A stretch of 64,000 bases of DNA from Spirochaetota bacterium (GTDB lineage Bacteria > Spirochaetota > UBA4802 > JAFGJZ01): the NCBI GenBank assembly GCA_027858855.1, contig JAQIBV010000038.1, forward strand, positions 31,966 through 95,965. The letters run 5' to 3'. This document shows, piece by piece, positions 1-64,000 of this stretch. Numbering within the stretch: position 1 is the first letter of the stretch; every line of letters starts with the position of its first letter. Position numbers and translations under genes: made by a program. A model generated the notes under the pieces. The model saw only the letters and a list, made by a program, of their open reading frames with translations, was not told the origin of the DNA and made no database searches.

Positions 1-2
1 CC

Positions 3-1214
3 TTGCTTGGTGGAACACGAGCATTGATTATGGGCGCAAGAACTAATAGTGGCCTTCGTTCAAAATCATGTGTAACAAAAGGTCGCGAGCTGCTACGTAT
101 GGCCTACCGTACTGCAACACCTCAAATTCTAATTTACGGAGACAACTGGATCCGTCGCTCGACATCGGGCACACATCTGCGAGCCTATTATGATTTCATG
201 AACGAGCTGACAAGCCGAAGTTCGCATCGTATTCATATTGTTACATCAGTCGCGGCTCTTCAGAATTTTGAGGTAACATCTTGTGCCGATGCAGTAATAT
301 TCGTTAAGAAAGAGGCTCTTTCTGCGTTGGATGAGAAATTTGCTTCGCAAAATGCTTCATTCGTTGTTGAGAATATGGAAGAGGCCTTCGATGTTTCTGC
401 ACGGATACTGACTCTTCTTGAAAACAGAAAAACTGATGCCGGCAAACCGGGTAGTGGAAAGATCACAGTGCCTGACGACAAGGGAACGCCGTTTGATATT
501 ATCGATTCGGTTATTACGCCAGCATTTGATGATGCAAGCTTTGTAGAGTTTTATGCTCCGTTTAACCAGCCGAGTGGCCCGAATCTTGTAACCGGTTTGG
601 CTCGCATTGATGGTGAAACTGTCGGTATTATTGCCGATCAGCCTAAGATTAAGGGCGGAGGAGCCGATGCATTGGGAACTGAAAAGTTCCGGGTTTTTAC
701 ACGGTTCCTGAATAGTAAAGGTATTCCGCTTGTAATGCTTTCGAACTCATCCGGTTTTGTTCCTGGCTCACAGCAGGAGCGTTACAGAATACAGGCTATC
801 GGTGCCGACTCACTTGACGAGAATGTTCTGGGTGAGATTCCGGTTGTATCAGTTGTTCTTAATCAGAATTATGGCGGTCGTCAGATTCATGCGTTTAGTA
901 AGTCGCTACGTCCGGGAATCTATTATACGGCACGTCATAATGCGACCCTTGCGGTAATGGGAGCCACGGCGGCCTATGATCTGCTTGGTGCCAAGCATTA
1001 CAACAGGTTTGTAGCAGAAGGTAAGCAGGCCGAGGCAGATGCCTATCAGAAGAAGTTTATGGATGATTATCTGACTAAGGCGATGGCCGAAAATGACGCA
1101 ACTGAAACTGGTGTAGTTGACTCTGTTTTCAAAGATGTTTCGGGATTACGTTCACACATTGCCGAATCACTTATAAAGGCGAAAAGCGAGTGTGAAACAG
1201 CGTTCAAAAATTAG
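3..1214 (+). CDS. Acyl-CoA carboxylase carboxyltransferase (beta) subunit / methylmalonyl-CoA decarboxylase alpha family, C-terminal ~400 aa. Probably 5'-partial: the ORF opens at a TTG at the window edge.
   Basis: Carboxyl-transferase domain signatures are visible (…ARIDGETVGIIADQP…GGGADALGTEKF…). The length, 403 aa against ~510 aa for the family, suggests the N-terminus lies upstream of the window. Confidence 0.6.
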   Translation: MLGGTRALIMGARTNSGLRSKSCVTKGRELLRMAYRTATPQILIYGDNWIRRSTSGTHLRAYYDFMNELTSRSSHRIHIVTSVAALQNFEVTSCADAVIFVKKEALSALDEKFASQNASFVVENMEEAFDVSARILTLLENRKTDAGKPGSGKITVPDDKGTPFDIIDSVITPAFDDASFVEFYAPFNQPSGPNLVTGLARIDGETVGIIADQPKIKGGGADALGTEKFRVFTRFLNSKGIPLVMLSNSSGFVPGSQQERYRIQAIGADSLDENVLGEIPVVSVVLNQNYGGRQIHAFSKSLRPGIYYTARHNATLAVMGATAAYDLLGAKHYNRFVAEGKQAEADAYQKKFMDDYLTKAMAENDATETGVVDSVFKDVSGLRSHIAESLIKAKSECETAFKN

Positions 1215-1505
1215 ATAATTTGAATGTGAAATTATTTTGTTCCCCGCCTTCGGCGGTGGAACAAACAGATTTGTAAAACAGCTTTAATTAAATAGTTTGA
1301 ACCTGAAATTCTTTTGTTAGCCGCCTTCGGCGGTGGAACAAACAGATTTGTAAAACAGCTTTTATATTAAATAGTTTGAATTTGAAATTCTTTTGTTCGT
1401 CGCCTTCGGCGGTGGAACAAATAGATCAGTAAAACAGCTTTTATATTAAATAGATTGAACGTGAAATTATTTTGTTCCTCGCCTTCGGCGGAAGGGAGCA
1501 AATTA
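1215..1505. repeat. Tandem array of about 3.5 units of ~78 bp (starts 1221, 1298, 1377, 1456). Each unit carries a GC-rich hairpin, ttgttccccgcc-ttcg-gcggtggaacaa (first copy 1237–1264).
   Basis: Read directly from the sequence. The whole unit including the linker is conserved, not just a short repeat. The last copy is degenerate (ccttc-ggcg-gaagg). The array sits between convergent genes, with stops at 1214 (+) and 1594 (−). Confidence 0.85.
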
Positions 1506-1593
1506 TCAAGTTGCTCTTGTTGCAAGCTTAACTAATCAAGACTTTAATATGGTGCCTGACTGATTAAAAAGCATGAAATTTTGGAAGTTCCCG

Positions 1594-2769
1594 TTATAGT
1601 TCCGTATTACCATTGGTCAGATGATCCAGCAGAATTGTACCGCGTAACAGTGTCTCTTTACCCAGCTGAGGTATGGAAAAAATACGTGCGAGAGTGTGGC
1701 AGGCTGCTCCGAATGCTATAGCGTTTTGTCCGAAGGGTGAAAAATTGACAATGATCTTTTTTTCTTCAAGGTTGCTGTAAACCCAGTTCGCAGCAACAGC
1801 TTTTGATAAGGAAGATTGAACTTCCTCTTTGTAATCTACAAAATCGCCTGCAATGACGATTTTGTTAAAATTGCATATGTTAATGATCAAGGCGATGTTT
1901 TTTGCAAGTTCAGTGAAAACCATTTTCAGTGCTTCCGGTTTCTCTTTTATATTGCTGGTCAGTTTGTTCGTTACAGAAAACTGGGTAATCAGACCTGGTT
2001 TCCAGTCAACGCTTCGAAACTCACCCGCGGTAAAGTTTTCACCGTAATAGACTTCACCGTTTATGACCATACCAACACCAACTGCGATTCCTGGCTCACG
2101 GAGTCCATACAGGTCGGTGCTGCGAAATTCCCCCATAATAGAAAGAAAATTGTTTTCATCACTCTCTTTCCGGTGAATCAGTTCGGCCCAGCAGCAGCAG
2201 TTGGCATCATTTTCGATTAAAACAGGTATTCCCAGCCGTTTCTGAAGTGAACTGGCCAGTTTTTCGGGAGTGTTAATCTTCATCGGGTTTGACATGATGA
2301 CTGTACCAGAAAAGGGGTCAACAATTCCCGGTATACCTACGCCTACCATCAGAATCCTTTTGTTCATTTCAGTTGCTGTTTCACGTAACGAGGTGCATAT
2401 TTTATGAATAATATCACTGATAGACTCTTTATCAGGCTCGAAGAAGAATGTATCAGAGTAGACAATGGATCCATTGATGTCGGTAAGAACAGCACAGCAG
2501 CTCTCTGTTTTGACTTCGATGCCAAGAACAAGTCCAATGTCTGTGTTGACAGTAAGTCCTACAGGTTTACGCCCCACGACTTCACGGCTGGTTTTTTTGA
2601 TGCTGTTGACCCAGCCCTTTTCGTCTAGGTTCTTCATTATTTTGGTAATTGTTGAACGATCCAGTTTCAGCTGTTCGGCTATTTCAATACGGCTGATACC
2701 TGGGAATTGCCAGATCTGCCTGATGATACGGGAGGAGTTAATTATATTAAGTTTTGCTATATCTGCCAT
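1594..2769 (-). CDS. ROK-family transcriptional regulator (NagC/XylR-like: N-terminal wHTH plus ROK sugar-kinase-like domain)
   Basis: N-terminal HTH (…ISRIEIAEQLKLDRSTITKIMKNLDEKGWV…) followed by a ROK core (GIEV…, cysteine-rich zinc motif NDANCCCW). Divergent from the GH5 gene. Confidence 0.7.
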   Translation of the reverse strand: MADIAKLNIINSSRIIRQIWQFPGISRIEIAEQLKLDRSTITKIMKNLDEKGWVNSIKKTSREVVGRKPVGLTVNTDIGLVLGIEVKTESCCAVLTDINGSIVYSDTFFFEPDKESISDIIHKICTSLRETATEMNKRILMVGVGIPGIVDPFSGTVIMSNPMKINTPEKLASSLQKRLGIPVLIENDANCCCWAELIHRKESDENNFLSIMGEFRSTDLYGLREPGIAVGVGMVINGEVYYGENFTAGEFRSVDWKPGLITQFSVTNKLTSNIKEKPEALKMVFTELAKNIALIINICNFNKIVIAGDFVDYKEEVQSSLSKAVAANWVYSNLEEKKIIVNFSPFGQNAIAFGAACHTLARIFSIPQLGKETLLRGTILLDHLTNGNTEL

Positions 2770-3236
2770 AAACCAATATGGGAATAGAGAAACAAAAAGT
2801 CAATATAATCACAGTAAAATAATATGGAATGTCCTGTTTGTATTGTTGCACATCATTGGTTTGTATGGTCGATCTCTCTGAATCTGACGGTCCAGCATTG
2901 AACGGGCATTGTCGATTAGGTGCATTTATGTTTGAACCCACAGCAAATCAAATCCATACGTTTTCAACACAGGCAAATGAACCTCCAAATACAGATTTGT
3001 TCGTTAACGGTGAGGTATTTATAAACTTTTCTTCAGTTAATTATATGAAAACCTTTGTTGTTTTTTACCAGGTTTTGTGCTACACTTGTTATATAGTCTT
3101 AATGAGAGGCTTCGGAAAAAAACCATTTAAAGAGATAATTAATAATTATAACTTAAATTAAAAGTAGTTTTGAAAAGGAGTCTTTATAAAAACCCGATTT
3201 TTTGTAAGTATTTAAGTTATTAATCAGGAGAAAATC

Positions 3237-4403
3237 ATGTCTATCAATTTTAAAATGACTGCTCTGATCTTGTTGTTTTCATTAATCTTGTTCGGTTGTT
3301 CCGGGACTGATAAGAAAAAAACGGATAATGTTCTACCCGAAGAATACTATACCGATATGTTCGACTGGAACAGCCATCATGGACTTGATGATACAATTCT
3401 TGGTCGTGGTATTAATCTGGGAAATTTTCTGGAAGCTCCCCGTGGCGGCTCGGATGATGGAGAGGGTGCATGGACAGGCGGGCGTAAGCTTGAACGTGAA
3501 GATATTACCCGCATTGCAGATGCTGGTTTCGCGCACATTCGTATCCCTTGTCGCTGGACCGATTATATGTCTGCAACCAGACCCTACGATCTAATTGATG
3601 TTAACGGCTATAGCCGCTTGAACCGTGTCAAAGAAATTATTGGCTGGGCTATGGCGGATGGCCTTAAGGTTGTTATAAACACTCATCACTATAACGAGAT
3701 GTTTTATCTTGAGGGAAGCCTCTCTCTTGCTGATCACAAGGATCGTCTGGATGCTCTTTGGAATCGTCTTTCAAAGGAGTTTCCGCTTGCCGATTATCCT
3801 TCAGATAAACTGATTTTTGAATTTCTTAACGAACCACATGAAAATATCGGATATGATGACTGGAATGGGATGATTGAAAGTTTGACAGAAGTAATTTGGC
3901 AGGATAATGCAGTATATCAGACCGATGGTGATAAAAAACGAGTGATAATGATAGGAACAGCAAACTGGGGGGGGGTGCCAGGACTTTATAAACTCGAACT
4001 GCCTGATACAATTACTCCTCAGAATACGATTATCACGGTTCATTACTATGAACCCTTTCATTTTACACATCAGGGTGCAGAGTGGAGTGAGGGCGCTGAT
4101 GCATGGATAGGTACACGCTGGTTGGGTACAGAAAGCGATCGTAAACCGCTTATTGATCTTTTTACTGATATAGAAAAATGGAATACGAAAGGTTTTGAGA
4201 TTTATGTCGGTGAATTTGGTGTTTATTCAAAATATGCAGATAAGAATGATCAGAAAGCCTGGACTGCATTTATCTGCCGTGAGTCGGAGCGTCGCAAATA
4301 CTCCTGGGCTTATTGGGAATACGCCGCAGGCTTCGGAGCCTACGATCCTCTTAATAATTCCTGGCGTTCTTGGCTCAAGGATGCACTAATACCAAAGAAA
4401 TAA
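3237..4403 (+). CDS. Glycoside hydrolase family 5 endo-β-1,4-glucanase/mannanase lipoprotein
   Basis: Lipoprotein signal (LILFGCSG). GH5 motifs: catalytic acid/base in FLNEPHEN and nucleophile in VGEFGV. An aggag RBS lies 8 nt upstream. Confidence 0.8.
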   Translation: MSINFKMTALILLFSLILFGCSGTDKKKTDNVLPEEYYTDMFDWNSHHGLDDTILGRGINLGNFLEAPRGGSDDGEGAWTGGRKLEREDITRIADAGFAHIRIPCRWTDYMSATRPYDLIDVNGYSRLNRVKEIIGWAMADGLKVVINTHHYNEMFYLEGSLSLADHKDRLDALWNRLSKEFPLADYPSDKLIFEFLNEPHENIGYDDWNGMIESLTEVIWQDNAVYQTDGDKKRVIMIGTANWGGVPGLYKLELPDTITPQNTIITVHYYEPFHFTHQGAEWSEGADAWIGTRWLGTESDRKPLIDLFTDIEKWNTKGFEIYVGEFGVYSKYADKNDQKAWTAFICRESERRKYSWAYWEYAAGFGAYDPLNNSWRSWLKDALIPKK

Positions 4404-4428
4404 TTTGGCAGGCCCGTATAGGGCGGAC

Positions 4429-4458
4429 GTACAGGCAGCCTTATACGGCAGCCTGTAC
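4429..4458. terminator. Hairpin gtacaggcagcc-ttatac-ggcagcctgtac (12-bp stem, one mismatch) downstream of the GH5 gene
   Basis: Inverted repeat read from the sequence. No clear U-tract, so terminator function is uncertain. Confidence 0.3.
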
Positions 4459-4471
4459 AGGCTTGCTCTAT

Positions 4472-4537
4472 AAACGGGGACGGTGACGATAAACGGGGAC
4501 GGTGGTGTTTTCGCAGCTGAAAATGCAGCTGAAAATG
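4472..4537. repeat. Short tandem repeats: aaacggggacggtg ×2 (4472–4507) and gcagctgaaaat ×2 (4514–4537). The copy at 4491–4507 is one arm of a 17-bp perfect inverted repeat whose partner is at 8460–8476.
   Basis: Direct reading. The reverse complement of aaacggggacggtggtg equals caccaccgtccccgttt at 8460–8476. Confidence 0.8.
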
Positions 4538-4802
4538 GGGACGATGGAGCTGGAAAAAATGATTTTAGTAGATTTTAATCACTCCGTCCCTAATTACAGG
4601 CAGTTTTGACTTTGATCGAAGAAAGATACTTTCACCAATGGCGTTCGGCAGAGAGCCATTACAATACCTCTTCGCGACTTCGCATGACCTCCGTCCCCTC
4701 TTTATCGATGGTGGAAATGGCTGAATATTCACCATGAAGACGCCCAACTGGGCGTCTCTGGGAAATCCCCCCCACTTGTCACCAGTGAGAAGTACTCTGT
4801 TA

Positions 4803-5990
4803 TTACAGTGCCTCCTGTTGGGCGTACCAGTCGATGTTTCGGGTAAAAAACATTGTTGCGGCAAGTAGTGTCAATACTCCAACAGAACCGACAAGCAGTG
4901 TAAATTGTTGCATCTGAATAAGCACAAACAGAAACGAATAGAGAACTGTTAAAAATAGTGCCATCAATAGCGCCCGTGTCTTCTGGTTAAGAACTGAGCG
5001 GCAGTAGAGCGACACAAGCATTACAACCGCGGCGGAGGCTGTAAGATAAGCTAATCCGAATCTGATATGCTCTGACAGAGCAAGTAAAAGCATGTAAAAA
5101 ACTGTAAGTGCTGCGCCGACAAGAAGGTACTGAAACGGATGAATATTCAAAGCATAGATATGCTCAAAAACAAAAAAGAGTGCAAATGTTAACAAAATAA
5201 ACAGTAATGCATATTTTAATACACGATCAGTCTGCTGATATATGCTTGTAGGAACAAAGAGAGAGACACCAAAGGCTTCTTCATCGGATTCGTTAATGCT
5301 GACATCCTTAAGCAGTAGAACCTCTGAAGTGGATATCCACTCCGAAGAGAACCAGGTTTTGGTTATCTCCCTTTTGAGTGGTAGTTTGCCAGTAAAGTTG
5401 GGGTCGCCCCAGTCGGCAGATAATTTGACTTTTGTGTTTTCGGCCTGATCAACAAAGTTTATTGCTTCGCTACCGCGTATCTTAAAGCTGGCAGAAACTG
5501 ATTTAATTGTGCTTTTAGGATTAAGAGTAATGATTTCATAACTGTATCGTGTGCGATTGGTTGAGATGGCTTTGTTCTTGATGCTAGTAGTTTTGTCATT
5601 TATTTTTACCTGGTTTATCTCGACATTGCCATAATGTAAGACATTAAAATTAATCGTGCTCTCTTTTCCTGAGATTGCGCTGGTTTCAAATTCGGCATTA
5701 ATTGTAAGTTCAATATTGTAACAGGGAACTTTAAAAATACCTTTTCGTCTGATTTCGGTTTTCATTTCACATTGAATATCTGCTGATTTAGCAGTGATTA
5801 TCTCTTTACCTGAAACGATAAAAACACCACCAAAGGTGACCGGGCTTCCCCATCTGTTGCTTATCTCGTCATAAACATCTTCCTGCCGCTCTTTGCGCTC
5901 GTCCACCATCGATTTTACAATCTGAATTGGGATTAGAAGTCCCAGAATCAGCCCCAAAATGATAAATGGTTTCATAACCTGATTTTTCAT
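4803..5990 (-). CDS. creD: Cell-envelope integrity inner-membrane protein CreD
   Basis: N-terminal TM, large periplasmic region and C-terminal TM cluster. Near-identical hallmark motifs to E. coli CreD (…DR.LKYALLFILLTFALFFVFE…HPFQYLLVG…FYMLLLALSEHIRF…FFTRNIDWYA). A ggagga RBS lies 7 nt upstream. Confidence 0.85.
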   Translation of the reverse strand: MKNQVMKPFIILGLILGLLIPIQIVKSMVDERKERQEDVYDEISNRWGSPVTFGGVFIVSGKEIITAKSADIQCEMKTEIRRKGIFKVPCYNIELTINAEFETSAISGKESTINFNVLHYGNVEINQVKINDKTTSIKNKAISTNRTRYSYEIITLNPKSTIKSVSASFKIRGSEAINFVDQAENTKVKLSADWGDPNFTGKLPLKREITKTWFSSEWISTSEVLLLKDVSINESDEEAFGVSLFVPTSIYQQTDRVLKYALLFILLTFALFFVFEHIYALNIHPFQYLLVGAALTVFYMLLLALSEHIRFGLAYLTASAAVVMLVSLYCRSVLNQKTRALLMALFLTVLYSFLFVLIQMQQFTLLVGSVGVLTLLAATMFFTRNIDWYAQQEAL

Positions 5991-6206
5991 AAGTATCCTC
6001 CATATAATTAGTGAGCGAATCCTCTTGGATAACTGATCCGCTTATCTATTTAATCTGAGGGGTGATAGTGAAAAGAGTATGAAAGCTGTGTGAAGTGAAG
6101 AAGAAACCATAAAAAAGTGTTAGTATGTTTGCAGCCTGTGCTGGTTGCAAGTTGGCTCTTGCTGCGCGGGCATGCAAACTGGCCGAAATTTCAAATATTA
6201 GAGATT

Positions 6207-6257
6207 CTTAGCAATCGTTTCCTCTCTAATTTTGTTAGAGAGGAAACGATTGCTAAG
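6207..6257. repeat. Perfect 23-bp inverted repeat (cttagcaatcgtttcctctctaa / ttagagaggaaacgattgctaag) with a 5-nt loop, between the creC-like and creD genes
   Basis: Read directly. The stem extends to 24 bp with the flanking t/a pair. Confidence 0.9.
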
Positions 6258-6306
6258 ACGTATTACAATGTAAAAAGTAAAAACATTATGGGAAGGGTTA
6301 TAAAAA

Positions 6307-7737
6307 TCAGCTGATGTTAATGGGGATAGTGAGTGTGGCGAGAACTCCATCGTCAGTGCAGTTCTCAATTTTTATTGAGCCCTTATGGAGGGCCGCACAC
6401 TCTTTTACAAAAGCGAGGCCAAGCCCTGTGCCTTTGTTTTTATTTTGAGCCGATGATAGTGAGTAAAATTTTTCAAAAAGACGGTCCAGAGCATAATCTG
6501 GAATCCCACTGCCGTGATCACGAACTGTAAAGAGTATATGGTTGCCAATTATCTCACAATTGATATTTACAGTTGAGTCGGTAGGAGAGTTTTTTAACGC
6601 GTTATCTGCAAGATTAAGCAGTGCATGCCTGATTAAAAAATATTCACCTATGAAAATAATTTCGGAAGTTGCGGTATTGATTAAATTGACTTTTAGATGT
6701 TCCGCCTGTGGGGAGAGCGAAGTAATTATGTCGTTGATTAATTCATCTGGACAGAGCTGTTCCGTTTTTTGTAATCCGCTGCGGTTTTCGAGAGAAGCGA
6801 GTAGTAGCATTTTTTCTATAAGTGACTGTATGCGGGAGCTCTCCCTCAATATATTTTGTATAAATTTCTGTTTTTGACCTTCATCCATATTTTCTGTTAG
6901 TAACTCGGCTGCGCTTTTTATTGAAGTTAATGGTGATTTGATTTCGTGTGCAAGTGTATTGACATAAGATTCTATATATTTTTTTCCGTCCAGTTCGCGA
7001 AAGACCTGTTCAAAGGTAGATGCAAGTGTTCGAATTTCACTTCCTGAAAACATTGGAGCTTTTGAATGCCGGTTATGGCCAAGAGAATTTACATAAAGGG
7101 TAAGCCTTTTGATAGGCAGAGTTACCCAGAATGATAGAAGAATACTCATCGCTACAAAGGTGGCAAAACTTACGATGCCAAGCATAAGTACTTTCTTTTG
7201 AGCAAGACGGATAAAACCGATTATACTCTGTTTAGGTTTCTCGACAGTTACAGTTCCGATTATGGTCCCTTCATATTTAAGCGGAGCAGATACATATAGA
7301 AGCCCTTCGGTTCCCGGAGTTGTCGAGGTCGAACGCGCACCGTATTTTCCCTGAAGCGCAAGGTACACATCATTCCATTGTGAATAATCACGTTCGGTGC
7401 GTTTTCCCTTATCCGAGTCAAAGATAACGCGCCCAGTCCTGTCACAGATATAAAACTGCAGATCGACTTCTGTTTTGCGGTGAGAATATATTTTAGCCTT
7501 AAATCGGCGCCTGTAAATATTTAATGATAGATCCCTGACGCTATCAAGGCTGATACCGTTTTCATCGGCGTTGTTTTCAAGATAGGCAGCCAGAATATTT
7601 ACAGTATCATTCATGGACTCTTCGGCAGTCTCAAAATAGCGTGGTCGGATATCGTTATAGATAGAGTCAAAGATATAGTAAAACCCAAGCCCTGCAATGA
7701 TCGAAAAGGTAATAACAAGACGGAGTTTTATGTTCAT
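6307..7737 (-). CDS. creC: Sensor histidine kinase (CreC-like: two TM segments, HisKA plus HATPase_c)
   Basis: H-box (LAHEIKSPLTSI), G-boxes (DHGSGIP…GTGLGLAFV). Its start overlaps the upstream response-regulator stop in the ATGA pattern. Sits immediately upstream of creD. Confidence 0.7.
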   Translation of the reverse strand: MNIKLRLVITFSIIAGLGFYYIFDSIYNDIRPRYFETAEESMNDTVNILAAYLENNADENGISLDSVRDLSLNIYRRRFKAKIYSHRKTEVDLQFYICDRTGRVIFDSDKGKRTERDYSQWNDVYLALQGKYGARSTSTTPGTEGLLYVSAPLKYEGTIIGTVTVEKPKQSIIGFIRLAQKKVLMLGIVSFATFVAMSILLSFWVTLPIKRLTLYVNSLGHNRHSKAPMFSGSEIRTLASTFEQVFRELDGKKYIESYVNTLAHEIKSPLTSIKSAAELLTENMDEGQKQKFIQNILRESSRIQSLIEKMLLLASLENRSGLQKTEQLCPDELINDIITSLSPQAEHLKVNLINTATSEIIFIGEYFLIRHALLNLADNALKNSPTDSTVNINCEIIGNHILFTVRDHGSGIPDYALDRLFEKFYSLSSAQNKNKGTGLGLAFVKECAALHKGSIKIENCTDDGVLATLTIPINIS

Positions 7738-8414
7738 AATCCCTCTTTCAGGGAATAGCCGATACCCCGGTGAGTTTCGATCGGATCGATGTCGGGGCGA
7801 ACTTCTTTAAGTTTGGCGCGGAGCATTTTTATATGGGCATCAACAGTGCGGTCAAAGCTGTCATCCGGTTCGAGCCAGACTAGATCCATGATCTTTTGCC
7901 GGTTAAAAATCCAGCCTGGGCGATTAGCCAACAGAGACAGTATGTCAAATTCATAACGTGATAGCTGAAGTTTTTGCCCAAAATAGAGTATCTGTCTTTT
8001 ATTTGTATCAATTTGAAATGGGCAACTGCTGTTTTTTTCGGGAGCGTTGCTACGTCGCAGTATAGCTTTTATGCGAGCACTCACTTCTCTGGGGCTAAAC
8101 GGTTTAGAAACATAATCATCTGCTCCAAGCTCAAGACCCAGAATTCGGTCAATCTCTTCGGCGCGTGCAGTAAGGCACAATACCGGAAGTTGCGAGCCGG
8201 AGCGAATCTGTTTGAGTACCTCAAATCCGTTGATATCGGGCAATCCGATATCAAGAACAACAAAGTCGCACTGTTTATCGCGGATAATCGAAAGCCCCTC
8301 GTTGCCGGTTTGTACCCATACAGTGTCAAAACCTTCAGTCCTAAGAACATACTCCAGAGAATCGGCGATGCCCGGTTCGTCCTCAATAATCAAAACCCGT
8401 TTTTTGTTTTCCAT
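7734..8414 (-). CDS. creB: OmpR/PhoB-family response regulator (CreB-like)
   Basis: Receiver domain (…LIIEDE…VVLDIGLPDINGF…) plus winged-helix output. First gene of the RR–HK–CreD operon. Confidence 0.75.
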   Translation of the reverse strand: MENKKRVLIIEDEPGIADSLEYVLRTEGFDTVWVQTGNEGLSIIRDKQCDFVVLDIGLPDINGFEVLKQIRSGSQLPVLCLTARAEEIDRILGLELGADDYVSKPFSPREVSARIKAILRRSNAPEKNSSCPFQIDTNKRQILYFGQKLQLSRYEFDILSLLANRPGWIFNRQKIMDLVWLEPDDSFDRTVDAHIKMLRAKLKEVRPDIDPIETHRGIGYSLKEGL

Positions 8415-8459
8415 AATCGCATAATCTGCCTTGTAACCAAAAAATGTCTATGATTTTTT

Positions 8460-8476
8460 CACCACCGTCCCCGTTT
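8460..8476. repeat. Right arm of the 17-bp inverted repeat (caccaccgtccccgttt), partner of 4491–4507. The adjacent ttgtaacagagccctgccgaaa resembles the reverse complement of 4637–4660.
   Basis: Direct reading. The two arms bracket the creBCD-like module. Confidence 0.75.
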
Positions 8477-8714
8477 GTAACAGAGCCCTGCCGAAACATT
8501 TACCGAAATGACACCAAACGTGGCACTTCTCCGAGCGCCTCTACGTTGCGTCTTCGCATGATGCACCTACGCATGACTTTTTTGTTTCTGAATTATAAAT
8601 CAGAAACTAATGCCTGTTGTTGATCTATAATCCTGCAAGATTACTCCTCTAAAATAGTGTAGTCTCTTATCAAACAGGGCGGCGCTTTGCCCTATTGAAA
8701 TAGGAGATATTAAA

Positions 8715-11609
8715 ATGAGAAAAATTATTGGATTTGTGGTAAACAGGCCGCTGCCTGTTCTGTTGTTTCTTTTGCTAGTTACCACTATCATGTCTATCGG
8801 TCTTCCGAAGTTGCAGGTGGAACCTTCGTCAGAAGCTTTGATGCCGAAGGACTCCTCGGAGTATCGTTACAACATGCGTATGAAGCAGGTATTTGGCGAC
8901 AGCCGTCTATTTATGCTTACGCTTATCGAGCCGGATGGCAGCGCACTCTTTTCTAAAGAAAGTTTTGCACTTCTTAATGAGCTTGTTGAAGAGGTCGAGG
9001 AGTTTAGAGTCTTTAATCTGGATATCGAAGAGAAGCGGCTCGATACGATATGCAGTCTGGCTTCGGTCACCTACACTGACTCCGATAGTGTACAGCAGGT
9101 GGATTCATCTGAAAAGGAGGGCGGCCTTTCTGACGAGATGATCGACAGCCTTCTTTTGGGTGATACTCAATTGCAAAATGACTATTACGATGTTTTTGAT
9201 CTTGAGGCACCGCTTCCGACGGATATTTATGTACAGCCCATCCGTTTACGCCGCGACTATCAGTTCGATTCCTATTCGCCTGTCACTAAAGCTATGCTCG
9301 AACAGGCTCTGGATCAGGCGGGGTTTCGCCAGCTACAAACTGTTCTTTCGCGAACAGGGCTTGACGATGTTGGCGGCACACATAGTTTTTCTGAAGAGCA
9401 GTACCGGGCTATTGTTAACGAGTTTGAGACCGCATTTCTGCTTAAGTCTACCGAAGCTGTTAAGCTTTTTATGAATCCGGTTTCGGGAGAGGACATAGTT
9501 GGAACGAAGGAGTCACTGACTCCTGTGGATCTTATCGAAGAGGATGAACAAGGCACACGTCTTCTTCCGCAAACCGACGAAGAATTTACGACTTACAAAC
9601 AGCGTCTTTTGGGTAACCCAGTCTTCGAGAATACCATTTACAGTACAGATGAAGAGGGAAAGATCGATTCGCTGGCGATGACAATACAGCTTCAGGTTAT
9701 CGAGGATGCTGATGCTGCAAGCAGATATCTGATGGATGTGATCACAAAGTATAATGAGAAAGAGCTGCGTTTTTTGCCAGTAGGAATTCCCGTTTTCGAA
9801 AGATATATACAGGAGTATATGGCAAGAGACATGGGGCTTTTTCTTCCTCTTGCACTGCTTGTTGTAATAATGACCTTTCTGCTTAACTTCAGAATGTTCA
9901 GGGGAGTTGCCCTGCCAACTCTTTCGGTAGTCCTCTCTATAATCTGGACAATGGGCTTGATGGGGCATATAGGCATACCAGTTACTATGGTGGTAAATAT
10001 ACTGCCGACAATTCTTGTGGCTGTGGGTAGTTCGTATTCGATACATCTGTTTAATCAGTTTTTGCATGACCGGAGTGAACTACGAGGTGGCGCAGCACGG
10101 CAAAATCTTGTCCGATCAATGACCCGTATTTCTACTACCGTTCTATTGGCTGCATTGACAACTTTTATCGGTTTTTCGACTCTTTCGATTAATCAGGTAG
10201 TCTCGTTACGGCACTTCGGCATCTTTTCTGCGATTGGTACCGTCTTTGCCTGTATAATCTCGCTTCTGCTTATACCGTCTGTTTTTTCCCTGTTTCCCGA
10301 AAAAAAGACAAACAGATCTGATAATATGCAAAATGCTCATCTTCGTTCGATTATTGAAAAGGGTGGAAGGTTTGCAACTAATCATGCAAGGGGTGTTGTG
10401 ATTTTAAGCCTTTTCATTGCAGTCATAGGCATCTATGGCCTAACTCGTATCAACATTGAGTCCTCGCCTGTTACGCAGTTTCATGATGACTCTTATGTTG
10501 TTACCTCTGACTCGCATGTTAGCCGTAAGCTTGATGGCACTGTTACCTTTAACCTTATGATCGACTCGGGAAAGGCGGGTGGAGTCAAGGATCCGGAGTT
10601 TTTAAAACACATAGATGAAACTGCAAAATGGATTGTTAGCCAGAAAAACCGTGACAACTACAACCTTCTTGCGTCCTACTCGTTTGCGGATGTTATTAAG
10701 CGAATGAATAAAGCCATGAACGCCGAAGATGATGCCTTTTACAAGTTGCCAACCGAGCGTAGTGTTGTTGAAGATTATATCATGCTCTACAGTGGTGAAG
10801 ATCGTAATTCGAGTGGCGTACCTGACACAATGGAACGTTTTGTCGATCCGCACTACCGGGTAGCCAACATCACTATCAAAACCGGTACATATAACGGGCG
10901 TCCCTATTCGACAAAAGTATTACTGGAATCCGTTAGTGCAATTAATGATTACATGAACAATCACAACTTCTTTGAAGGCATGAAGCACACGGTTGCCGGA
11001 CAGGGGATAAATTATGCGGTACTAAACCGACTTGTTGCCAGAGGGCAGGTTGTCACAATATCGCTAACACTGATTATTATTTTCGGGATTATCTTTTTTC
11101 TTTTTAAGGATATCAAAGCCGCTTTAATATCACTGATACCAATCTCCTTCAGCATAATTTTTGTTTATGGAACAATGGGCTTTCTTGATATCCCTCTTGA
11201 TCTTCCTAAGTCTATAATCGCAGCGATAACTATCGGCATAGGCATAGACGATACCATACATATGCTCAAAACAATCCGTACCCGACTGCTTGAAGGGTTA
11301 CCGCTTCGCAATGCGATACTAGCTTCGTATGGAGAAGCCGGCATGGCAATAGTATACACCTCTGTTGCCCTCATCTTCGGCTTTTCGGTTCTTATGCTTT
11401 CGCAATTTAAAGTTATATTTTATTTTGGATGGCTGGTTGCCATGAATATGACTGCAACAACCATTGCTGCTCTTTTTATACTGCCCGCCGCTGCATATCT
11501 TTTCAACGTAAGTTTCGGTTTATCTAAAGAGAGTAAAACGGCAACTGTTAGAAGCTCTAACAAGGTTGCTGACATGCTTACAGAAAATACAGCATCAGAG
11601 AGAGGTTAA
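8715..11609 (+). CDS. MMPL/RND-superfamily exporter (sterol-sensing-domain type, two 6-TM bundles)
   Basis: 964 aa. Two TM clusters (about residues 370–530 and 800–950), each followed by a large extracytoplasmic loop. aggaga RBS. Confidence 0.7.
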   Translation: MRKIIGFVVNRPLPVLLFLLLVTTIMSIGLPKLQVEPSSEALMPKDSSEYRYNMRMKQVFGDSRLFMLTLIEPDGSALFSKESFALLNELVEEVEEFRVFNLDIEEKRLDTICSLASVTYTDSDSVQQVDSSEKEGGLSDEMIDSLLLGDTQLQNDYYDVFDLEAPLPTDIYVQPIRLRRDYQFDSYSPVTKAMLEQALDQAGFRQLQTVLSRTGLDDVGGTHSFSEEQYRAIVNEFETAFLLKSTEAVKLFMNPVSGEDIVGTKESLTPVDLIEEDEQGTRLLPQTDEEFTTYKQRLLGNPVFENTIYSTDEEGKIDSLAMTIQLQVIEDADAASRYLMDVITKYNEKELRFLPVGIPVFERYIQEYMARDMGLFLPLALLVVIMTFLLNFRMFRGVALPTLSVVLSIIWTMGLMGHIGIPVTMVVNILPTILVAVGSSYSIHLFNQFLHDRSELRGGAARQNLVRSMTRISTTVLLAALTTFIGFSTLSINQVVSLRHFGIFSAIGTVFACIISLLLIPSVFSLFPEKKTNRSDNMQNAHLRSIIEKGGRFATNHARGVVILSLFIAVIGIYGLTRINIESSPVTQFHDDSYVVTSDSHVSRKLDGTVTFNLMIDSGKAGGVKDPEFLKHIDETAKWIVSQKNRDNYNLLASYSFADVIKRMNKAMNAEDDAFYKLPTERSVVEDYIMLYSGEDRNSSGVPDTMERFVDPHYRVANITIKTGTYNGRPYSTKVLLESVSAINDYMNNHNFFEGMKHTVAGQGINYAVLNRLVARGQVVTISLTLIIIFGIIFFLFKDIKAALISLIPISFSIIFVYGTMGFLDIPLDLPKSIIAAITIGIGIDDTIHMLKTIRTRLLEGLPLRNAILASYGEAGMAIVYTSVALIFGFSVLMLSQFKVIFYFGWLVAMNMTATTIAALFILPAAAYLFNVSFGLSKESKTATVRSSNKVADMLTENTASERG

Positions 11610-11610
11610 C

Positions 11611-12363
11611 ATGAAAAATATAAACAGACTATTTATTCAGATAATTATATCACTATTTTTGACGATATCTGCCATTTATTCACAGGAGAGCGCCGATTCA
11701 ATAATGAAAAAGAATGACGAAATTCTATCAGGCCAAAGCTTTAAACGAGAGATGACTCTGCTTGTTATAAAGCAGGGCGTAAACGAAAAAAAAGAGTTTG
11801 AAGGGTTTTCTAAAAAAGATGGAAGGTCGCGCCGAAGTAGAATGCAGTTTACAAGCCCGACCGAGATGGGGTTTCTTGTCTGGGATAAACCCGGTGAAGA
11901 CAGTCAGCAGTGGATCAGGTTATCGGGTGGCAGGGTTCGCAGGATAGCCTCAAGTGACAAAGGTAAACCGTGGATGAACTCGCATTTTTATAATGATGAT
12001 GTTTCTGAAAGATACATCGAGAACTACACGTACGAACTGATCGGCGAAGTTTCTGTGAACGGCATCCCTTGTTACAAAATCAGATCTGAAAAAAAAGGTA
12101 GCGGAGCAACATATTCAAAAACCGAGATCTATGTCGGAAAGAAGGATTATCTGACTTACCGTGTGAATTATTACGAAGGGGGCAGGCATACCAAAACGCT
12201 TACTCTTACACGTTATGAAGTTATACAGAATATTCCGACTGCACGGATGCTTACAATGGAACGCACTGATGGCAAGGGAAAGAGTGTACTGTATATCAAA
12301 AATATAAAATACAATGTTCCAATAGATGATAGAGAACTGACACGAGAGGCCCTTGCAAGATGA
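11611..12363 (+). CDS. LolA-like outer-membrane lipoprotein-sorting family protein (exported)
   Basis: The start is re-set to the ATG at 11611 with a gagagg RBS; the ORF-track start at 11566 overlaps the exporter. Signal peptide present. Size and position next to an MMPL exporter are typical. Confidence 0.5.
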   Translation: MKNINRLFIQIIISLFLTISAIYSQESADSIMKKNDEILSGQSFKREMTLLVIKQGVNEKKEFEGFSKKDGRSRRSRMQFTSPTEMGFLVWDKPGEDSQQWIRLSGGRVRRIASSDKGKPWMNSHFYNDDVSERYIENYTYELIGEVSVNGIPCYKIRSEKKGSGATYSKTEIYVGKKDYLTYRVNYYEGGRHTKTLTLTRYEVIQNIPTARMLTMERTDGKGKSVLYIKNIKYNVPIDDRELTREALAR

Positions 12364-13877
12364 AAACAGTAATGCGTAGAGCAATAATGCATAAAGCAAT
12401 AATGCATAAAACAGATACTCGATTTGCAGCATTTACCACGAGTATCGATACCTGCAAAGTCTGGTTTATTGGTGCGATTAATACTATTAAACCGGCAGTA
12501 ACAGCACTTCTTTTATCAGCGATTATGATGCCCGTTGTTGAAATAAATGCGCAGCAACAGGCAGAAGATGATCTGATACCAACAGAGCAGGATGATTTAA
12601 TGTCAATTCTTGATGAGAGTCCCAAAAGCTCGTTTAACTTAAAAGGTTTTGCCGAGGTATCTTCTGATACGGCGCTATCTGAAAATGAGTACGGAGATCA
12701 CTCTTTTTTCAACACGGGAGCACGGACAAAACTGCGTCCGGTTTACTCTTCGCGAAGATTTAAAGCCTATGCGGACATAGATTTTTTCGCGAAAGCCTAT
12801 TCGCATGTGGATCAGTACTCGTTTGAATCATCAGAATTTTATATCGAAGGCGGAGACAGCCTGCTTTGGAAATTCGGCAAACAACGTTTTAACTGGGGTG
12901 TTGCGGATATGTTTTCAGTTGCTAATCCTCTGGACAGAATAGACCTGAGCGAGTCATTTGCCCGTAAAAATGATGAGCGCTTTACCGGAGTCTACGCCTT
13001 GAGTCTAAGCTATATCACTGGTGATTATGCGCTAGAAGCGGCAGCAAGGCCGGTTACTGAGCCTGTTATGCGCCCGGCCGGTTTTTACAGTGTTGGTGGT
13101 GAAGTTCTGCAGACACCAGCGGGCGAAGTAACTCCGTTGTATGATGATGGAGAAGGCGAGAGACGGCTGAAAAAAGCCGCTCTTGCCCTGCGTGGGGGCG
13201 GCACAACAGCGGGTCTTGACTGGCATCTTCTCTATTATAGCGGGCCTCAGCCTCGCTCGGCTCATTCAACTCAGCTCACACAATCTGATCAGGGGCTTAA
13301 TCTTGTTATGGCACCGCTGTTTGAACGGGTAAATATACTGGGGTTTGATGCTGCATATGCAGTCGGGAAACTGAATATGCGTTTCGAAGGGATATTTGTG
13401 CCTGATATGGTTGCATCAGAAGAAATTAGTGACGAGGATCGTGCTGCTGCTTTTGGCAGCATAGTAAACGGCGCAGAATCTGTACTTATGCAAAATGGCA
13501 CGAGGCGTAAATATTTCAGTTACAGCATTGGTTTTGACTATAACCTGTGGGGTAATTATGGCACTATCTATGCCGAGTGGATGCAGTCGCGCTTTCTTGA
13601 TAAAAAAGATATAGAAGAAGAGCTACAGAGTGATATTCTGGCTGTCAGGATTGAAGACTCTTTTTTCCGTCAGGCGTTAAAGCTTTCGGCCGGAACCATG
13701 ACCCGTTTTCGCGGAAACTCTTTGGGTTATGCAATTAATGCTGAAGCCGAATACGACTTCAAGGACGGCCTTAAAGCCGGTGTCGGCACCTACTACTTCA
13801 TCCCCAACAACGACACCTATCTGCAGATGTTCGAAGATATGAGCATGATATACATGCGAATGCGATTTTTCTTTTGA
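12360..13877 (+). CDS. Putative outer-membrane β-barrel protein (hypothetical). Start codon uncertain.
   Basis: Long signal-like N-terminal region ending INA|QQ, alternating β-strand pattern and a C-terminal …MRFFF. A 4-nt overlap with the upstream gene suggests an operon. Confidence 0.45.
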   Translation: MKTVMRRAIMHKAIMHKTDTRFAAFTTSIDTCKVWFIGAINTIKPAVTALLLSAIMMPVVEINAQQQAEDDLIPTEQDDLMSILDESPKSSFNLKGFAEVSSDTALSENEYGDHSFFNTGARTKLRPVYSSRRFKAYADIDFFAKAYSHVDQYSFESSEFYIEGGDSLLWKFGKQRFNWGVADMFSVANPLDRIDLSESFARKNDERFTGVYALSLSYITGDYALEAAARPVTEPVMRPAGFYSVGGEVLQTPAGEVTPLYDDGEGERRLKKAALALRGGGTTAGLDWHLLYYSGPQPRSAHSTQLTQSDQGLNLVMAPLFERVNILGFDAAYAVGKLNMRFEGIFVPDMVASEEISDEDRAAAFGSIVNGAESVLMQNGTRRKYFSYSIGFDYNLWGNYGTIYAEWMQSRFLDKKDIEEELQSDILAVRIEDSFFRQALKLSAGTMTRFRGNSLGYAINAEAEYDFKDGLKAGVGTYYFIPNNDTYLQMFEDMSMIYMRMRFFF

Positions 13878-13900
13878 AAAACTCGTATATTCCTTACAAT

Positions 13901-13927
13901 GCTAATTCCGGTGAAGCCGGAATTAGC
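13901..13927. terminator. Perfect 11-bp stem hairpin gctaattccgg-tgaag-ccggaattagc, 24 nt after the operon stop
   Basis: Read from the sequence. No strong U-tract. Confidence 0.4.
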
Positions 13928-14073
13928 AAACCCACCCCGAATCGCTAACCACAAAAAGTTTTTTCTAAGTCTTCTAATAGAAGCATATACCTTAAATCAC
14001 CTTACTCTCCGGTTGCACCTGTAGGTACGATAATTAATGGTTGACAAGTATTGGTAATTATGTAAATGACTAT

Positions 14074-14952
14074 ATGAGTTACAAATTTACAAATACATAC
14101 AAAGGATTATGTAACAGCATGAAAAAATATTTATCAACATATCCACTTGCAACGAACGAGCTGATTCATTACCCATTGATGTATCCTGACACACTAAAAA
14201 AATACCGGATAAAAAACATTTCGTATGCAACTCTTGATTTTTTATACGACTACGCACATGCCTGTGGAATTTCCAAGGGCGCCTTGAGAACAACACTTTC
14301 ACGCATGAAGAGAGATGAAAGCATAATGCCGGTCACATCAGACAAGAGAGCTCGCTACAGGGTTGCGCCTCTTCAACTTGAAGTCATGACAAACATGCAG
14401 AAAAAGAGAAAAACGAAGGCAAGTGGTTTTACAGTAGCTGTCTACTCATTCGAGAAGAGTCAGGAGAAGCAGCGATCACAGACCCGTGCTCTCCTGCAGT
14501 ACTGCGGGTTTATCCGCTTTGCTCAGAATGCCTACATAAATGTTCATGGCAAGGATGATGAGCTCAGGAAATCTCTGGTTGATGCGGGCGTTGGTGACAA
14601 TGTTTTCCTCTTTCATATTAAAAAGATCGACACAAATGATTTGCAGAGACTATTGAAATGCTGGCAGATTCCGAAGCGTATTCTTTTTCTCAAGCAATTT
14701 CGAAAAGATACAGAGATGTTAATACACGGTAGCGATGGAAGCGATGCCGATTTGTTTAACCGTATCGGTGTTTCATGGGTCGCCTACATTATACATGTCA
14801 GTGCGACAGAACCCCCGCTTCCGTCACGGCTACTTCCCAGGGATTACCCCGAAACTGATATATATAAATTATTATTAAAAGCGAGTATCAAGCACGGTAA
14901 GAAAATGATCAACCACTGGCGGGATGCGAATAGAATTGAAAAACCGGAATAG
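14074..14952 (+). CDS. PaaX-like transcriptional regulator (tentative). The ORF track starts at a TTG at 14041.
   Basis: The C-terminal region resembles PaaX (…LVDAGVGDNVFLFHI…). A wHTH-like segment is present (…GISKGALRTTLSRMKRDE…). Confidence 0.4.
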   Translation: MSYKFTNTYKGLCNSMKKYLSTYPLATNELIHYPLMYPDTLKKYRIKNISYATLDFLYDYAHACGISKGALRTTLSRMKRDESIMPVTSDKRARYRVAPLQLEVMTNMQKKRKTKASGFTVAVYSFEKSQEKQRSQTRALLQYCGFIRFAQNAYINVHGKDDELRKSLVDAGVGDNVFLFHIKKIDTNDLQRLLKCWQIPKRILFLKQFRKDTEMLIHGSDGSDADLFNRIGVSWVAYIIHVSATEPPLPSRLLPRDYPETDIYKLLLKASIKHGKKMINHWRDANRIEKPE

Positions 14953-14976
14953 AAAATATAATAACGAGGAGATAAA

Positions 14977-15669
14977 ATGAATCGAAAATCAATCAAACAG
15001 GCTCTGACAGCAGCCATTATGTTTTTAACATGTCTAATAACCACCGTCCCTATTTTCAGCGGTCAATATCAGTACCGCACAATCGTCAGTGGTGATGTGT
15101 TCGAAACGATCATAATTAAAACCGAAGTTGCAGATTCCGGCACATACATTGTCACGCAAGAAGATAAAATAACCGGATATACTCATCACGTTACGCTAAA
15201 CTCCGACTACCATAGCACTCAGTGGGTTGTCACCGATAAAGCCGGAGACAACATCACTTTCAGCAGAAACGGAAGCACTATTGTTGTTAATGGCACACGT
15301 TCAGATGAAAGGATTAACAAAAAGATCGAAATAGATACTCTTCCCTGGTTTGCGTCGCTTGATTTCGGCATACAGGGATTTTGTCTTTCAGGAAAAAAGA
15401 CGATCGACTTTTGGGTAATCGATCCGGATAATTATAAATCACACCGGATGACACTTACTCGAATGGAGACTGAAACAGTGTCGCACGCTGGAAATAAGAC
15501 GAGGTCTGTACGAATTCGCATAACAGCATCCGGAGTGCCAGCTCTTTTCTTCAGTATGAACTACTGGGTACGCATTGCCGACGGTGTGCCTGTACGTTCG
15601 GAGACAAAACGGGGAGGCCCACTTTCTCCAACAGTTATAAATGAACTTGTTAGAGTCTCGGAAAAATAA
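14977..15669 (+). CDS. Secreted hypothetical protein
   Basis: N-terminal signal peptide. No recognisable domain. Confidence 0.4.
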   Translation: MNRKSIKQALTAAIMFLTCLITTVPIFSGQYQYRTIVSGDVFETIIIKTEVADSGTYIVTQEDKITGYTHHVTLNSDYHSTQWVVTDKAGDNITFSRNGSTIVVNGTRSDERINKKIEIDTLPWFASLDFGIQGFCLSGKKTIDFWVIDPDNYKSHRMTLTRMETETVSHAGNKTRSVRIRITASGVPALFFSMNYWVRIADGVPVRSETKRGGPLSPTVINELVRVSEK

Positions 15670-15720
15670 AATAGAAGCTGCTATTATAGAGCAGACGTAA
15701 ATAAAAAGAAGAGGTGCAAA

Positions 15721-17223
15721 ATGTCAAAAAATATAATTATTATCGGCTCGGGAATCGCTGGCCTTTCAAGCGGGTGCTACGCGCAAATGAATGGATACAA
15801 TACACATATCGTAGAGCAGCATTCTTTGCCGGGAGGCCTGTGCACAGCATGGGAGCGCAATGGTTACAAAATAGACGGCTGCATACACTGGCTTGTCGGG
15901 TCTTCACCAGAGAGTTCTTTTTACAAATATTGGGAAGAGTTACACGCGCTTAAAGAAACTGAAATAGTCCAACATGAAATCTTCACAACCATAGAGACTG
16001 GTACACCTGAGGACAAAAAAATATTTACTGTTTACACCAATGCCGACAGGCTTAACGCCAATATGAAGAAGATTGCCCCCGAAGATACAGCTGAAATTGA
16101 CACCTTCACTGCGTTAATAAAAAAATTCTCCTCGTTCGAGATAATAACGGATACGCCGCCGGAACTGATGGGCTTGGGCGACTTCTTCAACATGATGAAG
16201 ATGATGAAACCATATATGAGAGAGTTCCGACAATACCGTAAGCTGACGATTAAAGACTATGCCGAACGGTTTTCAAATTCTCATCTGCGCGAAGGTATAA
16301 CTGCAATTCTGGATATGCCGGATTTTTCATTTATGGTACTTCTTTTTATGCTTGGGTGGCAGCATGCAAAAAAAGCCGGATATCCCATTGGCGGATCACT
16401 TCCATTTGCTCGGCGAATTGAAAACAGGTATCTTTCCCTTGGCGGCTCGATTCAGTACAACAGTCGCGTAAAAAGAATACTAACTCGCAAAAACCGCGCC
16501 GTCGGTGTCGAGCTTGATAGCGGACAGAAGCAGTATGCGGATATTATAATCTCGGCTGCTGATGGTTACTCAACAATTTACTCCATGCTCGATGGCAAGT
16601 ATACAAATAAAAAAATTGACCGTATGTACGAAAGACTCCCGCTCTTTCAACCATTTTTCATGCTATCACTCGGAGTTAGGCGTGACTTTTCGTCACAGCC
16701 GCCCATGATTGTCAGGCTTCTGGACTCACCGATTGTACTGGAAGGCAAAACACATCATAAAATCGGTTTCCAGCATTATTGTCATGATCCCAGTCTTGCA
16801 CCGGACGGCGCATCACTGCTCGAGATAATGTACACTTCTGATTACGACTACTGGAAAAATTGCGCACAAACTCCCGATTTATATCGTAAGAATAAAGCAG
16901 CAATTGCCGAAACTCTCATAGGTTGTCTTGAAAATTATTACCCGGGAATCAGAAAGGAGATCGAGATGATTGACACCGCCACACCAATGACATTTGAACG
17001 ATATACTTCAAATAGAAACGGAACCTATGAGGGATGGCTTTTAACACCTAAAACACTGACAATGCGGATAAAGAAAACGCTGCCAGGGCTTAAAAACTTC
17101 TACATGGCAGGGCAGTGGGTTCAGCCGGGTGGTGGCCTACCGTCTGTGGTAAAATCTGGTCGGGATCTGATTTCCCTACTCTGTCACAAGGATAAAAAGA
17201 TTTTGAAGATATCACCCTCTTAG
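15721..17223 (+). CDS. Phytoene-desaturase-family NAD(P)/FAD-dependent oxidoreductase (CrtI-like)
   Basis: N-terminal dinucleotide-binding motif IIIIGSGIAGLSSG…GGLC…, 500 aa. Confidence 0.7.
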   Translation: MSKNIIIIGSGIAGLSSGCYAQMNGYNTHIVEQHSLPGGLCTAWERNGYKIDGCIHWLVGSSPESSFYKYWEELHALKETEIVQHEIFTTIETGTPEDKKIFTVYTNADRLNANMKKIAPEDTAEIDTFTALIKKFSSFEIITDTPPELMGLGDFFNMMKMMKPYMREFRQYRKLTIKDYAERFSNSHLREGITAILDMPDFSFMVLLFMLGWQHAKKAGYPIGGSLPFARRIENRYLSLGGSIQYNSRVKRILTRKNRAVGVELDSGQKQYADIIISAADGYSTIYSMLDGKYTNKKIDRMYERLPLFQPFFMLSLGVRRDFSSQPPMIVRLLDSPIVLEGKTHHKIGFQHYCHDPSLAPDGASLLEIMYTSDYDYWKNCAQTPDLYRKNKAAIAETLIGCLENYYPGIRKEIEMIDTATPMTFERYTSNRNGTYEGWLLTPKTLTMRIKKTLPGLKNFYMAGQWVQPGGGLPSVVKSGRDLISLLCHKDKKILKISPS

Positions 17224-17321
17224 TTGCTACTAATGGAATCCCTTACTATTTTAAAAAATACTTGTCATTACACCTTAAGTGTAGTATTTTACACTTAACT
17301 CTGTAACACTTGAGGTGTAAT

Positions 17322-18416
17322 ATGACTAATCCGTTCAGTTTTTCCGGTACTGTCGCAGACCGGGGGTTTTGTAATCGCAAACAAGAGCAGAAAGATATTA
17401 TTGATTTTATCAATAATTCCGAGAACGTGCTGCTGCATGCAAATCGTAGAATGGGCAAAACATCACTAATATACAGGATTCTCTCTAAACTGGATAAAAG
17501 CATTACACATCTGTATGTCGATCTATATGGAACTGTTAGTGAAAATGATTTTATTGAGACATTGATGAAAAATGCCGGTCAACTCGAATCCAGATCTGAA
17601 AAGCTGTTGAAAACAGCGAAAGAGATCTTTACATCATCCAATATTTCACTTTCAATAGATCCTGTTACAAACCTTCCATCGTTAACGCCTGTTTTCGGTA
17701 CATCAAAAAAGACTCTGCTTCTTGAAAACGCAATGCTTCTGCTTGAGCGCTATTCAGAAAAAAACAGGATGGTAATAGTATTTGATGAATTTCAAGAGAT
17801 CGAGAATTACTCCGGGGGCGAGTTTGAAAAAAGGTTGCGGGGTTTTGTTCAAAAGCATGACAGGATATCATATATTTTTGCGGGAAGCCGTCAGCACATA
17901 CTTGCACACATGTTTAATTCGAAGGGAAAAGCCTTCTATAAACTGGCTCACAGCTATCCACTGTCCGAAATTGAAGAGACCGATTATATGAAGTGGATAA
18001 AAAAGCTATTTGCTAAAAAATCGAAAATTTCCGACACGATTATTCTTGAAGTCCTCAATCTCTGCGAAAGACACCCCATGTACATACAGCAGTTTTTTTA
18101 TCATCTATGGGATTCAGATCTCAACAAACCGAACATTATTGATCGCACCTTGCGGTTAATATTATTACGTAACAGAAACGAATATATGAACATCTGGGAT
18201 AGTCTGACTCTTAATCAACGCAAAACTCTTAAATTAATTGCCGCAAATGACGGCAATGAGCTTTACTCTGCAGACTCTCTGAAATCTGTAAGCCTGACAA
18301 CACCGTCACAGGTTACCAAAGCTTTGCAGTCGTTAACAAATAAAGATATTGTTCAGAAAAATGGAACCTTCAGGATACAGGACGTAATGTTCAAGCAATG
18401 GGTTTTAAGGTTGTGA
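17322..18416 (+). CDS. AAA+ ATPase (archaeal-ATPase / DUF234-type)
   Basis: Walker A (ANRRMGKTSL), Walker B (MVIVFDEFQE). Start set to the ATG at 17322 with a gaggtg RBS. An inverted repeat ttacaccttaagtgtag … taacacttgaggtgtaat overlaps the promoter/RBS region (17263–17315). Confidence 0.6.
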   Translation: MTNPFSFSGTVADRGFCNRKQEQKDIIDFINNSENVLLHANRRMGKTSLIYRILSKLDKSITHLYVDLYGTVSENDFIETLMKNAGQLESRSEKLLKTAKEIFTSSNISLSIDPVTNLPSLTPVFGTSKKTLLLENAMLLLERYSEKNRMVIVFDEFQEIENYSGGEFEKRLRGFVQKHDRISYIFAGSRQHILAHMFNSKGKAFYKLAHSYPLSEIEETDYMKWIKKLFAKKSKISDTIILEVLNLCERHPMYIQQFFYHLWDSDLNKPNIIDRTLRLILLRNRNEYMNIWDSLTLNQRKTLKLIAANDGNELYSADSLKSVSLTTPSQVTKALQSLTNKDIVQKNGTFRIQDVMFKQWVLRL

Positions 18417-18762
18417 TCTGTAAAAACTGTCTTCGGTTGAGCAAAAAGTTATTTTGATTTTGTAATAAAAAATGGGTTCTGCTAATTGAAAAGACGCTTA
18501 TTGGTTATCTAAAGGGCAACCTACCTGGTTAAAAAAGTCGTTAAAGCAGCATAATTCTAAAAAAAAAAGTTTGAGAATATCACAAAATTAGTGACACTTA
18601 TAACCTGATTATCTGTTGAATTTATGTAATTTCTAAACAATATGGTGTTGTCGTATGTTGCGAAAATCTGGATCAGAGTCATTTATTGATCTTCCACGTG
18701 AATTTGCGAAGCACCATGTATATTTGTTCAGTTTAGAAAATCAAATTATAGGGATCTGATTA

Positions 18763-20025
18763 ATGGAAGAGAGTAAGTACGACTATATTATTATTGGTGC
18801 TGGTTTATGCGGCCTTTCTTTAGGTAAAGAGTTAAGCCTAAAAAACAAAAAAGTGTTATTGCTTGAAAAGGGAAGGTGGCTAAACGATGAAAAATTCGGA
18901 AGCATTCCCTATGCCACTACGTTTTATGATAAAGCCTCTTTAGCAAAAAGCAGACAGGGGTTTTACATTTATAGAAGTTTTGGTGTCGGCGGGTCAAGTG
19001 CTATCATGTGTAGTAATGCTGTAAGTTTAACAAAAGATGAAATTGATAAAATTGGTTTGGATATCCATAAAGAAATTGAAGAAAGTAAAGATGAATATGG
19101 AGTTAGTTGTGTAAATTACCCACCTGGCAAAGCTTCAAGTAAAATTATGGAATCTGCAAATAGTCTGAATTATGAAATGAAATTAATGCCAAAATTTACA
19201 GGAAAAAATAGATGTGTCTCATGTGGTGACTGCATTCTTGGTTGTAAATACAAGGCAAAATGGACAGCTGTTGAAATGTTAAACAGTGCAGATTCGGAAA
19301 AAATTGTAATTAAAACCGGTTTTTCTGTTAAAAGAATCATTCATTCAAATGGAACTGCAGTAGGTGTTGAAGGTGTTTCAAAAACATATTACTCTGAAAA
19401 AATCATTGTTGCTGCCGGCGGGCTTGGTACTCCGGTGATTCTGCAAAAATCTGGAATCGATGCAGGTAATAATTTATTCATTGATTTCTTTAATGTGACT
19501 TACGGAGAAGTACCGGGGTTCAATCAGGCAAGGGAAGTAACTATGTCTGTTGTAAGCGATAAGTTTCATGAAAAAGAGGGCTTCATTATTTCACCATATG
19601 TTGATAATATTGTTAGTCTTTGCCCTGTAATTAAATTTAAGGACTATTCAAAAATATTTAAAATGAAAAGCCATTTGGGAATCATGGCAAAAATATCAGA
19701 TGAAAACATAGGGCAGGTTTATAAAAACGGTAAAGTTGATAAAGAGCCTACAGTGCAAGACTTAACTAAATTGAATAGAGGGTTTGAAATTTCAAAAGAA
19801 ATTTTGATTAAATGCGGTGCTAATCCTAAAACTATTTTTTATACAAAACCACGGGGAGCACATCCTGGTGGAACGGCAGCAATTGGATCTATTGTAGATA
19901 AAAATCTGGAAACCAGGATTAAAAATCTTTATGTGTGTGATGCAAGTGTTCTGCCATATGCTCCGGGGTTACCACCCGTATTAACATTGCTTGGTTTAAC
20001 TAAGTGGCTGGCGAAACGGCTTTAA
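18763..20025 (+). CDS. GMC-family FAD-dependent oxidoreductase
   Basis: N-terminal DYIIIGAGLCG FAD motif. C-terminal GMC signature region (…HPGGTAAIG…). Confidence 0.65.
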   Translation: MEESKYDYIIIGAGLCGLSLGKELSLKNKKVLLLEKGRWLNDEKFGSIPYATTFYDKASLAKSRQGFYIYRSFGVGGSSAIMCSNAVSLTKDEIDKIGLDIHKEIEESKDEYGVSCVNYPPGKASSKIMESANSLNYEMKLMPKFTGKNRCVSCGDCILGCKYKAKWTAVEMLNSADSEKIVIKTGFSVKRIIHSNGTAVGVEGVSKTYYSEKIIVAAGGLGTPVILQKSGIDAGNNLFIDFFNVTYGEVPGFNQAREVTMSVVSDKFHEKEGFIISPYVDNIVSLCPVIKFKDYSKIFKMKSHLGIMAKISDENIGQVYKNGKVDKEPTVQDLTKLNRGFEISKEILIKCGANPKTIFYTKPRGAHPGGTAAIGSIVDKNLETRIKNLYVCDASVLPYAPGLPPVLTLLGLTKWLAKRL

Positions 20026-20031
20026 CTTCCA

Positions 20032-22023
20032 ATGGATAAATGGTATAATCTAAATTTGTCAGTTGCTAATCAACAACCGGATTTGTCAGATGGTATACAA
20101 GTATCGGAAGATTTCGAAAGAACAGTTTTAATGGCGTTAAAAACATACTCAAATGTTCATAGGGGTAGTGGGCATTTTTCATTAATGTCTACAGAGTTTT
20201 TTGAAAAATCGAGAGAAATAGTAAAGGCGTATTCTGGTCTTACGGGAAAAGAGTATGTAACTATTTTTTGCAGTCCATACGGATTTAATGTTTTAACTGA
20301 ACAACTGGGTACAAAAAACTATTTTTATATATCTTCCAGTGATATTGGTTTGTCTCTTGGAGTTGTTGCTATTGTTATAAATCGGAATTATCTTCCCGGT
20401 GGAACTCCTTTTCAAACAGGTGGTGGGGTAGTAAAGCTGGTTTCTCCAAAATCAGTTGTGTGGTCAAATATACCGGAAAGATATGAAGCGGGTACTCCTG
20501 CGGTAATCAACGCTATAGCTTTTGCAAAAGCATTGCAACTGAAAATAAATAACAGAAAAATTATATTATGCGATGAAAAATCGAAGAATTTCACAGTCAA
20601 TGAAATTCTTAATGCAGATGGCTTAGATGCCTACTCTGGAATTGAACTGTTAATAAAGTTGCGAGAAAAGCTTATAGGTAAAGGTCTTGAAGTACCTACA
20701 GTAAACGGGTTTAAACCCTATATAAATTTCGACAATGCAGCAAGTACTCCAACCTTTGAACCAATATGGAACACCTTCAAAAAAACATTACTTAGTGAGA
20801 CTAAAATACAAAAACAGGTTGTTGAAGAAACAAAGAGTATCTGCTCAAAATTTTTAGACGCACCCAGGGAAATTTATGACATTGTTTTTGCAAACAACAC
20901 CACAGAAGCAATAAACCTTGCGGCGAAAACAATTTGCTTAACTGATAATTCTGACATTGAACCTGTCGTTTTAAATTCACCTGTTGAACATCATTCAAAT
21001 GAATTGCCATGGAGATTTAATAAAAATTTCTCTTTAATAAGATTGCCGGCAAATGAAAATGGATTGTTGAATTTGGAAACTCTTGAAAAATATTTGAATG
21101 ATTATAATGTAAAGAAGCTTTATGGAAAAAAGAGAATTAAGCTGTTTTCTGTTTGTGGTTCTTCAAATGTATTAGGAACTTTTAATGATTTGCACGCAAT
21201 AGGTAAAATAACACACAAATATGGTGTTATCTTTTTTGTAGACGCTGCTCAATTAGTAGCTCACCGGAAAACCGATATGTTGGAATGCAGGATTGATATT
21301 CTGGCTTTCTCTGGACATAAAATGTATGCGCCTTTTGGTGCAGGTGCTCTTGTTTTTCGAAAAGGATGTATTGAGCACAATAACTTAATCCCGATTCATA
21401 ATTATGAAAATGCTAATGCAGCAGGTATTGCGGCACTTGGCAAGTCTATGGTTCTACTTCAAAAAATTGGTTTTGATGTTATTGAGAAAGAAGAGTATAA
21501 ACTTACATCACAGGTGATAAGGGAGTTGTTAGCAATTCCAGAAATAGAGATATTTGGCCAAAAAAGTACAGACTCAAGTGGCATTAGTAATAGAGGAGCT
21601 ATTGTTTCTTTTAAAATCAGAAAAACTCCACATAATCTTGCAGTGAAGGAATTAGCAGAGATTGGAGCAATTGGTGCAAGAGATGGATGCTTTTGTTCTC
21701 ACATGATTGTTAAGCATTTACTGAAAATTCATCCTCTTCGTGAAAAACTTGCAGAACTGCTTTTAATTCTTTTGCCTAAATTGTCTCACCCATCAAGTCT
21801 TCTTCCGGGGCTTGTTAGAATCAGTTTTGGTATTGAAAATAGTGAAGATGAAATAAGGCATTTTGTTACTATTATAAGACAAATAGTAAACAGGCATGGA
21901 TCAAAAATAGAAAGATTTATTGCATCTAAGAATAATGGAACTCCATTTATAAAACACACAGAAACTCAAAATGAAATTGAAAAATTCATAAAACAATATG
22001 TTGTTGAAAATTTAAAATCTTAA
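20032..22023 (+). CDS. Class-V-fold PLP-dependent aminotransferase (cysteine desulfurase/SufS-like) with an extra, partial N-terminal copy of class-V motifs
   Basis: Full class-V set in residues ~225–600 (YINFDNAASTP, EHHSN, SGHKMYAPFGAGAL, ARDGCFCSHM). Residues 1–170 carry N-terminal (NVHRGSGH) and C-terminal (ERYEAGTPAVINAIAFAKAL) class-V motifs without the PLP core. Confidence 0.65.
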   Translation: MDKWYNLNLSVANQQPDLSDGIQVSEDFERTVLMALKTYSNVHRGSGHFSLMSTEFFEKSREIVKAYSGLTGKEYVTIFCSPYGFNVLTEQLGTKNYFYISSSDIGLSLGVVAIVINRNYLPGGTPFQTGGGVVKLVSPKSVVWSNIPERYEAGTPAVINAIAFAKALQLKINNRKIILCDEKSKNFTVNEILNADGLDAYSGIELLIKLREKLIGKGLEVPTVNGFKPYINFDNAASTPTFEPIWNTFKKTLLSETKIQKQVVEETKSICSKFLDAPREIYDIVFANNTTEAINLAAKTICLTDNSDIEPVVLNSPVEHHSNELPWRFNKNFSLIRLPANENGLLNLETLEKYLNDYNVKKLYGKKRIKLFSVCGSSNVLGTFNDLHAIGKITHKYGVIFFVDAAQLVAHRKTDMLECRIDILAFSGHKMYAPFGAGALVFRKGCIEHNNLIPIHNYENANAAGIAALGKSMVLLQKIGFDVIEKEEYKLTSQVIRELLAIPEIEIFGQKSTDSSGISNRGAIVSFKIRKTPHNLAVKELAEIGAIGARDGCFCSHMIVKHLLKIHPLREKLAELLLILLPKLSHPSSLLPGLVRISFGIENSEDEIRHFVTIIRQIVNRHGSKIERFIASKNNGTPFIKHTETQNEIEKFIKQYVVENLKS

Positions 22024-22665
22024 TTGACTCGCGTAATTTATTTGCTTTGGTATATAAATCTGGGGATTCTAATGAAAAGTTATTTAGCACGAAAATACAG
22101 TTATTTCGAATCTTATTTGCTTATTTTCGAAATGTTTCAAACTCTTGGATATTTCATTATTGGCAGAAGAAAAAATATAATAAGTTTTGCTTCTGTTGAA
22201 AGACTTATGCTTTCTGTGACAGAAGTAAATGGTTGTGAAGTGTGTTCTTATAAACATACTTCTGAAGCATTAAAAGCCGGATTATCCGAAAAGGAAATTA
22301 ACGACATTCTGGCAGGATCATACGAAAGTATACCTGAAGAGGAAAGTGTTGCAATATTTTTTGCGCAGCATTATGCAGAGGTCAAAGGATTTATAGAAAG
22401 AAGTTCCTGGGAACGTGTTAAAGATGAATATGGAAAAAGAAAAGCTCTCGCTATTCTTGGTGTAATAAGAACCATAATGGTTGGAAATGCTTTTGGAATT
22501 CCATTGAGTTCTTTAAAAAACAGAATTAAAAGAAAAGAAATTAAAGGCCCCGGTTTTTTTTATGAACTGTGTATGCTTTTGATTTTTTTGCCATGTATGA
22601 TTATCGCTTTTGTTCATTTTTTTGTAAGTGCGATATTTGGAACCAGAATTAGATTCTGTGATTAA
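22024..22665 (+). CDS. Carboxymuconolactone decarboxylase / AhpD-like family protein with a C-terminal TM segment
   Basis: CxxCxxxH motif (CEVCSYKH). The ORF-track start is a TTG; the true start may be the ATG at ~22072. Confidence 0.55.
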   Translation: MTRVIYLLWYINLGILMKSYLARKYSYFESYLLIFEMFQTLGYFIIGRRKNIISFASVERLMLSVTEVNGCEVCSYKHTSEALKAGLSEKEINDILAGSYESIPEEESVAIFFAQHYAEVKGFIERSSWERVKDEYGKRKALAILGVIRTIMVGNAFGIPLSSLKNRIKRKEIKGPGFFYELCMLLIFLPCMIIAFVHFFVSAIFGTRIRFCD

Positions 22666-22887
22666 TGTCGGTTTTTTTACATGGGCGTTTTACAAAAAAT
22701 TATTATTTAATAAGTAAAACATCTAAAAAACGAAGCCCGGAATTTTGTTTTGTGCATCAACATTAAGGAATTAAGTTGATGCAGCCAATTTGTTTGGTAC
22801 AGAAGATGAGTTCTTTTCTTTAAAGCGGAAATTAAAGATATCCACTTTAAAGAAAAGAATGTAAAATAAGACATTGGTTTATTAAAA

Positions 22888-23757
22888 CTATGCTCTTCGT
22901 GATTCGATCAGTTTCTTAAGCTTTTTCATGTCTAAATTTCTTTCATACAAAGGTTGGTCACCGTTTTTGTAGGCTGCGCAATTTTCTTCAAATGTGGCTT
23001 TTTGGTTTTCCTGAAAAAAGATACCAGTTGGATAGGGATCGTTTTCAAGAGCCTTTGTAAATGCTGCAATTTTATCGCCCTGATTATGATCACCTTCTAG
23101 TTCGTAGGTGTTTTCTTTGTACCATTTGAAAGTATTGGTTTTGTTCATGGATACACACTGAACAAAGATGTCAACAAGTGCAAACCCCTTGTGTTCGATT
23201 GCCTTTTTAAAAACCTTTTTTGTCTGTTCAGAGTTGCCGGGAAAAACCCGCGCTACAAATGTTGCTCCCATAGCAATGGCAACCGTTAACGGATTGAAGG
23301 GCTCATTGGTGACTCCATCTATTTGAACTGGCGTAACAAGCCCTTTAGGAGATGTTGGAGAACCCTGTCCCTTTGTCAGTCCGTATATCATGTTGTTATG
23401 TGCAAACACGGTGATATCCGAATTTCTTTCAATTTGGGCTAAAAAGTGATTCCCGCCCTCTCCGTATAAACAGCCATCGCCAGAGTTTACAATTACCTCT
23501 AATTGGGGATTGCTCGCTTTTATTGCCATTGCAGCGGGCAATGATCTGCCGTGTAATCCGTTAAACATGTGTCCCTTGATATATTGAGGTAGTTTAGCTG
23601 CCTGTCCAATACCAGAAACAAATACAATTTTGTCGGGAGCCATTTCCATTTCGGCTATGACTTCCCGTAAAATTTTATGTACCATAAAGTGTCCACACCC
23701 CGGGCACCATGTTTTCGAATGCGGCATATCAAAATCATTAGCAGTAAAATTAGTCAT
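22888..23757 (-). CDS. korB: 2-oxoacid:ferredoxin oxidoreductase beta subunit (TPP-binding)
   Basis: CPGCGH and GDG…NN TPP motifs. Sits immediately downstream of the alpha subunit. Confidence 0.8.
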   Translation of the reverse strand: MTNFTANDFDMPHSKTWCPGCGHFMVHKILREVIAEMEMAPDKIVFVSGIGQAAKLPQYIKGHMFNGLHGRSLPAAMAIKASNPQLEVIVNSGDGCLYGEGGNHFLAQIERNSDITVFAHNNMIYGLTKGQGSPTSPKGLVTPVQIDGVTNEPFNPLTVAIAMGATFVARVFPGNSEQTKKVFKKAIEHKGFALVDIFVQCVSMNKTNTFKWYKENTYELEGDHNQGDKIAAFTKALENDPYPTGIFFQENQKATFEENCAAYKNGDQPLYERNLDMKKLKKLIESRRA

Positions 23758-25479
23758 CTATTTGGCCTCCTGTTCAATTATTTCTGTTATATCTTCTACC
23801 GAAAAAGGTTTTCCCGAATAACGTAAATGTAATGATTCTTTCGGGATGGATATGTCGGCATAAACCTTCAGCAAATTGGCCAATTGACCCGAAGCATTTG
23901 CTTCAATTGAAATCATTTTTTCTGGATTATTCTTCTCTATAAATTCTTTAATATTAGCGGGTAGAGGGTAAAGTTGATGAAAGTGGATGATCGCAATATC
24001 TTCACGATTGCTGTTATCAACTGCCTCTTGAATAGCTGGCAAGGTAGAACCCCAGCAGATTATAGCAAGCTTCGGGCTTTTTGGGCCGTACCATGTTGGT
24101 AATTCTGCAATTTTCTCTATTAACTCAAAACGTTTGTGAAATCTTTTTTTCACCATTTCTGGGCGTATATAATCCATATCTTCGGTGATATGTCCCTGCT
24201 CATCATGTTCGTCAGAATCGACTCTTACAAGGCCGGTACCGTAACCGGGGATACCCCTTGGAGATAATCCGTTATCAGTCAGTTTAAATCGCTGATAATC
24301 AGCTTCAGTTTTAACATAATGCTTCTCGATTTTAATTTCGGTAATATCCAGCTCCGGGATATTATTATATCGATCGACAAAATCCTGATCCGTTAAAACA
24401 AAAACCGGGATCTGATATTGATCTGCGATGTTAAACGCTTTCTGTGTTAAATAAAAAGCCTGTTCAGTTGTACCGGGGGCAAAGATAATCCGTTGAAACT
24501 CTCCGTGACCGGCATATAGCACCAGGTTCAAATCTTCCTGTGCCGTACGTGTTGGCAAGCCGGTTGCAGGCCCTGGACGCTGAGCAATATGCAGAACTGC
24601 AGGTGACTCCATTATGCCCGCAAGTGACAGGGCTTCGGTCATTAAAGCAAATCCACCACCGGAAGTTGATGCTAATGCACGGGCTCCGGCGTACCAGGCA
24701 GCCACTGTTTTATTTAATGCAGCAATTTCATCCTCTGCCTGATCGATTATGATTTCAAAGTCGTTAGAATTTGTCGCTAAAAATTGCAGAACTGCTGTAC
24801 TTGGTGACATGGGATAAGCCGAGATAAAATTGCAGCCACCTGCTATTGCTCCTAAACCAACAGCTTGGGCTCCATTAACAAGAATATCATTTTTTACATT
24901 TTTATCCGGTGTTAAGTCATGTTTGAAATCTCCGGAACCTGTTATTTTTTCTCCGATAGCAAAACCTGAATTGAAGGCCTCGATATTACTATTTACAACA
25001 GACTCGCCTTTTTTGTTAAACTTAGAGTCCAGCAGTTTGCCGGCTGCTTCTTTGTCGGCTGAGAATAGGCCAATGATTATCCCAGCAATAATTGTATTTG
25101 CGTAAATTGGATTTCCAATTTCTTTTGCAATTTCCTGCAACTTAACTTCAATAATCTGACTCTTTTCAAGTTCTGTTATGTCAATTTCGTTTGCTGGATC
25201 AGTGATTAATTTGCTGGATGAAGATAATCTGTTTTTTGAGTGGTTATAAGCATCAACATTAAAAGGAATTAACAGGTCAATTCGATCAACAAATGCAGTG
25301 ATTTGATGATCCGAAACTCGTATCTGAGTTGAATTAGATCCCCCACGAACTCTTGACTCATACTCTTTTGTCGCACAGATGTGATACCCGCTGATTTTTA
25401 GTACACCGACCAGGATTTCTTCAACTGTCTGTACTCCCTGTCCGGCTTCACCGGCTATAACGATAGAAATATCTTTCAT
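23758..25479 (-). CDS. korA: 2-oxoacid:ferredoxin oxidoreductase alpha subunit (fused gamma-alpha type)
   Basis: IAGEAGQGVQT (gamma domain) plus pyruvate-flavodoxin-oxidoreductase core. The start is moved to the ATG at 25479, preceded by aaggagg (25487–25493). The ORF track extends 19 codons further. Confidence 0.8.
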   Translation of the reverse strand: MKDISIVIAGEAGQGVQTVEEILVGVLKISGYHICATKEYESRVRGGSNSTQIRVSDHQITAFVDRIDLLIPFNVDAYNHSKNRLSSSSKLITDPANEIDITELEKSQIIEVKLQEIAKEIGNPIYANTIIAGIIIGLFSADKEAAGKLLDSKFNKKGESVVNSNIEAFNSGFAIGEKITGSGDFKHDLTPDKNVKNDILVNGAQAVGLGAIAGGCNFISAYPMSPSTAVLQFLATNSNDFEIIIDQAEDEIAALNKTVAAWYAGARALASTSGGGFALMTEALSLAGIMESPAVLHIAQRPGPATGLPTRTAQEDLNLVLYAGHGEFQRIIFAPGTTEQAFYLTQKAFNIADQYQIPVFVLTDQDFVDRYNNIPELDITEIKIEKHYVKTEADYQRFKLTDNGLSPRGIPGYGTGLVRVDSDEHDEQGHITEDMDYIRPEMVKKRFHKRFELIEKIAELPTWYGPKSPKLAIICWGSTLPAIQEAVDNSNREDIAIIHFHQLYPLPANIKEFIEKNNPEKMISIEANASGQLANLLKVYADISIPKESLHLRYSGKPFSVEDITEIIEQEAK

Positions 25480-26103
25480 AGTGGTTTTTATCCTCCTTAA
25501 AATTAATCTTTTGTTAACTGGGGCGGTCACTTTCAAAAACTTTAATATACTGGAAGGTTAACGGTTAAAGTTTCTCTCAAGATGAGGTTTCCCCGAAGCG
25601 AATTAATGACAATTAACTACATTTTCAGTAAATACAATTAGAATAGTATTGTGACTTTTTATAATATTTGCAGATGTTTTGTCTCTGCAGAAAAAGGTTA
25701 ATCATAAAGTAGTATAAAAACAGAGAGAATTCAACTGCTATAAGACGGAACTCATATTTAAAGGCGGGTTTATCAGAAAATTATACTTAATAAACGATTT
25801 ATCCAAAAAAAATTGATATTGAAAGATATTAAGTATTCCCTGTGATGAGGTATTAGAGAGGATGATTTTTAAAAGAAAGATATAACTCCAAACCATTTAT
25901 ATGAAATGATTATTGTCGATTAAGGTATTCAATAAAATGTTTGAGAATTGGTCAACAAAATTAGTTTCAGTTGCATTGCAAATAAAAATTGCAAAATATC
26001 TGTGGATTATGTATATTTCATTTTATCGGGGCGATTTACCATCCAGTTACCATAATTTTTAAAACCGGATTATCCCGACTGGTTTAGCTAACAAGGAGTC
26101 TTT

Positions 26104-28269
26104 ATGTCCACAGATAAGCTTCGCTTTGCTGTATTGATGGATATAGCATTTTCGGTATTTCAGGAAGAGCCTTTTATTGGTGTAAAGCGTTATCTTGATG
26201 AGACAGATGCCGAGGCTGTCTTTTTCGGGATAGGCGGGCTTGATTTTAGTAATCCGGAAGACAGGATGAGGATGCAGTTTCTGGATATGATTTCGCCGGA
26301 AGAGTTTGACGGAATCATACTCATGACCGCAACACTTCTTCATTGTGGTGGAGATCAGCTGTTAAGGGATAAGATTGCGGCACGGTGCTCAAATCTGCCG
26401 GTGGTTTCGATCGGGCCTTCAATAATGGGTGAAGACACGCTTATTTATGATAATGCGAACGGGATGAAGCTCTTGATGGGCCATCTTATTGCTGAACACG
26501 GATATCGTGATTTTGCCCATGTGTCGGGCCCCTTGTCGGGAGCAGAATCTCAGATAAGATTGGCAGCTTTTAGTGAATCACTTAAGGAGGCTGGAATTGC
26601 TTTTGACGAAAGCCTTGTTGTAGAGGGTAATTTTCTACCTCCTTCGGGATATGAAGCCGTCTCTGAGTTTTTTGATAAACGAGGGCTGTCTCCCCGGGTT
26701 ATAGTCTGCGCAAATGATTTTATGGCGCTGGGGGTCTGGAACGCCCTGATTGACCGTGGTATTAATGTTCCATTTGATGTAGCCGTAACCGGATATGATG
26801 ACAGTCAGCTTTCTCAGGCTCTTTCGCATCAGTTTACAACAGTACGTCAGTCTTTTAATACACTTGGTTATCTTGCGGCAAAACGTTTACATGCCATAAT
26901 AAAAAAAGAGCCGGTTGAACCTGTAGTTCCTCTTGTTTCAGAGCTCAGGATACGAAGCTCGTGTGGCTGTGTTGAATTTGAAAGACGGGTGGACAAGCAG
27001 AAAACTGGTCCAGTAGTTACCGGTTATGAGGATATAAAAAGTAAGGTTTTATCATGTATTAAACAGCAGGATCCCGACTGTGACCCTGAAGATATATACC
27101 GATCCTGGTCGGATATCGTTCATGGCACATTGCGCGGCAAGCGTCCGGTATATGAACTTGAAGATATGCTTCGTGATTCGTCTAATATGTTAGTTGATAG
27201 CGGCTTTGATCTGAAAAATAATCAGCTTTTTATTACCCTTTATTCGTTACTGCTTGAAGAGTGTAATCAGTCGGTATTTGTCGATTTCTGGAAAGAGAAT
27301 TTTTTCTCGATGAATCTGCGTGTCGCTATGGATAATCTGCATGCGGGACTGATGAAGGATCCCTCTGTTTCTGCCTGCAACGATTTAATGAAGAGTATCG
27401 CAGAGCTGTGTGGCGCTGATACTTTTTTAACAGTCTATTTCGACGATCATGGCAACTATCAAGCCGGCGCAAAAGTTGCGTATTCTAAGGGCGCATATTT
27501 TGAACATATGTCACCGGAACCTGGAGCCTGGTTCCCCAGTAAGGGGTGTGGCTCTTTAGTCGCAAATATTATATCGTACAACGATGAGTGTTATGGTTAT
27601 ATTCTTATTGATGCTTCGGTTGAGCCGGTTAATACTTATGATTATTTGCGAATCAGGTTTTCCGGTATCAGCAAGGATATAGATTCACTGAAAAATATAA
27701 TAACCTTAAACCAGGAGCTGATGCACGAAATTGCAGAGCGTGAAGCAGTACAGAAAAAACTGGAGGCAGCTTTAACGCTTGTAGAGCGATTATCTGTTGA
27801 AGATGACCTGACAAGGCTGCGAAACCGCCGTGGTTTTCTTACATCTGCAGAGCAGCAGGTAAAGTTCCTTCGACGTCAGGATAATACATTTTATATACTT
27901 TATGCTGATCTTGACAAGTTAAAGCCGATTAACGATACCTACGGACATCAGGAGGGCGATTTGGCAATCAGGTCTGCTGCCGATGTTCTGCGCTCGGCAC
28001 TGCGTGAATCTGATATTATCGGCCGGATGGGCGGTGATGAATTTACAGTGCTTGTCAATAAGGCAAAACCCTCAACATATCAGATGATACGTCAAAGAAT
28101 CGAAAATATTTGTGATAAAAAGAATATTGAGCTTAACAAACCCTGGAAGCTGTCGATGAGTATAGGCCGTTTTTTTTCGGATCAGGACTGTAATCTTCCT
28201 CTGGAAGAGATGATCGAACTTGCGGACGAGGATCTGTACAAAGAGAAGCAGAGGAAAAAGAAGGGTTGA
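26104..28269 (+). CDS. Diguanylate cyclase (GGDEF) with an N-terminal cytoplasmic LacI-type periplasmic-binding-protein-like (Peripla_BP_1) sugar-binding domain
   Basis: …VIVCANDFMALGVWNALIDRGINVPFDVAVTGYDD… (LacI ligand-binding-domain signature), no signal peptide or HTH. C-terminal …RMGGDEFTV… with the GGDEF motif intact. Confidence 0.7.
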   Translation: MSTDKLRFAVLMDIAFSVFQEEPFIGVKRYLDETDAEAVFFGIGGLDFSNPEDRMRMQFLDMISPEEFDGIILMTATLLHCGGDQLLRDKIAARCSNLPVVSIGPSIMGEDTLIYDNANGMKLLMGHLIAEHGYRDFAHVSGPLSGAESQIRLAAFSESLKEAGIAFDESLVVEGNFLPPSGYEAVSEFFDKRGLSPRVIVCANDFMALGVWNALIDRGINVPFDVAVTGYDDSQLSQALSHQFTTVRQSFNTLGYLAAKRLHAIIKKEPVEPVVPLVSELRIRSSCGCVEFERRVDKQKTGPVVTGYEDIKSKVLSCIKQQDPDCDPEDIYRSWSDIVHGTLRGKRPVYELEDMLRDSSNMLVDSGFDLKNNQLFITLYSLLLEECNQSVFVDFWKENFFSMNLRVAMDNLHAGLMKDPSVSACNDLMKSIAELCGADTFLTVYFDDHGNYQAGAKVAYSKGAYFEHMSPEPGAWFPSKGCGSLVANIISYNDECYGYILIDASVEPVNTYDYLRIRFSGISKDIDSLKNIITLNQELMHEIAEREAVQKKLEAALTLVERLSVEDDLTRLRNRRGFLTSAEQQVKFLRRQDNTFYILYADLDKLKPINDTYGHQEGDLAIRSAADVLRSALRESDIIGRMGGDEFTVLVNKAKPSTYQMIRQRIENICDKKNIELNKPWKLSMSIGRFFSDQDCNLPLEEMIELADEDLYKEKQRKKKG

Positions 28270-28315
28270 CCTGGTGAATGAGCTTAAAATGCTTCTTTCC
28301 GAAATAGAGGATTAG

Positions 28316-29380
28316 TCAGAGATCATTCGCGCTATCTATTGCCACCTGATTGCGGCCGGATTGTTTTGCTTTGTACATTGCCTGATCCGCTTTTTTAAAT
28401 AAACTGTCAGGTGTGTCTTCCATAGACGCCTGAGTTGTGCCTATGCTTATGGTTGCCCTGATTTTATGGGGAAATTTAGTCTTTTCGACTGCTTCTCTTA
28501 TTTTCTCTGAGAGATTGACTGCATCTTCGATAGATGTGCCGGGAGCGATAATTGTAAATTCTTCGCCACCAATTCTGAAAAACAGATCAGTTGAGCGTAT
28601 AACTTTCGAGACAGTACGTGCGGTATTCAAAAGTACCAGGTCGCCATCTTTGTGACCAAAGGTGTCATTGATGTCTTTAAATCTATCCAGATCAAACATA
28701 ACGAGGGACATTTTCTGTTTGTAGCGTTTGCACCGAGCCAGTTCGTTTGTAACGGAGATTTCGTAGGAGTGCCTGTTAAATATACGGGTTAGAGCATCAT
28801 GGCTTACTGCATACTCCAGCCTTTTTCGCACATAGTATCGGATAAACCAGACAACGGCAATCAGTCCGAGCGTGATTGCCGACAATGTTCCCGAAATTAT
28901 TTTAAAGCTGATAATCTTTTTTTCGTAAGCTTCTTGGGTTGCAAAAACCATCTTGTTAGAGATTTTCCAACACTCTTCGGATGCCTTAACAAAGTTTTGT
29001 CTGTTGGTTTCACTGTTGTTGATCCTGTATCTGTTTGCCACTTTCCTGAGTTTTGACCAGGATTTTTCAAGCCGGTCAAGCAGATAATAAAAAACATCAG
29101 TCTTTTCGTTAAGTCGTAATTCGGTCTCTTTGTCCCGGAAGCCTGCCAGATAATTATCTATTGTAGCATACTCTACCGGGTCAGGTTTTTCCAGCAAAGC
29201 CTCTTTTCGGGCTATACGCTGTATGCTGCCCCGGATTTTGCCCGCTGTATTAATAATGTTTCCTTCATATTCAAAGCGTATAAACTGAAAGTAGGAGTAT
29301 CCGGCCAGAACAGCAGAGAGAATTAGAATTACCAGCGATATATAAAAAGCGGCGTTGGTTTTTTTTGATGAGTAATGCAT
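28316..29380 (-). CDS. Membrane-anchored diguanylate cyclase (GGEEF)
   Basis: N-terminal TM plus sensor region. C-terminal GGDEF domain (…RIGGEEFTII…). Confidence 0.75.
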   Translation of the reverse strand: MHYSSKKTNAAFYISLVILILSAVLAGYSYFQFIRFEYEGNIINTAGKIRGSIQRIARKEALLEKPDPVEYATIDNYLAGFRDKETELRLNEKTDVFYYLLDRLEKSWSKLRKVANRYRINNSETNRQNFVKASEECWKISNKMVFATQEAYEKKIISFKIISGTLSAITLGLIAVVWFIRYYVRKRLEYAVSHDALTRIFNRHSYEISVTNELARCKRYKQKMSLVMFDLDRFKDINDTFGHKDGDLVLLNTARTVSKVIRSTDLFFRIGGEEFTIIAPGTSIEDAVNLSEKIREAVEKTKFPHKIRATISIGTTQASMEDTPDSLFKKADQAMYKAKQSGRNQVAIDSANDL

Positions 29381-29830
29381 TATCTGCCTCAGGGGTTATT
29401 CTAAAATAGAATTGGTTACAGTAATCTGTGTCTCTTCGTATATGGAGATCCCTTCATGATGGGGATACCCGCTGCCTCCGTTATTGTCGCATATCGTTGA
29501 CTGGTCAATAATTATATCGCCAGTTTCATCATTTGGAACAAAAAATATGGCTGCACCATACAGATCAGCTTTCGTGAAGTTGCTCCTCTGATTTATTTGA
29601 GCAATGCAATAAATACAAGGATGTTGAATTGAAAATAATGTTTAGGTCTTTACTGCGAAAACTTTAACAGGCTCGGCACGGTCTCGAGAATTTTGTAGAG
29701 TAAAGTAACATTCATTCGAAATTCTGGAACAAGGCCGGAGTGACACTGTGCAGAATTTTGAATTATTGCATAGTATTCGTGTCAATAGTGTAATCTGGCG
29801 TAATGACTTATGCTATTTGCACCCTGTATC

Positions 29831-30502
29831 TTAAAGAAATTTAGCATAATCGCAGACCAGAAGATATTTTGGATCTTTATCCTCTATGATATCTGGAAAG
29901 CGACCGACTTTTTCGTAAAAGACATTGTCGGTATTGTCATCATTAATAGTCGAGACCTCTCCGACCAGAACGTCGCCGCCATCGCCCCAGAATCTGTGGT
30001 ATTGACCCTGCGGAAGTGTTATGCTCTCGCCCGGAGCAAGTTTTACAATATGTCCCGCCTTTTGATTGTACTGTCGGCCGTCACTGTTTACAGTTATATC
30101 GGTACTGGCAAGCCTGTCATCCGGTGTATGGTTATACAGTTCAATCGCGAGTACAGCTCCGCTCCGGTTGATAATATCCTCAACCTTGCTGTTATGATAA
30201 TGCATGGGAGCAATCTGGTTTTGACGTATAATCATTATTTTTTCGGCATAGGGCTTGGAAGAGGGGTCTGTGGGGATACCGTTTCGAAGGGTAAAAAGAA
30301 CAAGTCCGCATTCGTTAAAACGTCCCAGCCCATAGTCTGTAATATCCCAACCCATCTTTACTGCGGTGATCTCTTTGCACGAATCCCTGTTTGCCAGCCA
30401 GTCATCAACTGTCCAAAATGCATAAGGCGGCAGGATAAAACCACATTTTTTCATAAACCCGGCAGCTTCGTCTATAATTGTGTTAATTTCTGAACGTTTC
30501 AT
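29831..30502 (-). CDS. D-lyxose/D-mannose-family sugar isomerase (cupin, YdaE-like)
   Basis: Size (223 aa) and N-terminal/cupin motifs resemble D-lyxose ketol-isomerases. The + strand ORF at 29810–30493 is its antisense shadow. Confidence 0.5.
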   Translation of the reverse strand: MKRSEINTIIDEAAGFMKKCGFILPPYAFWTVDDWLANRDSCKEITAVKMGWDITDYGLGRFNECGLVLFTLRNGIPTDPSSKPYAEKIMIIRQNQIAPMHYHNSKVEDIINRSGAVLAIELYNHTPDDRLASTDITVNSDGRQYNQKAGHIVKLAPGESITLPQGQYHRFWGDGGDVLVGEVSTINDDNTDNVFYEKVGRFPDIIEDKDPKYLLVCDYAKFL

Positions 30503-30780
30503 TGCCAGTCCCTCGCTCGGTTGTATTTAGAAGCATCAGTTTATATGTTACCATGTGGCAGTTGGTAAGTAAATCAGTTTTTTAAGGATGGGGTAACAGA
30601 ACATACCCCAAGGGTTAAACAATCCGTAATGATAAATCATTTTATCGGATATCAGAATATATTATTATTGTACTGGTAGCAGATTTCGAGTACAACTAGG
30701 ATTGTTAGCCACATATTGATGGTGGATTCCAGGCAGAATCTGAAATCCGTGTTGACGGCCGGATTTCAGAACTGAACAGA

Positions 30781-32963
30781 TCAGTATTCGTACGGGCCAA
30801 CAGCGTAGTCTCCATCAGAACCGGGGCGTGGGTTGCCGTCAATGTCAGTAGTAACACCACTAATTGAAGCGCCGCCCGATTTAAGAGGGTCGTTTATAGA
30901 ATCCGAAGTAAGTCGCCAGTCTGCGTCAAAATCCGGAGCAGCGCCTGTGAAGTTATCGCCGCACCCTGAAAGATTATTCAAATCAGCGATGTTGCTGAGG
31001 GTTACGTTTGTTGGGGAACCTGTTTGGTAAAAAGCACCGGGGGAAACATACAGGTAGTTATTCTGTATATGTCTATCGTCTGGGCTGTCTGAATAAATAC
31101 AAGCGTAAGTTGAGCTTTCTGTTACTATTATATTGTTAAAAATATTGACCGAATTCGGGTTTGAGTAATTGTCCTGTATAGCGTAGCTGCCGTTGCTGCC
31201 CAGTTTATAAACAAGATTATTATATATATCAACTTCACTTCCGGCTTCGCCAAGAATATTTAAACACATTGAAGTTCCGCTTCCCAAATGAGCTTCAGAA
31301 GTAATAATATTATTTATGCATTCAAAATTGTTAAAAGAGCTACTTTCCAGGGCGGTCGCTGTGGTTTGTGCCTCGGCTGCGATGCGGTTGCCGTAAACTG
31401 TTACCGGCATATCTGTGCCAAGATAATAGTTTAAATAAATCGCTCTTCCTTTATAAGGCTGGCCGATTGAGTCCGGGTCGTGAGCGGTTATCATCTCATT
31501 ATTTTGGATTATTATCTCCGAACCTGTTGTTGATGCTGGCATACCAAATGTTGTAAAATTTATACCATATTTATTTCCATTGCTAGCAGGGGAGTTGGCT
31601 CCTCCGCTTATCAGTCCGTTATTTTCAATTATTAGTTTAAAATTAGTAAAAATATTGTTTTTATTCGGATAGATAAAGATTCCGTAATCATTAGAACCAT
31701 TGTTCTGTGATGGCCCGCAAATACGCTCGTTATTGCTAATATCAATGGTAGTGTTTGTTATATTGTTTAATGGAATAACGGGTGGATTTGGATTGTTAGA
31801 ACTAATTTCAATGCCGGCGTTGTTAGAGCCAGAGCCAGCGTTTCCAGCTTCTATGCTGTTTCGTCTTATTATAAAATTAAATCCGTCTAAATTCAGAGAG
31901 TCGTTATGTAGTCTTATACCCCAGACTGAATTATTACTGTTGCCGCTTTTAATAAACGAGTATGTGATTGAAACAGTGCCCTTTTGTGTTCCATTGTTCA
32001 GCAATATTGCATATGAGTATTGGAATAATCATCAGGATTGCTGATATTACAGTTTCTGATATTTATTACGCCTGATGTAGTTGTCTGCGAATCAATAAGA
32101 ACCGTCGATGCTGTAGACGAGGCGTTAGGGGTATTAATATTGAGCGAGATTAGCGACATTTCCGAAGATAGTGGTGATTCTGTAATATGCACTGTACTGT
32201 TATCAGTGGCCGTAGTGCTGTTTTGTAAAACAGGCCTTCCGTCTGTCTCATCCTCTGGCACCATTACCCACCAGGATCCATTGTATCTGAAGTTACCTAT
32301 AAGATTTAGTGGTTTACCTATTGTAAATAATCCGTCATAAACACCGCTGTTGATAACAACAGTTCCGTCTTCATCTGCTTTGCTGATCGCAGTCGAAAGG
32401 TCTCTGTAGGGATCACTATATGTACCGCTGCCCGCACCTGCGACATCGGCCGAGACATAGACCGGCTCATTGAGAGCGCGAGTGCTAACAGTAAACTCAA
32501 ATTCAGGTGTTACCGGATCATTGCTCTCAATTCGTAGCAGGGAGTCATAGTTGCTGGGTTCGGAAGGGGTAACCCTGACACCAAACTGATGTTCGCCTCC
32601 AGGTTCTACAGTAAGTGGAAGCGTCTCGAGACATTCGAAAGAGTCGGAGTCGGCCTCGATTCCGGTTATGATGAGGGGATCGCTTCCGTTATTTTCTATC
32701 TGAAAAATCAGGTCATTTGATTCACCGGCTTTTACCGGAGTAACTGGCAGTATGCTGTTATTAGTGATGATTTCGGCCAGATAAACTGCTCTGACTTGAA
32801 TAGTGGTATCATCAACTATTCCGGGATCTTCGGTTTCGCCAGGAGTTCCAGTTTTAGGTATGGTTTTGTCCTGGTTGGCAATCTCATAAAGGTTGGAACT
32901 GCAGCCTGTGATCAGTAAAAATCCGATAAAAAATGGTATTAAAACGATTTTATTCATGACCAT
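30781..32963 (-). pseudogene. Surface lipoprotein with an Ig-like (choice-of-anchor-D/HYDIN-type) domain plus a DUF1565 right-handed parallel β-helix. It is split into two ORFs (31998–32963 and 30781–32004) by an apparent frameshift at ~32000.
   Basis: Upstream ORF: lipobox LITGCSS, Ig-like segment, GSGTYSDPY β-helix start. Downstream ORF continues the N/G-rich β-helix repeats but has no start of its own beyond a TTG. The frames switch at the palindrome gcaatattgc (32001–32010). Confidence 0.5.
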
Positions 32964-33140
32964 ACTCCGAGGGTTTTATCGATACAATATCGTATTCGTT
33001 AAAGACTACAGATTTAAACTGTTATTACAAGTAAAATTACTGATATCTGTCAGATTTACGATAATTTTTTTGGGCTTTTTCCCCTTTTTGGGAGATGTGC
33101 CAGGAGCCAGTCGGTACGACAGAGTCGGGTTACGGGTCTC

Positions 33141-34034
33141 TTAATCAAAATAGTAGTTCACCGTTATACTCTGCAGCTTATTGTCTTCAAATGAGAACTT
33201 TAACGCTGGTGGATACTCAGAAGTTGGCTCGTATGCTATAAAATCATCAGCGGCGCGCCCCGGTTTGCCAAACAGTTCTTTGATTTTTTGCCTGGATACA
33301 CCAAGGGTGATGCCATGTTGTAACGGTATCGCATCAGAGGTGATAGTAAATCCGAGCGGCAACTGTCGCTCTTTGGTTACATACATAATGCACTTAAAAT
33401 GTTCGAAAAAGAGGGTTACAAGGTCGTCATACTGTTCATTGTCATGTCTGTTCTGCACTTTCTCGGTGTCAACTTTCTGAACAGGGCCGAATTTCTTCTC
33501 GATTACTGATGTCGGTTTCCCATCTTTGATGACATCATTTTCCGAAAATGCATTAAAATTAGGTCGGTTTTTAAAAGGCTTTTCTGCCAGAAGCATGAGC
33601 GCATGGTCAATTTCTGTTGTCTTCATAAGGCTTGTGTAGCCACCAAAAACCCAGCCCTCCCATTTTTCACCCTGTATAAAGAGCCACTGGTCGGTAATTT
33701 TCCGTCCAAGTTCGGAATCATTGACAGATTCGGTCTCTTTAGTCTGTCGGTAAACCGATATCTTTGTTCCAAAAGGTATAACTGTAATTTTCTCAGCACT
33801 GGCATTCGGTGCTTTGCGTAAAGAAAGACCACTTGGCGCAGAAATAAATCTGATAACAGGAGAATCGAAATAAACAATACCTTCCATCTGATTACTTGCT
33901 TTCTGTGATTGAGGTTCTTCCTCTTCCGCTTGTTCCAGGCTTTGTTGTTCATCTGTTTCAGATGTTCTATTCTGGTTGCATCCACTAATAACAATAAAGA
34001 ATATAAGAAAAAGTATATAGTATTTTTTTAACAT
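33141..34034 (-). CDS. Lipoprotein with a bacterial SH3 (SH3b) domain
   Basis: Lipobox (VISGCNQ). SH3b-like segment (…GEKWEGWVFGGY…). aaggagg RBS. Confidence 0.5.
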   Translation of the reverse strand: MLKKYYILFLIFFIVISGCNQNRTSETDEQQSLEQAEEEEPQSQKASNQMEGIVYFDSPVIRFISAPSGLSLRKAPNASAEKITVIPFGTKISVYRQTKETESVNDSELGRKITDQWLFIQGEKWEGWVFGGYTSLMKTTEIDHALMLLAEKPFKNRPNFNAFSENDVIKDGKPTSVIEKKFGPVQKVDTEKVQNRHDNEQYDDLVTLFFEHFKCIMYVTKERQLPLGFTITSDAIPLQHGITLGVSRQKIKELFGKPGRAADDFIAYEPTSEYPPALKFSFEDNKLQSITVNYYFD

Positions 34035-34301
34035 AGCCCGCCTCCTTTTATAGTGAACTTCTACAACTGTTTATTCGAAGCTCGCTGTCGTTTGTCTGGT
34101 TTTTAACATGTATACCTAATAGGCATTGTAAGTAGTATATTTCTGATGACTACAGAGTATAATACTTGCTGTGCGGACAACCGGACGAAGGTTGTACTGT
34201 TCGCTGCGCTCATGATGGGTTGCACCACGCTTTGTCTGGCTTGCGCTCGGCAAAAAAAACCTATACATGCGGAACGATGGCTGCCGTGGTTTGTAAATAT
34301 T

Positions 34302-35081
34302 TTACAGCTGGGTTGTTAAACCTACCGTGATGTAGTTAAGCAGAGCAAAGGTGTAAACATCGCCGCCACCATCAGAGCCACCTTCGAGAACGCGGTAGCC
34401 AAGCCTTAAGCTTGTCTTCTCGTTTTGATGATACTGAAGTGCAAGCAGCGCATCCTCGGCTCTTCCGTAGGGTGTAACAAGTGCATCCATATCAAGAAGA
34501 ACACTGAATTTATCTGCAAACTTCCACTGCGCCATAAGGTGAATAAGTGGAACAAAACCGATATTGCTTCTACCTGCAGAACCGTCTTCGCCTATCAGTC
34601 TGATTTCGGCATCACGCATCTTGCCGGTAATGCCCGCGGCCAGTAAAAAATTGCCTTTGTCTATCAGGTTATACCTGTAGGTAATCCTGTACGAATTAAA
34701 CCTGTAGATAGACTGCACCTTTGTGCCGGCCTCAAATGTCTCTCCACGATAGGTGATCTGTTTATCAATAGTTCCTTCGCCATAAACAGTCAGCGGAGCT
34801 GCCAGAAACATGAGTGTATGTCTGTTAAAAGTGTACCCCAGGCGCATTCGTGGTGCAAAGGCCGTATCCGATTCAATATCATCTTTTAGCGAAAAGCGGG
34901 TCCCGTCATCCGAAGGCACCTGCACATCATTGTATCCAGTAAAGACCATACCATACTCTGCATCGATAAAGGCCTGTGCGAAGGCATTATGGCTAAACAG
35001 AAGCAGTATTGCACAAAACAGACCGAGCGTTAAAGATTTTTTTCCAGTAATGGTTACTCCATGACTTAAAACTGTTTTCAT
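34302..35081 (-). CDS. Putative outer-membrane β-barrel protein
   Basis: Signal peptide (…SHNAFAQA) and alternating amphipathic β-strand pattern throughout. Confidence 0.45.
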   Translation of the reverse strand: MKTVLSHGVTITGKKSLTLGLFCAILLLFSHNAFAQAFIDAEYGMVFTGYNDVQVPSDDGTRFSLKDDIESDTAFAPRMRLGYTFNRHTLMFLAAPLTVYGEGTIDKQITYRGETFEAGTKVQSIYRFNSYRITYRYNLIDKGNFLLAAGITGKMRDAEIRLIGEDGSAGRSNIGFVPLIHLMAQWKFADKFSVLLDMDALVTPYGRAEDALLALQYHQNEKTSLRLGYRVLEGGSDGGGDVYTFALLNYITVGLTTQL

Positions 35082-35438
35082 ATTTGATCTCCGTATTAAT
35101 TCTCATACGCATATAGTGTTTAAATACATCAAAAAACTAATTTATTCAATAAAATTATTTAGAGGTAAAAACAGGAATTGTTTCTTAAAAAAACAAATAA
35201 ATGTTGACGAAAGAAACATAAGTAACTAACTTTGGTTTTGTTATCAAAAACAAAGCCGTCCAGCCGGTTTGTCAATAATTCAAAATATTTGCGCTTAAAA
35301 AGCCAAAATGTTTTCGCTGTCCTTAAAGCGAAATTTTTTGGCGTTTTTTCGAGTCTACGAGAAAAATTCTCAATAACAAAGCGAAAATACTCAGTAAACC
35401 GGCTGAACAGTGTTTATAAAATGAGAGGGAGTTAACAG

Positions 35439-35615
35439 ATGAAGAAATTTGCAGAAGCGATTAATGATGAGTTATTAAAAAGGAATATTATTCTTGTGAA
35501 AAGACCGGGACATGAAGTTTTTCGCATTGACCCGGCGTTAACAATTGAAAAGAAGCAGGTTGAATTTTTTCTGAATTGCATGGAAGAGATAATCTCGGAA
35601 ATGGAAAACATCTAA
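35439..35615 (+). CDS. Small ORF (58 aa) resembling the C-terminal tail of a class-III aminotransferase, a probable gene remnant (not in the ORF track)
   Basis: MKKFAEAINDELLKRNIILVKRPGHEVFRIDPALTIEKKQVEFFLNCMEEIISEMENI. It is preceded by a gagaggga RBS. The pattern …vlRi.PpLtIteeqidefl..leeil is typical of aminotransferase-III C-termini. Confidence 0.3.
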   Translation: MKKFAEAINDELLKRNIILVKRPGHEVFRIDPALTIEKKQVEFFLNCMEEIISEMENI

Positions 35616-35726
35616 TAATTAGTACAGCAAATATTCCTGAAAAAGTAAAGTTCTATGTTGGTGCTGATAAAAGAGCGCTACAAAAAGAAGAATTAGTAAT
35701 TGATAAACCTGTCATAATGAAATATA

Positions 35727-36938
35727 TTAAGTCTGGCGTTGCTGGTATACATTATCATGCCAGTCGGTGACAAGCTCGATAAGAAATGGAGGGCGTCCCA
35801 GCTTTTTTTTCAGCAGGGTTGCATGATCTTCGAAGAGTTCCCGGTATATCTTTCTCCAGCATTTTTTACTGCTGTTTGTCGGAAGATCAAACTCGGGGTA
35901 GAAGGTTTGAATATTGCTGTTAATCAGAAAACGTTTTCGCTCATCATTGGCTGTTCGCCTGATTGAATGTATCCATTCGCCAACAATCTGAAAGGGAACC
36001 AGCAGAAAGTGTTTCTTGCGGTAGTGTTTGATGAATATGCCGTAAACATCCTCTAGCGTAAACTGATCCGGGTCATCATATCTGTTCCAGATACGGATCA
36101 GTTCGAGAGCCACATCGGTATCACCCCATCGGGGAAAAAGATAGTGAAGTGAACGTCTTTTCACAAAATCAAGTATGTATTGATAGGTTGTGTTGTACCA
36201 GAACCTGTCCAGAAGATCCTGCTGTTCTAAATCTTCGGGAAGCTCTGTGTCTTCGGGTATGAATCGTTTAAAATCCTCTTTTACCCAGATAAAGTTTCGG
36301 TGTCGCTTAACCCATGAGGGGCTCCATTTGCGAACTTCGTTTTCAAGAGTTTCCCAGGTTCTGTTTCTGCGTATATCAAAATTGGCTTGGTGCACATAGT
36401 CCAGAAACTTTGTTTTTTCGTTAAAAGTGACCAGTTTTTTAAAAAAGTTCAGGTCGCTGCGAGAAAAACAGCAGTTTAAACTGTAGGGAATTGTAAGCCG
36501 TGTTATACGTGCTCGTATGAACTCTCTGCCCAAACTAAGACCGGCCGAAACACGGTGGTGTCCGTCTCTGATAAAATAGATTCCGCCATAATCAAATACA
36601 TTTATCGGCTCCTCTAGACCCCCTTCACTCATTCGGCTCCAAACATTTATCCAGCGTTCCTGCATCCAGGAGTGAATAGGGTGAAACCCTTCGGCAAAGT
36701 CCTTTTTCCGGTTTTCGCTTCCGGTTATTCTGTTTAACGGGATATCTGATTCACCTGCATAGGCTTCGCCTGACGGAGCGGCTATTGTTGTAAGCTCGTG
36801 CAATGTTAGGAGTGATCGGTCTCCTATAAAGGGACGCGCATACCATGCCAAAAGCCTTTTACCTTTTTTAAGTGATTCCTGAAAAGCCGTTGTACCCATT
36901 GCACGTAGGTTTACAATATTCATATGAGGACTTCCCAA
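35727..36938 (-). CDS. ParB/Srx-fold (ParB-like nuclease domain, DGHHR motif) protein with an uncharacterised ~280-aa C-terminal domain
   Basis: …VFDYGGIYFIRDGHHRVSAGLSLG… matches the ParB N-terminal/ParBc consensus. No adjacent parA. Confidence 0.55.
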   Translation of the reverse strand: MGSPHMNIVNLRAMGTTAFQESLKKGKRLLAWYARPFIGDRSLLTLHELTTIAAPSGEAYAGESDIPLNRITGSENRKKDFAEGFHPIHSWMQERWINVWSRMSEGGLEEPINVFDYGGIYFIRDGHHRVSAGLSLGREFIRARITRLTIPYSLNCCFSRSDLNFFKKLVTFNEKTKFLDYVHQANFDIRRNRTWETLENEVRKWSPSWVKRHRNFIWVKEDFKRFIPEDTELPEDLEQQDLLDRFWYNTTYQYILDFVKRRSLHYLFPRWGDTDVALELIRIWNRYDDPDQFTLEDVYGIFIKHYRKKHFLLVPFQIVGEWIHSIRRTANDERKRFLINSNIQTFYPEFDLPTNSSKKCWRKIYRELFEDHATLLKKKLGRPPFLIELVTDWHDNVYQQRQT

Positions 36939-37338
36939 TAATATGAAATCTGGAGAATGGTATTAGGGTAACTGTAGTTTGCAGAACAGTGAATACCTGG
37001 ACTACTGCAAGAATTAGGATTTCTTAATTCGTAATTTTCAAGGTTTTTCATACTGTTAATTAATTCAGAAAGTGTATAAATGTCAACAGTTTGTGAGGAA
37101 ATTATTTTCCGGAAGCGGTATTGAGTCTTGACAAGTTGAACCTGGAACAATTGGTCTTGACTTTTTATCATGATCGATATTCGTAAAAGGTTGCAGAATT
37201 GGTTTGTGTGTATTTACTATGTCTGTTCCGGTTTATCTAGAATGCGCATAAAAACCCGGTACAGGCTAGTTTGTGAACTTTTGATTCCGAAGCTGTTCTC
37301 TTCCGGTTTTAAATCAAAAATCTTATGAGAGGTTAATC

Positions 37339-38121
37339 ATGGAGATTTCATTCAAATGGGTTGGCGGTGCAACATGGATATTGCAGATTGATAATATTAA
37401 AATTGCATGTGATCCGGTTTTGTGCCCTGAAGGCCATATTCAGGATTATAGATATTTTAAAACAAAAAGATTGAATAATCCGATTTATACCGAATCTGAT
37501 TTTGAAAAAATTAATTTGTGGTTATTAACTCATAATCATGAAGATCACATCGATCAATATGGGTTAAAGGTTATTCGAAAGAACTCAACAATAATCTCTC
37601 ATAAAGGTTTAAAGCCATTGCTAAAAAATAGAATATATGATGATTTAAGATTTGTTGACTGGAATGAGGAAACAGAAGTAATGATTGACGACGTCTGTAT
37701 TAAAATTAAAGCTATACCAGCAATACATGCAAAAAAAATATTTTTCAGCAGTGTTGTCGGAAATGGTAATGGTTACCTTTTACAAATTATTAAAGATGAT
37801 TCTGAATATACTATATATGTTACAGGCGACTGTGTTTACAATAGAAGAATAAATAAATTTATTCCTTTTTCAGGTATCAATTTAATAATTGCAAATGCCG
37901 GATCAGCGATGGTTGGAAAATCTGTGTTTTCAAAAATTATTGGAAGAATTACCAATAATGCCAATGATATTGCCATTATGAATTCGGAACTAAATCCCAA
38001 AATAATAATTCCAGTTCATTGGGGAACTTTTACGCATTATTCCGAAACTATAGCTTCCGGGTCATTTGAAAAAAATGAAAACATTAGAACCATTGATGTG
38101 GGCGAAAAGATGGTTTTATGA
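37339..38121 (+). CDS. MBL-fold metallo-hydrolase
   Basis: HxHxDH motif (THNHEDH), 260 aa. Visibly AT-rich. Confidence 0.7.
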   Translation: MEISFKWVGGATWILQIDNIKIACDPVLCPEGHIQDYRYFKTKRLNNPIYTESDFEKINLWLLTHNHEDHIDQYGLKVIRKNSTIISHKGLKPLLKNRIYDDLRFVDWNEETEVMIDDVCIKIKAIPAIHAKKIFFSSVVGNGNGYLLQIIKDDSEYTIYVTGDCVYNRRINKFIPFSGINLIIANAGSAMVGKSVFSKIIGRITNNANDIAIMNSELNPKIIIPVHWGTFTHYSETIASGSFEKNENIRTIDVGEKMVL

Positions 38122-38388
38122 TGATTGTACATTGGAATTACCCCCCCAGGTTATTTTGACGTCTGGAAGAATGAGTTAACTATTACTGAAGAGTATAAGA
38201 AATATATTGATTCTTTACTCCCTGATTTTTGTATCCTTTCGGAGCTTTAAAAAAATGAGTCTTTACAGAACCACTTGATCTGAATTTCTTTTGGATTTTC
38301 TTATGTTGATGCAGATCTTATGCCTGCAGGCAGTGCTTTCAGAAGACAAAAGCGTCTTCTTTGTATTAAGCAGGCTTCGGCTGTATTG

Positions 38389-39468
38389 TTAAAACTCCCC
38401 GCCGACTATAAGAGCCGCGGTATAACCGTTTGTTGGATATATTGCAATTGGCATAGCAATATGAACCGGACCAAAACTGAGACCAAAACCAAAAATGGCC
38501 TTAAAGCGTGCAACCGGTGCTGATCCTTCGGTTTTTGAATCAGTAAGTTCCATAGTTGCCGGATTATCCGTTTCAATTAAGTTGTCGTTTGAGTCATAAG
38601 CATTAACGGTAGTGTCTGTTTTTACATCGATTTTAGTTGAACCAAAACATAGATCCAGGCCGGTTCCAGCCATAATGTTAAAGTGGTTAAAAACTTTTGC
38701 TGAGCTAGTAATATCAAGTGGAATTGTGTAATTCGAACTCTGAATGGTTAATTCGACTTCACTTGTAGAACGAGTCAAATAGCCGTTAGATTCGTCGGAT
38801 TCTTTATCTATGTCATCAGGTGTAAAGAAGATGTTGTTACGGGTATAATAGAGTCCGGTTCCTATCGACAGAGAGCGTAGTTGAAAGTTTTCGTTTGTCA
38901 GCGTGAAATTATAAAATTTATATCTGGTGCCAACCCCAAGAATAAACGAGTCGTAGTTGAGTTCCCGCCCTGATAAGTTGTCCATGGCAAAACCGCCACA
39001 CTTTATATCAAATATCCAGTTCTGCAGTTGCGAAATGGGAAGGGCGCTTCCGCTTATGCTGACTGTGGCTACAATGCTGCCAGGTGACACGCTCGTTGAT
39101 CTATCTTTACCATCCTCAATATTGCTTGCAAAGTTAGAAAGGTCAAAAGGATTCTCTGTTGCAATGGCAGTACTTATACTTCCGCTTGCTGTAGGTGCAT
39201 CATTTGCGGTTATCAGGTTTCCTTGAAGAATCAGGCTCGAATTTGCTTTGCTGGTAGATTGTGCCAGGTTTTCCTGGTTTCCAGAAAGTTTGATAATCGC
39301 TTCATTATTTATATCATCGGCTAATTCATGCACCTGTCGATTAATTGTGGTGGTTGAAAAAGGGGTGTAGGTTCCTTCGGTAACCACCATCGTGCCGGCA
39401 GACAGGGGGGCAATAATAAGTAAAACTGAGATTACAGTAATATAATACGTTCTTATTTTCATTTTCAT
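38389..39468 (-). CDS. Secreted/outer-membrane hypothetical protein (Ser/Thr-rich, C-terminal …GGEF)
   Basis: Signal peptide, β-rich C-terminal half, terminal Phe. Confidence 0.4.
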   Translation of the reverse strand: MKMKIRTYYITVISVLLIIAPLSAGTMVVTEGTYTPFSTTTINRQVHELADDINNEAIIKLSGNQENLAQSTSKANSSLILQGNLITANDAPTASGSISTAIATENPFDLSNFASNIEDGKDRSTSVSPGSIVATVSISGSALPISQLQNWIFDIKCGGFAMDNLSGRELNYDSFILGVGTRYKFYNFTLTNENFQLRSLSIGTGLYYTRNNIFFTPDDIDKESDESNGYLTRSTSEVELTIQSSNYTIPLDITSSAKVFNHFNIMAGTGLDLCFGSTKIDVKTDTTVNAYDSNDNLIETDNPATMELTDSKTEGSAPVARFKAIFGFGLSFGPVHIAMPIAIYPTNGYTAALIVGGEF

Positions 39469-39484
39469 AACTCTTTTTTGGGCT

Positions 39485-40264
39485 TTATTCCGTCATTTTC
39501 ACACCATATACCTGGTCTGTTTCATTGTTGATATGAAGATGTGTGTCATCATTTGAAAATGAGTATGTGCTGCCTGTATATTGATTATTGATCTCATCAG
39601 AGTTGAAATATGAGATAACACCATCCTTTGCAACCATGCTGTCGGCCATTTTTTCGCCACGCTCCCAGGTTGCATCAGTTAATAGAAGCTCGTATAAAAC
39701 TGCATTTTGGGTTATTTCAAAACCGTAAACCTTGGTATTTGAGTCATAGTGGTCAGTTGTCTTAATCCAACGACCAACCAGTTTTGCGTCAACAATGTAG
39801 TAGTAGATGTGAATGAAAACCGAACGGTATGACTTGCCGTCTTTTGTCAGTATTATACATAGAACATTACTGCCAGGTTTGAGTTTAATAGAGGTTGTAA
39901 CAATTTGCTGCGTTCCATCATGATCAACATCGTAAAAGACGCCATTGAGCCAGACCTGGATGGTTACATCTGAAAAGCGGGCCCGTGATGCTAAGGATTC
40001 GGGAATAGTTATACTGACATCAACATCTTCTGAGTCAGTTGTTCCTACGTCTGCTCCAACAGTATCGTCTACTGATGTGTCATTAACTGTGACAGCCATA
40101 TCAACTTCTTCAGTATCCTCTGGACTGTTGTCGTAGTCTGATGCCATTTTATCCACTTCGTTAATTAATTCGACTTTGTTAGTATCGTCGTTTTCAGACT
40201 CGCTACCGCAGGATAAAAAGAGGGTTGCTGCAATACAAATAATTAATAATGTTTTTAATCTCAT
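39485..40264 (-). CDS. Hypothetical lipoprotein with an acidic low-complexity region
   Basis: Lipobox (LFLSCGS). D/E/T/V-rich stretch. Confidence 0.45.
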   Translation of the reverse strand: MRLKTLLIICIAATLFLSCGSESENDDTNKVELINEVDKMASDYDNSPEDTEEVDMAVTVNDTSVDDTVGADVGTTDSEDVDVSITIPESLASRARFSDVTIQVWLNGVFYDVDHDGTQQIVTTSIKLKPGSNVLCIILTKDGKSYRSVFIHIYYYIVDAKLVGRWIKTTDHYDSNTKVYGFEITQNAVLYELLLTDATWERGEKMADSMVAKDGVISYFNSDEINNQYTGSTYSFSNDDTHLHINNETDQVYGVKMTE

Positions 40265-40556
40265 TTACTGCTCTCCTGACCTGATTTTTTAAAGAGGAGT
40301 TCTATATGGTCAACAGATTGGCCGAGGCTTTTTTCAGAAAAGAATAAAACTTTGTAGTGTCCTCTTGCAACAAAATCCAATCATTGAATTTTATGTTAAT
40401 TTAGTTGAATATTTTAAATAGTCAAGCTATTTTCGGGACATAAAGGATTAATACAAACTTTTATTCGAACCCGGATAGATGAAACTGGTTGCAGAGCTGG
40501 TATCTGGTTAAATTTCTTCAAAGCTCTCTTTTCTAAAAAATCCAGGTGATAAGTTA

Positions 40557-41235
40557 ATGGTAACTTCCGTAGAAACTGGAAAAGAGAGCGAAGTCCAAGG
40601 CGAAACGTTAGTGGATGTTGAGCCTCTTGTGTTTGAGGATCAACCCGGTGCTGCCCCTAAGGTTGAGGCGCGTCTGGACGAGTTTGCTCCAGTTGTTGAT
40701 ATAATCGGAGGAATTTATTTTAGCGGATTGTATCACAACAGCGGTGAAGCTGTCATAACTTATCCCAAGGTTACAGTCTATTATGCACGATGCGAGTGGA
40801 AAAATCCTTGTTAGTGGCTACGGTTATGGAACGCGAAGTTTTTTGCTGCCTGGTGAAAAAACAGTAATACGAGCTCTTATCACGAAAGCGCCGGACTATG
40901 ATCATTTTACTGTTGAGTATACACCCAAAGCTCCCTCTGTTCATACACAAGTGAATCGTATGAAAATGGCCGTAATCAGTTCGCAGATGGAATTTTCAGG
41001 TAATGGCAGGCTGGATATAATAGGAACTGTTAAGAATAATGATAATCGAAACTGCAGCAGTTTTAAACTTCAGGCTCTTGTTTACAGAGATGGAAATATA
41101 ATTGGATCGGGCCTTGAAGTATGGACAAGCAATGTTGCTCCTTCGCAGCAGGTTCCGTTTTCTATGTACATACCTATGGCAATTGATGCTGCCGACTCTT
41201 ACGTAATTGACATTAGCGGAGAGCCGGCTTTATGA
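40557..41235 (+). CDS. Hypothetical protein split into two overlapping ORFs (40557–40814 and 40783–41235). Either a frameshift or two small genes.
   Basis: The ORFs overlap by 32 nt in different frames across an aaaaa run at ~40800. Neither has a signal peptide. Confidence 0.3.
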
Positions 41236-41284
41236 GTGTTGACTGCCTCTGATAATTAACTTTTTAACAGATGTCATTGGGCAT

Positions 41285-42328
41285 TTATAAAATATCTATA
41301 TATTTGCCGTACATCCAGCCGTTTACACCCTGCTTTGTCCTGATTCGGTACCAGGTCTCGCCGGTTATGCGTTTTACTGAGGCCTTGTCAACGACTCCGG
41401 TTATGGTTTTACCGTCTTTAATTGGATATCTTACCAGAAATCCGTCATCTCTTTCTTCTACAATGTAGATGCCTTTGCCTGCATCCAGTTTGATTTTTTT
41501 CCCAGACTCCATTGTCAACTGTGTCAGCCCCGAGAGTACAGCATCGTTTTCCATTGCAGTACTTTTTTTAGCCGTAACAGTTACCTCTGCTCCTTTTTGC
41601 AGTTGGCGTATTGCGTCGGATGTAACATTTGGCTCAGTACGGATGTTAACATTCGTTCCGTTAATCACTCCTGAAAGATTAACATCTATAATTTCGTTTT
41701 TAATCGGATCTGTTGTCTCTTCGGTAACAGGGGGCTGTTGTATGCTATTGTTTTCGGTTTTGCTCATCTGAAAAAGTGTAAAGGTTATAGCACCAATTAT
41801 AATAATGGTTCCCAGGGCTGCCCCAATAAAGAGAGGGTTTGTTCCAGAAGAGAGTTTTTTTTGACTTTTTTTGGCGGTTTTTTGGGGAGCGGTTCCGGCG
41901 TCACTGGCTTGATGAGCTGCTTTTGGGGCTTTCTTTTCTTTAAGGGAGTGAGCCAAAACGGTCTGCTGTTTATGGCGTAGTTCAAGTTCTTTCTGTATCT
42001 CTTTTAGTCGTGAATGGTTGTTTTTGTTAGTTGTACTGTCATTTGAAGATTTGGATAATTCTTTATTTATAGTGGTCTGCTCACGCTTTAGTGATCTTAT
42101 TTTCTTTTCTATATCAAGCAGTGTCTGATGCACGCTCTTTTCGAGTGTGACTAACTCGTTTTTTGCAACATCAACAAGTTGTTTATATTCAGAGACGGCC
42201 GCCTTGTATCGTTCCTTATCCAGGGTTTTCTTTTTTGTTTTAATTTGTTGTTGTTTTGACTTCAATGCTGAAAGGTCATTACGCAGCTGAGCTAATCTTT
42301 TAAGGTCTTTTGATGTAATCTTATTCAT
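41285..42328 (-). CDS. Membrane protein with an N-terminal cytoplasmic coiled-coil, a single TM and C-terminal SH3b domains
   Basis: K/E/Q-rich heptad-like N-terminus, TM (LFIGAALGTIIIIGAITFTLF), SH3b-like segments (…WYRIRTKQGVNGWMYGKYI). Confidence 0.5.
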   Translation of the reverse strand: MNKITSKDLKRLAQLRNDLSALKSKQQQIKTKKKTLDKERYKAAVSEYKQLVDVAKNELVTLEKSVHQTLLDIEKKIRSLKREQTTINKELSKSSNDSTTNKNNHSRLKEIQKELELRHKQQTVLAHSLKEKKAPKAAHQASDAGTAPQKTAKKSQKKLSSGTNPLFIGAALGTIIIIGAITFTLFQMSKTENNSIQQPPVTEETTDPIKNEIIDVNLSGVINGTNVNIRTEPNVTSDAIRQLQKGAEVTVTAKKSTAMENDAVLSGLTQLTMESGKKIKLDAGKGIYIVEERDDGFLVRYPIKDGKTITGVVDKASVKRITGETWYRIRTKQGVNGWMYGKYIDIL

Positions 42329-42604
42329 CTATTTGTACTCTCACTTTTGATTAAAGAATAATTTCTGCAAAAGAATAGTTAAATCCTGTATATGTATAAG
42401 TAAAAGAAAGAAAGTGGGTTACAGTCAAGCTGTTTTTCTGCAACAGGCATTTTGTCATAAGGTAGTGCTATTTTCATGTAGACCCCCACTTTTCCAAATT
42501 GACATCTAAAAATAGTGAGTAATAAAATGTAGTCAAGCCATAACAGTAATGATTAAACAGTTAAAAAAGGGAGCATATTAAATCTGACGTTAACATGTTT
42601 GTTT

Positions 42605-43216
42605 CTATTTTTGTTTCAGGTGAATTTCGGTGATCTGGTTAACTGTAGTTTGCACCAATTCATCAAAGGGCTGGCCTCCGTCTATAATAATGTCGGCACT
42701 TGTTCGCGACGGATAAATTACTGAATCGAAAAAGGGTTTCGCCTGTGAAAACATTTTATGCTTAATGAAACTATCACTCTGTTTCAGTTTTTTTGAGTAG
42801 TGATCGTAACGCCTCTCATCGCGTAGACTCTCTTGCGTATCGATGAAGATTTTAAGTGAGGCTTGTTTGTTAATTTCCGCGAAACAGAAGGCAAAGATTC
42901 CTTCAAGAATGAGTATGTCACATTCATTTAAATTAAGGGATCCGGATTGACTGTGGGTTTTAAACTCAAAAGTTTTTATTGTTACCGGTTTTTTTTTGAT
43001 TATTTCTGTGCAGCAATTTATCAGGTATTCGCTGTTTACCGACTGTAAACAGTCGAAATTGTGGTCGTACAGGTCGGTTCCCTTCGGGATTTCGGAGTAG
43101 AACATGTCGGTTGAAAGCAGGGCGCTATTCAGACCTGTTTTTTGCAGTTCTTCGACAAGTTGGGAAGCAAAGAGTGATTTTCCAGCTCGGCTTCCTCCGG
43201 ATATCAGTATAAGCAT
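42605..43216 (-). CDS. udk: Uridine/cytidine kinase family P-loop kinase
   Basis: Walker A ISGGSRAGKS. Strong similarity to the Udk core (…ILILEGI…IFIDT…ADIIIDGG…). Confidence 0.65.
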   Translation of the reverse strand: MLILISGGSRAGKSLFASQLVEELQKTGLNSALLSTDMFYSEIPKGTDLYDHNFDCLQSVNSEYLINCCTEIIKKKPVTIKTFEFKTHSQSGSLNLNECDILILEGIFAFCFAEINKQASLKIFIDTQESLRDERRYDHYSKKLKQSDSFIKHKMFSQAKPFFDSVIYPSRTSADIIIDGGQPFDELVQTTVNQITEIHLKQK

Positions 43217-43519
43217 TTTTTCTCCATAAAGACTGGTTGTATGTTGTGGCTAATTTTGTTCAGAATAGAAAAAGCTGATAACTTATAGATGCATGTGCAA
43301 AAAGCCTGTCAACAGAAAAGGACTGTAACTGTTTATGTTCTTAAATTAGGTGGAAAAAACAGTTGTAAAATTTTAGTTACAGAGCAGTATTAGGGCAACT
43401 CCTACGATAATTATGAAATAGAAGCCGGTGAGTAATATACTTTCTGAGTAAGATGACAGGTTTGTATTTTCCGAGAAGGAGTTTAAGTAATTAAACAGGA
43501 AAACTGGTAAACAGATAAT

Positions 43520-44335
43520 ATGAAACTTTCAGAACAAGAGACAGCGCAACTTCTTGAACGACTGCGCAATCGGTATGATGAATATAGTAAAAAGTATAAC
43601 CCGGCCTGGTTTAACAGAAATACCTTCGAAGACCGAGTTACCTTTGCCTATGAAAACCGTATGGATATGTCGGCATTTATACTAGCCGAAGTTGCCAACT
43701 TTGAAAAAATGAAAGAGAAGTACGAGAAGCAGAAAGAGCGCAGTTCCTTCGCTAATAAAGTAGATAAAATAATTGAAGAGCAGATGGAGCGGATAAGTAA
43801 ATATCCGCGAATGGAGTTTCATCCTCGTGCCGGAATAGAGATATCTCACATGTACGGAGCATTATATCATCTGGCTGATCGTCTGTACCCTGTTTTGTGG
43901 CTCATTGTAGACGATACATCTTCCCGTGAAAAGCTACAACAGCTTGAATCAGAGCTTTTCCATTTTGCTCAGCCGACGTTAAGCCGTTTACCCAGATTTA
44001 CAGAAGATTATGCTCTGTTGTTGGCACGGCCGAATTTAAGTGAACTGGAGGTCGAGAAGGGTAAAAACAACTATCTGAAAGAGGCGGCCTTTCTTCTTTT
44101 CCATATTGCTGCTTTCTGTGATTATCTTATTAAAAATCCGGGGTCACTTTTTGAACACCCAGTTAGTTTTTCACGTGGTTACGAGAGTGCCGAAAAAAAG
44201 AAAAAACTTTCTGAAGAGTTCAGCTCATTAACCGGGTTTGGCGCTGTATTCAAGATTAAGCACTACTGTGAAGACCTTGTGGCCGATTTTAGGTTGACTG
44301 CTTTTCGTCCGGTAAACACTTCTTCATACAAATAA
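43520..44335 (+). CDS. Hypothetical cytoplasmic protein
   Basis: ORF with no recognisable domain. Its 3' end overlaps the convergent gene at 44289–45956 by 47 nt. Confidence 0.35.
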   Translation: MKLSEQETAQLLERLRNRYDEYSKKYNPAWFNRNTFEDRVTFAYENRMDMSAFILAEVANFEKMKEKYEKQKERSSFANKVDKIIEEQMERISKYPRMEFHPRAGIEISHMYGALYHLADRLYPVLWLIVDDTSSREKLQQLESELFHFAQPTLSRLPRFTEDYALLLARPNLSELEVEKGKNNYLKEAAFLLFHIAAFCDYLIKNPGSLFEHPVSFSRGYESAEKKKKLSEEFSSLTGFGAVFKIKHYCEDLVADFRLTAFRPVNTSSYK

Positions 44336-45956
44336 CTGTTACGTCATCATCCACTGCTGAATAGTCCATAAATGAATAGACTGACCCAAGAACAGAGTGG
44401 AGTATGTCAATTGGTTTCGAGTGGCGGATGGCATGTTTGAACTGCTTTTTTAATCTCTCTCCTCCATACAGCTCTTTTCTTTCAGGGTTTGGCGCTTCGA
44501 TTAGTCCATCAGTGTATACAAAAATAGTGTCATCAGTATTAAATTCCAATGTCTGCTGTTCAAATTCTGCATTTTCAAAGAGACCGATAATCGGACCGGT
44601 TTGTCCCAGTTCAATAATTTTCTTGCTGGATGATTTGTAAAAAAAAGCTGTTGGATGTCCGGTTGAAACAAAGCTGATAGTGTTGGTTTCGAAGTTTATC
44701 TGCCATAAAAACATGGTGGCAAAGTAGTAAATTTCGCGTGCTGTCTGTGTCAGTATTTTATTTACAGTTGTGGTTATACGAGCCGGCTCTTCAAGTTGTG
44801 GTGATATAGAGCGTATGATTGAACGGATTGCCGAACCGATGTAGGAGGATGCCATTCCATGTCCGCATACATCGCAGACTACTATCTGATAAATATTTCT
44901 GCTAATATAAAAGGCATCAAAAAAATCTCCCGAAATTTCGTCCATCGGTATAAAGGTAGAGGCGATGCTGTACCCCGGAACTTCTTTAAAGTCGGGTAGG
45001 AGTGAGACCTGAATTGTTCGAACCCGGTGTATTTCTTTGCGCTCTTTTTCGATCTCTGTTTGCAGGCGGTTTTTTGTGTCAATATCGGTGCCCTTAAGGT
45101 TGATGAAATCAAGATACAGCTTCATCATTTCGACCGATTCGTCGGGAAGCGGGTGAGTCGTTTGCAGACTTACAATGCCGGTATCACGATGGTTAAACAT
45201 AATACGGTAGATGTAGACATATATTGAATAGTTTCTGGTTTTAATGCGGAAAGTCGAGCTGCTCTTTTCCCCGTTAATAATATCTGGTTTAAGGTTCAAC
45301 AGTTTTTTGTAGCCAAGAAACTTAATCCTTGGGGAGCGGTTTATCTGGAAAAGGTTATCGGATTGATCTGAAAAAAGCACAATTTCGCAGAAGGGACAGT
45401 CCATAATATTGATAACGTCTTCTATAGAAGAGATGATGTCTGTTTTTGTAATTTCGTTAATATTATTGTTGATTATAGATGTCAGCTTATAAAGTTTTTT
45501 GTTAAAGAGCTTCATCTCGTCGTACAACTGTTTCAGGTTATGTTTTGATAATATGTTTTCAGACAGAATATTGATTTTTGCCAGAAGTTCTGTGGGGAAA
45601 AACGGTTTGCGTATATAATCTGTAGCTCCGGCACTGTAGGAGTCGTTTACAGTTTTCTCTCCGGTATCGCCGGTCATTACGATTATTATGGCGTCGTTGT
45701 GAACAGAGCCTGCCCGTATTTCCCGGCACAGCTCAAGTCCGTTGCCATCAGGAAGGTGCAGGTCCAGTAAAAGTATATCCGGGCGAAAAGAGAGAAATCG
45801 CTCCTTAAACTGCTGCGCTGTTGTTACGTGCTCAAACTCGAACTGTTCTTTCAGCATCTCTTCAAGCATTTTGCCAATTGACACATCGTCTTCAAGAGCC
45901 AGAAGACGCAGGGTGTTGAGCTTCTTTTTCCTAATCTGATTATGCATTGATTTCAT
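44289..45956 (-). CDS. Response-regulator receiver domain fused to a PP2C-family (SpoIIE/RsbU-like) Ser/Thr phosphatase
   Basis: REC (…LLLDLHLPDGNG…YIRKPF…). Central region. C-terminal PP2C motifs (SGDFFDAF…VCDVCGHG…VYTDGLIEA). Confidence 0.7.
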   Translation of the reverse strand: MKSMHNQIRKKKLNTLRLLALEDDVSIGKMLEEMLKEQFEFEHVTTAQQFKERFLSFRPDILLLDLHLPDGNGLELCREIRAGSVHNDAIIIVMTGDTGEKTVNDSYSAGATDYIRKPFFPTELLAKINILSENILSKHNLKQLYDEMKLFNKKLYKLTSIINNNINEITKTDIISSIEDVINIMDCPFCEIVLFSDQSDNLFQINRSPRIKFLGYKKLLNLKPDIINGEKSSSTFRIKTRNYSIYVYIYRIMFNHRDTGIVSLQTTHPLPDESVEMMKLYLDFINLKGTDIDTKNRLQTEIEKERKEIHRVRTIQVSLLPDFKEVPGYSIASTFIPMDEISGDFFDAFYISRNIYQIVVCDVCGHGMASSYIGSAIRSIIRSISPQLEEPARITTTVNKILTQTAREIYYFATMFLWQINFETNTISFVSTGHPTAFFYKSSSKKIIELGQTGPIIGLFENAEFEQQTLEFNTDDTIFVYTDGLIEAPNPERKELYGGERLKKQFKHAIRHSKPIDILHSVLGSVYSFMDYSAVDDDVTVICMKKCLPDEKQST

Positions 45957-46027
45957 ACTTATAATGTATCATAGCGGAAGGAATAAATCAAGCTTTTGTA
46001 TTATTTTGGTTGCTGTAAGATTTCAAG

Positions 46028-48505
46028 TTAGCTTACATCAATAGTCCGTTTAAGAGCCTTATCCGATTTCATGTAGTAAGAGCATCTTTTTATAAAGTGT
46101 TGTGAAGGGCCGTCTCCGCTGTACAGGCGTGTAGCTTTGCGGAAAAATTGTCGTGCTTCTTTAAATTGCTTCTGGTAAAACAGGCGTTGTCCCTCTTCGT
46201 ACAGAGACAAAAAGTCTGATAGTGCCGCATAAAGATCCTGTCTTCCCATGATCTGATACAGGTTGGTGGTAATGTTACAGTTAGCGAATTTCACACGGTC
46301 AAGGTTGCGCCAGGTGTACAGAGTCTCGATCCGATTCAGGGCGTCTTCTGTAATAACAAGAGGTGCGTCGTATTCAAGACTAATTTTTATCATAGAGCGG
46401 ACGACACTAAGAACTGTACCATAAAGTGTAAGCAGATTATAGTCTCCGCGTGAAGAGATTCGTGAAGCCAGTTGTGCGTAGTCAATCGCAGCTAAAAAGT
46501 CAAGAGTCAGAGACTTTTTACTCATCAATTTACTTTTATTTATTCCGCCTATTGTTTTTTGAAAAATCAGAGCCGTTTCAACAGCGTCGGTGACCGGTTC
46601 GCTGGTCGCAAAACCCAGGCCGTAGGCGCTGCAAAAGATACCTCGTTCAAGTGACACAAGGACTCCTTCTCTTCCTTCACACTCAATTCTGAATGAGTTA
46701 TTCAGAGTCAAGATCATTTTATCAAAGTCACGAGCAGAAAGTTGGGAGGCAATTTCTGGCAGGTTCTGTATCTGTATATAAAGAAGTGTAGCGTTTGCTG
46801 TCTCGGGAATACGTATCGGTTTAATGCTGCTTGCGATTTTCTCAATTGTTATTGGTGAAATATTAAGCCCGGCCTTCTTTCGTAAAGACAGAAACCAGGC
46901 AACCCTTACCTTTTGCTCTACAAACATGCCTGTGCACGCAAGAAAAAACAGAATATGAATGTAGCCGGTTTCAATATATACTCCAAAAAATTGAAATATA
47001 AGATAAATAATCAGGTTAACAAAAAGAAACAGTATACCTGTTTTTTTTAGCCCTATAGTCAGGGGGTATTTATAGAAAACAATATAAATAAGAGCGGCTG
47101 CAAAAAGAAGAAATATAAATTGAATAACTGATCCGCCCATGTTGGCGCCTCTGTTGTCACGAAGATTGGCCAGAATCAACGCGCTCTGATATCCCGGGGT
47201 GTTGTAGCTACCAAAAAAACGGGGAGAGGCAAGGTGGGCGTAAGCTGTGTGAGACTCCTGCTCTATGAAGAGGGTCTTCCCTTTCAGAGCCTCGAAAGGC
47301 TTAAGTTTCTGTTCAATTGTGTCAACAGCTTTCAGGGCTTCGGCAATGCCTCTTTTTTCGCGAGGGGTCAACTCGTTTGTGTTAAGCGAACTGGCCTTGG
47401 AGTAGATGATGGAACCAATTCGATTCGTATCCTCTTCGGCAGAAAGATACATCTCCCGTAAAATCGGGTCTTCAGGGTGTGAAACAGCCCGTTGTAACAG
47501 TTGCAGAAGACCATCTGAAATATCAGAAAATTCACTGTTTCCCGTATAGAATGCCAACAGAGAGAGGTGTGTATTCTTCTCGTGCATAAGGTCAGAATAG
47601 TTCATTAGTGTAGTAAAATTTATATTGAGTATCGGATTTTTCTGAAATGGGGTGTCGTAGTAATAGGGTAGAAATTTTTTGCTCGTGTAGTTAGCGTTTT
47701 TCTTTTTACTGTTGTTATATATGGCAAGGGAAACATGAGTGTAATCTTTGCCATCTGTCCGGTAGTGCAGTGGAAGCGCTTTTCCTCCAGTAAAAAGAGG
47801 TATAAAGGTACCTGATAAATCTATTATGTCTGATAAGTTTTCATCAGCGAATGTAATATCTGATGATGTATTGTCGAGGCTGTTGTTGGTTTTATCTTTT
47901 TTGTTATTTTGCAGTAAAGAAATCAAATAAGGAAAGTAGAGTGTTGTTGTGCCGTTATGACTGTTTTTAGAACCTGTATTCAGTCCTTGATCGGTTTTAG
48001 TTAAAAGATCAAAGGAAAACTGTTCGCCGGATGCTATCTTTTCGAATAAATTTCGACTTATGTGCAGTGAAGAACTGTAAGAAACAGCTCCGCAAATAAC
48101 TACAGTTTCGGCTCCGGCGATACGAGCGGTTGCGGCTGCCTGAATCAGGGTTGTAGCAGCGGCTGTGTGGTCAGGAAGCGAACTATAGGCTACTGTTTCG
48201 CTTGAATGAAAAGGCAGTGAAAGCGAATATGACAATCTGTAAAGGAAGGTGCTGTAACCTCTGTAAAAAGGGGCGAGTAAAAGGGTTAACAGTATCAGAA
48301 TGATTAATAGAGCTGTTCGGCTGTAGTTTTGATCCTTAAGCAGGATTATTATTCTTTTTAGTATCAAACCGTTTACCTGTTTGTTTTTAAATGACTTTTG
48401 ACTGTTCTGTATTATGGAACCAGAAGATGTTTTGCTAATAATTGCATTAAGTCGTGAACGGGTAACCCGAAAGATCAATTGATCAGAGCTGTGATTCCCT
48501 GTCAA
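46028..48505 (-). CDS. Membrane sensor with a periplasmic CHASE2-like domain, a TM bundle and a C-terminal class-III adenylate/guanylate-cyclase-like domain (tentative)
   Basis: N-terminal TM, ~350-aa extracytoplasmic region, 3–4 TM (…VIQFIFLLFAAALIYIV…), C-terminal cyclase-like segment (ATLLYIQIQNLPEIASQL…ERGIFCSAYGLG…). Confidence 0.45.
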   Translation of the reverse strand: MTGNHSSDQLIFRVTRSRLNAIISKTSSGSIIQNSQKSFKNKQVNGLILKRIIILLKDQNYSRTALLIILILLTLLLAPFYRGYSTFLYRLSYSLSLPFHSSETVAYSSLPDHTAAATTLIQAAATARIAGAETVVICGAVSYSSSLHISRNLFEKIASGEQFSFDLLTKTDQGLNTGSKNSHNGTTTLYFPYLISLLQNNKKDKTNNSLDNTSSDITFADENLSDIIDLSGTFIPLFTGGKALPLHYRTDGKDYTHVSLAIYNNSKKKNANYTSKKFLPYYYDTPFQKNPILNINFTTLMNYSDLMHEKNTHLSLLAFYTGNSEFSDISDGLLQLLQRAVSHPEDPILREMYLSAEEDTNRIGSIIYSKASSLNTNELTPREKRGIAEALKAVDTIEQKLKPFEALKGKTLFIEQESHTAYAHLASPRFFGSYNTPGYQSALILANLRDNRGANMGGSVIQFIFLLFAAALIYIVFYKYPLTIGLKKTGILFLFVNLIIYLIFQFFGVYIETGYIHILFFLACTGMFVEQKVRVAWFLSLRKKAGLNISPITIEKIASSIKPIRIPETANATLLYIQIQNLPEIASQLSARDFDKMILTLNNSFRIECEGREGVLVSLERGIFCSAYGLGFATSEPVTDAVETALIFQKTIGGINKSKLMSKKSLTLDFLAAIDYAQLASRISSRGDYNLLTLYGTVLSVVRSMIKISLEYDAPLVITEDALNRIETLYTWRNLDRVKFANCNITTNLYQIMGRQDLYAALSDFLSLYEEGQRLFYQKQFKEARQFFRKATRLYSGDGPSQHFIKRCSYYMKSDKALKRTIDVS

Positions 48506-48792
48506 TTATAGTATGAATATTATCCTCTGTACTATGTTATTATTGAACTGTGAAAAGCTTTTATATTTTCGAGGTTATTCTTCAATGCTTATATATTTAG
48601 AACAAATTTCAACAAGTTTACTGTTGTAATAATTCTTGTTGACTGATCGTGGCGGTCAGTCATAGAAAGTTAGGATTCTTATTGTTCTGATTTTAAAGTT
48701 TGCAGAATCAGAACAATATGAGTTTCCGGCAAAATATGTGAAAATACAGTTAATCAAAGTAATTCAGATAAAAGTAATCCAGGAGTTGTGCA

Positions 48793-51700
48793 GTGAAAAA
48801 ATTCATCGAATATCTTCTTAAGAACTCATTAATAATCAACCTTATTTCAGTCTCAATAGTTATTGCGGGGCTTCTTTTCATGTTTAACGCCAATCGCGAG
48901 GCCTTTCCTCAGGTTGATTTTGGTTGGGTTATAATCCAGACTGTTTATCCGGGAGCGACTCCGGTGGATGTCGAAAAACTGGTGAGCAAGCCAATTGAGG
49001 ATCAGTTGCGAGAGGTAAACAATATTAAGCAGGTATCCTCCTCCTCTTTGGAAAGTATCTCTTTTGTTGCCTGTGAACTGGATCCTGATCTGAAAAACAA
49101 GGATAAGACCATTCAGCTGATAAAGGATGCTGTAGCCAAGGTGAATGACCTGCCTGATGACGTAGAAGACCCCGTCGTTACTGAGTTATCGATGGCAGAG
49201 ATTCCGGTGCTGCGTGTTTCCATCATGAACAAAAACGGCATTCAGAATGACGATGATGAATTTGAGCTTCGTAATTATGCAAAGCGTATGCAGGATCAGT
49301 TGATGATGCTTGAGGGAGCTGCCGAGATAAAGATGAACGGTTATCGAGACCGTGAAATGCATGTTGAAGTATCATTGGATAAACTGGATGAATACTATGT
49401 TGCCCTGAATACTATTACCGGCGCTCTTTCTGCCAAGAATATAAATTTTCCGGGCGGTATTGCCCAGGATAACAATGAGGATGTTGTTATCAGAACCATC
49501 GGAGAGTTTGATACCGCAGAAGATATCAGTGTTCTTGCTATCCGTGCCAACGATGTTGGCGGTACGGTTTCCATCGGGGATGTCGCGAATGTGCGTGACA
49601 CTCTTGCAAAAGAGGAGATAATTAACAAGGTAAACGGAGCAAAGAGTATTACCCTTACAATTATCAGTCGTGAGAAATATGATGTTATTACCCTGGTTGA
49701 AAAGGCCCGCGAGATAGTTACTGAATATCAGGAGGTGCTGCCTGAAAATTATGAGGTTGTTTTGACTGATGACCTGTCAAAGTATGTAATACGTCGTCTC
49801 GATGTTTTAAAGGGGAATGGCCTTTTGGGTATTATTCTGGTTATTCTGGCTCTCTTTATTGCACTTGGGTGGCGAATCTCTCTTGTGACGGCACTTGGGC
49901 TTCCGATTGCCTTTACTGGAACCTTCTGGTTTATGGGTGTTCAAGGGATAAGTATTAACCTGATTTCCATGTTTGCACTTATAATGGTGCTTGGTATGCT
50001 GGTGGATGATGCAATCATCGTTGCCGAAAATATCTACCGTCACCTGGAAGAGGGCGACCCGCTTCTTGAAGCGGTAGTTAACGGTACGCATGAGGTAATG
50101 ATACCGGTTGCCGGAACAATTATGACGACCATTGCAGCCTTCGCACCACTTCTTTTTATGGGCGGAATAATGGGTAAGTTTATGTGGGCGTTACCGGCCT
50201 GTGTTTCCATTGCGCTGACAATGTCATGGATAGAATCAATGCTTATTTTACCATCACACATCTATGATGTAGAGAAGCGATTTAAGCATAGAGAAAAATA
50301 TTTCGAAAAGAAGCAAAAGAAAAAAGAGAAGCATGAGAGTAAAACCAGCCGGTTTCAGTTGCGAAAGCGTTATGTGTCAACATTGGCACTCTTTTTAAGG
50401 CATAAGTTCATTTTTATTGCTCTTTTACTGGTTTTCTTTTTCGGATCCGTGGGTTTTGCTGTCAAAAAGGTAGAGTTTGAGCTTTTCCCTGGCGGAGGTA
50501 TTGAGGTCTGTGTTGTGTTAATGGAGGCGTCATCGGGAACTTCACTTGAGGTAATGGATGGTAAGGTTCGGCGTATTGAAGAGACGATATCTTCTCTTCC
50601 TGCGGAATATGTCGAGAGTTTTGTTTCACGTACCGGTTTTTATGGTCAGGATGAGGGTGATCCGAATGGTAAGCTCGGTTCAAAATATGCTTCAATAATT
50701 ATCAATCTGACCCCATTTCAGCAGCGTGACGTAACTGCCGAAGAGATTCTTGAACAGTTGCGGAAGGAAACTGAGTCGATATCGTCTGAGTTGAATAAGA
50801 TAGAATTCAAAATGGTAGAGAACGGACCGCCCTCTGATGGTGATGTGAATATCAGTGTCCGTGGAGAGGAGTTCGATGTTCTGGAAAAAATTGCAGACGA
50901 GTATTCTGAATACTTGCATTCTATCACAGGTGTCGAAAATGTTGCGGACAATTATGAAGCTGAAAAACGGGAAATGCGTATCTATGTAAATCAGGGTATT
51001 GCCATGCGAACCGGTATCAGTGTATTTGATGTTGCCTCAACCGTGCGTATCTGTTATGAGGGTTCGGTTGCAACATCCATAAAGCGCTCTGAAGAGGAGA
51101 TAGATGTCCGTGTAATTTTGCCCAAAGAGTCCCGACAATCGCTTGACAGGCTTGACGATATTAAGATTGCGAATCGTACCGGAGGGCTTATTCCTCTTAA
51201 AGAGGTGGCAATTTTTGAGGAGGGTATCGGAATTTCTGCGGTATCGCGCAAAGGATGGCGGCGTTCAATTGATGTAACTGCTGATATTGTCCCTCCAAAG
51301 CCGAAGGAGGGTGAAGAGCTCTCCTTTTTTGAGGGAATAAAAAAAGCATTTACCGAGAAGCCGTTAACTGCGATTGATGTCAATCTGATGGTAATGGAGA
51401 AATTCAAAGACATTGAACGCCGTTACCCTGGTTATTCGGTCAGTTATGAGGGTGAGTTTAAGGATACCGAAGATGCATTTATCCGTTTACGTAATTCATA
51501 CATAATTGCAATGCTTGCCATTTATATTATTCTTGTGGCGCTGTTTCATAATTTACGGCAACCGCTTATTGTGATGTCCATTATACCCTTCACCCTGACA
51601 GGAGTAATCTGGTCGTTCTTTTTTCATGGATTGCCTCTTTCGTTCATGGCTCTTATGGGAGTTGTCGGACTTGGAGGTGTTGTTGTAAACGACTCCATTG

Positions 51701-51999
51701 TGTATGTCGACTTTATTAATAAGGCGCGTGATCGTGGCGAAGATACCTATACTGCGTCCCTTGATGCCGGTTATAAGCGGCTTCGGCCGATTTTACTCAC
51801 CACAATTACGACTATTGTGGGTTTAATCCCAACAGCATATGGTCTTGGCGGTAGCGATCCATTCCTTGTTCCTATGGCTGTGGCAATGGCCTATGGACTG
51901 ATGTTCGGTACGACCATTACACTGTTTGCAACACCGGTAATTTATAACATATTTTATCGTAAAGCCTGTAAAGAGGGCATTAAAAGCTGTCTGGACTAG
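48793..51999 (+). CDS. RND efflux permease (HAE1 family, AcrB/AcrD-like)
   Basis: 1068 aa, 12-TM RND architecture with two large periplasmic loops. GTG start with an aggag RBS. No adjacent MFP or OMF genes. Confidence 0.8.
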   Translation: MKKFIEYLLKNSLIINLISVSIVIAGLLFMFNANREAFPQVDFGWVIIQTVYPGATPVDVEKLVSKPIEDQLREVNNIKQVSSSSLESISFVACELDPDLKNKDKTIQLIKDAVAKVNDLPDDVEDPVVTELSMAEIPVLRVSIMNKNGIQNDDDEFELRNYAKRMQDQLMMLEGAAEIKMNGYRDREMHVEVSLDKLDEYYVALNTITGALSAKNINFPGGIAQDNNEDVVIRTIGEFDTAEDISVLAIRANDVGGTVSIGDVANVRDTLAKEEIINKVNGAKSITLTIISREKYDVITLVEKAREIVTEYQEVLPENYEVVLTDDLSKYVIRRLDVLKGNGLLGIILVILALFIALGWRISLVTALGLPIAFTGTFWFMGVQGISINLISMFALIMVLGMLVDDAIIVAENIYRHLEEGDPLLEAVVNGTHEVMIPVAGTIMTTIAAFAPLLFMGGIMGKFMWALPACVSIALTMSWIESMLILPSHIYDVEKRFKHREKYFEKKQKKKEKHESKTSRFQLRKRYVSTLALFLRHKFIFIALLLVFFFGSVGFAVKKVEFELFPGGGIEVCVVLMEASSGTSLEVMDGKVRRIEETISSLPAEYVESFVSRTGFYGQDEGDPNGKLGSKYASIIINLTPFQQRDVTAEEILEQLRKETESISSELNKIEFKMVENGPPSDGDVNISVRGEEFDVLEKIADEYSEYLHSITGVENVADNYEAEKREMRIYVNQGIAMRTGISVFDVASTVRICYEGSVATSIKRSEEEIDVRVILPKESRQSLDRLDDIKIANRTGGLIPLKEVAIFEEGIGISAVSRKGWRRSIDVTADIVPPKPKEGEELSFFEGIKKAFTEKPLTAIDVNLMVMEKFKDIERRYPGYSVSYEGEFKDTEDAFIRLRNSYIIAMLAIYIILVALFHNLRQPLIVMSIIPFTLTGVIWSFFFHGLPLSFMALMGVVGLGGVVVNDSIVYVDFINKARDRGEDTYTASLDAGYKRLRPILLTTITTIVGLIPTAYGLGGSDPFLVPMAVAMAYGLMFGTTITLFATPVIYNIFYRKACKEGIKSCLD

Positions 52000-52168
52000 A
52001 AAATAGGGAATTAACAGTACTTGGGTATTAGCTAATCAGGCATCGGATTTGACATCCGGTGCCTGGCAAGTGTCAAACTTTGAGAAAAGTCAGAGTCTTC
52101 CAAGAGTAGACGAGGACACCCCTTTGGGGGAGTTGGGTTGTTGAGGGATCTGGTTATGTTGCCTTGTA

Positions 52169-52531
52169 TTAGATAATGAAAATTGTTTCAACTCCACTAC
52201 TTTTGAGCTGGTCGCATAAATTATTAACTATAGACAACCCGATTCCCTGTTTGCGATAAATCGGATCAACTATTATGTGTGCCAACCATGTGCTTTTTTT
52301 GAACGAGATACTGCATCCAATACCAGCTAAGTGATTGTTGATTACAGCCTTAACCGGATTGCACCAGTTTCGATTATTAAAATAGAATTGAAAGCTGGGA
52401 ATAATATCCAGCCATCCGGATGGCTGTAAGTTTTGGATGAATGGTATGTCTTCAGCTGTAATCTTTTCGATAATCATTTTAACAGCCTCTGAGGTTTGAA
52501 TATTTGGACTCTGTTTTGTACAGCCATTCAC
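52169..52531 (-). CDS. GNAT-family N-acetyltransferase, apparently C-terminally truncated
   Basis: Motif A (…VDPIYRKQGIGLS…) present, but the ORF ends ~35 aa after it. No continuation in other frames downstream. Confidence 0.45.
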   Translation of the reverse strand: MNGCTKQSPNIQTSEAVKMIIEKITAEDIPFIQNLQPSGWLDIIPSFQFYFNNRNWCNPVKAVINNHLAGIGCSISFKKSTWLAHIIVDPIYRKQGIGLSIVNNLCDQLKSSGVETIFII

Positions 52532-52562
52532 TTAAAACGAGTTGATGTTGGTTGTAAAGTTC

Positions 52563-53687
52563 TTATTGAAATGTTAATCTGCGTATTGCTTGTTTAAACA
52601 CATGAGAAGCATGTTTGAGCTTCTTTTCATCAGGGAATAATAGTACCTCTTTGGCAATATGTTCACAATATCCGCAGTCACTGCAATCCATAGTGCTGCA
52701 TCTGTGATTCTTAAAAAAATCAATAAAACCGTTAAGTTTTTGGTTCTTGATGTATGGTTGCAATGTTTGTAGATTCTCAAGCAGAGGTGCCGTATTGATA
52801 GAACCTTTAAACTTTGCTTGTATTTCATACAGTAATCCAAGCTTAAAAGACATTAAGTCCATCAAATTTTCTTCGTACTTTCGGGATAGGTAAGCACGGG
52901 TAATCTTGAGTATAAGATGAGTTGGGAAAATTCGCTCAACCAGTTTAAATGTATCTATACCAATTTCTTCATATACTTGTAAATCTTCTGGCCGAATCCA
53001 TGGTGATCTAATGATTTCTGTTGGGTTATCGATAAATGTACTAGTACATGAATAGCAGCAATAATTATCACCTTCTATCGGATCTTCTGCTTCTTGAGAT
53101 GCATGTGAATTTCGGACGCAGTGTTCCAAGGCATAGGGACACTGATAGAGGCAGAAAAGATTTGTCATTAACACTAAATTACAGCTAAGCTTGGATTTTA
53201 ATAGTTCCAATGTATGAAAGTCTCTGTTTGCATTGAAGTCAAGGGTAATTTCGTCGACACCCATACTTTCATAAAACTGAGCCTTCTGTAATGTATGTAT
53301 TCGTGCAAAACTGGATACAGTGATTTTTATATGTGGATGCCTTTTCTTCATAACTTTAATAAGGTATGGGGAGGCGATAGTTACTCGTTTTGTGCCGGTT
53401 GCAGCTACCAAATCCAGGGTTTCAAGAAGCTTCTGTTGCCATTCTTTATTGGCAGTGTTGCCTCCTAAGCATGCACTGTTTAGCAGATAGTTAAATTCTA
53501 TACCTGCTCCCTGTGCTTTGCGGATAAACGCTACAATTTCATCTTGGGTTACTTTTGGAAGAAGATGTGAGTTGCGTCCACCGCCAATATGGTCTGCATC
53601 AGCTTTTGCGTAAAAGGTACGTACGTCTGTATCTTTTAATTTTTCAATAAGGGTGTTGTCCCAGTTGCATGGTACTATTAGATTCAT
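52563..53687 (-). CDS. Peptidase-U32-family protein (Fe–S-type, UbiU/RlhA/TrhP-related fold)
   Basis: N-terminal LIVPCNWDNTLIEKL (cf. ELLAPAGNLE.LKAAI). Core …ITVSSFARIHTLQKAQFYESMGVDEITLD… parallels U32 (aGhalN.yN…l..lG..r..mpvELs). Cys-rich C-terminus (CSTMDCSDCGYCEH). Confidence 0.45.
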   Translation of the reverse strand: MNLIVPCNWDNTLIEKLKDTDVRTFYAKADADHIGGGRNSHLLPKVTQDEIVAFIRKAQGAGIEFNYLLNSACLGGNTANKEWQQKLLETLDLVAATGTKRVTIASPYLIKVMKKRHPHIKITVSSFARIHTLQKAQFYESMGVDEITLDFNANRDFHTLELLKSKLSCNLVLMTNLFCLYQCPYALEHCVRNSHASQEAEDPIEGDNYCCYSCTSTFIDNPTEIIRSPWIRPEDLQVYEEIGIDTFKLVERIFPTHLILKITRAYLSRKYEENLMDLMSFKLGLLYEIQAKFKGSINTAPLLENLQTLQPYIKNQKLNGFIDFFKNHRCSTMDCSDCGYCEHIAKEVLLFPDEKKLKHASHVFKQAIRRLTFQ

Positions 53688-53692
53688 AGTTA

Positions 53693-54817
53693 TTATAGTT
53701 CCTTTATGCTTTCATCTATTTTGATTCCAACATGACGCCCCGGTGTATCCGTAAATCCTAATAAAAAATCTCCTACTTTTATTTCTCGGGATGGACGGAT
53801 CTTTCCCTCGGCCCCAATCATCCGAACGTGCCAATCATCTTGAATAAAAACATTTACGAGCGAATCATTAATCTTCGCTTCTACCATTAAAAGAGGGCGG
53901 CGTTCTTTTTTAATACGACCAATTGTGACGGTTCTTGCTTGGCCGTTGCTGTTTACAATCCATATTGTGTTGCCTGCATGTAAGTCAGAAAGATAATATG
54001 CTTTCTGATCCGGCCCCCATGTATACATATGAAGCCCCCCCGCATTTACACGAAAGGGACGAAGATCCATGTAAGGAAGATAATGAGTTTCGCTGCAAAG
54101 CATCAATCCCCCGGAAGAGGTTGATCCAAGGATCATTCCCTCATCCTGACTTAATTCAGAGGTTGTGTCTACACAAACCCGGTCTCCCATTCCGGCGTGA
54201 ATAATGCGAGTTACTTCTGCCGGGGCAAGTTCTAGCTGACTATTCCGGGTGTTGTCAAATGTGCTAGCCATAGCAACTACTTCATCAACCGCAGATGTGG
54301 AAAGAGCAACTCCATGACTGCCGGATTCCATTGTCTGGAGGCTGAGCATTCCATCGGTAGAATTTGTAACAAGTTTGAATATACGGCACGTTGTTTTTTG
54401 ATTTTCGGCAATAAGAAGTTCCAGTGGAATGTTCGTCGGATCTTTAAAGTCTACAAGCAATGATGCTGCTGTCAAAGAGAGTTCTCGTGCATAATTGAGG
54501 TCCTTTTGATTATTGATGCGTAAGAAATATCCTGGAGTAAATCCTGACTCAATTAAATCCTGAGCTAGCTCTCTTTCTTTTAGATATACATAGTCGCAAT
54601 CAGTATGTAACTCGACGGTATTGCAGAATTCCTTTATTTCAGATTGAGAACTAAGAATGTATCCAAATCTGAATTTTCTGGGAGGATGAATAATGCTCAA
54701 AATTGTTCTGTTATTCCATTCAGTAAAAATATGAGTGTATTCACATTGATATATCTTTTCAAGGAGTTCCGAAGAAGTCGTATCCTTCAGGTAAAAAGCA
54801 AGTTCTTTATTATCCAT
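53693..54817 (-). CDS. 3-dehydroquinate-synthase type II (archaeal AroB′, PF01959-like) family protein
   Basis: C-terminal signature …GRIKKERRPLLMVEA…GRHVGIKIDESI… and …LLVDFKD.TNIPLELLIAE… match recalled hallmarks of DHQS-II. Confidence 0.5.
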   Translation of the reverse strand: MDNKELAFYLKDTTSSELLEKIYQCEYTHIFTEWNNRTILSIIHPPRKFRFGYILSSQSEIKEFCNTVELHTDCDYVYLKERELAQDLIESGFTPGYFLRINNQKDLNYARELSLTAASLLVDFKDPTNIPLELLIAENQKTTCRIFKLVTNSTDGMLSLQTMESGSHGVALSTSAVDEVVAMASTFDNTRNSQLELAPAEVTRIIHAGMGDRVCVDTTSELSQDEGMILGSTSSGGLMLCSETHYLPYMDLRPFRVNAGGLHMYTWGPDQKAYYLSDLHAGNTIWIVNSNGQARTVTIGRIKKERRPLLMVEAKINDSLVNVFIQDDWHVRMIGAEGKIRPSREIKVGDFLLGFTDTPGRHVGIKIDESIKEL

Positions 54818-54824
54818 TATATGC

Positions 54825-55814
54825 CTACTTTACAGTAAAAGATTTGTCCAGACAAATGACTTCTATTGGGAAATCTTCTTCAATAATACCTTCCTTAGCG
54901 TAGAAATCGATAGCAGGCTGCATTGCTTTGTAGTCAAATTCGTTGTGCTGTAACGCTCCTTTCGAAGGTGCTCCCATTTTTAGTACGATATTTTCTTCAA
55001 GGTCAAGATTCTTGGCTAAGTGTTTTCGGGCAACTACGTTGTGATTCTGACTAAAATTCATGGCTCTGTAAAAAATACTAATTGTTTTCTTAGCCAGTTC
55101 AGGATGCTCATGTAAAAATTTTGTTGAGATAGCTGATGCGCCGGAAGGATAACGACCTAGGACAAACTCAGCAAGAGCGTCGCCGCCGATTATTCTTGCA
55201 AGTCCCTTTTCTTTTCCAATGGTGGCGATGGGTTCGATTGTAAAAACAGCATCGATACGACCGGAGCTCAGTGCTTCTAAATGTGCTTGAGGAGGAAGGT
55301 TAATGGTTTTATAGCTTACATCTGGACCAAAAGTTTTGTGCATTCCGATACGGCAGTATACTTGTTGTGCTGAGCCGGGAAGTAGTCCAATGGTTTTACC
55401 GCGTAAATCCTTGAATGAATTAATATCTGATTTAGTAGAGACTATGATTTTACTTATAGAGAATTCCTTAGTGGCCATCCCAACCTGAAATAGCTTGAAT
55501 TTACTTTTATCATTTACCGCAAGTGCAAAGTAGGGGAGAGAGGAGATCATTAATCCAATATCAACATGATTATTGAATACGGCTTCTGCTACGAGATTAC
55601 TTGATTTAAAAGGTATTACTTCAACATCAACCCCAGCTTTTTCAAAATAACCCTCTTCCAACGCAATGTATACTTGCATAGCACCGTATGAGTTTAGACA
55701 GCCAATTCGAACGGTACGATTTTTATCTTGGCTGCATGCTGTAATAAAAATTAAAGAGGTAAGTATGATAAATATTGTAAAGAATTGTTTTGAAAATTTA
55801 AATAGACCTTTCAT
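54825..55814 (-). CDS. ABC-transporter substrate-binding lipoprotein, NMT1/THI5–SsuA/TauA-like
   Basis: Lipobox (FITACSQ). NMT1-like fold signature (…YIALEEGYFEKAGVDVEVIPF…VDIGLM…). Confidence 0.65.
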   Translation of the reverse strand: MKGLFKFSKQFFTIFIILTSLIFITACSQDKNRTVRIGCLNSYGAMQVYIALEEGYFEKAGVDVEVIPFKSSNLVAEAVFNNHVDIGLMISSLPYFALAVNDKSKFKLFQVGMATKEFSISKIIVSTKSDINSFKDLRGKTIGLLPGSAQQVYCRIGMHKTFGPDVSYKTINLPPQAHLEALSSGRIDAVFTIEPIATIGKEKGLARIIGGDALAEFVLGRYPSGASAISTKFLHEHPELAKKTISIFYRAMNFSQNHNVVARKHLAKNLDLEENIVLKMGAPSKGALQHNEFDYKAMQPAIDFYAKEGIIEEDFPIEVICLDKSFTVK

Positions 55815-55874
55815 AAGACACCTTTTAACTAATTATTTTATTATACTGTAAATATTTCTTATAGTTCTATATGT

Positions 55875-56645
55875 TCAAGAACTAAGAGACGGTACAAGTG
55901 AACTAATGTTTTCGAAAAGAATCTTATTCCGGTCTGATTCGCTGATTGGTAATTCATCGATCTTAAATAATTCAATTGCAGAGGTGCTCATAGGAAATTC
56001 GGTTCCGAAAATTATTTTGTTGGCTCCTGTTTTCTTGAGTGCTTCAACAAGATTAAGAAAACAGGCAGAAGATGTTTCAAGAAAAAGATTCTTTTGTTTT
56101 GCCGCAAAGTTCAGGGCATGTGTGTCCAGGGCGCCAAATCCCATGTGTCCTATAATAAAGTTTGTGTTAAGATGTTTTTTTGCAAATTCAGCATATTTTG
56201 TGGTACTAGCCCCCGGATTAAACAGAGTATGTGAGTAAATTGGCATATGTCTTTGTCCGCATTCGTCAGCAATGGTATCAAGCATATTGCCTGAGAAAGC
56301 AAATGTATGGCTCATAGGGTTCAATTTAACACCAACACAACCGGCGCTAATTCCGGCTTGAAATGTTTCCAGTGCTTTATCGCCTTCCAGAGGATTTATG
56401 CATACAAAACCCTTTAATCTATCGGGATATTTCTTCAGCGCATCGAATACAACATGATTTGGGATCTCTTGGGAAGCTTTTTTTTCTCCTGTAATGTATA
56501 GAGACATCTCTCTAACGTCTACCATTCCACCGGGTACAACAATGCCCTTGTCTATTCCTGATTTGTCATAGGATTTGACAAGAAGGTCTACGCTACCATA
56601 TTCCGCTTCTGTGATATGCGCGTGTGCATCAATAATCATAATCAA
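55875..56645 (-). CDS. Amidohydrolase-2 family metal-dependent hydrolase/decarboxylase (TIM barrel)
   Basis: IIDAHAHI N-terminal metal motif, 256 aa. Confidence 0.65.
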   Translation of the reverse strand: MIMIIDAHAHITEAEYGSVDLLVKSYDKSGIDKGIVVPGGMVDVREMSLYITGEKKASQEIPNHVVFDALKKYPDRLKGFVCINPLEGDKALETFQAGISAGCVGVKLNPMSHTFAFSGNMLDTIADECGQRHMPIYSHTLFNPGASTTKYAEFAKKHLNTNFIIGHMGFGALDTHALNFAAKQKNLFLETSSACFLNLVEALKKTGANKIIFGTEFPMSTSAIELFKIDELPISESDRNKILFENISSLVPSLSS

Positions 56646-57982
56646 TTCTCCTCTCGTATGATTCGTACAGTTTTTCCACCGGTTCGTGGAATTTTGTCGA
56701 CGACTTCGATTTTATGTATCTCTCCTAAGATATATTCCATTTGGCATTTTATCTTGTCTCTCAGTTCAGGAGTGTTTTCTATTCCGCATTTTAGTTCAAT
56801 CCGAAGGGTCAGACCGCTTTTTGTAAATATAAACTGATGACTGTTTCCCATTTCCGGTATTTTATAAAGGAGATCTTCTGCTTGGAAAGGTGAAAATGAT
56901 TGTCCGGCAACAGCTAATTGATCTTGTATTCTTCCACGTAAAAAAAGACGTGCGGTTTTTCTACCACATGGGCAGGGCGCAGTTTCGATAAAAACTTTAT
57001 CCTGCACTCTGTAGCGGATTAAAGGTGCGCCGACACGGTTTAAAGAAGTTACCACTAATTCGCCAATATTTCCAGGTGGTAATATGTCGCCGGTTTGTGG
57101 ATTGATAACCTCCATATGTATAAATGATTCATATATATGGAATCCGTTTTGTTCATCGCACTCTACACCAAGTGGGCCGCATTCAAGTGAACCATAGTTT
57201 CTGAATACCTTGCAGTTCCAAATGTTCTGGAGTCTGTCTCGATATGAGTTGGAGCACCCCTCGCCGGTTATCCACATCTTCTTTAGACCGATATCCTTTA
57301 TTATGTTTATACCATTTTCTTCAGCTATTTCTGACAGATACATGGCGTAACTTGGAGTAGTAAGTATAACATCGGCCTTCAAATCCTTCATAATAATGAT
57401 TGTTTTCAGGGGATCTGAGTAAAACCCTCCTTTGCCCGTATTGACGACTATTGAATTGGTGCTGTTTTCATGGACGCGATGAAGAGATATGCCAGCAGAA
57501 CTCATTTCGTAGGGCAAAGCGATGATGACTATATCACCTGGGTCAATGTTGGCAGAAGTGTTTGGTTTAATATATTTACTTATAGTGTAAAATTCTTCCC
57601 AGGTATGAAGTTGGTAGATGTGATCTCCTATGCTTTGACTTGTAGTTCCGGTTGACATATGAATATGTGAAATTTCTTTCTTGGGGACTGAAAGCAAAAG
57701 CCATGGATTTCCTCGTAATGCATCTTTTTGTAGAAATGGGAATTTTTCTAGATCATCTAAATTTGTAAAGTCTTCAGGTGTAACGTTATGATTCTTAAAT
57801 TGTTCCTGGTAGTAGGTGTTATTGTTATATGCATGTTTTAAGGTGAACTCTATTGCTTTTTGATGATATTCTTCAACTAATTTTTTTGGCCAGTTTGATA
57901 TATGCTCCGGTTCCTGATTCGGGAAGTATTTTTGAAAAAGTTCAGGCCATTGAAATGTGCCCAAGGGATCTAGTTTGTTCAT
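56642..57982 (-). CDS. Phenylacetate-CoA-ligase-family adenylate-forming enzyme (PaaK/F390-synthetase-like)
   Basis: AMP-binding P-loop analogue HMSTGTTSQ. PaaK-family length and C-terminal domain. 4-nt overlap with the amidohydrolase gene. Confidence 0.65.
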   Translation of the reverse strand: MNKLDPLGTFQWPELFQKYFPNQEPEHISNWPKKLVEEYHQKAIEFTLKHAYNNNTYYQEQFKNHNVTPEDFTNLDDLEKFPFLQKDALRGNPWLLLSVPKKEISHIHMSTGTTSQSIGDHIYQLHTWEEFYTISKYIKPNTSANIDPGDIVIIALPYEMSSAGISLHRVHENSTNSIVVNTGKGGFYSDPLKTIIIMKDLKADVILTTPSYAMYLSEIAEENGINIIKDIGLKKMWITGEGCSNSYRDRLQNIWNCKVFRNYGSLECGPLGVECDEQNGFHIYESFIHMEVINPQTGDILPPGNIGELVVTSLNRVGAPLIRYRVQDKVFIETAPCPCGRKTARLFLRGRIQDQLAVAGQSFSPFQAEDLLYKIPEMGNSHQFIFTKSGLTLRIELKCGIENTPELRDKIKCQMEYILGEIHKIEVVDKIPRTGGKTVRIIREEN

Positions 57983-58054
57983 AGTGTCTCCTTATGAAAT
58001 GGTATTGTGACTCTCCGTTTTGGATAATTGATCTGTTATTAAAATAACGTAAGT

Positions 58055-58873
58055 CTAATATGTGCCACATGTTGTCGCTGATGATGTGATTTGATGATCT
58101 ATTGGTAATCTGCTGTTTTGAAAATCAGTAAAGAGGATTTTTTTATAATTTATAAATTCGCTGTTGTGTTTGATTTTTTGTGTTCTTGTATAAGGAAAGG
58201 AAACTTCCATTCTATTTGTAATAGTAGCTGGTTTGTTGCTCATGAGAAGACATAAATCTCCAAGATATACGGCCTCTTCCACATCATGAGATATTAACAA
58301 AATTGATACTTTTGTGCGTTTCTGTAGTTCCAGAATTTTGTCTTCCATAAAAAAGCGATAATTAAGATCTAAAGCCCCGAGAGGTTCGTCCATTAGTAAT
58401 AGATCGGGAGAGTGTATTAAACCCCGTATCAACGCTGCAGACTGAGCCATTCCGCCACTTAAATGATAAGGGTATAAATCAAGATAACTGCTTAAGAATT
58501 CAAACCCCATATCTTCAATAAAGTTGCGGGTCTGTTCGCGTGCATATTTTTTCTTAATTCCCTGTTGTTCTAGAGGTAAACAAATATTATCCAATACCGT
58601 AAGCCAGGGAAAGAGTGATCGTTTATAATCCTGAAAGACAAACCCAATGCCAGTTTCTTCTGGTTTCTTGTTATTAATTAGAATAGTTCCAGAATCTTTA
58701 TCAAGTAAACCTGCTATAAGATAAAAGAGAGATGTTTTTCCGCATCCGTTTCCTCCAATAAAACAGGTGATTTTTTCGGTAGGCAACTCAATCGAAAAGT
58801 TTTTATACACATCTACGTTTTTGTTTTCATTTTTTAAGTGATATGTCTTGCTCAGGTTATATATACTAATCAT
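58055..58873 (-). CDS. ABC transporter ATP-binding protein (NitT/TauT-family-like)
   Basis: Walker A GGNGCGKTS, signature LSGGMAQ, Walker B LLLMDEP. Confidence 0.8.
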   Translation of the reverse strand: MISIYNLSKTYHLKNENKNVDVYKNFSIELPTEKITCFIGGNGCGKTSLFYLIAGLLDKDSGTILINNKKPEETGIGFVFQDYKRSLFPWLTVLDNICLPLEQQGIKKKYAREQTRNFIEDMGFEFLSSYLDLYPYHLSGGMAQSAALIRGLIHSPDLLLMDEPLGALDLNYRFFMEDKILELQKRTKVSILLISHDVEEAVYLGDLCLLMSNKPATITNRMEVSFPYTRTQKIKHNSEFINYKKILFTDFQNSRLPIDHQITSSATTCGTY

Positions 58874-59610
58874 GCTTCACCTTTCCAGTGTACAATTTTT
58901 TTTTCAAGAAAAGTAAAGAGGCGATTAAAGACAAAGCCAAGAGTCCCGGCTATAATAATTGCTGCATACATCTCTTTTGTTTTGTAAGAAAGTTGAGCAT
59001 TATAAATGACAGCTCCTAATCCATCAGATGCCATGAGTATTTCAACAACAATAGAGATTGCTAAGCATAATGAGAGGCTTATTTTTAATCCAGCAAAAAT
59101 ATGAGGCAGTGCTTCGGGTAGGTACACCTTCAACAATTGTCTTCGTGGAGTCATTTTCATTGCATTGGCTGTATAGATGCGTATTTTTTCACTGTTTTTA
59201 ACACCATAGCAGGTATTTACAATAATTATAAGAGAACCGGCAACATAGATAACAGCAATACGAGCTATATCATTTGGACCAAAGACGAGAATAAAAAGGG
59301 GAATTAATGAAGGAATCGGGAGCGCGCGTAGAAATTCTATAGAAAAGCCCAGCAGGTTGTATAATGGTTTGGAAAAACCTAATAGTAATCCAAGTGGAAT
59401 TCCTATTAGTATGCTAAGACCAAATGCTTGCATTACTCTTGAAAGTGTGAATAGCATGTTTTTTATTAGTTCCCCTGAAATAATAAAAAACCCAAGGGCT
59501 CTAAATATTTCATGGGGTGGGGGAAGAAAAAGAGTATTGATAATTTTACTAAAATATAGTAAATACCACACTGCAAAGAAGAAGGCTGCTCCAATAAGAC
59601 TGTCTTTCAT
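58870..59610 (-). CDS. ABC transporter permease (SsuC/TauC-like)
   Basis: 6-TM permease with an EAA-like loop. 4-nt overlap with the ATPase gene. Confidence 0.75.
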   Translation of the reverse strand: MKDSLIGAAFFFAVWYLLYFSKIINTLFLPPPHEIFRALGFFIISGELIKNMLFTLSRVMQAFGLSILIGIPLGLLLGFSKPLYNLLGFSIEFLRALPIPSLIPLFILVFGPNDIARIAVIYVAGSLIIIVNTCYGVKNSEKIRIYTANAMKMTPRRQLLKVYLPEALPHIFAGLKISLSLCLAISIVVEILMASDGLGAVIYNAQLSYKTKEMYAAIIIAGTLGFVFNRLFTFLEKKIVHWKGEA

Positions 59611-60087
59611 AAAAAATCCTGATTATTAGAATGTTTATGCTTTGGTCGCTTGATATTGGTCATATTTAAAAATGAAGATACAGTATAAATAAATGAATTT
59701 GGTGCTGATTATAAGTGTTATGCGCTTTAGAAAAGGCATCGTTCTATATAAAAGATAAGATAATATTTATCTATAAAAATTACAAGTCATTTTGGGATAT
59801 TAAGAAGAAAAATTCCGTAGATATTGTTATAAATTAGTTTTAGATAAAAACTAAGATTATCGATGCTTCGAGCCAGTCGCTATTTGATTGTCATAGCCAA
59901 ATTTATAAAGGCACGTGAATAACAGAAAATATAAATCATCTAGATGTGATGGTAGAGCCGCTCATACTTTAGTCGTAATTAGTATTTGTAATCTCGGCCT
60001 AAAATAATTTGATTATTATTCGTGTTGTTATAGATATGTTGTAATAAAGAAATTAGAGACGACAATAAACAACCGGAGTGTAAATAT

Positions 60088-60975
60088 ATGAAAACTTTTA
60101 AAATGCTTATTTTAATGTCTGTTTTAACTATTGTTTCCTGTTCAAAAGGACCTTCCTCGTTGGTTAACAAAATTGTTTCAGATTCTGGTGTGCCAGAAAT
60201 ACGGCTATATAAGGAGTTCCATTCTGACAAGTTTACTATGGATAAGCTTGAGGCTCATATTTTTTATCCGGAAGGTTATGATGCAAATAGAGAAGAGCCA
60301 TATAAAGTAGCTGCCTATTTTCATGGAGGTGGTTGGAGTCAGGGATCTCCCACAGAGGGCTATCCATATGCCGAGCATTTTGCGTCTCTCGGTTTTGTTG
60401 CAGTCTCTTTTGAATATCGTCTGGTGGACTATGTAAACATCACCGGAATTGAATGTGTAAAGGATGTTAATTCGGCAATTAGATGGCTTCGTACCTATAA
60501 TAAAGAGTTAAATATTGATTCTGATCATATTGCGGCTGTCGGGCTTTCGGCTGGTGGCCATTTGGTAATAGCGAATTCGATGTTTCCCGATATAATTGAA
60601 GAGGGTGAAGATTCGAAAATCAGCTCAGTTCCGAACATTGTTTGGGCATTTGCTCCGCCGGTTAGTTTTAAAAACAATAATTTTTATATGTCAGTTAGTC
60701 TTGACAGCGAACAGGTGTTACAGATTTGTCCAATGACAAACATTAAGCCTGGAAATGTTCCTGTCTATATTATTCATGGAGACCAGGATAGCGTTGTCTA
60801 TTACGATGATTCTGTCGCGTTTGTAAAAAAGATGCAAGAGACCGGTAATGAGAGTGAATTGTGGACGATCAAGGAAGGTAAACACAGTTCTTTCTGGGAA
60901 AACCAGGAACACATGGATTATGTATACACTATTATTAAAGATCAGCTGAAAAAAATTAACTGGATTAAACCATGA
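60088..60975 (+). CDS. α/β-hydrolase-fold esterase/lipase lipoprotein (HSL-like)
   Basis: Lipobox (TIVSCSK), oxyanion HGGGW, nucleophile elbow GLSAGGH. Confidence 0.75.
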   Translation: MKTFKMLILMSVLTIVSCSKGPSSLVNKIVSDSGVPEIRLYKEFHSDKFTMDKLEAHIFYPEGYDANREEPYKVAAYFHGGGWSQGSPTEGYPYAEHFASLGFVAVSFEYRLVDYVNITGIECVKDVNSAIRWLRTYNKELNIDSDHIAAVGLSAGGHLVIANSMFPDIIEEGEDSKISSVPNIVWAFAPPVSFKNNNFYMSVSLDSEQVLQICPMTNIKPGNVPVYIIHGDQDSVVYYDDSVAFVKKMQETGNESELWTIKEGKHSSFWENQEHMDYVYTIIKDQLKKINWIKP

Positions 60976-61270
60976 TTAAACCATGATTAAAGGATTAAAC
61001 CATGATTAAAGGATTAAAGGATTAAAGGATTAAAGGATTAAAAGATTAAAAGATTAAAAGATTAGAAGATTAGAAGATTAAAGGATTAGAGAATCAAGCA
61101 AGAGGAGCAAGAGGAGCAAGAGAAGCAAGAGAAGCAAGAGAAGCAAGAGAAGCAAGAGAAGCAAGAGAAGCAAGAGAAGCAAGAGAAGCAAGAGAAGCAA
61201 GAGTATTAAAGGATTGCCGTGATTAGAGAATCAAGAAATCAAGAAAATCGTGAAAATCAAGGTTCAGACA
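60962..61270. repeat. Composite microsatellite block: (a/g)gattaaa ×~11, then gaagcaaga/ggagcaaga ×~12, then aatcaaga / aatcgtga motifs. Begins inside the last codons of the esterase gene.
   Basis: Direct reading. A second, shorter copy with the same unique linker (gagtattaaaggattgccgtgattagagaatcaag) is at 61652–61855. Confidence 0.9.
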
Positions 61271-61280
61271 ATAAAAGGAA

Positions 61281-61658
61281 ATGATGAAGCACGAAGAATT
61301 AACATATATGATTATCGGATGTGCTATGGAGGTTCACAAGCATTTGGGTAATGGCTTTCAGGAAGTCGTTTATCAACGCGCATTAGCCATTGAAATGCAA
61401 ATGCAGGGAATCGAGTATAGTAGAGAATTTGTAATGTCATTGCAATATAAGGGATATGATATTGGCACCCGAAGAGTAGACTTTTTTGTCGAAAATACAA
61501 TTATGGTTGAAATCAAAGCGTTGATAAATCTTGAAGATGTTCATTTGGCACAAGCCATGAATTATGTTGAAGCATACAACCTTGAAATAGGTTTGCTGAT
61601 AAATTTTGGGGCAAAAAGCTTGCAACATAAAAGGGTGCACAATAACAGTAAGGATTAA
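61281..61658 (+). CDS. GxxExxY-family protein (PD-(D/E)xK-like small protein)
   Basis: G-F-Q-E-V-V-Y motif and …EIKALINLEDVHLAQAMNYVEAYNLEIGLLINFG…, closely matching recalled family members. aaaagga RBS. Confidence 0.8.
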   Translation: MMKHEELTYMIIGCAMEVHKHLGNGFQEVVYQRALAIEMQMQGIEYSREFVMSLQYKGYDIGTRRVDFFVENTIMVEIKALINLEDVHLAQAMNYVEAYNLEIGLLINFGAKSLQHKRVHNNSKD

Positions 61659-61855
61659 ACCATGATTAAACCATGATTAAAGGATTAAAGGATTAGCATG
61701 ATTAAAGAATCAAGCATGTCGAGAGGAGCAAGCGGAGCAAGAGTATTAAAGGATTGCCGTGATTAGAGAATCAAGAAATCAAGAAATCAAGAAATCAAGA
61801 AATCGTGAAATCGTGAAATCGTGAAATCTAGAAAATCGTGAAAATCAAGGTTTAA
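61652..61855. repeat. Second copy of the composite microsatellite block (ccatgattaaa, ggattaaa, gagcaag units, shared unique linker, aaatcaag ×4, aaatcgtg ×3)
   Basis: Direct repeat of 60962–61270 with different unit copy numbers. Flanks the GxxExxY gene on the 3' side. Confidence 0.9.
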
Positions 61856-62300
61856 ATTTCGTATAATCAACAATTAATAGGGCTTCTCCCTGGTCAATGT
61901 CTTGACATTTTTATGTTTTTAAGGCATATTTAGTTGGTACATACTTCTTCCGAGTTGCAAAATTCAAACCCCGGTAAAACGGGCTCACAAAATGCCTACA
62001 CTCATCAGCCACATGCTGGTTAACCGATCTGACTTTAATCAAACAAGTATTTCTTAAAACTGAAGTGAACATTGCTTTTGCTCACGATACTTTTAGCAGT
62101 TCAGTACAGCTGCCTTTGTACAGCAGGCCGAAGTCACAGTGCAAAAGGGTACTCAATTCTGCTATTGAAGCTGAACGCTGGCAAATTCTTCTTGTTTGAA
62201 AAATATTCTGCGTTGTGTGAGTGAAATCAATAGCTGGAATAAAAGCTTACCTATTCAGAATGTTTGACAGGTTGTTCTCAATAATAAAATCGGGGTATCC

Positions 62301-64000
62301 ATGAAAAGTCGTTTGAAATACAGTCATGATCGCAAAATCAATCCACTACTCCGGGGAAAGAAATTCTCAGGTAAATATGCTGGGGGCTCTCAGCCCTTAC
62401 GCTCTGAACTTTTTAGTGCCGATCAGATGGATAAGCATGGGCGAATAATTGCCGAAGCCCATGATATTATGCCTGGAATCTCACGCAAGCAACACCTTCT
62501 GGTACGCCTCGCTGAAAACGAGATAATTTTACTGGATGTACACCGCATCCTCAGTGAAGCAGTCAGAAAAAAGCGTCGCATTACACCAGCGGCTGAGTGG
62601 CTGCTGGATAACTTCTACCTAATTGAAGAGCATATTAAAACCGGCAGACGACATTTACCTAAGAGTTACAACCGCGAATTGCCGCATCTTGCAACGGGAA
62701 AGTCAGCGGACCTTCCACGGGTGTACGACATTGCCATGGAGATGATATCGCATGGTGATGGTTGGGTTGATCCGCATAACCTGTCGCGATTTATCTCGTC
62801 CTATCAAAGCGTTTCTCCATTAAAGTTAGGCGAGATATGGGCGATACCAATTATGCTGCGTCTTACTCTTATTGAGAATTTGCGGAGGGTGGCTGTGCTG
62901 ATAGCCGCCGATATGACAGAGCAGGATCTGGCCGGATACTGGGCCGATCGAATACTTGAAGTTGTAGAGAAGGATCCGAAAAACCTTATTCTGACCGTTG
63001 CAGAGATGGCTCATTTGAAGCCACCTCTTAATAGTGCCTTTGTCGCAGAACTTTCCCGCCGGCTTCACGGACAGAGTGCAGCCCTTGCTCTTCCCTTAAC
63101 CTGGATAGAGCAGCAACTCTCTGAAGCAGGCCTTACAGTGAATCAGCTGGTGCAATCTGAAATACAGCAACAGGCGGCAAACCAGGTTTCAATGAGCAAC
63201 ACAATCGGAAGCCTGCGCTTTTTGAACAGCATGAACTGGCATGATTTTGTTGAATCTTTAAGTGTTATAGAGCATACCCTCAGCGAAGATCCCGCAGGCT
63301 ATTACAGAGGAATGGATTTTGCTACCCGTGACCTGTACCGCCATGTGATTGAAAAAGGCGCTAAAAAAAGCCGCGGTAATCTGACTGAACATGCAGTGGC
63401 AAAGAAGGCCATTAGGCTTGCCCGCAAAGGAGCTGGCAGCCATGGAACAGCTGACCGCAGAGCCCATGTAGGATATTACCTGATTGACAAGGGGTATCGT
63501 GAGTTCAAGAGCATCATAAAGATGCGTTATTCACCGGCAGCAGCACTCAAAGAAGCGGGTACACTCATAAAATTATCTCTTTTTATTACGTGTATAATTA
63601 TTTTTGCCGCGATATTCACATATGGGATTGCGACAAAATTCTATTCCGGTGGAATTGATGGCTTTGATGGCTGGACGCTCGGACTGTTTGCTGCGATCAC
63701 CTTTGTCTGCGCACTTCATCCAGCAATCGCATTAACGAACCGGCTTGCGGCTCTTATTGTTGAGGCCGACCTGATTCCTCGGATGGATTTTTCAAAAGGC
63801 GTTCCGCACGGTTTTCAAACACTTGTTGTCGTTCCCTCGATGATTACCAGTTCTGAAAATATTGCAAACCTCATAGAGGCGCTTGAGGTACGTTTCCTCG
63901 CAAACCGTGATGAACACATCTACTTCGGGCTTCTTACGGATTTTAAAGACGCCAGCAGTCAGACCCTTCCAGAGGACGAGGCGTTGATAAACCTTGTTGC
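62301..64000 (+). CDS. Cyclic β-1,2-glucan synthase (NdvB/ChvB/Cgs, GT84), N-terminal 566 aa. Runs off the 3' window edge. Not in the supplied ORF track.
   Basis: Open frame from the ATG at 62301 to the window end. Hallmark N-terminal motifs (…RRITPAAEWLLDNFYLIEEHIKTGRRHLP…LPRVYDIAMEMISHGDGWVD…LKLGEIWAIPIMLRLTLIENLRRVA…). TM segments, then …TLVVVPSMITS…LEVRFLANRDEHIYFGLLTDFKDA… (start of the GT84 domain). Confidence 0.65.
   Translation, partial: MKSRLKYSHDRKINPLLRGKKFSGKYAGGSQPLRSELFSADQMDKHGRIIAEAHDIMPGISRKQHLLVRLAENEIILLDVHRILSEAVRKKRRITPAAEWLLDNFYLIEEHIKTGRRHLPKSYNRELPHLATGKSADLPRVYDIAMEMISHGDGWVDPHNLSRFISSYQSVSPLKLGEIWAIPIMLRLTLIENLRRVAVLIAADMTEQDLAGYWADRILEVVEKDPKNLILTVAEMAHLKPPLNSAFVAELSRRLHGQSAALALPLTWIEQQLSEAGLTVNQLVQSEIQQQAANQVSMSNTIGSLRFLNSMNWHDFVESLSVIEHTLSEDPAGYYRGMDFATRDLYRHVIEKGAKKSRGNLTEHAVAKKAIRLARKGAGSHGTADRRAHVGYYLIDKGYREFKSIIKMRYSPAAALKEAGTLIKLSLFITCIIIFAAIFTYGIATKFYSGGIDGFDGWTLGLFAAITFVCALHPAIALTNRLAALIVEADLIPRMDFSKGVPHGFQTLVVVPSMITSSENIANLIEALEVRFLANRDEHIYFGLLTDFKDASSQTLPEDEALINLV

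What the first reader, a model, noticed from the sequence alone, without database searches (positions are those of the whole stretch)
60962..61855. GxxExxY-family (PD-(D/E)xK-like) gene embedded between two copies of a composite microsatellite block
The ~305-bp block is built from three different short tandem repeats: an 8-mer (a/g)gattaaa ×~11, a 9-mer g(a/g)agcaaga ×~12 and the 8-mers aatcaaga and aatcgtga. It starts inside the last codons of the esterase gene and ends 10 bp before the GxxExxY start. A second copy with identical unique linker sequences but different repeat numbers follows the gene's stop. The left edges coincide with the stop codons of both genes (…aaaccatga / …ggattaa). This looks like a small selfish or mobile cassette (nuclease-fold gene plus VNTR arms), or a recombination hot-spot. 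As I recall (not checkable here), this family is multi-copy per genome. The VNTRs could drive phase variation of the gene's promoter region.
Basis: partly seen in the sequence, partly recalled or inferred. Interest (0 to 1): 0.65.

Follow-up and report, generated by a model that had tools for sequence, protein, structure and literature searches.

The report
Nuclease gene cassette with repeat-expanded arms
The microsatellite blocks on both sides of this small nuclease gene are expanded copies of a conserved ~95-nt inverted-repeat element that brackets this gene's close relatives in Bacteroidota and a few other phyla, usually at stop/start junctions of restriction-modification operons; I found no published description of this pairing.

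Summary
An intact 125-aa GxxExxY (PF13366) nuclease gene at 61281-61658 lies between two composite tandem-repeat blocks. The blocks share an exact 38-nt left edge and an exact 35-nt linker, and each left edge supplies the stop codon of the gene before it.

The blocks are not locus-specific oddities. They match a conserved imperfect palindrome: a left arm GTCTGAACCWTGATT plus GATT every 8-9 nt, and a right arm of AATC units ending AATCAAGGTTCAGAC. This palindrome flanks 65/78 and 62/76 of the gene's close relatives. Those relatives mostly sit co-oriented at stop/start junctions of type I restriction-modification operons. The palindrome also occurs alone at many gene ends.

The window copy is the most expanded of 54 loci with a scorable repeat: 15+2 GATT units and a 12 x 9-mer array on the left, 10 AATC units on the right. 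It is unstable: a sister assembly differs only by a 16-nt, two-unit indel across 2.8 kb.

An 88%-identical esterase orthologue lacks the insert, and DNA homology stops at the block edge.

Protein and arm termini are far more conserved than synonymous sites, which are near saturation.

Best reading: a selfish, historically mobile nuclease cassette whose arms are protein-binding arrays prone to replication slippage. The mobility mechanism is inferred. The phase-variation idea is unsupported.

The parts
60088..60975 (+). Host esterase gene (BD-FAE / Abhydrolase_3 family, 295 aa). Its last codons (..W-I-K-P-stop) come from the left arm of the left block.
   Evidence: ORF; Pfam BD-FAE E=3.3e-27. 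Orthologues L083 and L084 (88% and 85% aa) end ..KWIE*, and DNA homology to the window stops at 60965.
60963..61091 (+). Left block, expanded left arm. It holds 15 GATT units: the 11-mer GATTAAACCAT (an iterated arm terminus) followed by the 8-mer GATTAAAG/GATTAAAA/GATTAGAA. The TGA at 60973-60975 is arm position 11-13, one of the two canonical stop positions.
   Evidence: TRF; GATT positions and 8/11-nt spacing; weak matches to left-arm positions of the palindrome profile (60966-61030); stop-position classes.
61096..61203 (+). 9-mer array (AAGCAAGAG) x12 in the middle of the left block. The right block has only two units (61728, 61737). Canonical palindromes have no counterpart.
   Evidence: TRF score 202, 97% matches; unit positions. 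This is the highest tandem-repeat score among the 54 loci with a scorable repeat (median 39).
61201..61235 (+). 35-nt linker, copy 1. It corresponds to the inner left-arm units (GGATTGCCGTGATT) plus the left-to-right arm junction of the canonical palindrome.
   Evidence: Exact duplicate at 61741-61775. It lies inside the best profile match, 61205-61272, E=2.7e-12, model positions 26-104.
61229..61272 (+). Left block, right arm with the canonical number of units (4 AATC units), ending in the canonical terminus AATCAAGGTTCAGAC-AAT, 8-11 nt before the GxxExxY start codon.
61281..61658 (+). GxxExxY / PDDEXK_3 gene (125 aa), intact. It carries G25-x-x-E28-x-x-Y31, E38, D67, E77-x-K79 and Q91-x-x-x-Y95. 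The fold is a minimal Cas4/RecB/lambda-exonuclease-like PD-(D/E)xK domain.
   Evidence: TIGR04256 E=8.5e-39; PF13366; residue conservation in a 58-sequence alignment; AlphaFold2 pLDDT 95.6; top Foldseek PDB hits Cas4 SSO0001, lambda exonuclease, LHK-Exo and MGME1.
61653..61708 (+). Right block, left arm with 6 GATT units. Its first 38 nt are identical to the start of the left block. The TAA at 61656-61658 is arm position 4-6, the other canonical stop position, and ends the GxxExxY ORF.
   Evidence: profile match 61667-61708, E=7.2e-6.
61741..61775 (+). 35-nt linker, copy 2.
61769..61857 (+). Right block, expanded right arm with 10 AATC units (AATCAAGA x4, AATCGTGA x3, AATCTAGA, AATCGTGA, then the terminus), ending AATCAAGGTTTAAAT. 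This variant terminus is complementary to the variant outer left terminus ATTAAACC. It is the site of the 16-nt (two-unit) length difference from the sister assembly L001.
   Evidence: TRF; units; profile matches 61745-61798 and 61811-61853; indel located at window 61768/61769.

Best explanation
The locus is one copy of a widespread cassette. I found no description of it in Rfam, PADLOC or the open-access literature I could search.

What it is:
- A tiny Cas4/RecB-like PD-(D/E)xK nuclease gene (GxxExxY clade) lies within or between copies of a ~95-nt imperfect palindrome.
- Each arm of the palindrome has a conserved 15-18-nt terminus (ATTGTCTGAACCWTGATT / AATCAAGGTTCAGACAAT) plus about four GATT (left) or AATC (right) motifs spaced 8-9 nt apart.

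Shown:
- The cassette sits co-oriented at the 3' ends of host genes, most often at stop/start junctions of type I R-M operons.
- The left arm supplies a stop codon to whatever ORF runs into it, and the right arm ends just before the next start codon. Insertion therefore costs the host little, and the promoterless gene can be read from host transcripts.
- Gene-less palindromes, internal-deletion derivatives and local tandem arrays of the element exist.
- In this window the cassette replaced the last codon(s) of an esterase gene, in the 'palindrome-gene-palindrome' configuration.
- One length variant of the arrays exists in a sister assembly.

Inferred:
- The nuclease binds and cuts at the arm motifs on DNA. 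Repair or recombination at these sites copied the cassette and the gene-less palindromes to new gene ends in the past, and keeps generating local duplications and deletions.
- Because the arms are already 8-9-nt periodic, replication slippage expanded them into microsatellites here (15 GATT and 10 AATC units, plus a 9-mer array).
- The microsatellites are a by-product, not a switch.
For: Family architecture:
- The left terminus lies within 250 nt upstream in 65/78 relatives, and the right terminus within 250 nt downstream in 62/76. Background is 0.11 per kb.
- Configurations: L[g]R 25, LR[g]R 12, L[g]LR 11, LR[g]LR 6. The last is the window's type.
- In simple elements the 41-nt left arm abuts the ATG and the right arm overlaps the stop codon.
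- A profile built from 78 gene-less palindromes hits the 64-kb window only in the two blocks (best E=2.7e-12).

Placement:
- Flanking ORFs are co-oriented in 63/73 (upstream) and 62/70 (downstream) cases.
- They are mostly HsdM/HsdS/HsdR, RhuM and type III Mod/Res genes.
- The upstream stop codon falls at arm positions 4-6 or 11-13. The downstream ATG lies 2-5 nt after the right terminus in 15 loci.

Insertion evidence:
- The esterase orthologue has no insert and homology ends at window 60965.
- An uninterrupted hsdM/hsdS junction (L034) can be compared with a filled one (L041).
- By my reading of the flank listings, there are at least eight different insertion sites.

Derivatives:
- In L043, four ~190-nt internal-deletion copies stand beside one full element.
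- When sampling by the right terminus, 15 of 120 contigs carry the gene next to it, and 56 terminus matches have a left terminus 80-160 nt upstream, i.e. are gene-less palindromes.

Selection:
- Codon positions 1+2 are 85% identical versus 47% at position 3.
- Arm-terminus positions 4-15, apart from the variable position 10, show the consensus base in 81-97% of elements.

DNA-level protein sites rather than a hairpin:
- Sense and antisense fold about equally well (z -5.4 and -5.9).
- G.T and A.C mismatches are equally frequent (165 vs 170).
- Internal arm positions show no own-partner covariation (own 4.16 vs non-own 3.62, 426/2000 permutations reach the observed value).

Nuclease: catalytic residues are conserved and the fold is confident.

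Slippage:
- The window has the highest repeat score of the 54 loci with a scorable repeat (202 vs median 39).
- A 16-nt indel with 0 SNPs in 2.8 kb separates it from L001.
Against: - No direct evidence links the nuclease to the arms.
- More distant family members (38-47% identity) have no arms at all, so the protein can exist without them.
- There is no consistent target-site duplication. Some sites have none; others have a 5-23-bp, or by my reading of the flanks ~40-bp, duplication of the host junction.
- There is no sign of recent transposition. Synonymous sites are near saturation, two copies in the same genome share only 71.5% DNA identity, and many loci share old insertion sites that seem inherited with the R-M operon (plus my reading).
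- Tandem arrays such as L043 arose by local duplication with the flanking junction included, not by transposition.
- The strong enrichment in R-M operons could mean a host-related function.
- The Cas4/RecB-like fold more often implies DNA-end processing than sequence-specific cutting.
Confidence: 0.55

Rival explanations
1. The arms work in RNA. They would form a long-range stem or local hairpins in the operon transcript that insulate, process (as RNase III does for Correia elements or rRNA intervening sequences) or translationally couple the inserted ORF. The palindromes would then be REP-like mRNA elements spread by some other agent, with the nuclease gene only a frequent passenger.
For: - Elements are co-oriented with host transcription (63/73 and 62/70).
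- Gene-less palindromes also show an orientation bias (24 vs 12 upstream neighbours co-oriented).
- The left arm abuts the ATG and carries the upstream stop 28-35 nt before it, an arrangement suited to termination-reinitiation.
- Palindromes fold far better than shuffled sequence (z about -5).
- The gene has no room for its own promoter.
Against: - There is no strand asymmetry in stability (30 of 46 fold better as antisense).
- G.U-type and A.C-type mismatches are equally common.
- No compensatory covariation appears at variable arm positions.
- The A/T polymorphism at arm position 10 leaves that position Watson-Crick paired in only 27% of elements.
- No Rfam family matches.
Confidence: 0.2
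2. The gene is a host-beneficial accessory of restriction-modification or defence loci, for example a DNA-end-processing partner. It would be kept by selection, and the arms would be its regulatory or operon-junction module. The window copy would be a stray member outside an R-M context.
For: - About 85 of 143 flanking ORFs are R-M subunits, plus RhuM and AlbA_2.
- Purifying selection on the protein is very strong.
- Many insertion sites look old and shared (my reading).
- There is weak Cas4-like similarity.
Against: - The window copy and many right-terminus loci sit beside unrelated housekeeping genes.
- The PADLOC scan gave no match beyond a weak Cas4b hit (E=0.0088).
- Insertions truncate or duplicate host gene ends, and one interrupts RhuM.
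- The gene is multi-copy with decayed derivatives, which is typical of selfish DNA.
Confidence: 0.15
3. The microsatellites are a contingency (phase-variation) switch: changes in repeat number alter expression of the nuclease gene or its neighbours.
For: Repeat number differs between assemblies of the same strain-level population. Both metagenome contigs break inside the arrays.
Against: - The arrays lie outside the ORFs, so unit changes cannot shift a reading frame. The first unit already supplies the stop codon.
- No promoter-like site above shuffle expectation lies in or next to the left block, though the scan uses a sigma-70 consensus.
- The observed indel is downstream of the gene.
- None of the 52 relatives with a scorable repeat shows comparable expansion: only the window and its sister assembly L001 score 100 or more. 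Expansion is therefore not a family property.
Confidence: 0.07

Closest known systems
REPIN-RAYT systems (REP doublets forming hairpins plus a REP-associated tyrosine transposase); from my own knowledge of Nunvar 2010 and Bertels & Rainey 2011. Related survey papers surfaced.
   Same: - Roughly 100-nt imperfect palindromes scattered at gene ends.
- An associated small DNA-cleaving enzyme whose gene is itself flanked by the repeat arms in inverted orientation.
- Gene-less palindromes outnumber gene-bearing copies.
   Different: - The enzyme is a 125-aa PD-(D/E)xK (Cas4/RecB-like) domain, not an HUH/Y1 transposase.
- The gene is multi-copy and found in several phyla.
- The arms are built from 8-9-nt periodic GATT units.
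- The elements sit on stop/start junctions and donate stop codons.
Free-standing homing endonuclease genes (for example phage T4 seg/mob genes); own knowledge.
   Same: A small promoterless nuclease ORF wedged, co-oriented, between conserved host genes, present at some orthologous sites and absent at others.
   Different: - Homing endonuclease genes are not bounded by conserved inverted repeats and do not leave palindromic gene-less derivatives.
- No evidence here of recent homing or co-conversion tracts.
Bacterial MITEs co-transcribed within operons (Neisseria Correia/NEMIS, ERIC, BOX, RUP); own knowledge.
   Same: Terminal inverted repeats, about 100-150 nt, inserted close to gene ends and transcribed with them, with variable internal modules.
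   Different: - Those have defined short target duplications or known parent IS elements.
- Here the only candidate 'parent' encodes a minimal nuclease domain rather than a recognised transposase.
- Target duplications are absent or unusually long (5-23 bp measured, ~40 bp by my reading of one class).
MIRU-VNTR loci of mycobacteria; own knowledge.
   Same: Tandem repeats located in intergenic regions of operons, with stop and start codons overlapping the repeat ends, and strain-to-strain copy-number variation.
   Different: MIRUs are 40-100-bp units without an associated nuclease gene or palindromic architecture. Here the units are 8-11 nt and derive from the arms of a palindrome.
Integron gene cassettes with attC sites; own knowledge.
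   Same: Promoterless ORFs each followed by an imperfect palindromic site. 'Site-gene-site' arrays could arise by recombination between sites.
   Different: I made no search for an integrase. The right terminus GTTCAGAC does not fit the attC core GTTRRRY. The arms are periodic GATT arrays.
Cas4 / RecB / lambda-exonuclease nuclease domains (PDB 4ic1, 1avq, 3syy, 5zyv)
   Same: Predicted fold and motif set: E, D, ExK and QxxxY.
   Different: - Only about 125 aa, roughly 60% the length of the structural matches (194-228 aa).
- By my reading, it lacks the Fe-S cluster cysteines of Cas4.
- TM-scores are only about 0.5 and sequence identity 9-14%.

Membership tests
GxxExxY protein (TIGR04256) / PDDEXK_3 (PF13366) | Full-length match to the family HMM above the curated cut-off | tested here: met
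   TIGR04256: 132.5 bits against a cut-off of 35, residues 6-119 on profile positions 1-115/116. PF13366: 129.1 bits against a cut-off of 22.
GxxExxY protein (TIGR04256) / PDDEXK_3 (PF13366) | G-x-x-E-x-x-Y motif and PD-(D/E)xK catalytic residues | tested here: met
   In 58 diverse family members: G25 53/58, E28 55/58, Y31 58/58, E38 58/58, D67 57/58, E77 52/58, K79 56/58, Q91 51/58 and Y95 52/58. All are present in the window protein.
PD-(D/E)xK nuclease fold | An alpha-beta-beta-beta-alpha-beta core resembling solved nucleases | tested here: met
   AlphaFold2 pLDDT 95.6, pTM 0.88, element order H-H-E-E-E-H-E-E. Foldseek PDB probability 1.00 to Cas4 SSO0001, lambda exonuclease and LHK-Exo, with TM about 0.5.
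PD-(D/E)xK nuclease fold | Demonstrated nuclease activity and a known substrate | not testable with these tools
   No solved structure by sequence search. The three papers that mention the family name, of which I read the passage in one, and the 2012 PD-(D/E)xK survey list no function for it.
Palindrome-armed GxxExxY cassette (defined here) | Left terminus and GATT units upstream, AATC units and right terminus downstream, same orientation as the gene | tested here: met
   Regex hits at 60963 and 61653 (left) and at 61269 and 61857 (right). nhmmer profile hits fall only in the two blocks. The LR[g]LR configuration is shared with 6 other loci.
IS / MITE-type transposable element | Terminal inverted repeats | tested here: met
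   The conserved 15-18-nt termini are inverted copies of each other. At positions 4-9 and 11-15 the consensus base is present in 81-97% of elements.
IS / MITE-type transposable element | Target-site duplication of fixed length | tested here: inconclusive
   Some sites have none (L015, L017, L041). Others duplicate 5-23 bp of the host junction (L004 23 bp exact, L045 18 bp, L016 22 bp), and by my reading of the flanks about 40 bp in the 'IANLI' class.
IS / MITE-type transposable element | A recognised transposase family | tested here: not met
   The only ORF is a 125-aa PD-(D/E)xK domain, with no transposase Pfam or NCBIfam match.
IS / MITE-type transposable element | Near-identical copies within one genome (recent transposition) | tested here: not met
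   L018 and L074, on the same Marinilabilia contig, share 71.5% DNA identity and 47.5% at third codon positions. Only tandem local copies are near-identical. Only one same-genome pair could be scored.
REPIN-RAYT system | An HUH/Y1 RAYT transposase flanked by REPs | tested here: not met
   The flanked gene is PF13366, not a Y1 transposase.
REPIN-RAYT system | Genome-wide co-occurrence of the palindromes with the enzyme gene | not tested
Only local loci were available.
Integron cassette / attC | attC core GTTRRRY and a nearby IntI integrase | not tested
   By direct reading, the right terminus GTTCAGAC does not fit GTTRRRY. I made no systematic search for integrases.
Phase-variable simple-sequence contingency locus | Repeat tract inside an ORF or a promoter spacer, so that unit changes switch expression | tested here: not met
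   The arrays lie between ORFs and the first unit already provides the stop codon. Promoter-like sites do not exceed shuffle expectation (6 found vs 10.0 +/- 3.4). Caveat: the scan uses a sigma-70 consensus that may not suit this organism.
Phase-variable simple-sequence contingency locus | Repeat-number polymorphism within a population | tested here: met
   Window vs L001: a 16-nt indel (4 vs 6 AATCAAGA units) and 0 mismatches in 2823 nt.

The most novel reading that the evidence does not exclude
The ~465-bp unit (41-nt left arm, 125-aa PD-(D/E)xK nuclease ORF, ~45-nt right arm) is a previously unrecognised, minimal autonomous mobile element.
- Its nuclease would recognise the periodic GATT arrays.
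- It would target stop/start junctions of operons, especially R-M operons, sometimes with unusually long target duplications.
- It would have seeded a large family of REPIN-like gene-less palindromes in Bacteroidota.

If so, it would be smaller than the shortest insertion sequences I know of (~700 bp, from my own knowledge) and would rest on a new enzymatic basis for palindrome mobility.
Probability: 0.3. Interest if true: 0.85.

Novelty: new variant of a known kind. Interest (0 to 1): 0.62.

Why it matters
- PF13366/TIGR04256 is a large family: 15,570 clusters at 50% identity match at E<=1e-3. I found no known function for it.
- This locus led to a concrete, testable architecture for one major clade: a minimal Cas4/RecB-like nuclease tied to a conserved palindrome with periodic GATT motifs, sitting on operon junctions.
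- If the nuclease acts on the arms, this would be a second, enzymatically unrelated, REPIN/RAYT-like system. It would also explain a class of intergenic repeats and spurious low-complexity ORFs in Bacteroidota genomes.
- Practically, many of the contigs that carry these genes are short or end at the gene or in the arms. This suggests the elements break short-read assemblies. They also create VNTR-like arrays that could serve as strain markers.

Tried and rejected
- Exact search for the 27-nt core of the linker in the metagenome collection: 0 hits. The exact linker is lineage-specific.
- Rfam, at a permissive E-value on the locus and at gathering thresholds on six related loci and the whole window: nothing relevant.
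- PDB sequence search: no hit.
- PADLOC: only a marginal Cas4b hit, E=0.0088.
- PHROGs: one family of unknown function.
- First AlphaFold2 run with 35 near-identical sequences failed (pLDDT 47). It was replaced by a run on a diverse alignment.
- Hairpin hypothesis: position-locked pairing with shuffled partners and own versus non-own arm complementarity both showed no element-specific covariation. I therefore dropped a selected RNA or ssDNA stem as the primary model.
- Recent horizontal transfer as the reason for 75-92% protein identity across phyla: rejected, because third codon positions are only 47% identical.
- Automated empty-site search among about 200 fetched loci: only one useful pair, L041 vs L034 at 70% identity.
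- Literature searches for the family name, Pfam/TIGR accessions, arm sequences and REPIN/RAYT in Bacteroidetes: no description of this system.
- Viral contigs: a single locus, again between hsdM and hsdS. Phages are not an obvious vector.
Full report
**1.

Tandem Repeats Finder reports the following arrays:
- Left block: an 11-mer GATTAAACCAT x4.6 (60963-61010), an 8-mer GATTAAAG x12.6 (60985-61088), a 9-mer AAGCAAGAG x12.0 at 97% matches (61096-61203), and AATCAAGA x2.2 (61229-61246).
- After the gene: GATTAAACCAT x2.6, GATTAAAG x4, and AATCAAGA/AATCGTGA x8.2-8.5 (61769-61843).

The two blocks share sequence. The 35-nt linker occurs exactly twice, with no match in any shuffle. The first 38 nt of both blocks are identical.

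The esterase ORF (60088-60975) stops at the TGA of the first CCATGA. The 125-aa ORF at 61281-61658 stops at the TAA of GGATTAA, which opens the second block. That ORF is a full-length GxxExxY/PDDEXK_3 protein (TIGR04256 E=8.5e-39, PF13366 E=1.4e-37).

Two independent metagenome assemblies reproduce the parts they cover. Both of their contigs end inside the left block.

**2. The blocks belong to a conserved palindrome family**

Scanning one genome per species returned more than 530 close relatives of the protein. I analysed the best 80, which are 72-92% identical in amino acids. They come from many Bacteroidota and also from Fibrobacter, Cloacimonadota, Spirochaetes, Aminicenantes, a deltaproteobacterium and Marithrix.

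Their flanks carry a recurring element:
- The left arm (L) is GTCTGAACCWTGATT followed by GATT motifs every 8-9 nt.
- The right arm (R) is AATC motifs every 8-9 nt ending in AATCAAGGTTCAGAC.
- The termini are inverted copies of each other.

L lies within 250 nt upstream in 65/78 loci, and R within 250 nt downstream in 62/76. Background is 0.11 per kb. Writing [g] for the gene, the configurations are L[g]R (25), LR[g]R (12), L[g]LR (11) and LR[g]LR (6). The window has the last type.

In simple L[g]R units the 41-nt L arm abuts the ATG directly, and the ORF ends inside the R arm. The whole unit is about 465 bp.

I aligned 78 gene-less L+R palindromes of about 95 nt. The consensus is GTCTGAACCaTGATTnaaAgGATTanagGATTacCaTGATT...AATCAagnaAtcangtnAATCangnaAATCAAGGTTCAGACAA. 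The resulting profile hits the 64-kb window only inside the two blocks (61205-61272 at E=2.7e-12, 61667-61708 at E=7e-6, and others).

**3. What is special in the window**

Canonical arms have about 4 GATT and 4 AATC units. The window has:
- Left block: 15+2 GATT units, 4+1 AATC units and a 12-unit 9-mer array.
- Right block: 6+2 GATT units, 10+1 AATC units and two 9-mer units.

The expansions are in the outer arms. The variant outer termini (ATTAAACC... / ...GGTTTAAAT) are complementary to each other, whereas the inner R terminus is canonical.

Among the 54 loci in which a tandem repeat near the gene could be scored, the window has by far the highest score: 202, against 115 for its sister assembly and 90 or less for all others (median 39).

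The sister assembly L001 matches the window over 2823 nt with 0 mismatches, apart from one 16-nt indel: 6 versus 4 AATCAAGA units. The arrays are therefore length-polymorphic. The simplest cause is replication slippage on arms that are already 8-9-nt periodic.

**4. Where the elements sit**

- Flanking ORFs are co-oriented with the gene in 63/73 (upstream) and 62/70 (downstream) loci.
- The largest flank clusters are HsdM/HsdS (68 ORFs) and HsdR (11), followed by RhuM, type III Mod/Res and AlbA_2.
- The upstream ORF's stop codon falls preferentially at L positions 4-6 (14 loci) or 11-13 (7 loci), or directly before L. Gene-less palindromes sampled from metagenomes show the same preference.
- The downstream ATG is 2-5 nt after the R end in 15 loci.
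- The window uses both canonical stops: position 11-13 for the esterase and position 4-6 (TAA here) for the nuclease gene itself.

At several overlapping hsdM/hsdS junctions the overlap is duplicated on both sides of the element: 23 bp exact in L004, 22 bp in L016 and 18 bp in L045. Elsewhere the insertion simply cuts off the last codons. In L041 the last 12 codons of hsdM lie beyond the cassette, whereas L034 has the uninterrupted junction.

**5. Insertion in the window**

Esterase orthologues at 88% and 85% aa identity end ..KWIE*. DNA homology to the window runs from 60071 to 60965 and stops where the L arm begins. In L083 the downstream sequence has no block and no GxxExxY gene.

The cassette therefore replaced the last codon(s) of the esterase (..WIKP*).

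**6. Derivatives and abundance**

- In Ca. Parvibacillus calidus (L043), one full element is followed by four ~190-nt copies. Each retains L, a short leader, the last ~70 nt of the gene, and R. They are separated by 72-nt duplicated junction spacers, which points to local tandem amplification of an internal-deletion derivative.
- Other loci carry tandem runs of arms or palindromes: L040, L064 and L068.
Only 15 contigs have the gene next to the terminus. Fifty-six terminus matches are gene-less palindromes, and the rest follow ordinary housekeeping genes.
- The whole protein family has 15,570 clusters at 50% identity with E<=1e-3.
- Arms are clade-specific. Paralogues at 57-66% identity have variant arms with the same architecture. 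One relative at 51% has short arms. Relatives at 38-47% identity have none.

**7. Selection and age**

Among the 80 genes, codon positions 1+2 are 85% identical while position 3 is only 47% identical. Even the window's best matches reach 55-58% at position 3. Two copies on the same Marinilabilia contig share 71.5% DNA identity.

The high protein identity across phyla therefore reflects strong purifying selection over long times, not recent transfer.

Arm-terminus positions 4-15, apart from the variable position 10, show the consensus base in 81-97% of elements. The arm termini are thus far more conserved than synonymous sites.

By my reading of the flank listings, many loci share a few old insertion sites, for example ..FKELGYEI|..LDEEAEN|..IANLI| and ..GLAAYE*|. 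At least eight distinct sites show that insertion happened repeatedly. I found no evidence of recent bursts.

**8. DNA-level or RNA-level function**

Gene-less palindromes fold much better than shuffles, with mean z of -5.4 in sense. Antisense is equally good or better (z -5.9, with 30/46 more stable).

Three observations argue against a selected hairpin:
- G.T and A.C mismatches are equally frequent (165 vs 170).
- Each element's own L and R are no more complementary at variable positions than L and R taken from different elements. For gene-bearing elements the scores are 4.16 vs 3.62, with 426/2000 permutations reaching the observed value. For gene-less palindromes they are 2.31 vs 2.54.
- Arm position 10 is about half A, which creates the ATGA stop/start overlap but leaves that position Watson-Crick paired in only 27% of elements.

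These results fit arms that are inverted arrays of short protein-binding motifs. That resembles transposon ends with subterminal repeats more than a stem maintained for pairing.

The orientation bias and the stop/start arrangement show that translation-level constraints also shape the arms.

**9. The protein**

With a diverse alignment, AlphaFold2 gives pLDDT 95.6.

The best Foldseek PDB matches are Cas4 SSO0001, lambda exonuclease, LHK-Exo and MGME1, with probability about 1 and TM about 0.5.

The conserved residues E38, D67, E77-x-K79 and Q91-x-x-x-Y95 are, from my own knowledge of RecB/Cas4-type nucleases, the characteristic motif set of that group.

I found no solved structure, no match to any model in the PADLOC defence-system library beyond a weak Cas4b hit, and no literature on its function.

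**10. Interpretation**

Shown:
- The cassette architecture, its placement and its derivatives.
- Conservation of both the protein and the arm termini.
- The insertion relative to esterase orthologues.
- The window's exceptional, polymorphic expansion.

Inferred:
- The nuclease recognises the arms on DNA.
- Break repair or recombination at these sites moved the cassettes and palindromes in the past and still drives local duplication and deletion. The LR[g]LR form, for example, could arise by recombination between palindromes.
- The microsatellites are slippage by-products.

The last has the least support.

The system works most like a REPIN/RAYT pair or a free-standing homing-endonuclease gene. 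It fails the membership tests for both, because the enzyme family differs and the architecture differs.

Noticed in passing
window 1210-1500: A 79-nt tandem repeat x3.6 (89% matches). Each unit contains a G+C-rich hairpin with a TTCG loop (GTTCCCCGCCTTCGGCGGTGGAAC). It lies between a + strand ORF ending at 1214 and a - strand ORF ending at 1594, so it looks like stacked terminator-like hairpins. No Rfam match.
   Followed up: partly
window 62302-64000 (continues in L001 1140-9857): The downstream gene encodes a 2905-aa GH94/glycoamylase-type protein, similar to cyclic beta-glucan synthases. G+C rises from about 0.35-0.40 to 0.46-0.49 at its start, suggesting a compositionally foreign segment next to the cassette. 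In L001 it is followed by HTH_3 and HipA genes, whereas the esterase orthologue locus L083 has what look like HipA-type remnants directly after the esterase.
   Followed up: partly
L043 2915-5066 (Ca. Parvibacillus calidus CP058702.1): One full cassette plus four ~190-nt internal-deletion copies, separated by 72-nt chimeric duplicates of the hsdM-end/hsdS-start junction. A RhuM-like pseudogene region is also embedded. This is a compact record of repeated local duplication.
   Followed up: yes
L056 upstream ORF (hsdM, 717 aa): This HsdM carries an in-frame segment resembling a GIY-YIG nuclease domain (..YVLKCSDGSFYKGQTNDIHRRLKEHEKG..) near its C-terminus, just upstream of the GxxExxY cassette. 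A second selfish-looking nuclease module may be present in the same operon.
   Followed up: no
protein representatives P0154, P0170, P0178, P0180, P0196 and others: About 250-295-aa proteins contain two tandem GxxExxY domains (two matched stretches each). These are fused duplicates of the minimal nuclease domain.
   Followed up: no
L084 (ENA ERZ18242344 contig, 7013 nt): The contig carrying the 85%-identical esterase orthologue ends 1 nt after the esterase stop codon. This could mean a repeat or cassette also begins there in that organism.
   Followed up: no
L015 and L017: The cassette lies inside a RhuM-family gene (at ..GQDYFDAYEH|), and the central part of RhuM is missing. Not all insertions are harmless junction insertions.
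   Followed up: partly
L206/L207 and L208-L211: Distant GxxExxY genes (38-39% identity) have no arms. One sits 3 nt after a NifU-like gene. Another is a stand-alone gene between divergently oriented neighbours. The arm association is therefore clade-specific.
   Followed up: yes
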